From the NCBI RefSeq assembly GCF_004010195.1, contig NC_057719.1, positions 25,931,641 to 25,995,640 on the forward strand: 64,000 nucleotides of DNA, written 5' to 3'. Numbering within the stretch: position 1 is the first letter of the stretch; each line of letters starts with the position of its first letter. Made by a program: the position numbers and the translations under genes. Source of the DNA: Chiloscyllium plagiosum (taxonomy: Eukaryota). Shown here in pieces: positions 1 to 64,000 of this stretch. The notes below the pieces were generated by a model. It was not told the DNA's origin, did not search any database, and was given only the letters and a program-made list of their open reading frames with translations.

Positions 1-660
1 ACTGGCAGTGTCATCTGTCTCTACTGTTTCCAAAAGATTCAACTTGTTCCTGACAGGTACTTCCCCCGGGGTCTCTTGCACCTGTCTCCTCTCTGCCTTC
101 CTCATCGTCTGCTCTCTTCTGGTACGATTGGTGTAATAACCTCGCTGAAGGTCTTGTCCAGAACGATCTCGTTCTCTCGGATGAGCCTAAGGTCCTCGAG
201 TTCTTTCATCAATGCTGCAATATGCTCTGTCAGTAGCTGAACATGCACACTATTCCCACACTTCTACGAGCCAGACACACCAGAGTCATTGACCTCCCAC
301 ACCAAGCACGTAGCACACTGAACCAGCTTGGCAGTCATGTCTTCACCCTCTTCAACTGTGGCGTAATCACTTCACTCAACCTCCTTGTCAAAGACTCCTG
401 AGCTAAAGCCTCACTCTTCATTCCACAGGAACTTCCTTGGACCCTCTTTTTGGAGCAAATCTGTGGACTCTTAATTTAGGTTAGAGGAGGAGGGAGGGGA
501 GGGAGGGAGGCCCTACTTTGTAGGACCTGGGGTCTAGAACACACCCACTCTAATAACAATCACTTACCTTCCCAACCGGCTTTGCGCTCTGCCTTCACTT
601 TCACCCAGCTCCTGCCGCTCTCTGATATGAAAAGATCGTTAGCGTCAAGGTAAGTTCTTA
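1..660 (-). mobile_element. 5' end of a CR1-clade LINE (5'UTR plus start of a degraded ORF1); the element continues left of the window
   Basis: Minus-strand translation from ATG at 338 gives MTAKLVQCATCLVWEV...KCGNSVHVQLLTEHIAALMKELEDLRLIRENE, then after a frameshift QETPGEVPVRNK. This is the CxxC motif plus coiled coil typical of CR1 ORF1, with an internal stop. Confidence 0.8.
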
Positions 661-1504
661 AATGCCTCTTAAATGTTGCAATTGTACCAGGGAGACAGAG
701 TTCAGAATCAGAGCTGGAGGGAAGTTAATTTGGGTCAGTTCAGAGGTTATGGTGGTGGGACAAAGAGTTGGATTGGGACGTGCCGGGGTTGTCTTGGAGA
801 TGTCTTGTCTGGTGCTCAGTTCTATTATGCTGGCTAAGCTCTGAGTGTGACCAGGTGTTAGACCAGGTGATTTCCTGTGTAAGTATGCAGGTAAGTCTTG
901 CCCATCAGAAGAACAGGGATCAGCAAAGGTACAGTGGGCCAAATTATATCTTTCTTCACTGTATGATCCTAAGGTTACAATAACTGGTTTGTAAACTTAA
1001 GCACCAGGAACAGATCTAACCAGTATTTATCTGTTGTCAGTCGCGCAATACTGTTTTATTTCCAAACTCCCCCCAAAACAAATATTGATGAGGCAAATTA
1101 TCGTCTACATATAAATTGCTTCAATTATCCAAAATTAAAGGTTATACCAAACAATCTCGAGAATGATTTTATGAAGGGTTTTTTCATAAGAGCTTTGACA
1201 TGCCTGAAATAAAACCTCTGTTGCCATGCATTGTAAGCACAAATGATATAACTGGGTGTATGGTTCAGTGAGGTTTTATAGCTCAGCACTACAGGGTAAC
1301 TGAATAGGCATCAATAGGTCCACTTATTAACAGCAGAAGGTAACAGTCACTGTTGCTCTGTGGATATACATTCGTGAATCGTTGATTAATGGATGAAGGA
1401 AAACCATAAACTTGATCCGCAGTTTTTGCTGTATTCGATCATTTTAGCCAAGTAGCTGTCAGAGCACCACAACTGACTGGCAAGGCAATTAAAATATGTT
1501 TGCA

Positions 1505-2215
1505 TTATGGTTGTGTTACTGGACTAGCAATCTGAGAAATAATTTCAAATTTCACTGCATCAACTGATGAATTGACATGTAGTGACTTAAATACATTAGA
1601 TTAGATTACATTACAGTGTGGAAACAGGCCCTTCGGCCCAACAAGTCCACACCGACCTGCCGAAGGGCAACCCACCCCTACCCCTATCCCTACATTTACC
1701 CCTTACCTAACACTACGGGCAATTTAGCATGGCCAATTCACCTGACCTGCACATCTTTTGGACTGTGGGAGGAAACCGGAGCACCCAGAGGAAACCCATG
1801 CAGACACGGGGAGAACGTGCAAACTCCACACAGTCAGTCGCCTGAGGCGGGAATTGAACCCGGGTCTCTGGCGCTGTGAGGCAGCAGTGCTAACCACTGT
1901 GCCACCGTGCCGCCCACGCACTGTGCCACCATGCCGCCCATCTGGAATAAGTAAAGCTAATAATGAAATTAATGTTTTGTAAAAGTCTGCCAGGTTCACT
2001 GGCATCCTTCAGAAAAGGAAATCTGCTGTCCTTACCTTGTCTGGCCTGTATATGACTCCAGATCCATTTCAATATGGTTGCCTCTGTAATGGCTGAGCAA
2101 ACCACTTAGCTGTCTTCAGGAAAGTGGTTTGTCACCATCTTCTCAAAAACAATTAGGAAGGGATAAGAAATGTTGGTCTCAGTGGTACCTATATCCCTTG
2201 AATGAATTTGAATAA
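1505..2215 (+). mobile_element. Old SacSINE1/DeuSINE-like SINE, split by an HE1 SINE insertion
   Basis: Central block ggaaatctgctgtccttaccttgtctggcctgtatatgactccagatcc is shared with copies at 25173, 43950 and 54461. The family name is from recall. Confidence 0.65.
1596..1940 (-). mobile_element. HE1-type tRNA-derived SINE, full length, with a tandemly duplicated 5' end
   Basis: Minus strand begins gggcggcacggtggcacagtggttagcactgctgcctcacagcgccagagacccgggttcaattccc (A/B boxes). The 3' end matches the CR1/HER1 tail and ends in (TCTAA)n. Confidence 0.9.
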
Positions 2216-3188
2216 AAGCACTTGGTTCGGGAAGTAGATTGAGTATCAGCTCCCTTTCACTATCCAACAGCCTCTGCTGTCTCTCACTCACTGTCAAAAC
2301 TCAACATGAATGGTAGCTGCTTGGATAAGCTCCAATGGATAACTTGCTTGCTCGTGTAGCGTGTACTGTGGATGTTCTCATTTTTAAAATTCTAAACAGT
2401 TCAAATTATATCACTCTTGTAACAGCAATTATCTAGTTTATTTGTGTTTTTAAATCCCCATATGCCTTGCTTGGTGGCAACACAAAGTTTCTGCTTATGA
2501 GAAAACAAACAAACATCTCCAATGAATAATGAATTGACCAACAGATTCTCTCATTCCCATTCATCATGATACTTGGTCTATAATTTAAATTCCTCCAAAA
2601 TCATTACCCATGCAAATGCAGGGACTACTGGTAATATCCAGGGGACTAATGAGCCATGGAGAAATGATGAATAGCAATAAGGTTCAAGCATAAGGTTTGA
2701 AAGTAGAGCACTGTTATTTTCATCAATAATACATACTTGGAGTTCCAACTTTTAAGAGTTCTCAACATCAGTTTCTACGAAGATCAATGGGAATAATCTC
2801 AGGATTAAGTTTGGGTGTGACCATAAACTGTAACTGCAAATGACTGAAGACTATCTATATAATAGAAATAGAATTAGATTTATTGGCATGTGTAGTGACG
2901 TTACAAAAGAACAGCAGTACGTGAAAAGTGCGCACTGTCTCCAACACACGGCGCCATGTTAGGCACAAAGTACCTCGGTACAAAAATTACATGACATTAA
3001 AGATATATATATATATAATATGAGTTAGGAAAATAAGAAATAAAACTAAGAAGATCGACATTACAGTAGTAATATGCCCTCACTCCTCAGTATTTGATTT
3101 TGTGAAGTAACTATAACTGCTAGCCTATACTTCTTAAAGGGAGAAGCATTCGGGAGAGAACATGTTTTGACCCGGGAAAAGCACTGCA

Positions 3189-3287
3189 ATGGCATCACAT
3201 GGCAGCAAATGGACTCCATGGTTCTCTGAAGCAGCATTAAAGGCTTTGGTCCATGAGACTGACAGAAGAGGAGATGTCCTCTATCCA
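3189..3287 (+). pseudogene. Remnant N-terminus of a Harbinger Myb/SANT-like DNA-binding protein
   Basis: MASHGSKWTPWFSEAALKALVHETDRRGDVLYP resembles the PxFS..L..LV..V..R..VLFP start of Myb_DNA-bind_5 (NAIF1-like) domains. Confidence 0.55.
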
Positions 3288-3469
3288 CACTGCTTCACTG
3301 TTGCTGCATCAAAATGTCAAAATGCTTTTCCCAAGTACCTTTCAGATCTTGGTGTTGCTTTACCTTCCTGAGCCATTGCAGTTCATCTGGTGCTGCTTGA
3401 GAGGGAGTTCAAGGATCATGACCTAATGACAGAGAGAGAATGGTCATGTAGGTCCAAGTTGAGATTTTG

Positions 3470-3840
3470 CTTTCTTTTATTCTTCCATGAGAAGGGGGAC
3501 ATCATTAGCAAGGCCAGCATTTGTTGTTTATCCTAATTGCCCTCAAACTGAGTGGCTTGCCAGGCCATTTCCAATGCACTAAGTGTCAACCACATTTCTG
3601 TGGCTGTTGATTCATATGCAGATCAGATCAGGTAAGGATGGCACGCTTCCTTCCCTAAAGAACACCAGGCAACTGGATCTTCTTTTAAAATAATAACCAA
3701 TGATAGCAGTCATGGTAACCCTCATGACAGCGGCTCCATATTGCAGACTCATTAATTCATTTAAATTCCAGCAAATGCCATGATGTGATTTGAACCTCAT
3801 GCCCACCTCCCAAAGCACTGGTCTGGGCTTTTGGATTACT
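3470..3840 (-). mobile_element. SacSINE1/DeuSINE-like SINE
   Basis: Reverse complement of the 54461-54805 type element (ggccagcatttgttg..cctaattgccctc; cttccttccctaaag; atttgaacc..tggattac). Confidence 0.7.
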
Positions 3841-3849
3841 CCGAATGTA

Positions 3850-5346
3850 GGAGCAAATTACTGCAGATGCTGGAATTTGTATTGAAAACAAAAAATGCTG
3901 GAGATCACACTCCTTCAACAGAGAGAAAGTAAGCTAACATTCTGAGTCGAGATGACTTTTCATCAGTGCTGATGTGAAGTATGGAGGGTACAGCATTTAT
4001 GCTGGGGGTGGGGCTGGCATGGGATGCTGGGGGAGAAACCATGTTGATATTTCAGATTAAGTGATTAGATTGTGAGAAAGGCACAGCAATGGTGTGTCTA
4101 ACTGCCACACTGGAAAGAACAGGCAGTCCCACTGGAGAGACAACAGCGTGATCAGGTCCCCCTTGTCTTCAGTTTTCATCCCAACAGTCTCCACATTCAA
4201 AGGAACATTCCCTGCCATTTCAGAAAACTCCAGGAGAACACCACCACCAAACTCATCTTCCCCTCACATACCCATCTGCATTTTGCAGAGATCATTCCTT
4301 CCGGGACACCCTGGTCCATTTCTTGGCCACCAACACCATCCACCCTTCCCACGGCACCATCCCATGTAACCACAGATGGTGCAACAGCTGCCCCTTCACC
4401 TCCTCCCTGCTCACCATCTAAGGGCTTAAACAGTCTTTCCAGATGAGACAGTATTTCACCTCCACCTCCTCTAATTTTGTGTATTGTATTAGCTGTGTCA
4501 CCCCAACCTTCCCATAGCCAGTTATTTTAACACAGTGTCCTGTTCACATGCCCACATGTTTGTCCTCGGCATGCTGCAGTACTCCAGTGAATCATAGAAC
4601 AAACTGGAGGAACAACATCTCATCTTCAGACTTGGCACTTTACAACCTTCTAGGCTCAGTATTGTGTTCAACATGTTCAGATTTTAACCCACTCCCATTC
4701 GATTCGATTCAATTCCCCACAATGTGGAAACAGGCCCTTTGGCCCAACAGGTCCACACCGACCCTCTGAAGAACAATCCACCCCCATCTGACTAATGCAC
4801 CTAACACTATGGGCAATTTAACAAGGCCAATTCACCTGACCTGCACATCTTTGGACTGTGGGAGGAAACTGGAGCACCCGGAGGGGAACCACACAGACAC
4901 AGGGAAACTTCACACAGACAGTCACCCAAGGTTGGAATTGAACCTAGGACTCTGGTGAGGCAGCATTGCTAACCACTGAGCTATCGTGCCGCCCCGAATC
5001 CTTCCCTTTCTTCTAGCTTTACTTGTTACATTCTCTGTCACCATGTCCTCTCTCCCTTCCCCCACCCCTGTGGGACTGTCTATTCTTTCCAGTCTGGCAG
5101 TTAGACACACCATTGTTGTGCCATTCTCACATTCTAATCACTGAATCTGAACTATCAACATCCTTTCTCCCCCAGGCACTCCACTTTCCTGACCCCACCG
5201 ACTGCCACCACTTATAGCGTAAATACTGCCTTCTCCACACTTCACATCAGCTCTGATGTAGAGTCATCTAGCTTCGAAATGTTAGCTTGCTTTCTCTCTG
5301 TAGGTGCTGCCTGACTCACTGTGATCTCCAGCGTTTGTTGTTTTTC
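3850..5346 (+). mobile_element. Penelope-like element: inverted 5' pLTR copy (about 3850-4137), degraded linker/GIY-YIG region, and 3' pLTR with a decayed HHR; interrupted by an HE1 SINE
   Basis: About 3850-4137 is the reverse complement of about 5065-5346. The 4145-4690 stretch resembles the PLE linker/GIY-YIG C-terminus (QVPLVFSFHPNSLHIQR; KLEEQHLIFRLGTLQPS). HHR-like motifs lie at about 3933-3966 (-) and 5253-5286 (+). Confidence 0.85.
4696..4993 (-). mobile_element. HE1-type SINE nested in the Penelope element
   Basis: Colinear with 1596-1916 (tgtggaaacaggccc...ttcacctgacctgcacatctttggactgtgggaggaaac...ctaaccactgagc). Confidence 0.88.
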
Positions 5347-5539
5347 ACTCTGGATTACTTGTTTAAGTGACATTACCACATACCACCACATTATCATGCA
5401 AAGGGAATCAAGGTATATTGGAGTGGACAGAAAAGTAGAATTAATACACACCAGATACGATCACACTGAATGGCACAGAAGGCTTTTGGGACAAATGGTC
5501 AACTCCTGCCCCTATCTATTTTGGTTTTCTATGGCTTAG

Positions 5540-6200
5540 TGAGGAACTTGTAGGGATAATGATGTCCCCTTGCATCGGTTGCCCTTGACTTTTAATGTGG
5601 TAGCCGTTGTTATCGAAGGAGGCCTGGGAAGTTGCTGCAGTTAATCTTGTACAGAGTAAATACCATTACCATTGGGTTTGGCGATGGAGACAGTGGCATT
5701 CATTAAAGTGAATGAATGGGCTGTACTGTCCTAGATACAGCCAAGCAGCTTGAGTTTTGTTTCAGCGGAACTTGTCCAGGCAAGTGGAAAGTTATCCATT
5801 ATACTGCTGACTTGTGCCTTGTAGATGGTGGACAAGCTTTGGCGAGTCAGGAAGCAAGAGATGACATTTCATCTGCCTCTTGTTCCTCTTGCACTTCTGC
5901 AGAATTGAGTAATCTAATTGCAGTTCTTGAGTATCTGAAAGGAGGGAGATCATAAGTGCATAGTTGCAATGATGGAAAGAGGATTTCCAACCTCTGACTT
6001 ACTACTTTGGTCATAGTACTTTTGTGGCTGGGCCAGTTCAGTTTCTGGTCAAATGAAAACCCCAGGATGTTGATAATGAGAGGTTCAGCGCTAGTAATGC
6101 CATTGAATGCCGAAGGAAGATGGTTAGACTCCATCTCACTGGGGAAAGCCATTTCCTGGAACATTGAGGAAGTGGAAGTATTTGTTCCCTTGTACATACA
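5540..6200 (-). mobile_element. Old L2/CR1-group LINE fragment
   Basis: Minus-strand RT C-terminal-like peptide INILGFSFDQKLNWPSHKSTM; heavily degraded. Confidence 0.55.
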
Positions 6201-7384
6201 GCATCCATGACTGGAAGGAAAGTAATCTGAGTGGAACCTGAACCCTTTATCCATAGGTCACAGCACACCCTACAAATGTTCGCTGATATTCATCGGCAGT
6301 ACAAAGCAAAGACAATTATCATAGCCAGTGGGAAACCAAAACCGATAAGCAACTAACCTGTTAGTAATTGATGATTTCCCTAAGTGGCACTGATGGGGTG
6401 GGGGGAGGAGGTGGGGAATGGGTCCCTCCTGCTATTGAACACAAATTCTCTGTGCAAGGTTAAGAGAGAGTGCTATCTCGAAATGGCAATGCTGGTGTCA
6501 AACCTGCATTATGCATAGCATGGTGTCACAGTCTGCCAAGTTTGCATACTTCTGGCACATGCATTTAATGCCCAGAAAGACACTCTTAACAAAATAGCAA
6601 GCAAAATGGCCCACCCATACAAGTGTGTGCAGTCAGACCACATTTTTCACCAAATAAAAACACTCAGAGAGCTAAAACATGAGCGGCAAGGACCCCAACG
6701 TGTGTGGCCATAACTCTTAATCTGCATTGAAGGATCACCATTTGTGAAGTGATTATTGGCAGTCTATAACGCAATCATTTAGAACGGAATTCGGAAAGAT
6801 ACTGTGATTTGAACAAAGCTTATTACACCTCTCACCTCAGCCAGCTGCTGATGAAACTTTACCCACACCTTTGACAGTGCCAAGTCCCTGTCAATGCCCA
6901 GGTGTTAGATTTCCAAATTTCATGATCTTTAACTAATCCAAATGCAGCCTCTACATTAGTTACCCATTCCTCAGCACTTCAAAGTTAACATTATCATTCT
7001 CATGTTTAAATCTCTTCATGGCTTTGCTGTTCTTCATATCTGTAATGTCTGCTAACAATACAAATGCTTTCCTATTTTCTGTAGTTCTGCTTCTGTGTTC
7101 TTGTACTTCCTTCCCCCTTTATCCCAGTACTGCAGCAATATGCAACTGCTTTCTTGAACTTCTTTGCCCAGAAAGACGACCTGAAAATACATCTCTATGA
7201 CTATGGTTGAGAGCACCCTTTCCAATATTGCCTGCATGGACTTGACATTCATTTTTAAAGATGTTCCTGTATAGAATGATTTGGAACATTTGTCTGTCTT
7301 CCAATAACTGAAGTTATTGGTTTGATTTATACTCAGTAAAAAGGTATTAACTGCAGATGAGAGAATTAACAATTCTGCAGGAAG

Positions 7385-7793
7385 AAGGCGTTTGATGTGC
7401 TTTCCTTTATTGGTCAGAGTACTGAGTACAGCAATTGGGAGGTCATGTTGCAGCTGTACAGGACATTGGTTAGGCCACTGTTGGAATATTGCGTGCAATT
7501 TTGGTCTCCTTCCTGTAGGAAAGATGTTGTGAAACTTGAAAGGGTTCAGAAAAGATTTACAAGGATGTTGAGAGGGTGGTACATGTATGGAATGAGCTGC
7601 CAGAGGAAGTGGTGGAGGCTAGTACAATTGCAACAGTTAAGAGGCAGTTGAATGGGTATATGAATAGGAAAGGTTTGGAGGGCTATGGACCAGGTGCTGG
7701 CAGGTGGGACTAGATTGGGTTGGGATATCTGGTCAGCATGGACGGGTTGTACCGAAGGGTCTGTTTCCATGCTGTACATCTCTGTGACTCTAT
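7385..7793 (+). mobile_element. CR1/HER1 LINE 3' fragment with an internal deletion
   Basis: EVMLQLYRTLVRPLLEYCVQFWSP..RKDVVKLERVQKRFTRM, followed by the CR1 3' tail ggtctgtttccatgctgtacatctctgtgactctat. Confidence 0.9.
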
Positions 7794-7914
7794 GTTCTTC
7801 AAATTTTGATCCAAATTTGTATTTTATGATAACTAAGTATTTTGTTTCTGATATATACTATAACAATTCAACATTTGCATAATGTAAGGTGTTTTATACA
7901 TATGTGGGGAGCAA

Positions 7915-9726
7915 CAGTGTAGCTAGGGAAGGGTAGCTCCACACATGGACAAAGAAAGGTGCTTATTCAAGGAGATGGAGAAAGTTGGTGAGATCTTTAA
8001 AGGATACTTTGCATTGGTATTCATAAAGAAGGAGGACATGGGTATGTTGTGATTCTGGGGCATATCAATATAAAAAAGGAAGAGGTATTGGGTATTTTAA
8101 AAAACGTTAGGGTAAGACAAGTCCACAGGACCTGATGGAACCTATCCCAGAATGCTGAGGGAAGCAGGTGAGGAAACTTTTGTATCCTCTTCAGTCACAG
8201 AAGAGGTCCCAGACAACTGGAGAATAGTCAACATTGTTCCTTTATTTAAGAAGGGCAACCAGGATAACCTGGGAAATTAAACACTGGTGAGCCTTACGTC
8301 ATGGTTGGGAAACTATTGGAGAAGATTCTTAGGGATAGAATTTCCTCACATTTGGAATAATAAGGACTTATTAGTGATAGGTAGCATGGCTTTGTGCAGG
8401 GTAGTTCATGTGTCACCAACTTGATTAAGCTTTTTCAGGAAGTGATAAAGTTGATTAATGAGGGCAGATGTTGTCGAAATGGACTTTGGCAATACCTTTG
8501 ATAAGGTCTCTCATGGTAGGCTGATCCAAAAGGTGAGGAGAAAGTGAGGACTGTAGATGCTGGAGATCAGAATCAAAAAGTGTGGCATTAGAAATGCATA
8601 GCAGGTCAGGCAGCATCCGAGGAGGAGGAGAATTGACGTTTCGGGCATAAGCCCTTCACCACGATAGTGATATAAAAGGTAAGTTCACGTGGGATCTACA
8701 GTGAGCTGGTAAGAACTGGCTTAGTCATAGAAGCCAGCGGGAAGTAGCTGGAGATCTGACTGGAGATCTGCAGGGATCAGTACTAGAACCCCTGTTGTCT
8801 GAAATATATATCAATGATACGGAGGAGCATGTAGGTGGTCTGATTAGTATGTTTGTGGACGACACAAAAATTTGGGGAGCTGTGGATAGTGAGGAGGATT
8901 GCCAGAAGGTGCAGCAGGATATAAATAGCCTGGAGACTTGGGCAAAGAAGTGGCAGATGGGAGTTTAATCCCGCCAAATGAGAGGTGATGCATCTTGCAG
9001 GAGGGGATGTATACAGTAAGTGTGGGTGAACACTTAGAAGCATTAACATTCAGAGGAATCTGGGCAGGCAGGTCCACAGTTTCCTGCAAGTGGCAACACA
9101 AGTGGATAAGGTGCTCAAGGAAGCATATAGCATGCTTGCCTTCATTGATCGGGTCATAGAATATAAAAATTGGCAAGTCATATTGCAGCAGTACAGAACT
9201 TTAGATAGGGCACATTTGGAATATTGTGTACAGTTCTGGTCACCATACTATCAGAAGGATGTGGAGGCTTTGGAGACAGTACAGAAATGGTTTACCAAGA
9301 CGTTGCCTGATGTTGGAGGGTACTGGCTATAAGGACAGATTGGACAAACTTAGTTTGTTTTCATTTGAATGGTGGAGGTTGAGGGGTGACCTGACAGAAG
9401 TTTACAAAATGAAAAAGAGACTTGGATAGAATGGATGGTTTCTCAAGGTAGAAATGTCAGTCACTAGGAGTATAGGTTTAATGGAGATGTGAGAGGCAGG
9501 TTTTTTAACACAAAGGGTGGCAAGGGCTTGGAATGCGCATCCGGAGGAAGTGATGGAAGCAAAAACAATAACAACATTTAACAATGTTTTGACAGATATA
9601 TGAAAAGGCAGGGAATAAAAAGATGGCCTGTGTAGAGGCAAAAGGTTTTAGTTTAAAAAGGCACAATGTGTCAGTGCAGTCTTGGTGGGCTGAAGAGTTC
9701 TTGTGTTGTACTGTTCTTTGTTCTTT
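7915..9726 (+). mobile_element. 5'-truncated, degraded CR1 LINE (RT region to 3' end)
   Basis: CR1 ORF2 remnants such as QVDKVLKEAYSMLAFIDRVIEYK..YRTLDRAHLEYCVQFWSP, with many stops and frameshifts; (TGTTCTT)n-like tail. Confidence 0.88.
8537..8673 (-). mobile_element. Short Penelope pLTR insertion inside the CR1, truncated within the HHR core
   Basis: Minus strand reads tgaagggcttatgcccgaaacgtcaattctcc...cagtcctcactttctcc. Flanked by an imperfect TSD aaaaggtgag (8527-8536) / aaaaggtaag (8674-8683). Confidence 0.85.
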
Positions 9727-12079
9727 GCAAACTATTCTAATGTTAATACATTTTTAGCACAGGCAGAATCAGTAGCACAATGTGACTGTATGACCGATAA
9801 TAACATTGTGCATTTCTGCCTTCAATTTTGACGAAATGACTTACAAATTATTGTACCATGACTTAATGGCTTTTCATTTAACGTGGACATTACACTGCAA
9901 TGTACATCGACTACAGTTTCAACAATTCATCTTCTTTTGCTTCATTTATTTGTTGCACAACTTAATAGAGGCTTAATTTTATATACATCTCTCCTCATCT
10001 AAAAATTAAACTACATTCATCAACTGCTACAATTGACAGCCTTTGCCTTGATTACATTTGTGAGTCAAAATTAAGATAGAAACCTTTGCTTAGTTGTACA
10101 GAGTTTGAATATTGATGAAAAGGGAAACAGATTGCCAAAGCATTCCACCTTGCACAAATGCAAGAATGCCAAGTTTCAAACGATCACAAGAATTGATGCT
10201 ACAGAGAAGAGGGTGCTAATTGGTTTCTAAGTCAACTCTAATAATTGCATGGAGAAAGCACTGAGGAAACATAAGCTCCAAAACTCCAAAATAATACAAA
10301 CAAGGTGCAAGATCTGAACATTTTTTGATTACTTTTGCTGAGAAGTGTCCCTGTGTATGAATGTGTTTACTTCTCGCAAGAACAATAAGCCATTTATGAT
10401 AATCTTGAATTGGTTGTCCATGCAGAAACAAGCACATTCGGGATTGTTCAGCAAGTGCTCCCATCTCAATTCACATCTACATGTTCAATTGTGTGCATAC
10501 AGGGGTTGGTTGAGTGTGGTACACACTGTCTATTATGAACAACTGAGGCAATATGCTGTTTGATTCAATCAAACTGTTGGAATGTACAACCTAAATACCT
10601 GACATAACACCAGTAGTGAAAGTCAACACATTCTTGCTGAATTGTATGGTAAACAAAATCAATTTATGGCATTATCCTGTAACTAACAAATATCATTTAT
10701 AGAACCCCACTTAGTTCTACAACATAACTTGCTTCACCTATTCAAGATTTTGAGAGATTTGCCTTTTAAGGATTAATTGAGGTAGACTGGGTGAAAAGTC
10801 TGGAAGTCCTTGGCCCATTTGCAAGTGTTTGCAATAGACAGGAAACAATGATCTGACTGCAATTGCCACGTCATACAGGATAGATTTAATGTCGTGTTGT
10901 TTCTCTGTGTTAACCTGAATTTAACAACGTGACTTGCTAAATTCATAAGTTCAATTAATACAGATTCAGAAAATGGTTGTGCATCTAAATTGTTGTGAGA
11001 TAGAAAAAAAGTTCAAATCTTGATGACTTTCATATTATGAATAATGGGTGTTTAATTGGCTTCTGTACAATGAAATTTCACAAATTATTTAACAAAACGA
11101 TACAAATTCAGAAATACACTTTTCAGTGTTGAGAAATGTATTGTCTCGTCATGTTCTGTGCGTTCATTGGGGTCTTGTAATTGAGCATCTTGTGCTTCAT
11201 ATTCAGCAACTGGAGCCCTGTCTTTGGGATGAATACTTTCAATAGTACTAAAACTCTTTTCGCCCTCTCACAGTTAGCTGGTATTAAAGATGAACATTTG
11301 TTAAAAGGTGTAGAATGCCCTAGCAATGGTCCAGCAATAAATTCGGAAAACACATTTCGATTACATTTTTGTGGAGGAACAAGAGGACCTTTCTGGTGAT
11401 ACAGGAAAACTCACAAGCTTTTCTTGGAGTTAAAAAACTTGGCATTTTATACAGATCATGTGAACTAGTTCTTGACTGCTGTGAGTAACTGACAAGAGGT
11501 AACGGATGAGGTTGAGTGCTTATAATTTCATCAAAGGCAACATACAGAGGGAAATATCTTATTAGACAATTCTCTGGACCATATAAAGTTTATAAATTGA
11601 AACAGTGTATGTATAAAATGGATCATATTGGAACACTGTCATAAACCTTAAATAGTATAGCAGTCCTGAAGTCTTTTGAGGGCTGATTTTCCGGATTCAG
11701 TACTGATTGGACATGACACAGAGAGCTCAGTTTTACCAGGATGAGGGTGGGAAGCTTTGCAATGGAAGTTCATAATGGACTGAGGCTGATGTTGAAAATA
11801 GTAGGGGAAGGGTAGGGAGGTACAGATAGAAAAGAGCCAGCAGCTAGTGAGGCCTGGGACCAAGTCGCACAAACTCCAGAGGTGTCGTTAGATCTCTGAA
11901 CAGGTTAATTAGGAAATGTCCAAAATCAGAAGGGGTACATCTATCATGGGTAAGTAGGTGGGATTTTGTGCATAAAGGGGGCTAAATTGGAGAAAAATGC
12001 AACCATACTGCAAAGTTGGCACCAACCTCCAGAACTGAGACAAGAAGTGAGCAACGAGCCTGTCCCCTGGAGGAAGGGT

Positions 12080-12273
12080 TAGAGACAAAAAAAACTGCAG
12101 ATGCTGGAATTCAAGGTAGACAAGCAGGAGGCTGGAGAAAACACAGCAAACCAGGCAATATCAGGAGGTGGAGAAGGGCAACGTCCTGAAGAAAGGTTAC
12201 ACCCAAAATGTTGATTTATCCACCTCTTGATGCTGCCTGGCTTGCTGTGTGCTTCCAGCCTCCTGCTTGCCTA
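12080..12273. mobile_element. Fold-back Penelope-derived mini-element with a central decayed HHR
   Basis: Inverted arms aggtagacaagcaggaggctgga.. / ..tccagcctcctgcttgcctacc; centre cctgaagaaaggttacacccaaaatgtt; TSD ccctggagga at 12065-12074 and 12274-12283. Confidence 0.8.
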
Positions 12274-12631
12274 CCCTGGAGGATGGATGGCATTTTGAAT
12301 ACGTACTTGAGACTGGAAATCTCAAATCTAATCTGCACAATATGGTAACTGTGACTAAAGAGGTTTCGCAGACCTCTGAAAACCAGGTAGCTGTAGTGAG
12401 GTGAGGATAGCCTCAGAATGAAGAGAAGTGCCTTTGCAGCACTGATGGAGAAGCAATATTACTTCTACTTATCACACACCAACATTCAAACTGCACTATC
12501 AACACTGAAATAGAATCACTGTAATAAAAGAAAACCCACCCGAGGGATCGGCCTCCCCACAGGTTCAGGAACTGCACATTCTTTGGAATTATCATCCCCT
12601 TCCTCATTTCCAGGGAGTAAATCTCTAGGAT

Positions 12632-14090
12632 AAAACAAAGAACTACCAAAGCTGAAGATCTGAAATGATAACGAAATCGCTAGAAAAACTTAGCAGGTTT
12701 GACAGCATCAATGGAGAGAAAGCAGAGTTAGCATTTCGAGTTCAAGTAACCTTTTCTTTCAGAATAGGCTGGGGCTGTTTTCCCTGGAGCATTGGAGGCT
12801 GAGGGGTGACCTCATTGCAGTTTATAAAATCATGAGGGCATGTGTAGGGTAAATAGACAAGGCCATTATGCCAGGGTAGGGGATTCCAAAACTAGAGGGC
12901 ATAGGTTTAGGGTGAGAGGGGAAAGATTTAAAAGAGACTGCGGAGCAACTTTTTCAGGCAGAGGGTGTTGTGTTTATGGAATGAGCTGCCAGAGGAAGTG
13001 GTGGAGGCTGGTACAATTACAGCATTTAAAAGGTACCTGGAGGGGTATATGAATAGGAAGGCTTTAGAGGGATATGGGACCAGATCAGTTTAGGATGTCT
13101 TATTGGCATGGATGAGTTGGACCTAAGGGTCTGTTTCAGTGCTGTATAACTCCATGATGTGATGAGTCTATAACTGACAGTATCCAGTAAAAGGTGATAT
13201 TAATACTGAAGACATGGGGTGGTGGGGGAGGTGGGAGGGCAAAGGAGTGAATGAATTGGTGAAGATGGAGCTCAGATAGAGAGAGAATGACAGATGGTAG
13301 ATAGTATTACAGGGAAGGAGAAAAGCTGATAATGGGGACTATATGTAGATGAAAATCGGCTGCTTGTGCTGAAAGCAGCCTATATCCATGGTCCGGGGTG
13401 TGATGATGGGTAAAGGACAGGGAAGAAGATGATTAAGTTCTAAAATGATTGAAATTGATATTGAATTCTGAAGGCTGCAAGGACCCCAAGTGAAAAATGT
13501 GGTTCTTCCAGCTTGCACTGAGCTTCATTGGAGCATTGCAGCAAGCCTGAGATAAGGTGTTGGCCAGGGAACACAGTGGTGTGTTGATGTGGCAGGCAAC
13601 TGGAAGTTCAGGGTCATTTTTGCATCCAGAAAGTAGGTAGTCTGCATTTTGTCTACCCAGTGTACAGAAGACCATATTGTGAGCAGCAAATACAATACAC
13701 TAAATTGAGTGAAGTGCAGGTAAGTCACTACTTCACCTGGAAGATGTGTCTAGGACCTTAAATAATGAGGGAGGAAGTAAATGGACAGGTGTTGTACCTT
13801 CTGTGACTGCATAGGTGTGGGAAATAGGTCAGAAATGGCTGAGAGTGTTGTCAGCCAAGGTGATGGGCAATCATTAGTTGAGGAAAAAAGTGAATATTTC
13901 TGAAGCCCCCCTGCAGAATTTGGCATTATCAGAACAGATGCACCCCACCACCATCTTCTGCATACATATCCTCTTTTCCTAGCTAATATGAGTTCTGAAA
14001 AGGGGCCACTAGGCTCAAACCATTAACTTTGTTTTCAGCCCACAGATATTGCCAGACCTGCTGCAGTTCTCCTGCAATTTCTGTTTTTGT
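12632..14090 (-). mobile_element. Penelope-like element (GIY-YIG remnant) with an inverted pLTR at about 13945-14090; interrupted by a CR1 fragment
   Basis: ORF 13433-13675 (-) contains KNDPELPVACHINT...HIFHLGSLQPSEFNINFNHFR, a PLE GIY-YIG C-terminus. About 12650-12765 and 13990-14090 are inverted copies with decayed HHRs. Confidence 0.8.
12766..13155 (+). mobile_element. CR1/HER1 3' fragment
   Basis: aggctggggctgttttccctggagc..gaggctgaggggtgacc...ggaatgagctgccagaggaagtggtggaggc and the CR1 tail. Confidence 0.9.
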
Positions 14091-15267
14091 AGCAAACCTC
14101 TAGAATTCAATTTCTCCCTGACCCAATGTGCCAAGTTCTGAACTGGACACTTCTTGAGATTGGATACCTCACCTCCCAGTCATTGGGTGGTACCTAATCC
14201 TACAGCATCCTCTGGAACATCCTCCATCTGACTGGAAGCCAATTCTGTCAGACACCTCCAGGCAGAGGACCAAACAATGATGACATATGTACGGTATGGA
14301 CTTAAACCTCTTCAGAATGAAAGGAAAACCTGACCTATGTGTTATTGAACCTCTATACAGCCTGCTGTCTGGGTATTGGAAAGTTCAAATTCCCCTAAAA
14401 CCAATGTATTTCATATGGTCTAATGTTATGATCATAGATTGTCAACATCACAGAGACAGTCCTGAACCTGCTGCTGTAAATAGGAGAAAACAGGGTTCAG
14501 TTGGTATCATCCACATAGGAATATTCTTTTGTCTGTGTTAGGGAAAGATGGTTAATAGTTTTGCATTGCCTCAAGTCTTCAGAGAAACAGACGCTGGTTG
14601 GAAGTATAGTTTCCAGCCCTCAGAAAGCCATATTGGTAAAGCTATACAGCATTTAGCCAAATAAAGTAGGTAAAGTAGACCACAAACGGATACCCCTGTG
14701 ATTGGTCCAGCTGCACTGCAACATTGTCTCCACATCCCTCCCAGTCAACCATGAATTGAACCCAACCAACTGCAGCAAACAGAAAGGGCCAGCCATGGGC
14801 CGAATGGCCTATTCTATGTCCTACGATCTCTCTTTCTATACATCACAGTCAACTATGGGACATTGGGTTGGTAAATCTCTCATCTTTCAAGCTTAATTAT
14901 TTCTTTAGCTGTTGATGTTCTCGACCTCACTGACCTCAAAGTGGAATTCTCCATCCTCCTCACTGTGAAATCTATTAATAACATTGGTGAAAACTCCTTG
15001 CATCAATACTTTCATGGTTAATGTTCTTCTGAACCACTCAATTTCAATTCCTTCTTGGCTCCAAATGCATATGATGTCTTTCCAACATTTCCACTGTGTT
15101 CAAATCAAAACTAATTGCAGACTTCCATATGGTCATCAATTTTGTTTGGCAGGAGTTCAAAGCTATGGAATTTCTTCAGCCTTCAATGAATTAAAGTCCA
15201 AGCTTTAAGCAATCTAATCTCTATTTCAAAATTCAACTCCATTTCACATTCAAACCTTCTGTACTGT

Positions 15268-16160
15268 AGAGTCGTAGAGTTAGACAGCACAGAAACAGTC
15301 CAGCTCACCCACACCAACCAGATATTTCAAATTGATCTAGTCCAATTTGGTGGAATTTGGACCATATCACTCTAAACTCTTCATATTCATATACCCATCC
15401 AGATGCCTTTTAAATATTCTAATTGTACCCGCCTCCACCAATTTCTCTGGCAGCTCATTCCATACATGCACCACTCTCTGCGTGAAAATGGTGTCCCTCA
15501 GCTCCTTCAGATCTTTCTCCTCTTACCTTAAATCTATGCCCTCTAGTTTTGGACTCCACTACCCTGGGAAAAAGACCTTGGTTATTCACCTATTGGTGTC
15601 CCTCATGATTTTATAAACCTCTATAAGATCACCCCTCACTCTCCAATACTCCACAGAGCAAAGTCCCAGACTATTTAGCCTCTACCTACAGATCAAACTC
15701 TCCAATCCCAGCAACATCCTTGTAAATCTTTTCTGAACCCTGTCAAGTTTAACAACATCTTTTCCACAAGAGGAAGACCAGTATTGAATGCAGCACTCTA
15801 AAAGTGGCCTCACCAATGTCTTGTACAGCCACAACATGACATCCCAACTTCTATACCCAATGTATTGACCAATAAAGGTAAAAGTTTACCAAATGTCTTC
15901 TTCACTACCGTGTCTACCTACGACTCTACTTTTAAGGAACTATTTACTTGCATCCTTGAATCTCCTTCTACAGCAACGCCCTCCAGGGCCCTACCATTAA
16001 GTGTATAAGTCCTGCCCTAGTTTGCCTTTCCAAAATGTAACACCTCAGATTTACCCAAATTTAACTCCATCTGCCACCTCTTGGCACGTTGGCCCATCTG
16101 ATCAAGGTCCTGTTGTAATTGAAGTAATCTTCATCACTGCCCAATACACCACTTATTTTA
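15268..16160 (-). mobile_element. CR1/HER1 3' fragment
   Basis: Reverse complement of the CR1 3' region seen at 23522-24338. Confidence 0.88.
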
Positions 16161-16919
16161 GTGCCATGGCCCTTCCTCCTTCTAAATTTAAAACAAAACA
16201 CTCACTCAATTTGAAAAATGTATATTTCTAGCAGAGAAATGTTTGATAGAAACATCGAAACTATGATAAGGAGAGAGGCATTCATTCCTTCAAGCCTGCT
16301 CTGCCATTCAATATGATCATGGTTGATCATCCAACTCAATAGCCTATTCTTGTTTTCTCCCCATACCCTTTAATCCCTTTAACCCTTAGAAATATATCTT
16401 ACTCTTTCTTGAAAATATTTAATGTTTTAGCCCCAACTACTTTCTGTGGCAGAGAATACCACAGGCTCACCACTCTCTAGTTAAGAAATTTCTCCTCATC
16501 TCAACCTAAATGGGTTACCCCTTATACTTCAACTGTGACCTCTGCTTCTTCACTCCCAGTCATTAGGAACATCGCTCTTGTATTTACCCTATCTCATCCT
16601 GTTAGAATCTTATAGGTTTCTATGAGAATCCCCAACCTGACAGTCTTCCAAACTCTAGTCAATACAGTCCTAACTGATCCAGAATGTCTTAATATATAAG
16701 TGTTGTCATCCCAAGACTCAGTCTGGTAAACCGAGCACTCCTTCCATAGCCAAAACATCCCTTCTCAGATAAGAAAACTAAAACTGCACAAAATACTCAG
16801 GCATAGTCTCACTAAAGCTCTATACAACTGCAGCAAGACATCCCTACTGCTGTACTCTTATCCCCTCACTTTGAAGGCCAACATATCATTTGCCTTTTTC
16901 ACTGCCTACTGCACCTGCA

Positions 16920-17282
16920 TAGATTCATAGAGTCATAGAGATGTAAGGCATGGAAACAGACCCATTGATCCAACTTGTCCATATTGACAAGATATTCTAA
17001 ATTAATCTAGTCCCATTTGTTACCATTTGACCCATATTGCTCTAAACCCTTACTATTCATACACCCATCCAGATGCCTTTTAAATGTTGTAATTGTACCA
17101 GCCTCCACCTCTTCTTCTCGCAGCTCACCACCCTCCGTGTGAAAAAAATGTCCCTTAGGTCCCTTTTAAATCTTTCTACTCTCACCTTAAACTAACGGCC
17201 ACTAGTTTTGGACTCCCCACCCTGGGGAAAAAAATCTTGGCTATTCACCCTATTCATGCCCTTATGATTATATAAACCTCTA
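16920..17282 (-). mobile_element. CR1/HER1 3' fragment
   Basis: Begins with the tail tagattcatagagtcatagagatgta..catggaaacagaccc. Confidence 0.88.
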
Positions 17283-17456
17283 CAGAGGAACCTTAATTAT
17301 CCGAAGGACATGGGCGGTCAGTATTTCATTCGGTTAATCAAATTCCGGATAATCGAATGCCGGATAACATAGTTTAGCCAAGTATTGGGACCTTGCAATC
17401 TTGCCGGATAACCCGATATTCAGATAATCGAATGTCAGATAATTGGGGTTCCTCTG
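17283..17456. mobile_element. 174-bp MITE of the Tc1/mariner-pogo (Tigger-like) type
   Basis: TA duplication at 17281-82 and 17457-58. TIRs cagaggaaccttaattatccga / tcagataattggggttcctctg. Internal repeated (g)gataatcgaa motifs. Confidence 0.85.
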
Positions 17457-17805
17457 TATGTGTTTCTTTTCAGTGACCAATGCACAAGGACACACAGCTG
17501 TCATTGCACCTTCTCCTTTCCCAATCTATCGCCATTCAGATAATAATCCTCTTCCTGTTTTTGTTACCAAAATGGAAAACCTTACATTTATCCACAGTAT
17601 ACATCATCTGCCAAGAAGTTGCTCACTCATCCAATTTGTATAAATTACACACAAACATCTTTGCATCCTCCCGCCCATTTTTGAGTTATCTGCAAAATTG
17701 GAAATTTTGCTATAGAGACAGTATGTCTGCCCATATGGTTTTGATAAAGTTGGTCCCCTCAGTTAATTGTGACAGATTAAACTTGTTTGCTATGATTGAC
17801 TATAA

Positions 17806-18485
17806 GTCATAGTGTCATAGAGTCACAGAATCTTACAGCCCTTTGGCCCAAACTGCTCCATGCTGACCAAAAGGTCCATCCACGCTAACCTCATTTCCCT
17901 TCACTTATCCCATATCTTTCTAAACCTCCCCTACCCATGTATTTTTCCAAATGCCTTTTAAATGCTGTTAATGTACCTGCCTCAACCATTTCCACTGGCA
18001 GTTATTCCATATGCATACCAGTCTCTGTGTAAAAAAGTTGCTCCTCTGATTCCCATTTATTCTTTCCTCTCTTACCCTAATCTGAAGCCCTCTAGTCTTC
18101 GATTCCCCACCCTGGGGAAAAAAGACTGAGTGCATTCCACCCTATCCATGCCTCTCATAATCTTATACACTTCTGTAAGGTCCTCCCTCAGTCTCCTATG
18201 CTCTAAAGAAAAGGTTCTCGCTTGTCCAACCTCTCCCTATAATTCAGACCCTTGAGTCCTGGCAACATCCTTGTAGAGTTCTTCTGCACTCTTTCCAGTT
18301 CAATAACATCCTTCCTATAGCAAGGTGACCAAAACTGAACACAATGCTCCAAGTGTGGCCTGACCAACATACTGTACAACCGCAACATAACTTCCCAACT
18401 TCTATACTCAATGCCTTGACTGATGAAGGCCAGTGTGCTAAAAGCTTTCTTCATTACCCTGTCTACCTGTGACTCCACTTTCAGA
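17806..18485 (-). mobile_element. CR1 3' fragment
   Basis: ORF 18203-18478: ESQVDRVMKKAFSTLAFISQGIEYRSWEVMLRLYSMLVRPHLEHCVQFWSPCYRKDVIELERVQK. Confidence 0.92.
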
Positions 18486-20472
18486 GTTTGGATAAATTGT
18501 TCATGTTTGTACAGGAGAGGTCTGTATCATCTATTGTAATATAGTCTATCACTAGTATTATGAGGATTGCACCAGCAAAATCGGTCTGAATTAGGAAGTG
18601 GGCTATCACCTACCACACATTGGAAATACTTGTTGCACCACATGACTGCCCATTGTATGTTCTAATCAAAACAGGAACAGTAAATTTTCAACCAAAATAA
18701 GGAATAAAATTAAACTAAAGGGTGATCTTTGTCATTTGTGGAATTAGTCAGTGTTGCTAAATAATGTTTCATTGTTGCTGTGTCGTCAATGCTGAGGAAG
18801 TGTAATACACATTGTAATTTCTTTCAGGAGAGTTATGATGAATATTGGCAGTAATTTCGTTTGCAGATTAAAATAAAAAAGCATTCCAAAAAGCCAGTGC
18901 ACTTACCATTTAAAATGATTTATTTTCTATCCTTCTAGTGAAAGGTATCTGATGAGTTGTGCACACGGTCTGCATTGCACCTACTCATTGACTGCAGACA
19001 CACAGCCAGGGTCAGAGCACTTTCTACAGCTGAACAGTTCTCGCAATTATCCTTGTATGTGTGCAGGCTACCTCATATTTAAAGGAGAAATCAATTTGGC
19101 TCCTGGATGTTTCACTTTTTTATGAATTTGTCTGAAATGCAGTTCTAGTGCAGATCTCTCCGACTCCATTAAAGCTCTGTCTTCAATGTTCAGTGAGATT
19201 TTGAGCATTGCACGGTTTGAGCCCTAATTTTCACCAAGACTGGAAAATGAGCAGAAAATACAGTAAACAGAGGGCTTGTGTTGTACTGATAATATCACAC
19301 CTCTGCACCCAGGATGAACTGACCACAAGATGTGTCATAACACATCCAAACACATTGATTAAAGAAAATACCGGATGGCAATGGCATATGAGCTCATGGG
19401 ATTTTAATTCTTTCGCCTTCACTTCACAACATTCATTTGCTGATCATTGGATAAAAATGGAATGCTAGCCAGAGGACTTTCAGGTGGCAGGAAACTGCAG
19501 CCTACAGCAAAGGAGAGCTTATTGACAAGATGACAAATCACAGACAGCGAGGGAGTAACGAGCTGCAGAAGCCTAAAGTTTACTTCACAAAGTCTGAAAG
19601 AGTGTTGCTAGTCCTCTTCCTGATGCAAGGCAAGCAAAAGTAACGTGTCATCGATGGCTTACTGTGGTCATGGATCCACTGCTTGCCATCTTCACTTGGC
19701 TGGAAAACTCTAATTAACTCTCACTGTCCAGGTTAAACCATCAGTTTATTCCTAACGATGTGAGAAGACCCTGGTCCTCCAAAGCTAGTCACTCTGGATG
19801 CACTTTGCATAATCCTCAAATTGCATGCAATATGAATGGAAAATATTCTATAATTCTTGGGAAAGAAAAGAAACCTCTCACTATCTAATTAAAGGCTCCA
19901 TCAAGTGTACTATCATTTATGCAGGGAAAAAATGCACTCTGCATGTGAAAAAAGAAACCTTGTAATATTGGTATTCCTAATCGCTTGTGCTATTAAGCCA
20001 GAAACCAAATCAAAAGGAAAATCTGTTGCTACAATCACTTGATACTGTCATTTATTCTCAAATGAATAGAACACCTACTGTGCTGAAATTCATAATGGCC
20101 ACAGCTGTCCCAGCAATAGAATATGTCTTGAGATGGAAACAACAGAAGATGCTCATTTCCATTTCAAGCAGACTGCCTGTTAATCAATGCATGGGTACAG
20201 ATGGTTAGATTTTTTTTCAAGTGGCAAGAACATTTTCTTTTTAATCAGCCAGAGCTATCACACTATTTAAATAACACTACAAAAGATTTCAGCACAGCCT
20301 ATTGGAACATTTTATAACATGTTACACTGTATTATCACACTTTCTCCACTGTAATAGCATTGTAACAATGGTCAACTTACTTTTAAAGGATAGATTCTTA
20401 TGATGAATTACTAATCATATAATATAGTACCAACTGGTGACACTTGAAGGTGTAAAATACTTCTATACTTAC

Positions 20473-20553
20473 CTTTCGGAATGCTCTAGCTCCTTAAGAT
20501 GTTTCAATTTCCATTTCCTCAAACATGCCGTGCTGGTAATGAGCTTATAAAAC
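20473..20553 (-). CDS. Candidate 81-nt symmetric (phase 2-2) exon of an unidentified gene: FYKLITSTACLRKWKLKHLKELEHSE
   Basis: Pyrimidine-rich acceptor tctcttttcctcctgcacactattttcatttgtctggtgcaag| and consensus donor aag|gtaagt. One open frame, in a repeat-poor island. No homology recognised. Confidence 0.4.
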
Positions 20554-21435
20554 CTTGCACCAGACAAATGAAAATAGTGTGCAGGAGGAAAAGAGATTTT
20601 CATACGATATTAAAAATGGGGAATTCTACCCAAATGGGCTGCAAATTTGGAGGAAAATTATATTTCCTCCACTAAAATTACAGTGTGGTAAGTCGTACAC
20701 TGAAATGTGGTTTCTTACTCTGATAAGAATGCATCCCCTCCATCACTGTGTCCATTTGTACACACATTTCAGATACCAGTCCAAGCCAAGTCCATTACTT
20801 TAATGGTTCCCTTTCTTTTCATTACCTTACTTTCTCTTCACCATTTCCTGCCATCAGACCTTCTTCCTACTTTAACTTTAATTTCTTCAACATTTATCAC
20901 CTTACCTCCCCTCACACACTCACTCCAAACTTGACTCCTTTAGACCAGCGAACTGAATTGCCCCATCCATCACTTATGAATATCCTGTTGTCATCGAGGA
21001 AGTTATTCTTGAGGCTCACACAATCTCAAAGCCTTGAGGAACATGTAGCTAGGAGAACATGTAGGAGATGATGACAACTTTGCCCTTAACAAGCTACCTG
21101 ATCTGGCTATAAGTTTGCAATACCCGCCTGGTTCAAGCCATTGCAGCAGTGATGTGGGATTGAGTTATTTTTCAATAATTAGTAACTTAGATTTGATTGA
21201 GGCAAATGAGGAAATAAATTAAGTCTTTTTTATTTGTGATTAGTTACTGTCAGAAGAAAGCCATATATCCCAGGTCAACTGGGGATTCAATAGATTATGG
21301 TTTTATTTCTGTTTTATGGCTTAGGCTAATACACACCTGGGCTAACAGTGAGAACTCTTTGAGGTAAAAGGTTTTTACTCAGTTTGCATGTTTTAAAAAT
21401 GATTCAGTTTTGTAACAAAGTATCTAACAGGCCCA

Positions 21436-21605
21436 CAAAAGCAAAGCACTGCAAATGCTGGAAATCTGAAATAAAAACAGAAATTGCAGGAAAAAACTCG
21501 GCTGGTCTGGCAACTTCTGTGGAGAGAGAAAGTGGAGTCAATTTCAAACCTGATATAGCACTTCTTTATAACTACTGTTGCTGAATTTCTCCAACCTTTT
21601 CTGTT
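21436..21605. mobile_element. Degraded fold-back Penelope pLTR remnant
   Basis: gcactgcaaatgctggaaatctgaaataaaaacagaaattgc..., same subfamily as 61483-61650, with a short inverted tail gctgaatttctcc. Confidence 0.65.
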
Positions 21606-22125
21606 CTCATGGATATAGTATATACACATTACTTTGGAAGTAGGTTCTGCAGTGAGTTTTGTAATCTCGTAGCTTTGATCTTTTTACTGTATTGATTGGG
21701 TTATTTGGGATGAAAGCAAATCACTTAGAGATAATATGACATACGCTATGGTGAGTCTTATATGGCTTCACAGTGTCACCTTAACTTGGTAGTGATCCAT
21801 GTATTTGATAAACAAAGAGAGAAGAGGGGTTATAAAAGGGATGATCTTACAAAGTGATTGGCATTGGAATGAATCAAGAAGTGATGTCACTAAAATGACC
21901 ATTACTTATAAAGAAAACAATCAAGAATTAGATAAATGTTGCTCTGCCAACCCAAGATTGTCCGTGAATTGTTCATTCAAGCCAAGCTGAGTTCAAGTTG
22001 TCTCTGATCATGGAGAGGGCAGTGGTTAACAAGCATTAATAGGCACTTATTCTTAGTAGTTCAATGCACAAGAAAGGAAGACTGAAGACAGAGAATATCA
22101 GTCAAAACAGATCTGAAGAGTCCTG

Positions 22126-22732
22126 TGGAGAAAGTGAGGACTGCAGATGCTGGAGATCAGAGTCAAGAGTGTGGCGCTGGAAAAGCACAGCAGGTCAGGC
22201 AGCATTCGTGGAGCAGGAGAATCAACATTTCAGGCATGAGCGGTTCATCAGGAATGAGGCTTTTTGGTTGGGGCTGAGAAGAAAATGGGAGGGAGGTGGG
22301 GTTGGCAGAAGGTAGCTGCAAAAGCAATAGGTGAAGGTGAGGGAGAAGGTGAGAGGTCAGTGGGGGCAGTGATGGATGAGTCCAAAGGACAGTGCTGAGT
22401 TAGAGGCTTGGGACTGGGATGATGTGGGGGAAGGGGAAATAAGGAAAGTTGTTGAAATCCACATTTATCCCATTGGGTTACAGGGTCCCAAGGCGGAATA
22501 TGAAGCGTCCCTCCTCCAGGCGTGGGGTGGTAAAGGGTTGGCGATGGAGGAGGCTCAGGACTTGCATGTCCTTGACGGAGTGGGAGGGGGAGTTGAAGTG
22601 TTCAGCCACGGGGTGGGGGGTTGGTGGGTGAGGGTGTACCAGAGATGTTCTTTGAAACAATCTGCAAGAAGGCGTCCTGTCTCCCCAATGTAGAGGAGAC
22701 CACACCGGGTGCAACAGATGCAGTAGATGACA
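22126..22732 (-). mobile_element. 5'-truncated Penelope element with GIY-YIG endonuclease remnant and pLTR/HHR
   Basis: SSVIYCICCTRCGLLYIGETGRLLADCFKEHL / VAEHFNSPSHSVKDMQVL..RLEEGRFIFRLGTL. HHR-like ctgatgaaccgctcatgcctgaaatgtt (-) near 22223-22251. TSD gaagagtcctg (22115-22125) / gaagaatcctg (22733-22743). Confidence 0.92.
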
Positions 22733-23521
22733 GAAGAATCCTGCACCCAGTCAACCAGTGTTGCAAAATGACACCCTGAAGGGGCAGATTGAATAAACAT
22801 TGTTTTATTACATATAGTTTCTTTTGTACCCATTTTGATAACTTACAAAATCTGATAAAATGTATAAAAATACATTTGTATCTGGAATGGTTCTTAAAAC
22901 AAATCAGGACTAATCAACTTTTACAGTAGTTTTCTGAAACTCAATCTATAATTGTCATCAATGTAGGTCTTACAATTAAAGTTAAAGTGAACACTTCCCC
23001 CACCCCCCAAAAAAAAGTGATGTCCAACTTATTTCGAAACTATACCTTGTACTAGCTTCCTACTCACTTAGCAGTATCATTTCCTTGCAAATCTCATCAC
23101 CATGATCCACCTGTCACATCTCTCATCTAGAATTCCTTGTTCTGTATGACTCAGCCAAATACCACACCAAATTCCTCACAGAGATATCTCCATTTCCTTC
23201 CTTCAGTGATTGCACTGAGCAACTTCTCATCCTTGATGATTTCAATCTTTGCTTAACTCTCTGTTCACTCATCCAGTGTTCACTGCTCTCCTTTCCTCCA
23301 CAAATGCCTCTTTTTCAAAATAAACTCTTCTAACAACTTCTTGACCTTGTGATCTCACCTGGTTCATTTGTTCTATTATATCCAAAACTGAAAGCAATCT
23401 CCAATCATTTGCTCACATCTCTCTTTACCAATTCTCCCCCTCCTCCTCCCAACACCATTTTTTTCTATCTTGACTTGAAAATAAAATTATTTCTCACATT
23501 GCCTACAACTGTACTTTTAAA

Positions 23522-24338
23522 ATCTTATCTAGCAGGACTAATACACTTAATGGTAAGGTCTTAGGGAGTGTTGCTGAAAAAAGAGACCTTGGAGTGCAGA
23601 TTCATAGCTCCTTGAAAGTGGAGTCGCCGTTAAATAGGATAGTGAAGAAGGTATTGAGTATGCTTTCCTTTATTGGTCAGAGTATTGAGTACAGGAGTTG
23701 GGAGGTCAGGACATTGGTTAGACCTCTGTTTTAATATTGTGGACAATTCTAGTCTCCTTCCTATTGGAAGGATGTTGTGAAACTTGAAAGGGTTCAAAAA
23801 AGATCTACAAGGATGTTGCCAGGATTGGAGAATTTGAGCTAACCGTTTCACCACATTCCACTGCTTGGAATTTTACACCACACCAGGGTTGGAGAATTTG
23901 AGCTATAGGGAGAGGCTGAACAGGCTGGGGCTGTTTTCCCTGGAGCATCGGAGGCTGAGGGGTGACCGTATAGAGGTTTACTAAGTCATGAGGGGCATGG
24001 ACAGGGTAAATAGACAAAGTCTTTTCCCTGTGGTGGGAGAGGTCAGAACTAGAGGGCATAGGTTTAGGGTGAGAAGGGAAAGATATAAAAGAGACCTAAC
24101 GGGCCAATGTTTCACGCAGAGGGTGGTACGTGTATGGAATGAGCTGCCAGAGGAAGTGGTGGAGGCTAGTACAATTGCAACATTTAAAAGGTATTTGGAT
24201 GGGTATATGAATAGAAAGGGTTTGGAGGAATATGGGCCGGGTGCTGGCAAGTGGGATTAGATTGGGTTGGGATATCTGGTGGGCTTGGACGGGTTGGACC
24301 GAAGGTTCTGTTTCCGTGCTGTACATTTCTGTGACTCA
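23522..24338 (+). mobile_element. CR1/HER1 3' fragment
   Basis: ORF 23988-24260 (RGMDRVNRQSLFPVVGEVRTRGHRFRVR...WNELPEEVVEA) and the CR1 tail. Confidence 0.92.
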
Positions 24339-25172
24339 ATGAACCAAAGATGCAAGTTTTGCACAAACTGTTGTTAGAGATAGCATTGCAAAAGAATAAA
24401 ATCTAGAGAAAGTTGCAAGGTCAGGGCTAGAAAGTGGGAATATTTGGGGTAGCTTTCTTCTTGAGCTAGGTGGAAGTGAGGGAAGCAGCCAAGACAACTG
24501 ATCAATCAGTCTTAATCTTTAAAACAAGTAAATGCATGATATTTTCATATTTATTGTTGGAGGTGAGGATGGAGGAAGAAGGAAGAAAATGTTAAGAAGG
24601 CAGTAAGTGGGAGGATAATCATTGCATTTATAGAGTCATGAGGCAAGGAAAAAGCCCCTTTGGTCCAGCTCATCCATGCCAACCAGATATCCTAAAATAA
24701 TGCAGTCCCATTTGCCAGCATTAGGCCCATATCCCTCTATACCTTTCCTGTTCATGTACCCAGCCAGATGCCTTTTAAATGTTGTAATTGGACCAGCCTC
24801 CATCACTTCCTCTGGCAGCTCTTCACACACACACAAACACACACACACCATAAATCCGTCGTCTCTTGTTTTGGATTCCCCTACACTGAGATAAAGACCT
24901 TGGCTATTCACCCTATCTATGCCCCTCATGATTTTATAAACTCTATAACGTCACCCCTCAGCCTCCAATGCTCCAGGAACAATTGCCCCAGTCTATTCAG
25001 TCTCTCCCAATAGCTGAAACCCTTCAACCCTGCCAACATCCTTGTAAATCATTTTTGAACCCTTCCAAGTTTAAAAACATCTTTTCTATAGAAGGGAGAC
25101 TGGTATTGCATGCAGTATTTCAAAAGTGTCCCATACAGCCGTAAAATATCATCCCAATTCCTATAATCCATT

Positions 25173-25420
25173 GGGGAGGCAATGGCTTCATGGAATTGTT
25201 GCTGGACTGTTAATCCAGAGACCCAGGTAATGCTCTGGGGACCTGGGTTTGAATCCCACCACGGCAGAAGGGTGGAATTTGAATTCAATGGAAACAAAAT
25301 CTGGAACTGAGAATCTAATGATGACCATGAATCCATTGTTGTAAAAACCCACTTGACTCACTAATGTCCTTTAAGGAAGGAAACTGCCATTCTTATCTGT
25401 TCTAGCCTACATGTCACTCT
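25173..25420 (+). mobile_element. SacSINE1/DeuSINE-like SINE (3'-truncated) nested in the CR1
   Basis: ggggaggcaatggc..tggactgttaatccagagacccagg..gggtttgaatcccacc (tRNA-like head) plus the shared central block. Confidence 0.8.
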
Positions 25421-25850
25421 TTCTTCACTATCCTATCTACCTACGACTCCACTTTCAAGGAGCTATGAACCTGCACTCCAAGGTCTCTTTGTTCAGCAAC
25501 ACTTCCTAGGACCTTACCATTAAGTGTATAAGTCCCGCTAAGATTTGCTTTCCCAAAATGCAGCACCTTGCATTTATCTGAATCAAACTCCATCAGCCAC
25601 TTCTCAGCCCATTGGCCCATCTGATCAAGATCCCGTTGTAATCTGAGGTACACCTCCAATTTTGGTGTCATCTGCAAACTTACTAACTATACCTCTTAGG
25701 ATCACATCCATATAATTTATATAAATTATGAAACATAGTGAACCCAGCACCAATCTTTGTGGCACTCCATTGGTCACAGGCCTCCAGTCTGAAAAACAAC
25801 CCTCAACCCCCACCCTCTTCTTCTACCTTTGAGCCAGTTCTGTATCCAAA

Positions 25851-26014
25851 CATATAACTAGAAAGCAGGAATTATCAATAGTGCTTCGCCCGGAGGCCCA
25901 CTGAAGGTGTTACCTAGTTGGGTGACGAAACATCTGGAAGTGAACCTTCCAGCTCAGCGAGCAAACCTACATCTAGAACCTCAACCTGAGCTAAAGATCT
26001 TCTTAAAGCTCGCT
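25851..26014 (+). mobile_element. Penelope pLTR fragment with a mutated HHR, nested in the CR1
   Basis: cca-CTGAAGG-t-gttacct-agtt-gggtgac-GAAAC-atc-tgg (25898-25937); homologous to 61880-61982. Confidence 0.8.
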
Positions 26015-27041
26015 ATTTGTCAAAACCCTTTGGATTCTCCTTAATTCTATTTGCCAAAGCTATCTCATGTCCTCTTTTTGCCCTCCTGATTTCCCTCCTA
26101 AATCTACTCCTACTGCCTTTATACTCTTCTCAGGATTCACTCGATCTATTCTGTCTATACCTGACATATGCTTCCTTCTTTTTCTTAACCAAACCCTCAA
26201 TTTCTTTCATCATCCAGCATTCCCTATACCTACCAGTCTTTCCTGACAGGAATATACTTTCTCTGGACTCTTATTATCTAATTTCTGAAGGCTTCCCATT
26301 TTCCAGCCGTCCCTTTATCTGCGAAAATTTGCCCCCTATCAGCTTTTGAAAGTTCTTGCCTAATACTGTCAAAATTGGCCTTTCTCCAATTTAGAACTTC
26401 AACTTTTAGATCTGGTCTATTCTTTTCCATCACTATTTTAAAGCTAATAGAATTATGGTCGCTGGCCCCAAAGTGCTCCCCCACTGACACTGCAGTCACC
26501 TGCCTGCCTTATTTCCCAAGTGTAAGTCAGGTTTTGCACCTTCTCTAGTAGGTACACCCACACACTGAATCAGAACATTTTCTTGTACACACTTAACAAA
26601 TTCCTCTCCATCTAAACCCTTAACACTATGGCAGTCCCAGTCTATGTTTGGAAAGTTAAAATCCCCTACCATAACCACCCTATTATTATTACAGATAACT
26701 AAGATCCCCTTACAAATTTCTTTCTCAACTTCCCTCTGACTATTAGGGGGTCTAAAGTAGAATCCCAATAATATGATCATCCCTTTCTTATTTCTCAATT
26801 CCACCCAAATAACTTCCCTGGATTTATTTCCGGGAATATTCTCCATCAGTACAGTTGTAATGCTATCTCTTATCAAAAATGCCACTCCCCCTCCTCTCTT
26901 GCTTTCCTTTCTCTCCTTCCTGTCGCATTTGTATCCTGGAACATTAAGCTGCCAGTCCTGCCCATCCCTGAGCCATGTTTCTTTAATTGCTGTGATATCC
27001 CAGTCCCATGTTCCTAACCATGCCCTGAGTTCATCTGCCTT

Positions 27042-28336
27042 TATAATCATCTAGCAATCAACAATTTGATTTCAGATAGTCAACATGGTTTCGTCAAGGG
27101 CAGGTCATGTCTCACAAACCTCACTGACTTTTTTGAAAAGGTGACCAAGCATGTAGATGAGGGTAGGGCATGGACTTCAGTAAAGCCTTTAATAAGGTTC
27201 CACATGGTAGGCTGTTGGAGAAAATGCAAAGGCATGGAATTGAGGGTGATTTAGCAGTTTGGATTAGAAACGGGCTTTCTGGAAGAAGGCAGCGAGTGGT
27301 GGTTGATGGAAAATATTCAGTCTGGAGTCCGGTTACTAGTGGTGTGCCACAAGGATCTGTTTTGGGACCACTGTTGTTTGTCATTTTTATAAATGATTTT
27401 GACACAGGCAGAGGTGATGGGTTAGTAAATTTGCAGACGACACTAAAGTAGGTGGAGTAGTGGACAGTTTGGAAGAATGTTACAGGTTGCAGGGAGACTT
27501 GGATAAACTGCAGAATTGGGCTGAGAGGTGACAAATGGAGTTCAATGCAGCTAAATATGAGGTGATGCACTTTGGGAAGAATAACAGGAAGACAGAGTAG
27601 TGGGTCACTGGAAAGATTCTTGGTAGTGTGGATGTGCAGAGGGATCTTGGAGTCCATGTGCATGGATCCCTGAAAGTTGCCACCCAGGTGGTTAGTGCTG
27701 TGAAGAAGGCATACGGTGTGTTAGGTTTCATTGATAGAGGGATTGAGTTCTGGAACCACAATATCATGCTGCAACTATACAAAACACTGGTGTGGCCACA
27801 CTTGAAATATTGTGTACAGTTCTAGTCGCCCCATTACAAAAAGGATGTGGAAGCATTGGAAAAGGTGCAGAGGAGATTTATCAGGATGTTGCCTGGTCTG
27901 GAGGGAAGGTCTTATGAGGAAAGGCTGAGAGACTTGGGTATGTTCTCATTGGAAAGAAGAAGGCTAAGGGGGGATTTGATAGAGACATACAAGATGATCA
28001 GAGGATTAGATCGGTTAGACAGTAAAAGTCTTTTTCCTAGGATGATGACATCAGCTTGTATGAGGGGGCATAACTACAAATTGAGGGGTGATAGGTTTAA
28101 GACAGATGTCAGAGGAAAGCTCTTTACGTAGAGAGTGGTAAGGGCATAGAATGCCCTACCTGCTAATGTAGTCAACTCAGCCACATTAGGGAGATTTAAA
28201 CAACCCTTAGGTAAGCATATGGATGATTTTGGGATAGTGTAGGGGGATGAGCTGAGAATAGTTCACAGGTTGGCGCAACATTGAGGGCCGAAGGGCCTGT
28301 TCTGCGCTATATTGTTCTATGTTCTATGTTGTATGT
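27042..28336 (+). mobile_element. 5'-truncated CR1 of a different subfamily, inserted antisense at the start of ORF2 of the host CR1
   Basis: [40 protein letters not shown] and ERRRLRGDLIETYK; (gttctat)n tail. Host sequence tctgcctt|accctgttagg rejoins across the insert. Confidence 0.92.
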
Positions 28337-30129
28337 ACCCTGTTAGGCCCCTTGCATTGAAATAAATTTCAATTTTAATTTATCAGTCCTACCTTGTTGT
28401 CTGCTTTGTCCCTGCCTGCTCTGACTGTTTGACTCGCTTCTGTTCTCAAGTCTACCAGTCTCAGATTGATCTCTTCCTGCACTATCTCCCTGGGTCTCCC
28501 CCACCAGGCACCACCCCCCCCACCCCCCACCACCCTCCACCTTACAAGTTTAAATCCTCCCGAGCAGCTCTCGCACATCTCCCTGACAGTATATTAGTCC
28601 CCTTCCAATTTAGGTGCAACCCATCCTTCTTGTACAGGTCACGTCTACCCCAATCATCCAAAAAATGTGAATCCTTTTCCCATACACCAGCTCCTCAGCC
28701 ACGCATTCATCTGCTCTACCCTTCATTCCTGCGCTCACTAGCTCGTAGCACCGGGGGTTATCCAGATATTACTACTCTCGAGGACCTCCTCTCTAAATTC
28801 CTGCCTAACTCTCTGTAATCTCCCTTCAGAATCTCAACCTTTTCCCTTCCTATGTCATTGTTTCCAATGTGCACAATGACCTCCTGCTGGCCCCTCTCCC
28901 CCTTGAGAACATTCTGCACCCACTCTGAGACATCCTTGATCCTGGCTCCAGGGAAGCAACACACGATTCTGATTTTTCGCTGTTGGCCACAGAAACGTCT
29001 GTCTGTACCTTGGACTAGACAGCCCCCAACACAATTGATCTCTTGGAACCAATGTACCCATCATTGCATTAGAGCCAGCCTCAATACCAGAAACATGGTG
29101 TTTGTGCTATATTCCCCTGAGAATCCATCACCCACTACATTTTCCAAAACAGCATACTTGTTTGAAATGAGGATTGCCAAAGAAGGCTCTTGCCTACCTC
29201 TCTTACCTTTCCTGGAGTTAACACGACTATGAGACTGTATCTGTGAATTTTTCCCCTTCCTATAACTGCCATCCATCTCATCCCCTTGCTCTTGTAAATT
29301 CCTCATTGCCTCTAACTGTGTCTCCAACTGATCCATTCGATCTCATAGGATTTGCAACCAATGGCATTTATTGCAGATATAATCCTCAGTAACCTGTAAA
29401 CTCTCCCTAAACTCCCACATCCGACAAGAAGAGCCTATCACTCTACTAAAGGCCATTTTTGCTCTGCAAAATCTCCAGACCCAAAAAATAGCACTGTCTT
29501 ATTCCTCTATAAAACCCTGCTCCACGTTAAATTAATACTTATGGCTTATAGTTTATGTTTAATCAAGAAACATATCTCAATAAACATATAATCAAGAAAG
29601 AACCCACTCTACTCACTACTGCAGACTTACTGTATGGCCATGCTTAAATATTCACTTTCTGTGCTGTGACCTCTCCCAAACAGGTTCCTCCAAGATCAGT
29701 TGTGAATTTCACTGTTTGTTCATTTTCCCAGACGCACTCCGAAGTCCAGCAATACATGAATTCAATAGAAAGGCAGTAACTGTCCAGGTTCACTGCTCTG
29801 TCATTTTCTTTCTCCCTCTTGCTTCTGCACTGACCTCACCATGTGCTTCCTTTGTCTGTGCCTCTCCCTTTTAAAAGTGCTGTTGTTTTGCCTTTTTTTT
29901 TCTCCAAAGTTCCAAAACAATGCAACAACATAAAAAACAGTTATTGCTGCTCCTGGAATTCGAAGAAGTTACCTCCAACACTTAAAATACCACAAAAATT
30001 CAGATTGAACCATTGGCCACTCAACCTCTCTTCCTCAATCCTCAGGTACAGTTCCCCACCCTTCTCCCATTTCAAATCTGCTGATATCAGCCACTTTCTC
30101 AAACAAATCTCTCCATCAAACCTGTGTAC

Positions 30130-30555
30130 ATGTAAACTACTACTAGAGATTGATTGTTTGTGGTTGTGTTGCCAGTCAGCCCCTCCATCACCAAATTCAG
30201 TAGCAGCAGTGTGTACAATCACCAAGATGTGCTGCAGAAATTCACCAAAGATCCTTAGACAGCACTTTCCAAACCCACGACCACTACCACCTCCAAGTAC
30301 AAGAACAGCAGATTCATGGCAATACTACCACCTGCAAGTTCATCCCCAAGCCCACTTGCCATCCTGACTTGGAAATGTATCATTGTTCATTCAATGTGGC
30401 AGGGTCAAGATCCTGGAATGCCCCTCCTAATAGCATTACAGGTGCACCTGCACCAAATGAACCATAGCAGCTCAAGAATGCAACTCACTACCACCTTCCC
30501 TAGGGCAACTGGGACAGACAATAAATGCCAGACACATCCCATGAATGGATAAAAG
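30130..30555 (+). mobile_element. 3' end of an L2/CR1-group LINE sharing its tail with the SacSINE-like SINE
   Basis: ccatcctgacttggaaatg...gggcaactgggacagacaataaatgccagacacatcccatgaatg; the tail matches 54750-54800. Confidence 0.7.
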
Positions 30556-30559
30556 AATT

Positions 30560-31660
30560 CTAACCTTCCTTTCATCTCTAATGTGTTGAAAAGGTTGACA
30601 CTTTACAAATCTAAGCCCATCTTTCCCACAATTGCATGATTGGATCCCTTTATTCAGGTTTCTGGCCCTATCACATTCCTTGTTAGAGCAATAAATTCCG
30701 TTCTTTGCTGCTAAGGCCATAATAAGTTATCTATCCTCATCCTTCTCAACCTCTATGCATCCTTCAATACAGTTGACCACACTGTTCTTCTCATACATCT
30801 CTCTGCCATCATCCAGCTGGCTGGAATTTATTTGGTCCTATACATTCTTCCCTACTTAATCAGAGGCAGACCAATAGTTCCTATGTCTTCTCTTCCAACT
30901 CTCACCCTGTTTCCTCTGGATTTCTACAAAACATTACCTTTAGTCTTTTCCAATTTCTCCTCTACATTCTACTCAACTCTATCTCGCCAGCACTATCTTG
31001 GATCCCTTTGGTGTATCTAACTTGTCACATTGGTTATCTGACATCCATATTTGGATGAGCAGAAAATTCCACCAATGCTGGGAAGATTGAAACCGCTGTC
31101 TTTGGCCTCTGACAGTCTTCACTGCTTCCATCTTTAACATAACTGCTCACATCCTGGGTGTTGTATTTGACCCTGAGATCTGCAACCACTCCGTAAACGT
31201 TTGCTTATCCACAACTCTGTTTCTCATATCTAAACTCATTCCAAATTTCCACGTGATTGATCACAGACAGGACTCAATTTTAAAAGTTCTTCCTCGATTT
31301 TAATTTCTTATACAGGTTTGCTCCTCTTTTACTCCACCATCTTCCACCACCTTAACAAACCATTAAAATATCTGCACTCCTCCAGTTTTGACCACTTCTG
31401 TATCCTTCACTTTCATTAACATTGGTGGTTATATTTTCCGCACAGCTGTCTTGACCTGAAAATCCCAAGATTCCTCCCCGATACTTTCAGCTTCTCCTTG
31501 AATTTTCTCCTTAAAACTTTGATCACAGTTCTGATATTCAATTATCTCCTGCTGTCATAAATGTAACAAATTGTTTTTACTGATATTGTTTTCGCTAAGT
31601 TTCTTGAAATGCCTCACAATATGAAACATACACTTTAATTGTAAGTTGCTGTTGTTGAAA
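30560..31660 (+). mobile_element. Highly degraded L2-like LINE
   Basis: Residual RT-like stretch ctcatccttctcaacctctatgcatccttcaatacagttgaccacactgttcttctc (LILLNLYASFNTVDHTVLL) and ctgggtgttgtatttgaccctgag. Confidence 0.55.
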
Positions 31661-33061
31661 TTAAGATTTCAAAAGTTTAGTTTCGACTCTTCCACATGTC
31701 AGCAATTCATTCAATATTTCAGATGACTAGCCTGATTCTAAAAGTAATTCAGGTTTTACTTAGATTAATGCTACCTCACAGCCATAAACTCTTCAAACTG
31801 TGAATCGTTTAATGACTTGATCATTTGTTGCCTTCAAATTCTGCAAGCTCAGTGTTATATAATATTCAAAAGATGATTTATTGTTAAAGCCCAAATGTAG
31901 TCTATGATCCAATATAGAAGCATGTTCATATACAAATCCAGAGATGATTTTACAGTTTCCAATCTTCTAAGTATGAATGGAAAGTAATGCTCTGGATTCA
32001 GGTTTTAATTTGGCTATGACACTCCAGAAGTGTATAACATACAAAAGGTTTGAGTACAAGTTATAATAAACAATCTTTATGATTGTTGTTTTATAAATAG
32101 CAGCTTGTTGTTAAGTATTAGAATAAATCTTTTCAGCAAAATAAATCAAGTGATACATTTGCACAATAAAGCACCATTATCGACATTAGCCTGACCAGGT
32201 GTAGCCGAGAACTCTGTGGGAACCTAGAGAAGTGATTGTTGGGCCTCTTGCTGAGATATTTGTATCATCAATAGTCACAGGTGAGGTGCCAGAAGACTGG
32301 AGGTTGACAAACGTGGTGCCACTGTTTAAGAAGAGCGGTAAGGACAAGACAGGAAACTATTGACCGGTGAGCCCGTACATGTATTTGGAAAGGCAAAGAC
32401 TGATTAGGGATAGTCAACATGGCTTTGTGCGTGGGAAATCATGTCTCACAAACTTGACTGAGTTATTTGAAGAAGTAACAAAGAGGATTGATGAGGGCAG
32501 AGCAGTAGATGTGATCTATATGGACTTCAGTAAGGCGTTCAACAAGGATCCCCATGGGAGACTGGTTAACAAGGCTAGATCTCTCAGAATACAGGGAGAA
32601 CTAGCCATTTGGATACAGAACTGCCTCAAAGGTAGAAGACAGAGGGTGGTGGTGGAGGGTTGTTTTTCAGACTGAAGGCCTGTGACCAGTGGAGTGCCAC
32701 AAGGATTGTGGCTGGGTCCTCTACTTTCTGTCATTTACATAAATGATTTGTATGCGAGCATAAGAGGTACAGTCAGTAAGTTTGCAGATGACACCAAAAT
32801 TGGAGGTGCTGTGGACAATGAAGAAGGTTACCTCAGAGTACAACTGGATCTTGATCAGATGGGCCAATGGGCCGAGAAGTGGCAGATGGAGTTTAATTCC
32901 GATAAATGCGAGGTGCTGCATTTTGGGAAAGCAAATCTTAGCAGGACTTATACACTTAATGGTAAGGTCCTAGGGAGAGTTGCTGAACAAAGAGACCTTG
33001 GAGTGCAGGTTCATAGCTGCTTGAAAGTGGAGTCGCAGGTAGATAGGATAGTGAAGAAGGC

Positions 33062-33788
33062 NNNNNNNNNNNNNNNNNNNNNNNNNNNNNNNNNNNNNNN
33101 NNNNNNNNNNNNNNNNNNNNNNNNNNNNNNNNNNNNNNNNNNNNNNNNNNNNNNNNNNNNNNNNNNNNNNNNNNNNNNNNNNNNNNNNNNNNNNNNNNNN
33201 NNNNNNNNNNNNNNNNNNNNNNNNNNNNNNNNNNNNNNNNNNNNNNNNNNNNNNNNNNNNNNNNNNNNNNNNNNNNNNNNNNNNNNNNNNNNNNNNNNNN
33301 NNNNNNNNNNNNNNNNNNNNNNNNNNNNNNNNNNNNNNNNNNNNNNNNNNNNNNNNNNNNNNNNNNNNNNNNNNNNNNNNNNNNNNNNNNNNNNNNNNNN
33401 NNNNNNNNNNNNNNNNNNNNNNNNNNNNNNNNNNNNNNNNNNNNNNNNNNNNNNNNNNNNNNNNNNNNNNNNNNNNNNNNNNNNNNNNNNNNNNNNNNNN
33501 NNNNNNNNNNNNNNNNNNNNNNNNNNNNNNNNNNNNNNNNNNNNNNNNNNNNNNNNNNNNNNNNNNNNNNNNNNNNNNNNNNNNNNNNNNNNNNNNNNNN
33601 NNNNNNNNNNNNNNNNNNNNNNNNNNNNNNNNNNNNNNNNNNNNNNNNNNNNNNNNNNNNNNNNNNNNNNNNNNNNNNNNNNNNNNNNNNNNNNNNNNNN
33701 NNNNNNNNNNNNNNNNNNNNNNNNNNNNNNNNNNNNNNNNNNNNNNNNNNNNNNNNNNNNNNNNNNNNNNNNNNNNNNNNNNNNNNNN
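33062..33788. other. Assembly gap (727 N)
   Basis: Run of N. Confidence 1.
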
Positions 33789-34118
33789 ACCTTATCTCAG
33801 TCCCAACCCCCGGATTCAGCACCGCCCTCTTGACCTGTAATCTTCTTCCCAACCTCTCTGCACCCACCCCCTCCCTGGCCTATCACCCTCACCCTCACAT
33901 CCTTCCACCTATCGTATTCCTAGCGTCCCTCCCCCAAATTCCCTCCCCCCACTACCTTTTATCTCAGCCCGCTTTGCACACCAGCCTCATTCCTGGAGAA
34001 GGGCTTATGCCTGAAACGTTGATTCTCCTGCTCCTCGGATGCTGCCTGGCCTGCTGTGTTTTTCCAGCACCTCACTTTTCAATTCTGGTCTCCAGCATTT
34101 GCAGTCCTCACTTTCTCT
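33789..34118 (+). mobile_element. Penelope pLTR nested in the CR1, with an HHR carrying a core mutation
   Basis: ctggagaagggcttatgcctgaaacgtt (33993-34020), ending gcagtcctcactttctc. Confidence 0.88.
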
Positions 34119-34556
34119 TGGTACGTGTATGGAATGAGCTGCCAGAGGAAGTGGTGGAGGCTGGTACAATTGCAACATTTAAGAGGCATTTGGATGGGTA
34201 TTTGAATACGAAGGATTTGGAGGGATATGGGCTGGGTGCTGACAGGTGGGACTAGATTGAGTTGGGATATCTGGTCGGCATGGACAGGTTGGACCAAAGG
34301 GTCTGTTTCCATGCTGTACATCTCTATGACTCTATCTATAATTCTGTCATGGGGTAGTGTTTCAGCCTTTTTTCAGCTAATGATTCAGATTCTAATCAAG
34401 CATCATTTCGAGTGAACAACATTTGAAAGCTATACTTTCTGTCTGGAAACTGAAAATCATTCTATTGTGAATACTGTTCTCATCAGGAGAAGGGATGTCC
34501 ATGCCAGAAAACAGGATTGGGGATAGAAGGAGCAACCTATGGAATCTCAGCCTTAC

Positions 34557-34614
34557 CGTGTCAATTGCAGAATACTTCTACCTTTGAAACTTGCAAAGTT
34601 CTTGTGCCTGCCAT
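34557..34614 (-). CDS. Candidate 58-nt exon (phase 1-2): GRHKNFASFKGRSILQLT
   Basis: Strong acceptor gtttttgttattttcag| and donor acg|gtaagg. A single open frame, phase-compatible with 20473-20553. Confidence 0.38.
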
Positions 34615-35099
34615 CTGAAAATAACAAAAACTTCCAAAGAACTGAAAAATATCAGAATCCAGCTTGGATCGAATGTTCCATTTTAATCTACCATGTCAAT
34701 CCAAATTGAGCAATAAATAAGAGAACTAAATAAGTTAGTCATACATTGTGCTTTCTGGCACCTCAGAATATCCAAAAACTCTTCAACAGAACTTGAGAAC
34801 ACATTTAAGGTAGTCACTCCTGTGCAATAACAACAACTTGAATTTAGATGGCATCTTTAACATAAGACAATGTTCCAAGGCAATGGTATCTATTGAAGGG
34901 TTTTAAGAAAAGTAGGTGAGAACATGACAAATGTAATATTCCAAAGGGCCCTTGATTTGGAAACCATTTCTTTTGATTCAAATGTCACTCCACTATTTAT
35001 GAAATCTGACTCAGGAAACCAGGAAATTATTAACCAATAAGCCTGACATCTGCTGTCATAAAAAAGCTAGAACCTGTGACTATAGAGATAGTGACTGAA

Positions 35100-35940
35100 A
35101 ACTGAAGGTTTTTTTGGCTGATCAAAGAACGCCAGCATGGATGTGTAAAGGGATGTAACTGGATTCATAATTGTCAAGCCTGACAAATCGAATTGAATTT
35201 TTGGAAGAGAGGAGACTATCCATGAATATTATTATTATTAGATTGACTTCAAGAAGGCATTTGATGAAGTTCCTCATGAGACATTATCAGGTAAGTGTTG
35301 AAGCTCATTAATAGAAGGCAGACTTAGTTTGGAAATTGCTTAACAGAGAGATGCAGAGAGCGTGGATAATATTGGACAGATACTCAAATTGTCAGGATGT
35401 GACAAGAGGTGCCCCACAAGGACTTGTGGGATAGAATCAGGGTCAGGGACCTCAACTATTTACTGCATTCAGTAATGGTTAGATGCTGGGGCAGAAAGCC
35501 ACATATCCAAATTTTTCAATGACATGAGATTTCTAGCATTGCAAGCACTGTCGATGGAAGTCCACAATTACAAAGAGATATTGGCGTATGAAGTCTTTGG
35601 ACATATCTCAATGTAAGCAAATGTTTGGTCATTCATTTTGAATCTAAGAAGGATAGAACAGGATATTCCTAAATCATGAAAAGCTAGAAGTGGGGTTACA
35701 ATAGCGATCATTAATATATCATGAACAGGTACAGAAAATAATCATAAAGGTTAATGCAATACTGTCCTTTATAGTTAAATGAATAGAATACAAAGGGAAA
35801 GCAAAGTTATACTTAAGCTATGTAATTCCTGTCTTGATCACATCTGGAGTTCTAGGAACCGCACATCCCCAAGGACATAATATCCTTGGAATTGGCATAG
35901 TGCAGATTTAGCAGAATGTTACATGAATACCAAAGGCTCA
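35100..35940 (+). mobile_element. Old degraded CR1 RT fragment
   Basis: gacttcaagaaggcatttgatgaagttcctcat (DFKKAFDEVPH) and gtgacaagaggtgccccacaagga (VTRGAPQG). Confidence 0.75.
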
Positions 35941-36390
35941 ATTTCCCTCATGGAGGAAAGAAACAGGAATTGGGACTTTTTTTGACACAGTGAGTTTTCT
36001 TCCACCTCAGCGATGCCACCAGGTGAGTGTGGGACAACTTGGAGTCAGACATTGAGTGGGTATTACAGGTAAAAAGTTCACCTCCATTTCCAGAAACAAT
36101 GACTCAATTCTTTAAATCAGTTTAAATCACCCTTCACCCACATCTCCCTCCCATCCTCACCCATGCAGTATTCACTTCATAAACAATTCACAAACACTTT
36201 GAAGAACTCAAAATAAAGAAACATTACTTGAATTGGCACATAATCACAATCCTATTGAGAAACCCAAAGATCTGTCAAAATTAATAAACATCATTTGGCA
36301 AGATGCATAAAAATCATTCATTTCTTCAGAATCTCATAGGTCTGTTAAAATAGAAGAATATCTCTTGAAAGGTGTTTAAAAATTCATTAC

Positions 36391-36484
36391 CTTGTTCAGA
36401 ACCATAGAAATGTCTTGGAAGAAATAAGCTCATACTACAAAGAAGATCTGCGTAAACAAACCCTGTAGTGCACAGTCCAGCCAT
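36391..36484 (-). CDS. Candidate first coding exon: MAGLCTTGFVYADLLCSMSLFLPRHFYGSEQ
   Basis: Kozak-like accATGG preceded by an in-frame stop; donor aag|gtaatg; phase 1, compatible with 34557-34614. May lie inside an old repeat. Confidence 0.25.
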
Positions 36485-38108
36485 GGTTTAAAGAGAGTCA
36501 AGTCACTAAAATACCATAATTCTAGACAGCTGAATAGACAATCTTTGCAATTCAGAAGCCATTAGTGATTTGAAAGGAATCCAAAGAATCAACTCATATT
36601 CCCAGGACAGCAGTTCAAACAGATCCCACAGCAAAGAATGTATTCGTGCATTTCAAGAGAGTCAAAAGCTCAGATATTTGTCAAAACCTTCAGATACTGA
36701 TGACTGAAAGGTGCTTTAAAGAATGAGTAAAAACAATGTGTAAACAATTAGCCCTGGCTCAAATATTGGCTAGGGTTTCAATATAACATATATAAAAAAA
36801 CACTTTTTCCTGTGGATCATCTACTCCAATACATCTGAAGATGATTCCATATCTTCATTGTCAAAGGTAAGAACTTGCCACTTGCATTATTTAATGGTCT
36901 CTTGCCTTTTCAATTACAACTTTACCACTTCAGCACACACAGATATAACTTAGACAACACCTTTTTTCTAACTATTTAGACTCCTCCCACTTCCACTCAA
37001 TGGTTCATGCCCTATGCCTCTTACGTTGCACAATGTATGATTTGGAAAGGTTTCCAAAACATTGTCACTTCACTAAAAATTGCAGACAATTTGATATTCC
37101 ATGTTAATGACCCCAACTCAACTCTTTAATATTTAGGTTTCTATTTTCCCAAACTCATGAAACAAATGAGACATTGAGAAAGCGCAACATGGAAACTTGA
37201 GTAGGTACCTGGCAAGATCAGCTTGGTGCTTATTGTGAACAATGAGCACTGACATGCCAGGACACTCTACATGGGCACCAGCGACATGCACTCACACCCA
37301 CAGACATTAGCTTTTGGAAAATGCCAACCTACGCACTTCTGCTCTTCAATGCTGCAACTCGGTCTGCACCAGCTTCTGTCATTGTAACACTGTAGCAAAG
37401 ACACTGCGTGCTCAGGAACACATACCCTGTGTATGGACTGGAGCAAGCTACACGTTCAAGCTCTTTACTCACTGTCATAACACTCACTCCCTATGAACCT
37501 ACCTAGGTACTCACAACACCCCTGCCTTGCATTGCATTGTTTTTTGTACCTTGCCCCCTCAGCCAAAGTGAGCAGCCTTACAGTCCTACTGTACTACCAC
37601 AAAATGTATCACAGATATAAAGGAAAGAAGCCCATCATTGTTGTCAGCAGACCTCATTCAAGTTAAGGAGGATAGTCTTCACTCACAGAGATCCAGAATT
37701 GTAAGTAAATGCCTCAGATACCAGCCCAGAGGCTTGGAAACTGTCCGTCAGTCACTCAAGATGGTCAGAATCAGACTGTTCTCCACATAGGGGTGAGCAG
37801 CTGAATGTCGAGCAGCCCACTACTCATCTTTAGACTTTCTACCCCACTGGAATGAAAGAGGAACAAGTATTACAGGAGGTAAAAGTGGACTGCATAGCTG
37901 TAACTTTTGGTTCAGCCAAGGACAACATCATGGGCAAGTGTGGAGGCAACACAGAGGGCACATGGAGTTAGTTATGTCACGAGTGACAGGCAAATGGGGA
38001 AGATGCTGCAGCCAATAGTGAGATTGGTAGGGCACGAGCCTCAGTGGGAGGTGGGTCCAATAGCAGAGATAGAGTGCGAGGTAAGAGAGCGAAGTTGATA
38101 GCATCTAT

Positions 38109-38219
38109 TCTGGCAGAGTGGAGCAAGTCATTGACCTTCTTCCTACATTGCTGTGCATTCCTCAAGGTGGCTAGCATTGCAATGACCCAGGTGGCACAGT
38201 CTGATATTATAGCTTCCAC
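38109..38219 (-). pseudogene. Remnant of a Harbinger Myb/SANT-like protein
   Basis: LRNAQQCRKKVNDLLHSAR matches the R..QCRK+.NDL helix of Myb/SANT-like (Myb_DNA-bind_5) domains. Confidence 0.65.
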
Positions 38220-39499
38220 TTCTTGTCATGGGGGAAGATGGCATACGTGCAAGGGCTACTGGTAAATTCCAGGATATCTGTTTATTAGCAAGTTGTTCTA
38301 GGAATGGCACACAGTAAAATGGGGTTGAAATTGGGCATGGTAGGTAGTTAATGAGACATGGAGGGATATGTGAGTGCTGGGGACATGGTGGTGTACCAAT
38401 CATCCTTACCCACATTGTGTCTGACAAGAACCAGGAGGTACTTATTTTACCACAGAAATCCCAATCATAAACTATAGTTCCAAATTTCTATTCTTAATAA
38501 GATAATCAATGTGAAAAATCAAATTACTAACAGAAGTTGGATTGGAATAAAGGCAACCCAGACAATGTGGGTTCAAACGTACAATCTTGTCTTCAAAGTC
38601 AACCTAATTTAACAAGAAAAATGTTCAAATTGCAAAACCCTTGATGAAGGAAGCATTGGGTCAAGATTTACAATAGCTCCTTGAATATAGTAAATTGGAA
38701 GAATAGGGAATGAGAACAGTTCATGCAGGAGGTCGGTGCTTGAAGACGCAATTGAAAGACGTGCTTAAATGAGCAAAATCCTGTCACTCAGATTGAAGCA
38801 GCTCTTCAAGAGTCAGGATACAAATGTTAAAACTCGTTTTTGAAAGGAAATAAAGTATCTCAGTTCAGAAGACGATTAATCCACAATTTTCCTTTTTGGT
38901 ACCATAATTGTAAATCTTCTCTGTACTTGTGACAAAGTGTGCTTCTGTGCTTCAGACTTCTGACACTGGTGTTGTGATCCCTTTGTGGGGTAATAAAGTT
39001 CTAATATAAATTCAATGTTGCCTTCCTACTTTTGAATTTGTGCCTCACTTTGTCTGCATTCCTCGGGTCCCCAACCTGCCCATCCTTCTGCTTGTTATGT
39101 AAACCTGAATCCAGGTTCTGTAGCTTCTATTCGGGTAGTTTTAGTTTTGACAATGCTGAAAAGTTAGCAAGAATTGGTCAATGCAGAATCATTCCACTTT
39201 TTCCCACAGCGGTGTCAATTCAAGACCATTGTCAAGGGTAAACTACCACATACATCTGTCAGAAAGGGCACTGGGTGAAGGATTCCATTGTGGAGTACCA
39301 TAGAGGTCCATATCCTTTTTTGTGAGTGTCCACCACCAGCTGTCTCCTCTACAGCCTGCACTGCCATCATGTGATGAGAAGTGCTCCCAGAGGCAGAGAA
39401 AGTATAGGTGACGTCCCTGGCATACACAAGAAACCTTTACTCACTAAAGATCACACAGACCAACTCGAGTATCAAATTTGGGCAACATAGGCTATGATC

Positions 39500-39600
39500 A
39501 GAGACAAAAATAGAAATTGCTGAAAAATCACAGCAGGTACGGCAGCATCTGTGGACAGAAATCAAAGGTAACATTTCAGGTTGAGTAACCGTTTCTCAAA
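39500..39600 (-). mobile_element. Short degraded Penelope pLTR remnant
   Basis: aaaaatagaaattgctgaaaaatcacagcagg..cagcatctgtggacagaaatc, same subfamily as 61483 and 52782. Confidence 0.65.
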
Positions 39601-39994
39601 ATTAGGGCATGATCATACTGAATGACAGAGCAGGTTCAAAGGGCTGAATGACCTACTCCTGTTTCTATCTTCTATATTTCTAGGAGTTTGTGTCCATTGA
39701 TTATTTTGTTAAAAAAAAAGTGTCCTGCTGCAATTTGGGCCCTACACCTAACATTTTTTTAACTGAATTAGAAACCTTAATGGCTTTTAAGAAGTTAGAT
39801 AGGTTCATGTCAAAATTCAGGGGATCATGTAAAAGATGAGTTTATTAAAACTTTTTAAAACTTTATCAAGGGAATACTGTAGATAGCTGAATTGGTTGGA
39901 CCAAATGTTGTCTCCTTCATGAAGCTTTTAGAACATCCGAAACTGTAATTCATATCAAGGCAGTCAAAGAGTAGGCAAACAGTTAAAATCGACT

Positions 39995-40129
39995 CGAGAA
40001 TGTGGTGCTGGAAAAGCACAGCAGGTCAAGTAGCATCCGAGGAGCAGGAGCTGCTGCCTGACCTGCTGTGCTTTTCCAGCACCACACTCTCGACTCTGAT
40101 CTCCAGCATTGGCAGTCCTCACTTTCTGC
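39995..40129. mobile_element. 135-bp fold-back Penelope-derived element lacking the HHR
   Basis: Perfect 15-bp TSD cagttaaaatcgact (39980-39994, 40130-40144). Arms gtggtgctggaaaagcacagcaggtca / tgacctgctgtgcttttccagcaccac. Confidence 0.9.
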
Positions 40130-40729
40130 CAGTTAAAATCGACTGGAGGTTTGTACATCAAAATATCTTGCAAATCTTGTCAATGCTTTTAACATTCCTG
40201 CAGAGCAAGGAAGAGCAGGAATGCTCCTCCCAGTGCCACAAGAAAAGCTTAGTTTCTCCCTCCTTCTCAATCACTCAGCACTTCTGAAACCCACAGATCT
40301 GCAGCACAACCTTAATACCAGGCACAATTCCTTCAGTTCTGTAAGCTTCAGGAAGACAACAGCTCCAGCAGCATGAGAGTAAGGGCTGGTTATCAAATTC
40401 TCCACAGGCTGGCATTGCCAACGCCAGCAGGCTTTCCCTCTCCATGACAAAATCCCATTTGCCCACAACCCACACATTGATGTGACTCCTTCTCAAATGA
40501 CTTGGGCAATTGATTTAGAATCTTACTAATAGTCCAACCATTGCCATCTGGGCTGTTCAGTTTATGACCAGGTTAGCTGCTAAGCCAACACAACATAGAT
40601 ATTAAACAACATCATCACTGCAGGTTGCCCACTTTCCACAGCCTCACAGATTTTTGTTAGCTCCAAGATATCATAGATTGGTTCAAGCAAGGAAGGAGAT
40701 AACTCAGTCCATTGTGTCCTTATGGACCA

Positions 40730-41580
40730 CTCTGTAAGAGGACTAAGTGTCCCATTTCCCTGCAGCCTTTCAAATTTATTCTCTTCAGATACTAATTCAA
40801 TTGCTTTCGAAAGCCGCAATGGAATCTGTCTCCAGTACACTCTGAGGCAGTGTCTTCGAAATCCTAACAAGTTGCTGTTTGAAAAAACTTTTCATCATGT
40901 CACATTTGATTCTTTCAAATTCAACTTAAATTGTGTCAACTGGTTCACTCTTCTGCTACTGGACGCAATTTCTATCTATGTTGTCCAGAACCTCTCATGA
41001 CTTTGAGTATCTGCATCAAACATTTCTAAGGAAAACATCCCCACTTCATAGATTTGAAGTTCCTCATCCCTTGAACCATTCTCATAAATGCATCCTGTAT
41101 CCTGTCCAATGTCTTCACACATAACCCAAAGGTATAATAGCCAGAACAGGATCCAATATCCCAGCTTAGGCACTTCGTTGCTTTTGTAATCTATTTATTA
41201 ATCCTACAATTCCCTCTACTACTTTCTAAACCTGCCCTGCCACCTTCAATGATTTGCGCACATATATCACCTGGCAATTTCTGAAGAATTAAATCATTTA
41301 TTTCACATTGTCTTTTCTCATCCTTCCCATTTCTTCTCATTTCTCGATATTAAATTCCCTTTGCCATCAGCACACACATCCCTTCCAGTTGTCCATATCC
41401 TCTTGAGGCCTATCACTATGTTCTCTACTCCACAGTTTTTTGTCACTTGTAAATTTTGAACTTGTGCCCCTAACACACAAGCCTCAGTCACTAATATCGA
41501 TCAAGGAAAGCTGTGTTCAAATTCTGAAGAACTGTACTGCATACCTTCCTCCAATCTGAAAAAATTAACTTTTCTCTACT
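40730..41580 (-). mobile_element. Old degraded CR1 fragment
   Basis: Residual CR1 motifs (ctgccctgccaccttcaatgatttg; ttttgtcacttgtaaatttt; ccttcctccaatctgaaaaa). Confidence 0.6.
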
Positions 41581-42589
41581 GCTTTAACTCATCTTATTAA
41601 CTAGCTATCACGCCTCTAAGGCACCCTTCACATCTGATGCTAGCCCAATTCTCCCCTTCATTGCAGGCAGAATTCTTGCCACAGCCAGGGTATCCCTGGT
41701 ACCAGCGCCAACATTAACCCCAAGTTGTGCACCCAGTCAGGGATTGTCAGTCCATAGTTATCAAACCACAATTGCCTTACATGATCAATGTAGTGGTACA
41801 GGTTCCACTAACCAAAGCTGGTGAGGGCACATTAATGGCCTGCCTGACACATTCTTACACATAAAACTGTTCATTCCCATCTCACTCACTGTTTAAGCAC
41901 CAGGCCACACAATGTCCCTCTCCATAGCCACATCCCATTATTACAACCATCTCTAAGTTACTGTTACTGTTTCCCCGATGGTCCATGTAACCCCCAGCAT
42001 CTTCTTGATGTTCAATCTGGGACTGTCCCATGTAAGAAATCCTTCAATCACTTCAAAACATTCACTCTGATTTACCAACAGTGAGCACAAAACAAACTAG
42101 CAGAAGCTCCATTGCCTCTCGGAACAGAAATGGGCTGCTTGTGTGTTTGATTATTATATTCACTCGTGGAACATGGGCATCACTGGCTGGTCAGCATATA
42201 TTGCCCGTTCCTAATCACCCTTGAGAATCATTGCCTTTTAAACTGCTGTCATCCACATGTCAAGCATCAATAAATTTACAACCAGTCATTGCACTCAGCT
42301 CTCATCTAGTAGAACCAGCTGTCAGCTAAGTCCTGTTTGCCTTATAGAACCCATGCAGCTGCACACTATCATGGACAAGGTGATATTCCACATGCTGGGG
42401 CTCCTTGACACAACGTGGAGTCTCTGCCTCACAGCCAGGGTATTCTGGTTCAAGTTTGGTCTGCTCCAGATGTGTGTCATAACATGTCTAACAGGTTGAT
42501 TAGCAAATATACATCACCCTTGTTCAATGTCCTCATCTTCCGCATTGAAAGACTGCTACCACTCGCCCAGCTTATTGCCTTCATCACAT

Positions 42590-43420
42590 CCCCTCATTGC
42601 CTGTTGCAGTTTGGTATTGCACATGATACAAGGATCATTATGGTACACTCTGTCCAGACTGTATGACAAGTCAGCCCCTACAGTCCCAGTTAAGCTGCTG
42701 AACCTCATCTTCATCAGGTGTATCATCTGCTCCTCCATGGCTTAGGTTGAAGAATGGGCTGCATTGCATCTAGTTTTGACCTCAGTAAGTGGTTTGCATA
42801 ACCGAGTCATCAGCCATGGTCGCCAAGGGCAGCCTTTGACTCTGAGTAACCGTCTTTGAAAGATATCCGGCCCCTCAAACACAACAGGAACATGAGAAGT
42901 CTCAAGGACGAAGGCATCCCAGGGTATTGGACACAACCTCAAAGATGTAGCACTGGTGACCACAGATCACTTGCACACAAACGGAATTGAACCCTTTTCC
43001 ATTGGTGAACTTAGCCATGTTATGATATGGCCCTCTCAGCACAGCAAATGCTTTTTATGAAGTCTCCATAGTCTTAACAGACTATAGAGCTGTGTTTTTT
43101 TCTCTCTCTCTCTCTCTCCCCCTCTTTCTCTCTCCCCCCTGCCCCCTATGGTGCTGCATTGACTTCAACATGGGGAAAGGGGACAGAAGAGATGTAATTT
43201 CTTCTGCATAATAGCAGCAGTAACAGCCTTGAGATATTTCTGGGTGGGCATCCAACACAGGTTCTTAGAATGAAGCAGTTATATAAAATTCAATTTTGAG
43301 GTCCACTTGGTTAGGAGTGATCCCACTCCAGCAATTGGCATCATTCAGTGACAGCGTCCTGGGACATCATCAGTCTGCACTGACACTACATCGCCCACAT
43401 CTGGAGGAAGTGATATTGAG
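42590..43420 (-). pseudogene. Degraded Harbinger/PIF (HARBI1-like) DDE transposase
   Basis: Ordered minus-strand blocks: HFLQMWAM*CQCRLMMSQDAVTE; KGFNSVCVQVICGH; WDAFVLETSHVPVVFEG..KGCPWRPWLMT..RCNAAHSST; EQMIHLMKMRF..LSYSLDRV. These follow the DDE_Tnp_4 layout. Confidence 0.8.
43098..43146. repeat. (CT)n/C-rich microsatellite
   Basis: tctctctctctctctctccccctctttctctctccccc. Confidence 0.85.
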
Positions 43421-43949
43421 TATGAATTACACTGGACCTTCAGCTGCATCCTCTTCATGTGGAGGCTGTTCAGCTTCTGCTAGAGTTGCTGGTGGCTTTG
43501 GGCTTACTGGAGCAAGTGTTCATCCTCCATTTCTCTGTTCTTCTACTGCAGTGCAGCAACAGTGGCCATCAGTTACACTTGCAATGAATCTGTGTGGGGA
43601 GCAGAAGAAACAGAGCAGCAAGCATTCCCATCACTCAAAAAATGGCGATTTGACGTGTCCTCCTTACAATGAATCATGTGGTACTCAGACAGAGAGGGCT
43701 ATTTCCTGGGTCTTTGCTGTTGGATCATATACTGATGAATGCAACTCTAGTCATTTCACAAACAGGCAGTAACAGGTTGTAAAGGCTTCATTAGTACTGA
43801 TCCCTACCAGTCCGAGTCCCACATCATCTACAAAAGGCATCCTAATCATCTTTCAACCAGTTATGGACATAACGCACAACTATAATAACAGCAAGTTGCA
43901 TTATACCTACATACTCCCATGCCCCCATGTAGCCAATGAACTCTAGCAT

Positions 43950-44308
43950 TTTTTAAATTCACTCATAGGGTGAGAGTATTGCTGGCCAGTCCAGCATTTA
44001 TTGCCCATCCCTAATTAGCCAGACAGCAGATAAGAGTCAACCACATTGCTCAGGGTCTGGAGTCACATGTAGGCCACACCAAGTAAAGAAAGCGCTTTCC
44101 TTCCCTAAAGGGCATTAATGAACTACATGGGATTTTCCTGATAATTAATAATGGATTCATGGTCATCATCAAACTCTTAATTCCAAATTTTTATTGAATT
44201 CAATCCCACCATTTGTTATGGCAGCATTTGAATACAGGTCCCTAGAACATTACATGGGTCTCTAGATTAACAGTCCAGTGGTAATACCACTAAGCCATCA
44301 CCTGCCCA
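43950..44308 (-). mobile_element. SacSINE1/DeuSINE-like SINE, full length
   Basis: Reverse complement of 54461-54805. Confidence 0.85.
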
Positions 44309-46039
44309 TTATCTTTGTGAGTTGTGGTCCACAGATGCTATTTTTAAAGTTGCCTGCGAGTAGTTCAACTTCATTGGTTTGTCTGCTTTCTATCTGTAAA
44401 GACCAACGTCATGGTCAAGATTGCTTGTGACAAGCATTTGTATGCTGTATGCATTTCACATGCACACTGATATGATTGACATGATTTCTCTCTAAGTGCA
44501 TGATTGATGCACTTGCACCTTGGTCAGCTCCTGTTGCTCTGAACTGAAACCTGCATTTTGGGACAGATGAAGAAAACAGACTCTGCCCACTCTGGATGAA
44601 GTGACAATCATTTTTCATTCTTTCATTTTAAGTATTAAGAGATGTGGAAGGCAGCCCAGTTCGCACTGGGCACCATGAGTCATAGGCTTAGGCTGATCTA
44701 AAGTGCAACAAGGTAGTATAGAAATGGATCAGAGATGCGCCAGCATGATGTGAAGAGGCTGGTATGTTTTGGATGCCACTATCCTTGGACATGGATAGTG
44801 ACCTTGCGTATGGTCACTGGCCATGTAATGTGCCTTGAGATGTTTGTGCCAGATATCCAAAATGGAGGATCAGAAGAGAAAGCAGCGAGATGGAGTTGCC
44901 AGGTAACCACTCTGACTTTCACATCGAGAATTCTCAATGTCTCATTTCCGTCCAACAGCAGAAGAATAGTAAAATGCATATTCATGTGGATAGATTAAGT
45001 AATAATGAAAGATAATCCATGTTAATAGACTTGTTGTTTCTCACTGGTGAGAATCTCATCTTGACATCCAGGACTTGGTTGGAAAATGTACTTGATCTTT
45101 ATATCAAGAAAAGCCTCACTTGACATCTCACTCAATTTTCCCAAATTTCTCACTACAGCCCACATTATTCAGGCACTGAGAAGATTGAACTACATGCTAC
45201 CATCGTCCCAGTATTTCATAGGCTTTGGCTTTACTGACAAATCTCTGGTGTGATTACTTTACTAAATATCTTTTGGAAATCCATTTACACAACATCAAAC
45301 ATATTACTCTCACCAAGCCTCTATGGTACCTCATTAAAAAAGCTCATTCAAATTACTTTAATGTGAATTGCCTTTAAGAAATCCATGCTAGCTCTCTTTA
45401 ATTAATCTACATATTTCCAATTGATGGTTAATTTTGCCCCAACAATATTATTAATCATTCTATTAAATTCAATTTTAATTTTATCAAACTATATGGGGCA
45501 ATTAAATAGAAATATTTTCTAGATTTGTACAATATTAGGAGTGAAATCTTGTCAATACAGTTGCTGAAGACAGAATTGAATTTAAAAAATTGGCTTTCCA
45601 GAATGTTATGGTAATTCTGTTTATATTAGTTGGAGATGCTTTAAGGTTGGTTGAAATTTATTCATTCAATCTAAAAACAATTACCTGCAAGTTGAACCAA
45701 GCCATATATCACAGCCATGAAAACCAAACTTTAAGTCTTTTGGGAGTTGGTACGCAGTTAGGAACTGGCGAAGATAAATAACATTTTTGGGAATTTAAAA
45801 TTAAAAATGAAATGTATCCAACCAATCTTTAAAATCCAATTATAATTGAAATAGCCAGAGACTAATAATAAACTTAGCATAATTCCCCTATTAAGTTACT
45901 AAAAGTAGTTATCTCATTAAAGATGGCTTTAAAATGTGACAGAGAGATCATATTTCATTGCACCATAACTAGGTCATTCTAAATCTTAGCTCCTCAAAAT
46001 AGCCAGAATTTCAATGTCATTATTAAAACTCATTAATAA

Positions 46040-46745
46040 ATAAGTGGAATGATATTTTCCTGCTGCAGGAGTGTATACCAGGAACAGCACCAGGCAAACC
46101 AAAAGCTGCTGATCTGGTGAAGCTACAACAAAGGGCTACTGGTATTCTAAACTGAAAGAGCATCAAATGGCAGACAGAGCTAAGCAACCCTACAATCATC
46201 AGGTCAGATTTAAGCACTGCATTTTGCCACAACTAGTTGTGGATTGTGGTGGGCAATTAAACAACTCACTGGAGGAGAAGGCTCCACTAATATCCCCATC
46301 TTTAATAATGGGGGAGCAGAGCACATCAGTGTCAAGTTAAGATTGAAGCATTTGCAACAATCTTCAACCAAAAGTGTTGAATGGATGTTTCATCCTTGCC
46401 TCCTCCAGCATTACAGATGCCAGTCTTTAGCCAATTTGATGTAATCCATGTGACATCAAGAAATACCTAAAAGCACTGGACTTGCTCAGGCTGTATTCTG
46501 GTAATATCACTGAAGACATGTGGTTTAGAACATGCCACACTGCTAGCCAAGATGTTATAGCAGAACTATAATATTGGCACCAATCCTGGAAAGCTGAACA
46601 GGTTTTCCCCACCCTCAAAAAGCAAGACAAATTTAAAGGGACCAATACTATCACAACAGTCTACTCTCAATCATCAACAAAGTTATGGAAGGCACCATTG
46701 AGAATGCTATTAAGCAACATTTACTCACCAATAACCTGCTCAATA
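46040..46745 (+). mobile_element. Old L2/CR1-group LINE ORF2 fragment
   Basis: WWAIKQLTGGEGSTNIPI; cagtctactctcaatcatcaacaaagttatggaagg (SLLSIINKVMEG). Confidence 0.7.
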
Positions 46746-49700
46746 GTCAATATCAATGGAAGATTATTGAAGGGGGTGTAAGGCAAGGCTATTGGGAGAC
46801 TAGGAACGAATCCATATCTGTTTCAAAACTCTGACATAAGTTCAATGGGCTAAACAGCATTCGTCTGTGCTATTCTTTGTTTTTTCAAATCAAACACCAC
46901 ACTTTGTTTTCATTAGAAAGTCAATGTGGTGTCATCGACGAGAAAATCAGCTGGAAGATCCATGATACATTCCACAGTTTAAACAAAATGACAAAGATAA
47001 TGTCTGGTTGTACCCAAATATGCTGCAGTGCAGAAAATATGTGCATACAAATGAAAAAAGGAAATATTACAATACAGACATGCCCAAAACATTGGAGCAA
47101 AAGACATAAAATGCTGCTTTGGCTGGAAGTGAAGAGAATAGGATTAATGAAAATTATGCTGTAGGTAACTATGTGATGGGAATGCAATATACTGAATTTC
47201 AATGCCCCAAATCATCATCTCAACCAATACTTTCTTGAAAGTTCAGATCAAAAACTGACAGATTCGAGAATATGAAAGTGATGGACCATATAAATTAAGT
47301 AACAAAGTTGCACAGCACAGAAACAGCCCATGCAAATCAACTACTCTCTCACACAATCAGCATAACTGTCTATTCCCCTCTCCACCTTGTAATCTCCGAC
47401 AGCTTTCTCTTCATACATCATGAAATTTCACATAGCGGCTAACATGTCAGTGAATAATATTCTGCTTAAGTTGGATGAAGTCAGCTCTCACCTATACATT
47501 GAAATTTCCCACATTATTGACGTATTGGAGTGGTGGCTTCCAAAGAGCAGGTAGCCATTGAACCAAGTGACAATCTCAGTGTCATGAACCATAGGCATTG
47601 TCAGAAAATCTCTCTTTATTGCTGCCTTGAAGACCTCCCAGAGTTGCCATGATGGCAGGTTTTAATCTGCTTATGAGAATAGTTGCGCTACGCTTCAGTC
47701 AAGCCAAAACTCCTCAGCTACAACCTTCTCGTCAGCAACATTGCTCCTTCAAATTTAGCAGCACACAAACTGATAATCCTTTGCAGTTTAGAGGGATCAG
47801 TGATAACTAGGCAACCCTACTGGATATATTCACTGCATAGCACACTGCCTGAACCCAGCACCAATTTTCACTCTGTATATCATCCCAACTTTCTTCTCAT
47901 AAGCCACTGTACTCCTGCTTCCTGACAACTAAACTCTTCAGCATTATTCATTTCACTTCTGTCACTGGATGAATTTTGAAATCTTCCTGCTCATTAAACT
48001 TTTTAAATGGCAGGCCTGGCCACATATAAAACATTCACTTGTCAAGTTGACCATGCAGCTGTTAAATACTGCTGTGGAGAGGAACACTAGACTTTTTACT
48101 AGTTGTAGAATCATTAGTACAGAAGAAGGCGATTCGATCAGTCATGCTGATGACTGCTCTTGGAAAGAATTACTGATTAGCCCTTCCCCAGCCCCTTTCT
48201 TTCCCTTCATCATTGCAATTCTTTCGGCTTCACATACTTACCCAACTCTCATTTGAAAGAGTTTCAGCTTCTGCCACTTTTTCTGGTAGTGCATTCCAGA
48301 CCTTAATAACTCATATCTGTTCATTTATTTTAGCACTCTTAATCTGAGCTACTTTGACAATAAGTAATAAGTAAACAATAAGTAAACAGAGGAATATATC
48401 ACTCTAGATGCTCTGAAAAATCATGTGATTTAGATATTTGATTTTTGGAATTGTTCAATTGCTCAGCTTTAAATGTTAACTTTATTTGTCTGATGCATTT
48501 TATGTTCCTAAAAACAAACATCATGCTTTAACCAAATTACATGAATCTGTTTCAGCAAGCTCCATTGTTCATGTATTAATTGTTCTGATCAATTTTAATT
48601 GTTGTGGATGTGCTTATGGATTATGCCGGATAAAGTCAACCAGGCCACACCAGTTTCCAGGCATGATATTGCCTCCTAAATCATTAATACAGCTGATAGG
48701 AAGCCCCACACCATTTTGAGGTCCATATAAAATTGGTGTGCAAGGGGTAAATTATTTTGCGAAATCAAAGATGCACTGAACTCTTGGCTGAAGATCCATA
48801 TGCAGCATTGAGTTACCTTGAATTCAGCTAGCGCAGATCAGGAAATCCAGATCTACCTGTATCCTTGCAAGTGGTACTTAAAGAGATCACTGCATGCCTC
48901 ACCCAACAACCATTTAAAATATACTGCTTAAAAGAGGAGATTGGAAGTGCAGGGTTGATCTTCCTAAACATCATTAAAACTATATCACGCACAGCTGGCA
49001 GACTGAGAGTTTCAGTATTATACAATCATGTAAGGTTGGATGGTAATAAAAAGGTTTAAAAAAACAACCTGGAAGAAAAGATTAAAAATAAATTTTGAGC
49101 AACATTTAAAATGACACTACTTTGGACCACCTGGAAAACATGAGAACCCCATCTGGTGTGGTTCCATGAGCCAAGAGCTACAATTAAAATCAAATGACAA
49201 ATATCTTCTGATGTCCAATCAGTGAAATTATGTCGGCTACTTTTAATCAGTCTTTTCAATTTGTTTGAAGTGCTATCTGATGGAATATTTTTAATTCCTT
49301 CCAGTCACTTTAAGTTAAACACCAATATTGAGTCTACGTCCTTATAACTGTATAAGCCTGTCTCTTTAGGCTGTTTTACAAAGTTAGCTAACAGAGCAAG
49401 ACTGGCTTGTGGTCACTTTCTCTCGGCCTCTGTCAGATCTACTTTGTACAAAGAAAATGTGTTTAGTCAGGAGTCGACAGCCTCAATAATGAGAATAGCT
49501 ATTTGTCAAATTTAGTTAAAAATGCAATACCTGAAGAGATAAAATGTTGTTATTCAAATGTCAATAATGAGGAAGAAGACAACACATTCACGTTTCAATA
49601 ACATTTTAAAGGTCTATCCATATAAATTGATAATCAAATAATACTTTCTCACAATTGTATTAATAAACATTATCATTGAAATGGATATGATCAGCCAAGG

Positions 49701-51004
49701 TTAGAAGCTGAACAGGAGTCATTAATGAACCACATGTCGCTCATGGACTACAGGTTACCAACCCTTATGTTGGGTCTTATAGCCATTCCCATGGCTTCAG
49801 ATAATCTGGGATCTTCTCCGTTCAGCCAATACTTTCACTTTGGACTTTCAATTACATCAGTCGAGTAATATGAACTCAATTATCCAATAGTGACCTATAA
49901 ATTACTATGAAAGTGAGCACATTTTCTCTTCAATTATATGGTTGTGCTGTGCCAAGAGTTACATGGGATGGCCGCCAACTGACATACTGCCAGTGATTGC
50001 ATCTAAGCACTGCTCAATTTTCAATGCAATTGAAGTATAGCATTTGATGCTTTTGCATTTCACGGTGGTACTTGTGTTTCTCTGATTGCATTCTGAGCTT
50101 TCCTTTCTGTTGTCCCAAAGATGAACTCGCTCTGTCTCCCTTCCAATTATAAATACAGCACACAGTATTCTTTGAGCTTCGAGGGTACTTTTCAATCCGA
50201 TAAGTTGTGCAAGACTATGTGACTCAGTGCCCAGTCAACATTCCTCAAGAGTTCCACTTCTGAATCTGTTTGCTGGTTTCTTGGTGTTTCAAAGATCATA
50301 AGGTTCCTGACTTATTGAACATTTCAATTAGAGTTTTAATTTCAAAATCCAACAACCACATCCATACATCACCTAGAACACTTATTGGAAAATTATTTTC
50401 TATTATATATTCTTTCAATTTATTGGAAGTCATTACACATCCTTCCTCAAACCTTTAGTGTCTTTCATTTCATTATAAGCACTTTATAATTATAATGATG
50501 AACTTCACGTAATAGTCTAAATTGATGCTTATATGATTGTCGGGTGAGGCTAAAAGAAGATCAGATTATTAATTTCATAGCATTATGATGTGTTCTATTT
50601 CTAATAATTCAAATGCTTTCAAGAAATTGTCAGTATTCCTTAAAGTTCCATGGCATTTCAACATCTTTAAAGTTTGAACAAGGCTCTAATCAACAGAATT
50701 AACATTTGCCATGATCAACTATGCCTCCCCCCCACTGCTACATGTTACAGGCATTTGTATCCATGTTCAACCAAATTGTCATACCTTCTCCATTTCATTC
50801 CTGTTTCAATGCCTCCGCTTTGCATCAGTTTTTCATCTACTAGTTGGATTTTATAAATTGAACTCCTTGATGCAAATCACAAGAACCGGGATACGTCAGG
50901 TAGTAACAATGGATCCATTTTCTCTCGACTCATACATGCCACTTACAGGATTTCCCATTGGCAGTGACATGCTATTGCCAATATATAGCCATATGTAGAC
51001 ATAT

Positions 51005-51300
51005 AGATAACCTGCTTGATGGCACCACATAGTCAAATATTCACTCCCTCCATAAGCGCCATGCAGTAGCAATATTGTGTACTAAATATAAGATTCACAA
51101 AATTCACCAAGGCACCTTAGAGAGTAACTTAAAGCCTACAGATACCACATAGAAAGACAAAGATGGGAACACTACCACCTGGTTCCCTCCAAGCCACTCA
51201 CCATCCTGACTTGGAAATATATCTCCATCCCCTCAGTGTAGCCAGAGGAGGCAATGGCTTAGTGATAATATTGCGGGACTGTTAATCTCGAGACCCAGAT
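51005..51300 (+). mobile_element. LINE 3' fragment followed by the head of a SacSINE-like SINE, cut by the gap
   Basis: Similar to 30130-30400 (ccatcctgacttggaaatat); then gaggaggcaatggcttagtg..gggactgttaatc..gagacccag. Confidence 0.65.
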
Positions 51301-51800
51301 NNNNNNNNNNNNNNNNNNNNNNNNNNNNNNNNNNNNNNNNNNNNNNNNNNNNNNNNNNNNNNNNNNNNNNNNNNNNNNNNNNNNNNNNNNNNNNNNNNNN
51401 NNNNNNNNNNNNNNNNNNNNNNNNNNNNNNNNNNNNNNNNNNNNNNNNNNNNNNNNNNNNNNNNNNNNNNNNNNNNNNNNNNNNNNNNNNNNNNNNNNNN
51501 NNNNNNNNNNNNNNNNNNNNNNNNNNNNNNNNNNNNNNNNNNNNNNNNNNNNNNNNNNNNNNNNNNNNNNNNNNNNNNNNNNNNNNNNNNNNNNNNNNNN
51601 NNNNNNNNNNNNNNNNNNNNNNNNNNNNNNNNNNNNNNNNNNNNNNNNNNNNNNNNNNNNNNNNNNNNNNNNNNNNNNNNNNNNNNNNNNNNNNNNNNNN
51701 NNNNNNNNNNNNNNNNNNNNNNNNNNNNNNNNNNNNNNNNNNNNNNNNNNNNNNNNNNNNNNNNNNNNNNNNNNNNNNNNNNNNNNNNNNNNNNNNNNNN
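51301..51800. other. Assembly gap (500 N)
   Basis: Run of N. Confidence 1.
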
Positions 51801-52282
51801 AAGCTCCCGTGGCTGCACCATCACCTGAGGGAGCTTCAGCTGGAGCAGCACTAACTACCTTCTACTGGACCCACATGCCAGAAGGGAAAGCCACAGAAAT
51901 GGAGGTGGAAGGTGGCTTGATTCCCAGAAGGTTCAAAGACGATGGACCAACCATTCCACAAGAGCAGGAACCTGGAAATATTGGGCTTGTGTTCAGAGGA
52001 ACAAGAGAACATTTGTGTACAGTGATTGTGAGGCACTGGTGTGAGAAAGCAATAAAGCTGGGAGTGAGTCAAGAGCTCAGATGACTGTGTGACATACCTG
52101 GGAGAGAGAGGAATGAGTAGAGCTGTGAGATGAATAGTGTTTCTCCAGGTTCTACAAGTACAGTTGGGGTCAACTCTGCCTCACTCACCATCTCTGCACC
52201 CCTGCCCCTGAGTTATCCAACATCTGTAAGTGGTCTCTTGGCACTTGTTTCAACCAGGAAAGTAGGCAGATTTGTTAATGTG

Positions 52283-52401
52283 GAGAATGTGAGGTCTACA
52301 GATGCTGGAGATCAGAGTTGAGAGTGCTGGAAAAGCATAGCAGGTCAGGCAGCATCCGAGGAGCAAGAAAGTCAATGTTTCAGGCTTAAGCCCTTCATCA
52401 G
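52283..52401 (-). mobile_element. 119-bp Penelope pLTR insertion starting at the HHR core
   Basis: Minus strand reads ctgatgaagggcttaagcctgaaacatt. 14-bp TSD gatttgttaatgtg (52269-52282) / gatttgtgaatgtg (52402-52415). Confidence 0.88.
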
Positions 52402-52781
52402 GATTTGTGAATGTGACCCATCCATAAAAAGAGACTTGACCTATTCTCACAACTCTCCTTATGATGCCACTTTGGTCTTTATAGCACTGAAAATGACTTT
52501 ACATCAGTGTAATAATCCCATAACAATGCTATTACAGAAATTCTAAAGCTTGGACTGGAACTGGACTGCAGACTTCACAATATCAAATGTGCGATTTGTA
52601 TAACTGCATAGCACTCACTAATACACTATATTGCTATTTTATGAAACTGCCTCCTGAGCATAAAATGGATGTACATATTCAAAATGGTTTACTGAAATCA
52701 GTGGGTGACTAACCATTATTTGAATGAAATAATGAATACAAAATAGCTATGAGGAAATTAGTAGTAAAATGTAACAAAGCT

Positions 52782-52960
52782 AGAAATTACTGGAAAAAAT
52801 CAGCAGACATGGCAGCATCAATGGAAAGAAAGCATTTCGGGTCCAGTGACCCTTCTTCAGAACTGTTCTGAAGAACAGATGCTGCCAGACCTGCTGAGTT
52901 TTTCCAGCAATTTCGGCTTTTATTTCTAATTTCCAGCATCTTCAGTTCTTTGCGTTTTTG
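52782..52960. mobile_element. Fold-back Penelope-derived element with an HHR motif at the inversion point
   Basis: Minus strand reads ctgaagaagggtcactggacccgaaatg (52833-52860). Arms agaaattactggaaaaaatcagcaga / cctgctgagtttttccagcaatttc. Confidence 0.8.
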
Positions 52961-53539
52961 GGTAATGCAGTGTTTATCAGTCATCAGCTCATTTCAAATA
53001 CCAGTGATTTATTTTGTGTTCTCAGGCAGCAAGCTCACCAGCTCCTACTACATCATACAATAACAGTGCTTAAAACTGCAATACAATCAAAAGTGCAGCC
53101 TTCCAAATGATGTTCCACTGTTCCCCTGTGGTCTCCCATCCCATCAATGCAGTGTATGCTGAAATAATCAAATACACTTCAGGCAAGCATATAACATGTC
53201 GGGCTGATTCTTAATGCTTTTGAGCAGGCTGTTTTGATTTCTTTGGAGGGATTTTTGCCACAAGGCACATGAGATTTCTCGCCATATCTTACCAAAGCTG
53301 TCTCATTAACTAATTACTATGACCCTATAGCATCCTTCCCATTCTTACCCATCCCCATCTTACCAAGAGCTTTTCCTGGAATAACACACCATTCACTACA
53401 TATCTGCTGAAGGATGAGCAAATAACACCATCTTTAAAAAGTGGCTGTGCACCCAGACAAGTGTTGACAAACTGGTGTTGCCTTTCACTGGCAACATAAT
53501 TGCACAGCAGCTACAAACCCAAACTACTCAGGGCACCAC

Positions 53540-53990
53540 CATCATCATTGGCAGTCCCTCATAGACGAGGATGGCTGTCTTCCACTCTAAGGGTGAGTCC
53601 GTGGGTGGCTATATAGTCTGACGTGGTTTTCTCAGACTCTGTTATACTTGGATCAGAAGATGGTCTTGGGAAGGGGTGGGTGTTGTGTTAGTGTGGCAGT
53701 GCACTCCATGCGCTGTTTGTGCCCGGCTTCTGCTTTTTCCAGGCGGCAAGTCTATAAGTATTCAATGCCTTCCCAGATGTTCCTTTGGACGATCTTGGGC
53801 CAGTGAATCCCAGATGTCTGTAGGAATGCTGCACTTTGCCACTGAGGTCTTGAGGGTATCTGTTGGTGCTTCCTCTATCCACCTGGGGCCCACCTGCAAT
53901 TTCAGAGCTGGGAGTAGACCATCAACCGGTCATGCAGACAATGTGATCAGACCATTGCAGCTGATCAAGGGTGGTCAGTGCCTCAATGCC
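53540..53990 (-). mobile_element. RTE-clade LINE 3' fragment
   Basis: Minus strand ends gagggactgccaatgatgatgg ((GAT)n-type tail). Degraded C-terminus DTLKTSVAKCSIPTDIWDSLAQDRPK. Confidence 0.75.
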
Positions 53991-54460
53991 TCATGGCACG
54001 TGGTTCACACTCCCTTCTACGTACAATCCCATTCTCTCACCCTAGTCACTATGAAATCACCAGGCCACACATAGTTCCTGTCCTTAGCTTTTTCCCATCT
54101 GAACACCCTCTCTAGGTCACTGCTACTCTGGCCCCAAATGCCCACCAGACATCCACATCCTGTTATTGTCCAGTAAGGGAACATCACATACAGGCAAGCA
54201 ATCGGGCAAGTCCAAACGTGAGCATTAACTGACAGCCAGAAGAAGGTGAATATAACCAAACAAATCAAGCTAGCAGTTCTCCCCCACTGTGCAAATCAAA
54301 TGCTGACATCGTAACCAACGACTGTTTAACATTCCACGGTGGTCTGCACCCAGCTCGCATCGACTAGAACTGGGTGTCACCAAGGTCTTATCTGACTTGT
54401 AGTGACTGATGCAGCAGAACTCTGTCACCCACAAGGACAGCTTCCTCCAGCTCAATATAT

Positions 54461-54805
54461 TGGGGAGGCAATGACCCAGTGGTATTAACGCTGGACTGTT
54501 CATCCAGTTTTGGATGAACATAGTGTTCTGGGTACCTGGGTCCAATTCACACTGTGGCAGATTGTGGAATTTGAATTTAATAAATGTCTGGAATTAAGGG
54601 TTGAATGATGACCATGAATCCATTGTCGGTTGTCAGAAAACCCCATCTGGTTCATTAATGCCCTTTAGGGAAGGAAACTGCCATTCTTACCTGGAGTGGC
54701 CTACATGTGACTCTAAACTCACAGCAACATGGTTGACTCTTAACTTCCCTCTGGCAATTAGGGATGGGCGATAAATGCAGGCACCATGAATGAATTAAAA
54801 AATAA
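54461..54805 (+). mobile_element. SacSINE1/DeuSINE-like SINE, full length
   Basis: tRNA-like head, central block ctggttcattaatgccctttagggaaggaaactgcc..ggcctacatgtgactc, and tail caattagggatgggcgataaatgc. Confidence 0.85.
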
Positions 54806-54859
54806 AATCCTCATCTCTCTCTTCCTGTGCCCTCAGTTCCTTAACATCCAAGATGTTAC

Positions 54860-55330
54860 CTTGTTGACTGCACAATTGTTGAACATTATACACCAGGATG
54901 GTGCAGCACACTCTGCCCAGCCTATACTGGAGGGCCCACCAGACAGCTCCAAGCTGCAGGAGTGTATCTTCAGTGGCCCAGTCCACCACTGTCCTGGTTA
55001 CAGCATGTGCACCAATGTGGTGTAAGGGCTGCACCAATTGAGTGACTAATACATTACACCAAAAAGGGTGTGTCTGCTGTGCTCTGAACCCCTTCCCATT
55101 GCAGACCCACCTCAACCGTGAAACCGGTTACTGAAATCAGCCCAGTCCATTGTCATACCTACTCAGATATGATGTAGCATTGTTCCCCCATCCCATAGCA
55201 CTTTCGGAAGTTTCACAAATTATGGGATGCTTTAGGCCAGAGTTTGCCTCCTTTTAATACATTGCCACTAAATTCCGCAGCACCAAGATGCCAGCATTAC
55301 AGTTGCAAGCATTCACTACACGGAGCAATT
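54860..55330 (-). pseudogene. Second degraded Harbinger transposase remnant
   Basis: AHAVTRTVVD...ALQYRLGRVCCTILVY resembles the HARBI1-type C-terminus (H..TR..VE...ALQY.P.RV..II). Confidence 0.6.
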
Positions 55331-55784
55331 TGCCTTTGGCTGACATTTGAAAACTAAGCACATTCTTGCTGCATGCATTGCAAATGAGTGAGGAAATGAT
55401 TGTCAGTAATGTCACTGGAGTTTGCCTGCTTTATGCTTTTGCCCCAGCCATGTAAAAATGATCCAAATGTTGATCCTGTGCTTTTACCTGTCAAAGTGAC
55501 ACTGACTCTGCCCACCCTGCATTGTCCCATCTATTTTCCATTTTCCAGTTGTATTTTGCATTTAGATAACCGGAATTGGTGGCAGGGAATGCGCCATCAG
55601 CACTGAGCTCTGCCTGGTCGGCAGGTAACCACCAACACTAACTTTCATCCCACCACCCCTCTGAGCCTTCATGTTTCCTGTTACCTTGTTCTACCCCAAC
55701 AGCCCATTTCTATCTGTTCTTCTCACATAAAGACCCATTGGACTAGCTACCACTCACATGTTTGAATACACATGCAGTGTGCTT

Positions 55785-56105
55785 AGATCATAGATCATAG
55801 AAGATCATAGAATCCCTACAGTGAGGAAACAGGCCCTTCGGCCCAACAAGTCCACACTGACCTTCCGAAGAGGAACCAACCCAGACCCATTCCCCTCCCC
55901 TATATTCACTATAACTTACACATCCCTGAACACTATGGGCAATTTAGTGTGGCCAATTCACCTAACCTGTACATCTTTTGATTGTGGGAGCAAAAAGGAG
56001 CACCCAGAGGAAACCCACGTAGACGTGGGGAGAATGTGCAAATTCCACACAGACAGTCTCCCTCGCACTGTGAGGCAGCAGTGCTAACCACTGAGCCACC
56101 ATGCT
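55785..56105 (-). mobile_element. HE1-type SINE with an internal deletion
   Basis: Colinear with 1596-1916; tail (tagatca)n on the plus strand. Confidence 0.88.
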
Positions 56106-57079
56106 TGCCATGCAGGCAGCTGACACATGCTAAAGAAGGTAAATTGACATTTTGGCATGCTCTCCAGCAAGATGCCACCCAACCCTGGATAAAACCCTTA
56201 TGACAAGCCTGACAAGCAGCCTGTCTGTGTGTCTGCACTAAAGAGCACATCGACAAGGCAGTCCTGACAGCCTTCGGTTCTGGCTGAAATGTCAATACAC
56301 TAACTGGCATGATAAGGTCTGGCAAGGCATGGAGTTGATAGACATATAGGCAGACGCAAAGTGAGTGAGCACTAGGAGAGCAAGTCCTGTGCTGCAGTCC
56401 GGTCCAATCCATAAGCTGGGTGCCTGATCTCTGTTTGTACACTGTTCCTGTCATAGCCTTTCAATGCTATTTTCAGGTGCACCCTGCAATGCTCTGCCAG
56501 TGTGTCAGAGAGAAGTCATGATGGCCATGAGGTTTGGCAAATATCGAATGCCAATGTCCATGGAAGAGGGACTGATGCAGCTGGTGTCTTGTGAATCATG
56601 CCCTGAGCTGCACTTTGTTCCTCAGCTGTTTGCAGCCAGCAGTGAGCTGGTCACCAGGTACCTGCAGTGACTTTCAGGTCACGAATTCTGGACATCTAGC
56701 TTATTTCGCGCATTTGGTGAGATAGGAAACTAACTATTGATGGGTGGGGGGAATCGTGCCATTAACAAGGCATGAAACAAGCTAATCCCTTTTCAATTGG
56801 CAACTTGCCTCTGCCTGGTGAGAAACGCACGTCGCAACATAAAAGATGCAGCAAAGCACAAGTTTCATCTTTAGTGGTATGATTCACATTCTTTTTGAGA
56901 TTCATACACTCATTATTTCCAAAGCATCCTGAATTAGTGCAAACGAATCATTGGAGTTTGAAAAACAGGGACACGCTGTCAAAAAATGCTATACTGATAA
57001 GCTAGCTAAACTACTGTTAGATTTGCAAAATTGCATCTCCTCCAGTTCATGTTGCAAATTGAGGTCAGGCTAGAAAGAG

Positions 57080-57165
57080 CTTGAAGAAAAGTCAGTGGAC
57101 CCAAAATTCTGTTTTCTCTCCACACATGTTGCCAGACCTGCTGATTAGTAGTTTTATTTTTTGTT
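57080..57165 (+). mobile_element. Short degraded Penelope pLTR remnant
   Basis: ttgaagaaaagtcagtggacccaaaa..ttttctctccacacatgttgccagacctgctg. Confidence 0.6.
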
Positions 57166-58199
57166 TAAAAAGCACTTGGACACCTCTTTTCCACCCAGGA
57201 AGAAATGTTGGATTCTTTTCAGATCCATTTCAATTGCAGTTTGATTTCAATTTGCTTCCTAATTCACCACCACCTCCAGAATTACACAGAGGCTGAATCC
57301 TGTATGTCTTCACCATGCTGATTCTGCACAGAATGGAATTGAATATCAAGCCAATCCCAAACCTTTCTGAATTAGACTTGTAGGTTCATTCACAAAGTAC
57401 CCTTCAGATACATTTGGACCGCTGCAAAGAGATGTGCGGAGTGTGACCAACCTCTACATGTCTCACTGACTTTGATTGTGTCCCTCCAAGTTCCTTGAAC
57501 TAGCTTGTGAAAAGTCAGTTTTTTCACAATTTCCTTTACAAAAGCACTTGAAGGAAATCATGATGGAATTGAGTTACACTTTAGCGTAAATAACATGAAT
57601 TCAAAGGGATTTCTAAGAGAGATTCGGGTTGTATTAAAAACTAATAAATCAGCTCGAGTGACGTCTACGCTCACATGGGATAAGTTTGACATTGTGCACA
57701 TGATGTAAGACAGGCAATTTTAATTCAGCCATCCATCACATCCTTTCAAGTTTTACTTCACGCTGAAAAATTTCACTAGTCAGGTGTATCACAATCATTT
57801 TTTCCATACTCGTTCATGAGATCTGGGTATCACAGGCTGAGCCAGTATTTACTGCCCAGCCCATTCTGCACAATGATTCAATCACATTACTATGGTACCT
57901 AGAGTCACAAGAAGGCATTGTTTTGTTTTGGTACTCATCTGACAAGAAGCCTATCCTACCAACCAAAACATTTGCAGCCATTCTTGTAGGACTTATTTGA
58001 ATCCTCTGTGATTCAGTAGGAGTTTCAGTTACACACTGCCTCACAGATCTGTTTTTTTATGATTAATCCCGTTCCTGAATAGTTACCAATTACCCCTTAG
58101 GCTCCTTCAAAATGAGACAAGAATCTGATGTACATAGGAACTGTGCCAAAGCATGCATCTTGCTTGTGACTGACACTATCCATTTCTTCATCCTTAGTT

Positions 58200-58520
58200 T
58201 TCATAGAATCCCTACAGTGTGGAAACAGGCCCTTCGGCCCAACCCTCCGAAGAGTAACCCACCCAGCTGCTCCCCTGTTATCCTACATTTACCCCCGACT
58301 AATGCACCTAACCTACACATCCCAGAACACTATGGCTTGGCCAATTCATCTAATCTGCACATTTTTGGATTGTGGGAGGAAACTGGAGCACCCAGAGGAA
58401 ACCCATGCAGACATAGGGAGAATGTGCAAACCCCACACAGACAATCGCCCAAGGCTGGAATTGAACCCAGGTCCCTTGAGGTGTGAGGCAGCAGTGCTAA
58501 CTACTGAGCCATAGTGCCAC
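58200..58520 (-). mobile_element. HE1-type SINE
   Basis: Colinear with the other HE1 copies. Confidence 0.9.
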
Positions 58521-61482
58521 CCCTTTGAACATATGAGCATGTACTGTTGCAGCCAGTTATCAAAGTACTGCAAAATGTACAAAAGGAAGTTGGACAAATT
58601 ATCAAAATTAATTCTCTGGTTCTGCATACCCTGTTGCTTTAGACACAATAATAATAACAACAATCAAGTTTCGAACTCTAACTGGGGAGGGAATCTGAAT
58701 GCTGAGGACCTTGGTTATAACTTCATTAATTTATCACAACCATGCTAGATCCCTTGAGGACAATAGTTTAATTGCAAAGAGAATACCCAATGGAACACCT
58801 TATTGCAGTCAGCAAGATTTTGACCTAAAAGCTATCAATAAACTAAAGAAAGGGCATTCTAAATAAAGCATCTCACCAAACAGAAACTTGACAATAAGAT
58901 CTCAACTGGGATAAATATGAGGCAACTCTAGTTAAATGGCTTGATGGTTTTCTTGCTTATGAATAGAATACTAACTGCATAAAGAAAAGTGCTTTTATTA
59001 CAACACCAGTCATGCTAGGGATGTTCTAATCCAAAGGAAAAAGACAGCTTTGGGTCAGGAGGGTGTTTAAAGAAAAAGAAATATGAATCCTCACTACAAA
59101 GTACACCTGGTTTCAAGAAAGGCAAAATGAGGGTGGGAAATCTACCCTCTCCAAAGTTGTGCTGCCAGCCTCATTTTTATGCACCATTTTAAAATTAACT
59201 TGGGATGACAGACTTTTCAAAGTCACAGCAGGTACAGAGAGGCAAGGATTTTGGAACTTGGACACAAGTAAATTCTCCCTCACCAGCTGGGCACAGTTTC
59301 CCTGCCTCTGCATTACCCAGTGACTGAAAATCTCCTCCAGCCCTTCAGATCTCTCTCCATGCTGACAGGTCGGATTTCCTTTCAGCTCCACTTAACCTTT
59401 TATTCACCTCCCTACACCACCAGTGATTTCAGACTCACCCTGTACGAAACCTCAATTCTACCCACCGTCCCCTCCACGCGTTCAACTTGCCAAACAATGG
59501 CTCCAATCTCCTCGAAACAAGTTCACCTTTACCCCTCAAACCCAGAGGCTCCAAACAACTCAGCTGACTCTGATCCACCCTCTATCCTCAATGTGTCTGA
59601 CCGTATCTTTCAAGATCAGTGATCCATCCTCCATGCCTCTGATCTCCTTCTTCACTTCTCACTAGGATTGTAGCATCGCCTTAAGAGATTCAGACCCTTT
59701 ACCCCCCTCTTCCCTGATCTTTGGAGGTCTCTGGTCCTGCAGCCTCTCCTTCAGTGTGCCCATACATATTGACAATCAAGGGTGATCGTGCTGATGTCAG
59801 GATGAAGAAACTAACTGCGGCATAACATGCACAGTTGAGATGCCCCAACATCTGGGTTTCCCACATACAACTGAGCATTGCTGCTCCAGTGTGTCAAAAA
59901 GTTAAAATTCTCCCTGCTGTTTTGATGGATCTAGGTCACTGCCACCTTTGTTATTTTTTCATATCACTTCATGCTAACAAAGTTCAAACATATTTAATGA
60001 TTCTCTATGATTTTAAAGAAATTATTAGAGTCACACATTGAGAAACCAGGTGCACAGAACCCTTTTTTTAGCACTAACTTGTAGGCTGAGCAAAATAGCG
60101 GACTAGAAAAACATGCACAATTCGGCTAAAAGTGCCAGTTGAGGTGACAACAATATTTAAGGACAAGAATGACACATTTATATGATTGAGTTCTGTGTAT
60201 CATGTGGGACCTGCTTCCCCTGACATGGGTTAAATTGACAGAGCAATCCCCAAGGATCATGTCAGGAGATTCTGTTGATTAAGACTGCGACAAACTTGGA
60301 GGAGGGACTCATTGCCAGAATTTCTTCACGCAGAACCATTTCTTATTTATTAGAATGAATTATACTCAAAAACAGTGCAGTTGAGAATGAGGAGATTGCA
60401 GGTGACTTCATGCTAAAGTTTCTGAACTCAGTGGGAGGCTGATTATCGACTGGGATCTCCCTAATTCTTTTTACAATGTTTTCACTTTTATCCTCAGATA
60501 CAAGATTATTATATCATGTTTTGTTACATGACCACTGAATTTGACTTATGTTGACATACATCAACTCAGGACCACAAAGTGAGTGCCAACTAAAAAATGC
60601 TGTCACTATATATAGAAAATTCCAACCTCTGAATTCCAAACCCATTAAGTACATCTATTGGAAGGTTAGATTTACAAAGATACCTTATGCAATGACAGTC
60701 TGCACAGCTTTGTAAAAGGCCAAGTCAATTTAAACTGCCTTCTGACATCTACAGACAAAATAATCAGTTTTTGCAAATTGCAAACTCAGTCCCAATTTCC
60801 AGTTTTGATGATAGATGTGTATGATAGACAGGAGAGATGAACAACCTCAGAAAACAGGTTAGTCCATAGAACATTTTTACCAAAGCTGCGTGTCTCTATT
60901 TTGTAAGATTTTTGATTTTAACCCATAGATGCTGGGTTTCCCAGGGCTCAGGATTCCCAGCAGGCAACATAATACATATTTCCAGGTTTCATGTTCTGAT
61001 ATCAACTCCTCCGACTTCTCCCCACACCGACCTCCACTCTCTCCGTACCTTCAAGCAGAAATAGAGAACTGAAAAAAATGTCTTACTTTAATAAATCCTT
61101 TCCCACTCACATTCCTAACAATGACTAATATGTGCCATACTTTTAAGATTGTTGTTAATTGAAATTAATTAACCTCAACTTGCTATCAAATAACATAGGC
61201 TAAACATTAATGTTGCCAAAGTTAGAGGACAAATGTTTAACAAGCTCAAATAACATTTCTTTGGCCATTACTTTAAAGCAGTCATTGATTAGTTTATGCA
61301 AATAAAGATACAGATCGAGGAAGTCGTGGATACATGTTAAGCATTAACTGCAAATATTATTTTTAAATGGAGAAGTATTAATGCTTTCATGTTGACATTG
61401 AATTTTAAGTCTCAGAAACATAAACATAATGGTTATACCTTCTTTCACCCTGAGAATATGAGGAAAGGCTATCCAAATAAAA

Positions 61483-61650
61483 TAAAACAAAACACTGCAG
61501 ATGCTGGAAATCTGAAACAAAAATAGAAATTACTGGAGCAATTCGGCAGATCTGTCAGCAACTGTGGAGAGAAAGCAGACATAACACGTCACTGGACCCC
61601 AAACTTTGCTTTCTCTTCACAGATGCTGCCAGACCTACTAAATTTCTCTC
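61483..61650. mobile_element. Fold-back Penelope-derived element; the junction falls inside the HHR
   Basis: Arms gcagatctgtcagcaactgtggagagaaagcag / gctttctcttcacagatgctgccagacc; centre gtcactggacccc is an HHR stem II remnant. Confidence 0.75.
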
Positions 61651-61744
61651 TATGTAAATAGAAGTTCTTTCATAGTTTGTGCGAAGATTTGTAGCTCGGG
61701 TGCTCGTTGTTGTGGTTCTGTTTGCCGAGCTGGAAGTTTTTGTT

Positions 61745-61784
61745 GCAAACGTTTCGTCCCCTGGCTAGGCGACATCATCAGTGC
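61745..61784 (-). ncRNA. Second hammerhead motif, an identical inverted copy
   Basis: Reverse complement reads gcactgatgatgtcgcctagccaggggacgaaacgtttgc. Confidence 0.75.
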
Positions 61785-61906
61785 TGGGTACCCAATATAC
61801 CAACCACGACAGCGGACAGCTGAAACTGACAACCAGAAGCGGCAGGGACAGACCACTATAAACACCAGAGGAAACATCAAAGAAGCGCTTCGCAGGAGGC
61901 TCCCAA

Positions 61907-61946
61907 GCACTGATGATGTCGCCTAGCCAGGGGACGAAACGTTTGC
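61907..61946 (+). ncRNA. Minimal type-I hammerhead ribozyme motif with an intact core
   Basis: GCA-CUGAUGA-U-[GUCGCCU agcc AGGGGAC]-GAAAC-GUU-UGC: stem I GCA/UGC, palindromic ACGU stem III, predicted cleavage after GUU (61943). Confidence 0.8.
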
Positions 61947-62345
61947 AACAAAAACTTCCAGCTCGGCGAACAGAACCACAACAAGTTCTTTCATTCTATT
62001 TCTTCCACCGGTGGTTCAGGAGCTAGAATCCCTGATATCTAGTGTAGAAGTATTTGTGTCTGATAGCCCAAGTTTTACAATGAGAGCAGTGCATACTCAT
62101 TTTCTTCACATCGATCTGAAAATGCAGTGATCATAAAGTTATGCATATCTGGCCTTTGTAGTTGCTTTCCAACTCTCTGGCATCTACTTCAACAATATTT
62201 CCTGCAGCAGTTATCAACTACGACTGAGAGCAAATAGAGCAGTCAAATGGGAATGCTGGAAAGAAAGGATGTCTTTGGTGGGGAGAGAACAGATGGGAAA
62301 AGGGAACAGACAGTTAAAGGAATTCCTCAGCTCAATTCAACCTAC

Positions 62346-62492
62346 ATGATCATTCCATTTCCAGTACTTGGTGTAAACAGTTCCTTTTCATCCTCAATTT
62401 CTCTTCTTCTTTGTAATGAACTGCTGCCAGCTGAGTAAATAATCCCTGCTTCATGGTTGTAGGCCATCTGTGAGTTCAAATCTCGTGTTCCA
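62346..62492 (-). CDS. Weak candidate 147-nt symmetric exon (GTRDLNSQMAYNHEAG...ELFTPSTGNGMI)
   Basis: Acceptor aatattttcag|, donor cat|gtaggt (moderate), open frame, length divisible by 3. No recognised homology. Confidence 0.2.
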
Positions 62493-62559
62493 CTGAAAAT
62501 ATTTGTAAAAGTGCCAGAGAAGTTTACATACTCAATTCACAAGAAATTTAGTAATCTGT

Positions 62560-63020
62560 TTCACACCAAAAGTTCCTATTTCCCTCAATAACTCTTCATA
62601 TTCTGAAGTCAACTCCCTTTATTCTTAATCACTGCGTGCCTATCTCAGAAGGTTATTTGAACATTGCTCTATCAATTTTGGACACTGGGAATGGTTTATC
62701 CACTTATGTCTCATCCCAAGCCTCCAGGTCAATCTTATTTCTCCATTGCTTGCTTAATGCCGTATTTTTTATCCCTCTACTGTCAGTGGATTTCAACTGC
62801 TTAGGTCTTATGACAGCAGAAATCTCCCTCCAAGTGTTTGAAACTTGCCACATTTCTTTCCTCCTTTGAGGTACTTCTTAGATTCTATTACTTTAACCAA
62901 GCTTTGGGCCAACTGCCCTGGCCTGTGTTTGGTCAGGTTTGAAATTTCTTTGATAACACTCCTGCAAAACACCTTGGGATGTTTTATTACTTTATTGGCA
63001 TGATATTGATACAAGTAGTT
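62560..63020 (+). mobile_element. Degraded L2-like 3' fragment
   Basis: tctattactttaaccaagctttggg..ttgataacactcctgcaaaacaccttgggatgttttattac resembles an L2 3'UTR. Confidence 0.5.
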
Positions 63021-63065
63021 CATGTAACTCATCAATTATACTGTGGGCAGAGCTCTGCATTTTTC

Positions 63066-63345
63066 TGAGGTAAAAACAATGACTGCAGATGCGGGAAACC
63101 AGATTCTGGAGTAGAGTGGTGCTGGAAAAGCACAGCAGTTCAGGCAGCATCCAAGGAGCAGGAAACTCGACGTTTCGGGCAAAAGCCCTTCATTGGAGTA
63201 AAGCTCTCTATTGGAGTAAGCAAATTATTCTGCCTAATTTATTTTGTCCAAGTGTTTTACTGTTTCAGCCTTTACAAAATCCTACACAACGGATCTCGGT
63301 TTAAAACGAACTGCTGTGCTTTTCCAGCACCACTCTACTCCAGAA
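63066..63345. mobile_element. Young fold-back Penelope-derived insertion containing a copy of local genomic DNA
   Basis: TSD tctgcatttttc (63054-63065, 63346-63357). Arms agattctggagtagagtggtgctggaaaagcacagcagttc and its reverse complement from 63308. HHR truncated at about 63193. Confidence 0.92.
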
Positions 63346-64000
63346 TCTGCATTTTTCCATCTTATTCTGTATGTTGCTATGTTGAGGGCCCTTACCTTCC
63401 ACTTCCAAAGCTATAATGTTTAATTTGACTCTTGGTCTCATATAACCTTTCAAAATATTGATCTATTTCCAATTTCCAATATTTTCTTCACCATACTGTT
63501 GTTAGGCCTTTAAAAATGAGTTTATCATCAAATTATTCTGCCTAATTTATTTTGTCCAAGTGTTTTACTGTTTCAGCCTTTACAAAATCCTACACAATGG
63601 ATCTCGGTTTAAAACTAATGCACGAAGTTATAATGTGATCATATACAGAATATGATGGAGGATATGGATTTCTGAATTAGTTGCATTTGGGTAAATTAAT
63701 TGGTTTGAAGATATTGCAGCATCTCCCCAGAGTGCTAATCTTGTTCTGTTTGGTAGTTTGAATAGTTTTTTCTTCAAGTTAGTTAACGTTACTTAACTCA
63801 GACATTTGGACAACAGAATGTGATGTGAAAGTCTAAATTACTGTTGCAATACAAAGAAGGACAAGAGCCAAGAATACTTATCCTACATTTGCATTCTGAA
63901 ATTGGACCGAAAACAAATGAAAGAATTGCATTTCTGAAGCCTTTAAAGGATTATATTATGAAACAATACACAATCTTTGCCTTTCAATAAGAAAATAATG

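Follow-up and report, generated by a model that had tools for sequence, protein, structure and literature searches.

A young two-armed Penelope-like insertion in Chiloscyllium plagiosum with a hairpin interior likely filled in by the assembler

The window analysed here is the whole stretch of 64,000 nt at positions 25,931,641 to 25,995,640 (forward strand) of contig NC_057719.1 in the C. plagiosum assembly GCF_004010195.1. Near its right end, two copies of the 12-nt sequence AAGTTCTTTCAT, identical at 12/12 positions, enclose an inverted repeat made of two ends of a Penelope-like element (PLE). The features of the insertion are as follows, where T and S denote tail-type and tail-less ends, respectively, and L127 is the full-length copy introduced below.

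61662..61673, plus strand: target site duplication (TSD), left copy, present once at the empty orthologous site of organism B
61674..61707, minus strand: PLE tail of ~34 nt, T end, unpaired in the hairpin, mapping to ~2470–2507 of L127
61708..61783, minus strand: inverted pLTR 3' arm, of which only the outer part looks locus-specific from its variant profile
61748..61781, minus strand: minimal hammerhead core, minus copy, with a 3-bp stem I only and no helix III, likely assembler-filled
61748..61825, no strand assigned: invariant junction segment (element positions 75–152), common to 112 assembly loci
61790..61982, plus strand: sense pLTR, mapped on L127 and ending at the S site
61910..61943, plus strand: minimal hammerhead core, plus copy, with CUGAUGA, an extra U, stem II and GAAACGUU
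61983..61994, plus strand: TSD, right copy, placed with the contigs of organisms A and B

A contig from the related organism B carried the empty site: its left and right flanks are joined by a single copy of the 12-mer, with 14 differences from the window across 481 nt. A contig from organism A connects the right flank to the right arm. Given the TSD, the empty site and the organism A contig, we accept the insertion, its ends and its recent origin as real, as a preliminary description made from the sequence had proposed for the perfect 12-bp TSD and the young age. The chance rate of our TSD finder was 4 in 962 mismatched flank pairs. The inverted arms were identical at 80/82 nt, in agreement with the ~80-bp near-perfect arms first described, but the left arm is really ~115 nt long since it includes the ~34-nt tail, which had been overlooked. 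The element contains 17 CpGs with an O/E of 0.82 versus 0.22 for the whole window. These had been taken to be unmutated, but CpG transitions were found at 61723 and 61867 relative to the majority of loci sharing the window junction, and at 61835 relative to the family majority. The identical hammerhead cores reported on the plus (61910–61943) and minus (61781–61748) strands are present as assembled, in an interior that the assembler probably filled in (see below). Immediately left of the insertion, positions 61490–61648 were occupied by other high-copy repeats, including a 42-nt inverted repeat of 81% identity. At 62420 and 62424 the window differed from all four runs examined from both organisms, and these positions are likely assembly errors.

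The sense pLTR covers the end of a GIY-YIG ORF, a TATAAA at 61857–61862 and the hammerhead, and the next ORF starts in it, with its ATG inside the plus core; the predicted cut falls after 61943. The exact 38-nt core had 3,409 matches in the 3.56-Gb genome, where a control pattern had 0. Frames at loci carrying the window's pLTR encoded a reverse transcriptase (RT; Pfam RVT_1, E 1.4e-8) with a DKG motif and, at scores under the Pfam cut-off (E 0.04–0.06), a GIY-YIG-like end, and the order of RT followed by a C-terminal GIY-YIG was seen in L126 and L127. L127 is a full-length pLTR-ORF-pLTR copy of an older subfamily (pLTR at 1885–2075, ORF, pLTR at 4388–4580), whose pLTRs are 85–87% identical to that of the window. 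On its map, the window element consists of a sense pLTR reaching the tail-less site and an inverted, tail-bearing pLTR end. Several hallmarks of EN+ PLEs were represented: RT with a C-terminal GIY-YIG (below cut-off), ORF-flanking pLTRs with a hammerhead, an inverted truncated copy, a one-sided tail and a TSD. The parent is a Penelope/Poseidon-like retroelement, for which the Poseidon clade name rests on architecture.

Several other copies were noted. L126 and L127 are near-complete older Penelope copies with open frames of 658 and 567 aa, and L126 has pLTRs in both inverted and tandem arrangement. L091 (1005–2159) and L016 carry the window's pLTR followed by non-ORF sequence common to loci, possibly a non-autonomous, retrozyme-like derivative. 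The window also contains, at positions 25899–26002 of the plus strand, what is left of an older pLTR from a related Penelope family. It is ~70% identical and retains a tail and a degenerate core of the hammerhead, and an inverted partner was not seen.

The window element is a two-armed Penelope-like stub of a type already known, and both this layout and opposite-strand hammerhead pairs have been published; pairs of minimal hammerheads on opposite strands 100–700 bp apart are described in PMC4209133. The insertion units of EN+ PLEs (Penelope/Poseidon; Pen2a_Av, PMC3846280; PMC8557442) are likewise described with a 5'-truncated pLTR and an adjacent inverted pLTR, a 30–40-nt tail at one end, a short TSD and a junction palindrome, while the window element differs from them in having no ORF body, two very short arms and an interior that is likely not true to the locus. 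The PLE tail itself is described in PMC8557442 and PMC11167929. In Poseidon_Ac of the green anole (PMC11167929), the ORF begins at hammerhead stem II and the tail lies between two end positions within an AC-rich stretch, as in the window family; L127 also has an ORF starting inside the hammerhead, like the anole element. The window family differs from Poseidon_Ac in being known here from genomic ends alone and in its cleavage triplet, GUU. Non-LTR retrozymes (preprint 10.64898/2026.07.22.740005) resemble the window element in being small, non-coding and pLTR-derived with a type I hammerhead, but they are head-to-tail tandems, in which each unit has a hammerhead, whereas the copies in the window are inverted head-to-head, so that no strand carries two hammerheads.

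We then examined the geometry of family insertions. Among the first 100 core matches listed, all 16 pairs of neighbouring cores within 5 kb pointed outward, 161–3489 bp apart, and 0/16 were in direct orientation. Of 26 family insertions ordered by position, an inverted pLTR end lay in range of 15. The locus edge cut two of these, and among the other 13 the partner arm reached the core in 10, indicating that two-core insertions are common. The ends obeyed a simple rule. All 10 of the position-ordered loci with a TSD had one T and one S end, with junctions that differed among them. The 105 loci with the window junction comprised 53 with a TSD (35 T/S and 18 S/T, with no like-ended case) and 52 that gave none, many owing to gaps. 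Overall, one tail and one tail-less end were found in 63/63 TSD-bounded insertions, with a TSD length mode of 12–13 nt.

The Poseidon protein is described as cleaving and extending both strands, with two RT start sites bounding the tail (PMC11167929). The end rule fits priming from both nicked strands, and twin priming is the simplest reading of the insertion ends. The GIY-YIG domain would nick the two target strands ~12–13 nt apart, reverse transcription would be primed by one 3'-OH at the tail site and by the second ~34 nt upstream, and the two short cDNAs would then be joined head-to-head, such that the hairpin would be a consequence of this geometry rather than of selection to silence a ribozyme. 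Alternatively, the same insertion might owe its inverted arm not to two priming events but to a single cDNA that folded back or primed itself, or to an antisense template. This finds some support in the 10-bp palindrome at the inversion point of the assembled junction (within 61748–61825), since self-priming with an antisense strand as template has been proposed to account for such palindromes (PMC3846280). However, self-priming alone leaves the opposite start-site ends in 63/63 cases, in either polarity, unaccounted for, and the palindromic junction may not belong to the window locus, so that we regard this origin as unlikely. The 63/63 rule is a modest addition that supports twin priming in a class whose insertion cycle is unresolved.

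The central junction behaved differently from the ends. The exact window junction occurred at 112 assembly loci, or 117 when up to two mismatches were allowed. One way to explain this is a non-autonomous hairpin family, in which a single inversion event created the junction and read-through RNA then served as template for more than 100 further copies, each with both ends re-cut at the two start sites. Besides the 112 exact junctions, such a family would account for a linked allele in 100/100 of the junction copies listed (versus 42 against 3,327 parent-context copies), for the one junction being found with either end polarity and for right flanks common to some loci. All of these points are, however, also expected from one graph edge reused by the assembler.

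The variation within the junction loci speaks against such a family. In the core (element positions 75–152), 3 variants were found in 8,170 bases, compared with ~49 expected from the 0.6% rate in other copies and in the ends of the same junction loci; the core thus lacks the private mutations that those same loci show at their ends. At element positions 153–170, 75/79 junction loci carried exactly one of five alternative rare alleles, and at 171–191 variation was seen in 0/74. The rare alleles excluded each other within ~40-nt windows, with successive windows combining freely, and the outer left arms of the junction loci showed family-wide polymorphisms. In a stricter subset, one such rare allele was present in 42/45 junction copies versus 28/76 other copies. 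Substitutions toward the alphabetically earlier base made up 152/174 in junction copies versus 129/288 elsewhere, these being counts of non-independent events, and the allele bias had no clear dependence on scaffold orientation (P 0.06–0.16). Breaks clustered at two element positions: 18 loci broke off at 152, with N following in 12, and 16 loci at 345, with N following in 13. A 453-nt flank was identical at four loci, terminated by a gap in each, and also sat behind unrelated junctions.

Since an invariant core combined with mutually exclusive, mixed alleles is not readily given by descent, gap filling from a k-mer graph is favoured, and we consider a re-copied hairpin family quite unlikely. 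If it were true, a ribozyme-locked double-stranded RNA would be a working template, with the second end primed separately. Under gap filling, the middle of the hairpin was likely supplied by the assembler from its k-mer graph rather than read at the window locus, the junction segment is likely a reused graph edge and the k of the gap filler would be ~37. The window copy carries the shared junction and two tiled alleles, those at 61835 and 61867 in the sense pLTR being members of the tiled set, and its interior is therefore not assured to be true to the locus; both hammerhead cores likely fall in the assembler-filled part, and locus-specific sequence seems confined to the outermost ~35 nt of each arm. 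Some points weigh against an artefact. A genuine junction present in many copies would likewise look invariant if the assembler had collapsed it, and a small number of genuine copies is hinted at by five loci with 1–2 junction mismatches and three with alleles at element positions 77–83. At 61808, the summed depth of contigs, a measure too noisy for counting junction copies, gave a non-T share of 1.9% (X1) and 5.4% (X6).

Two lines of evidence were dropped. Transduced flanks were set aside, and allele gradients in the right arm were rejected as proof of the template strand, both because the same flanks occurred behind different junctions and ended at gaps. Identical host flanks were also observed behind the pLTR at seven (L188–L194) and three (L185–L187) loci on different contigs, mostly ending in gaps; these are likely pasted contigs, with transduction as the alternative.

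A re-copied inverted Penelope junction was not reported in the titles and abstract openings of the literature covered, which lay outside subscription journals and supplements. The caveat about the assembly is the main new point, the biology being mostly ordinary for Penelope-like elements: hairpin interiors in this assembly may be stitched together from other loci, giving the false impression of a young family of 100 copies that share a junction. Other fixed-junction hairpins found in short-read assemblies deserve equal scrutiny.

The cores, as assembled, have the features of the minimal type I hammerhead (PMC4209133), namely the conserved core, the extra base 9.1, G10.1–C11.1 and a palindromic 15.2–16.2. 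As in the metazoan PLE hammerheads described there, CUGANGA is present, the extra base lies between 9 and 10.1 and a palindromic CG replaces helix III; the window motif, a predicted one, differs in having a helix I of 3 bp plus a distal stem. An Rfam scan returned no hammerhead family at E<=5 for this motif without helix III. The cleavage triplet is GUU (61940–61943) in the young subfamily of the window and GUC in L127 of the older subfamily. GUU is a weaker hammerhead triplet than GUC, which would be consistent with spread that does not depend on cleavage.

Folding predictions bore on three proposals of the preliminary description. The possible distal stem-I pairing (GGAGG/CUUCC) in the plus copy formed when the plus arm was folded alone. 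The idea that the antisense arm is made first and could silence the ribozyme on either strand also held as a prediction, the emerging core pairing with the earlier-made antisense arm on both strands. Cleavage had been expected to compete with hairpin formation, but adopting the hammerhead fold was predicted to cost 2.7–2.8 kcal/mol in the isolated arm against 70.9 kcal/mol on the plus and 68.3 kcal/mol on the minus strand of the full element, and given this difference the hairpin is predicted to block both ribozymes by lock-out, not competition. A single minimal PLE hammerhead is described as not cleaving unaided (PMC4209133), and the anole PLE hammerhead as requiring the element's protein and being dispensable for insertion (PMC11167929). 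Locked in the hairpin according to the prediction, the ribozymes are probably passengers, and their silencing is best read as a by-product of insertion geometry. In sum, we read the element, with a probability of roughly 0.7, as a recent truncated insertion of two head-to-head pLTR ends, likely primed from both strands, with ribozymes that are likely passengers and a middle that probably stems from assembler gap filling.

It had also been suggested that the insertion neutralises itself within an intron, and the antisense arm might then have been kept for its neutralising effect on the ribozyme within a host intron. Full sequestration on both strands, as predicted by folding, agrees with such a role, as does the depletion of retrozymes from Xenopus introns described in the preprint 10.64898/2026.07.22.740005. 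The intronic position received no support, as no host exon or gene was detected among 282 Pfam-scanned frames of the window, a weak test: 139 frames of at least 55 aa from 40–64 kb gave no match above cut-off, and 143 of the 169 non-repeat frames from 1–40 kb gave none at E<=0.001. Moreover, the head-to-head layout is the default of the family, as in the 16 outward-pointing pairs, and the normal form of insertion (also PMC8557442), single minimal motifs did not cleave without help (PMC4209133, PMC11167929), the insertion is too young for selection to show and both cores at the locus lie in the part likely filled by the assembler. Retention for neutralisation is thus very improbable.

RNA reads of the family were also seen; run X22 contributed none and carries no weight. 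In RNA run X21 (~2% of the run), 248 reads covered the arms in both directions, and 96% of them continued into other sequence; these reads are derived from the family, not from the window locus.
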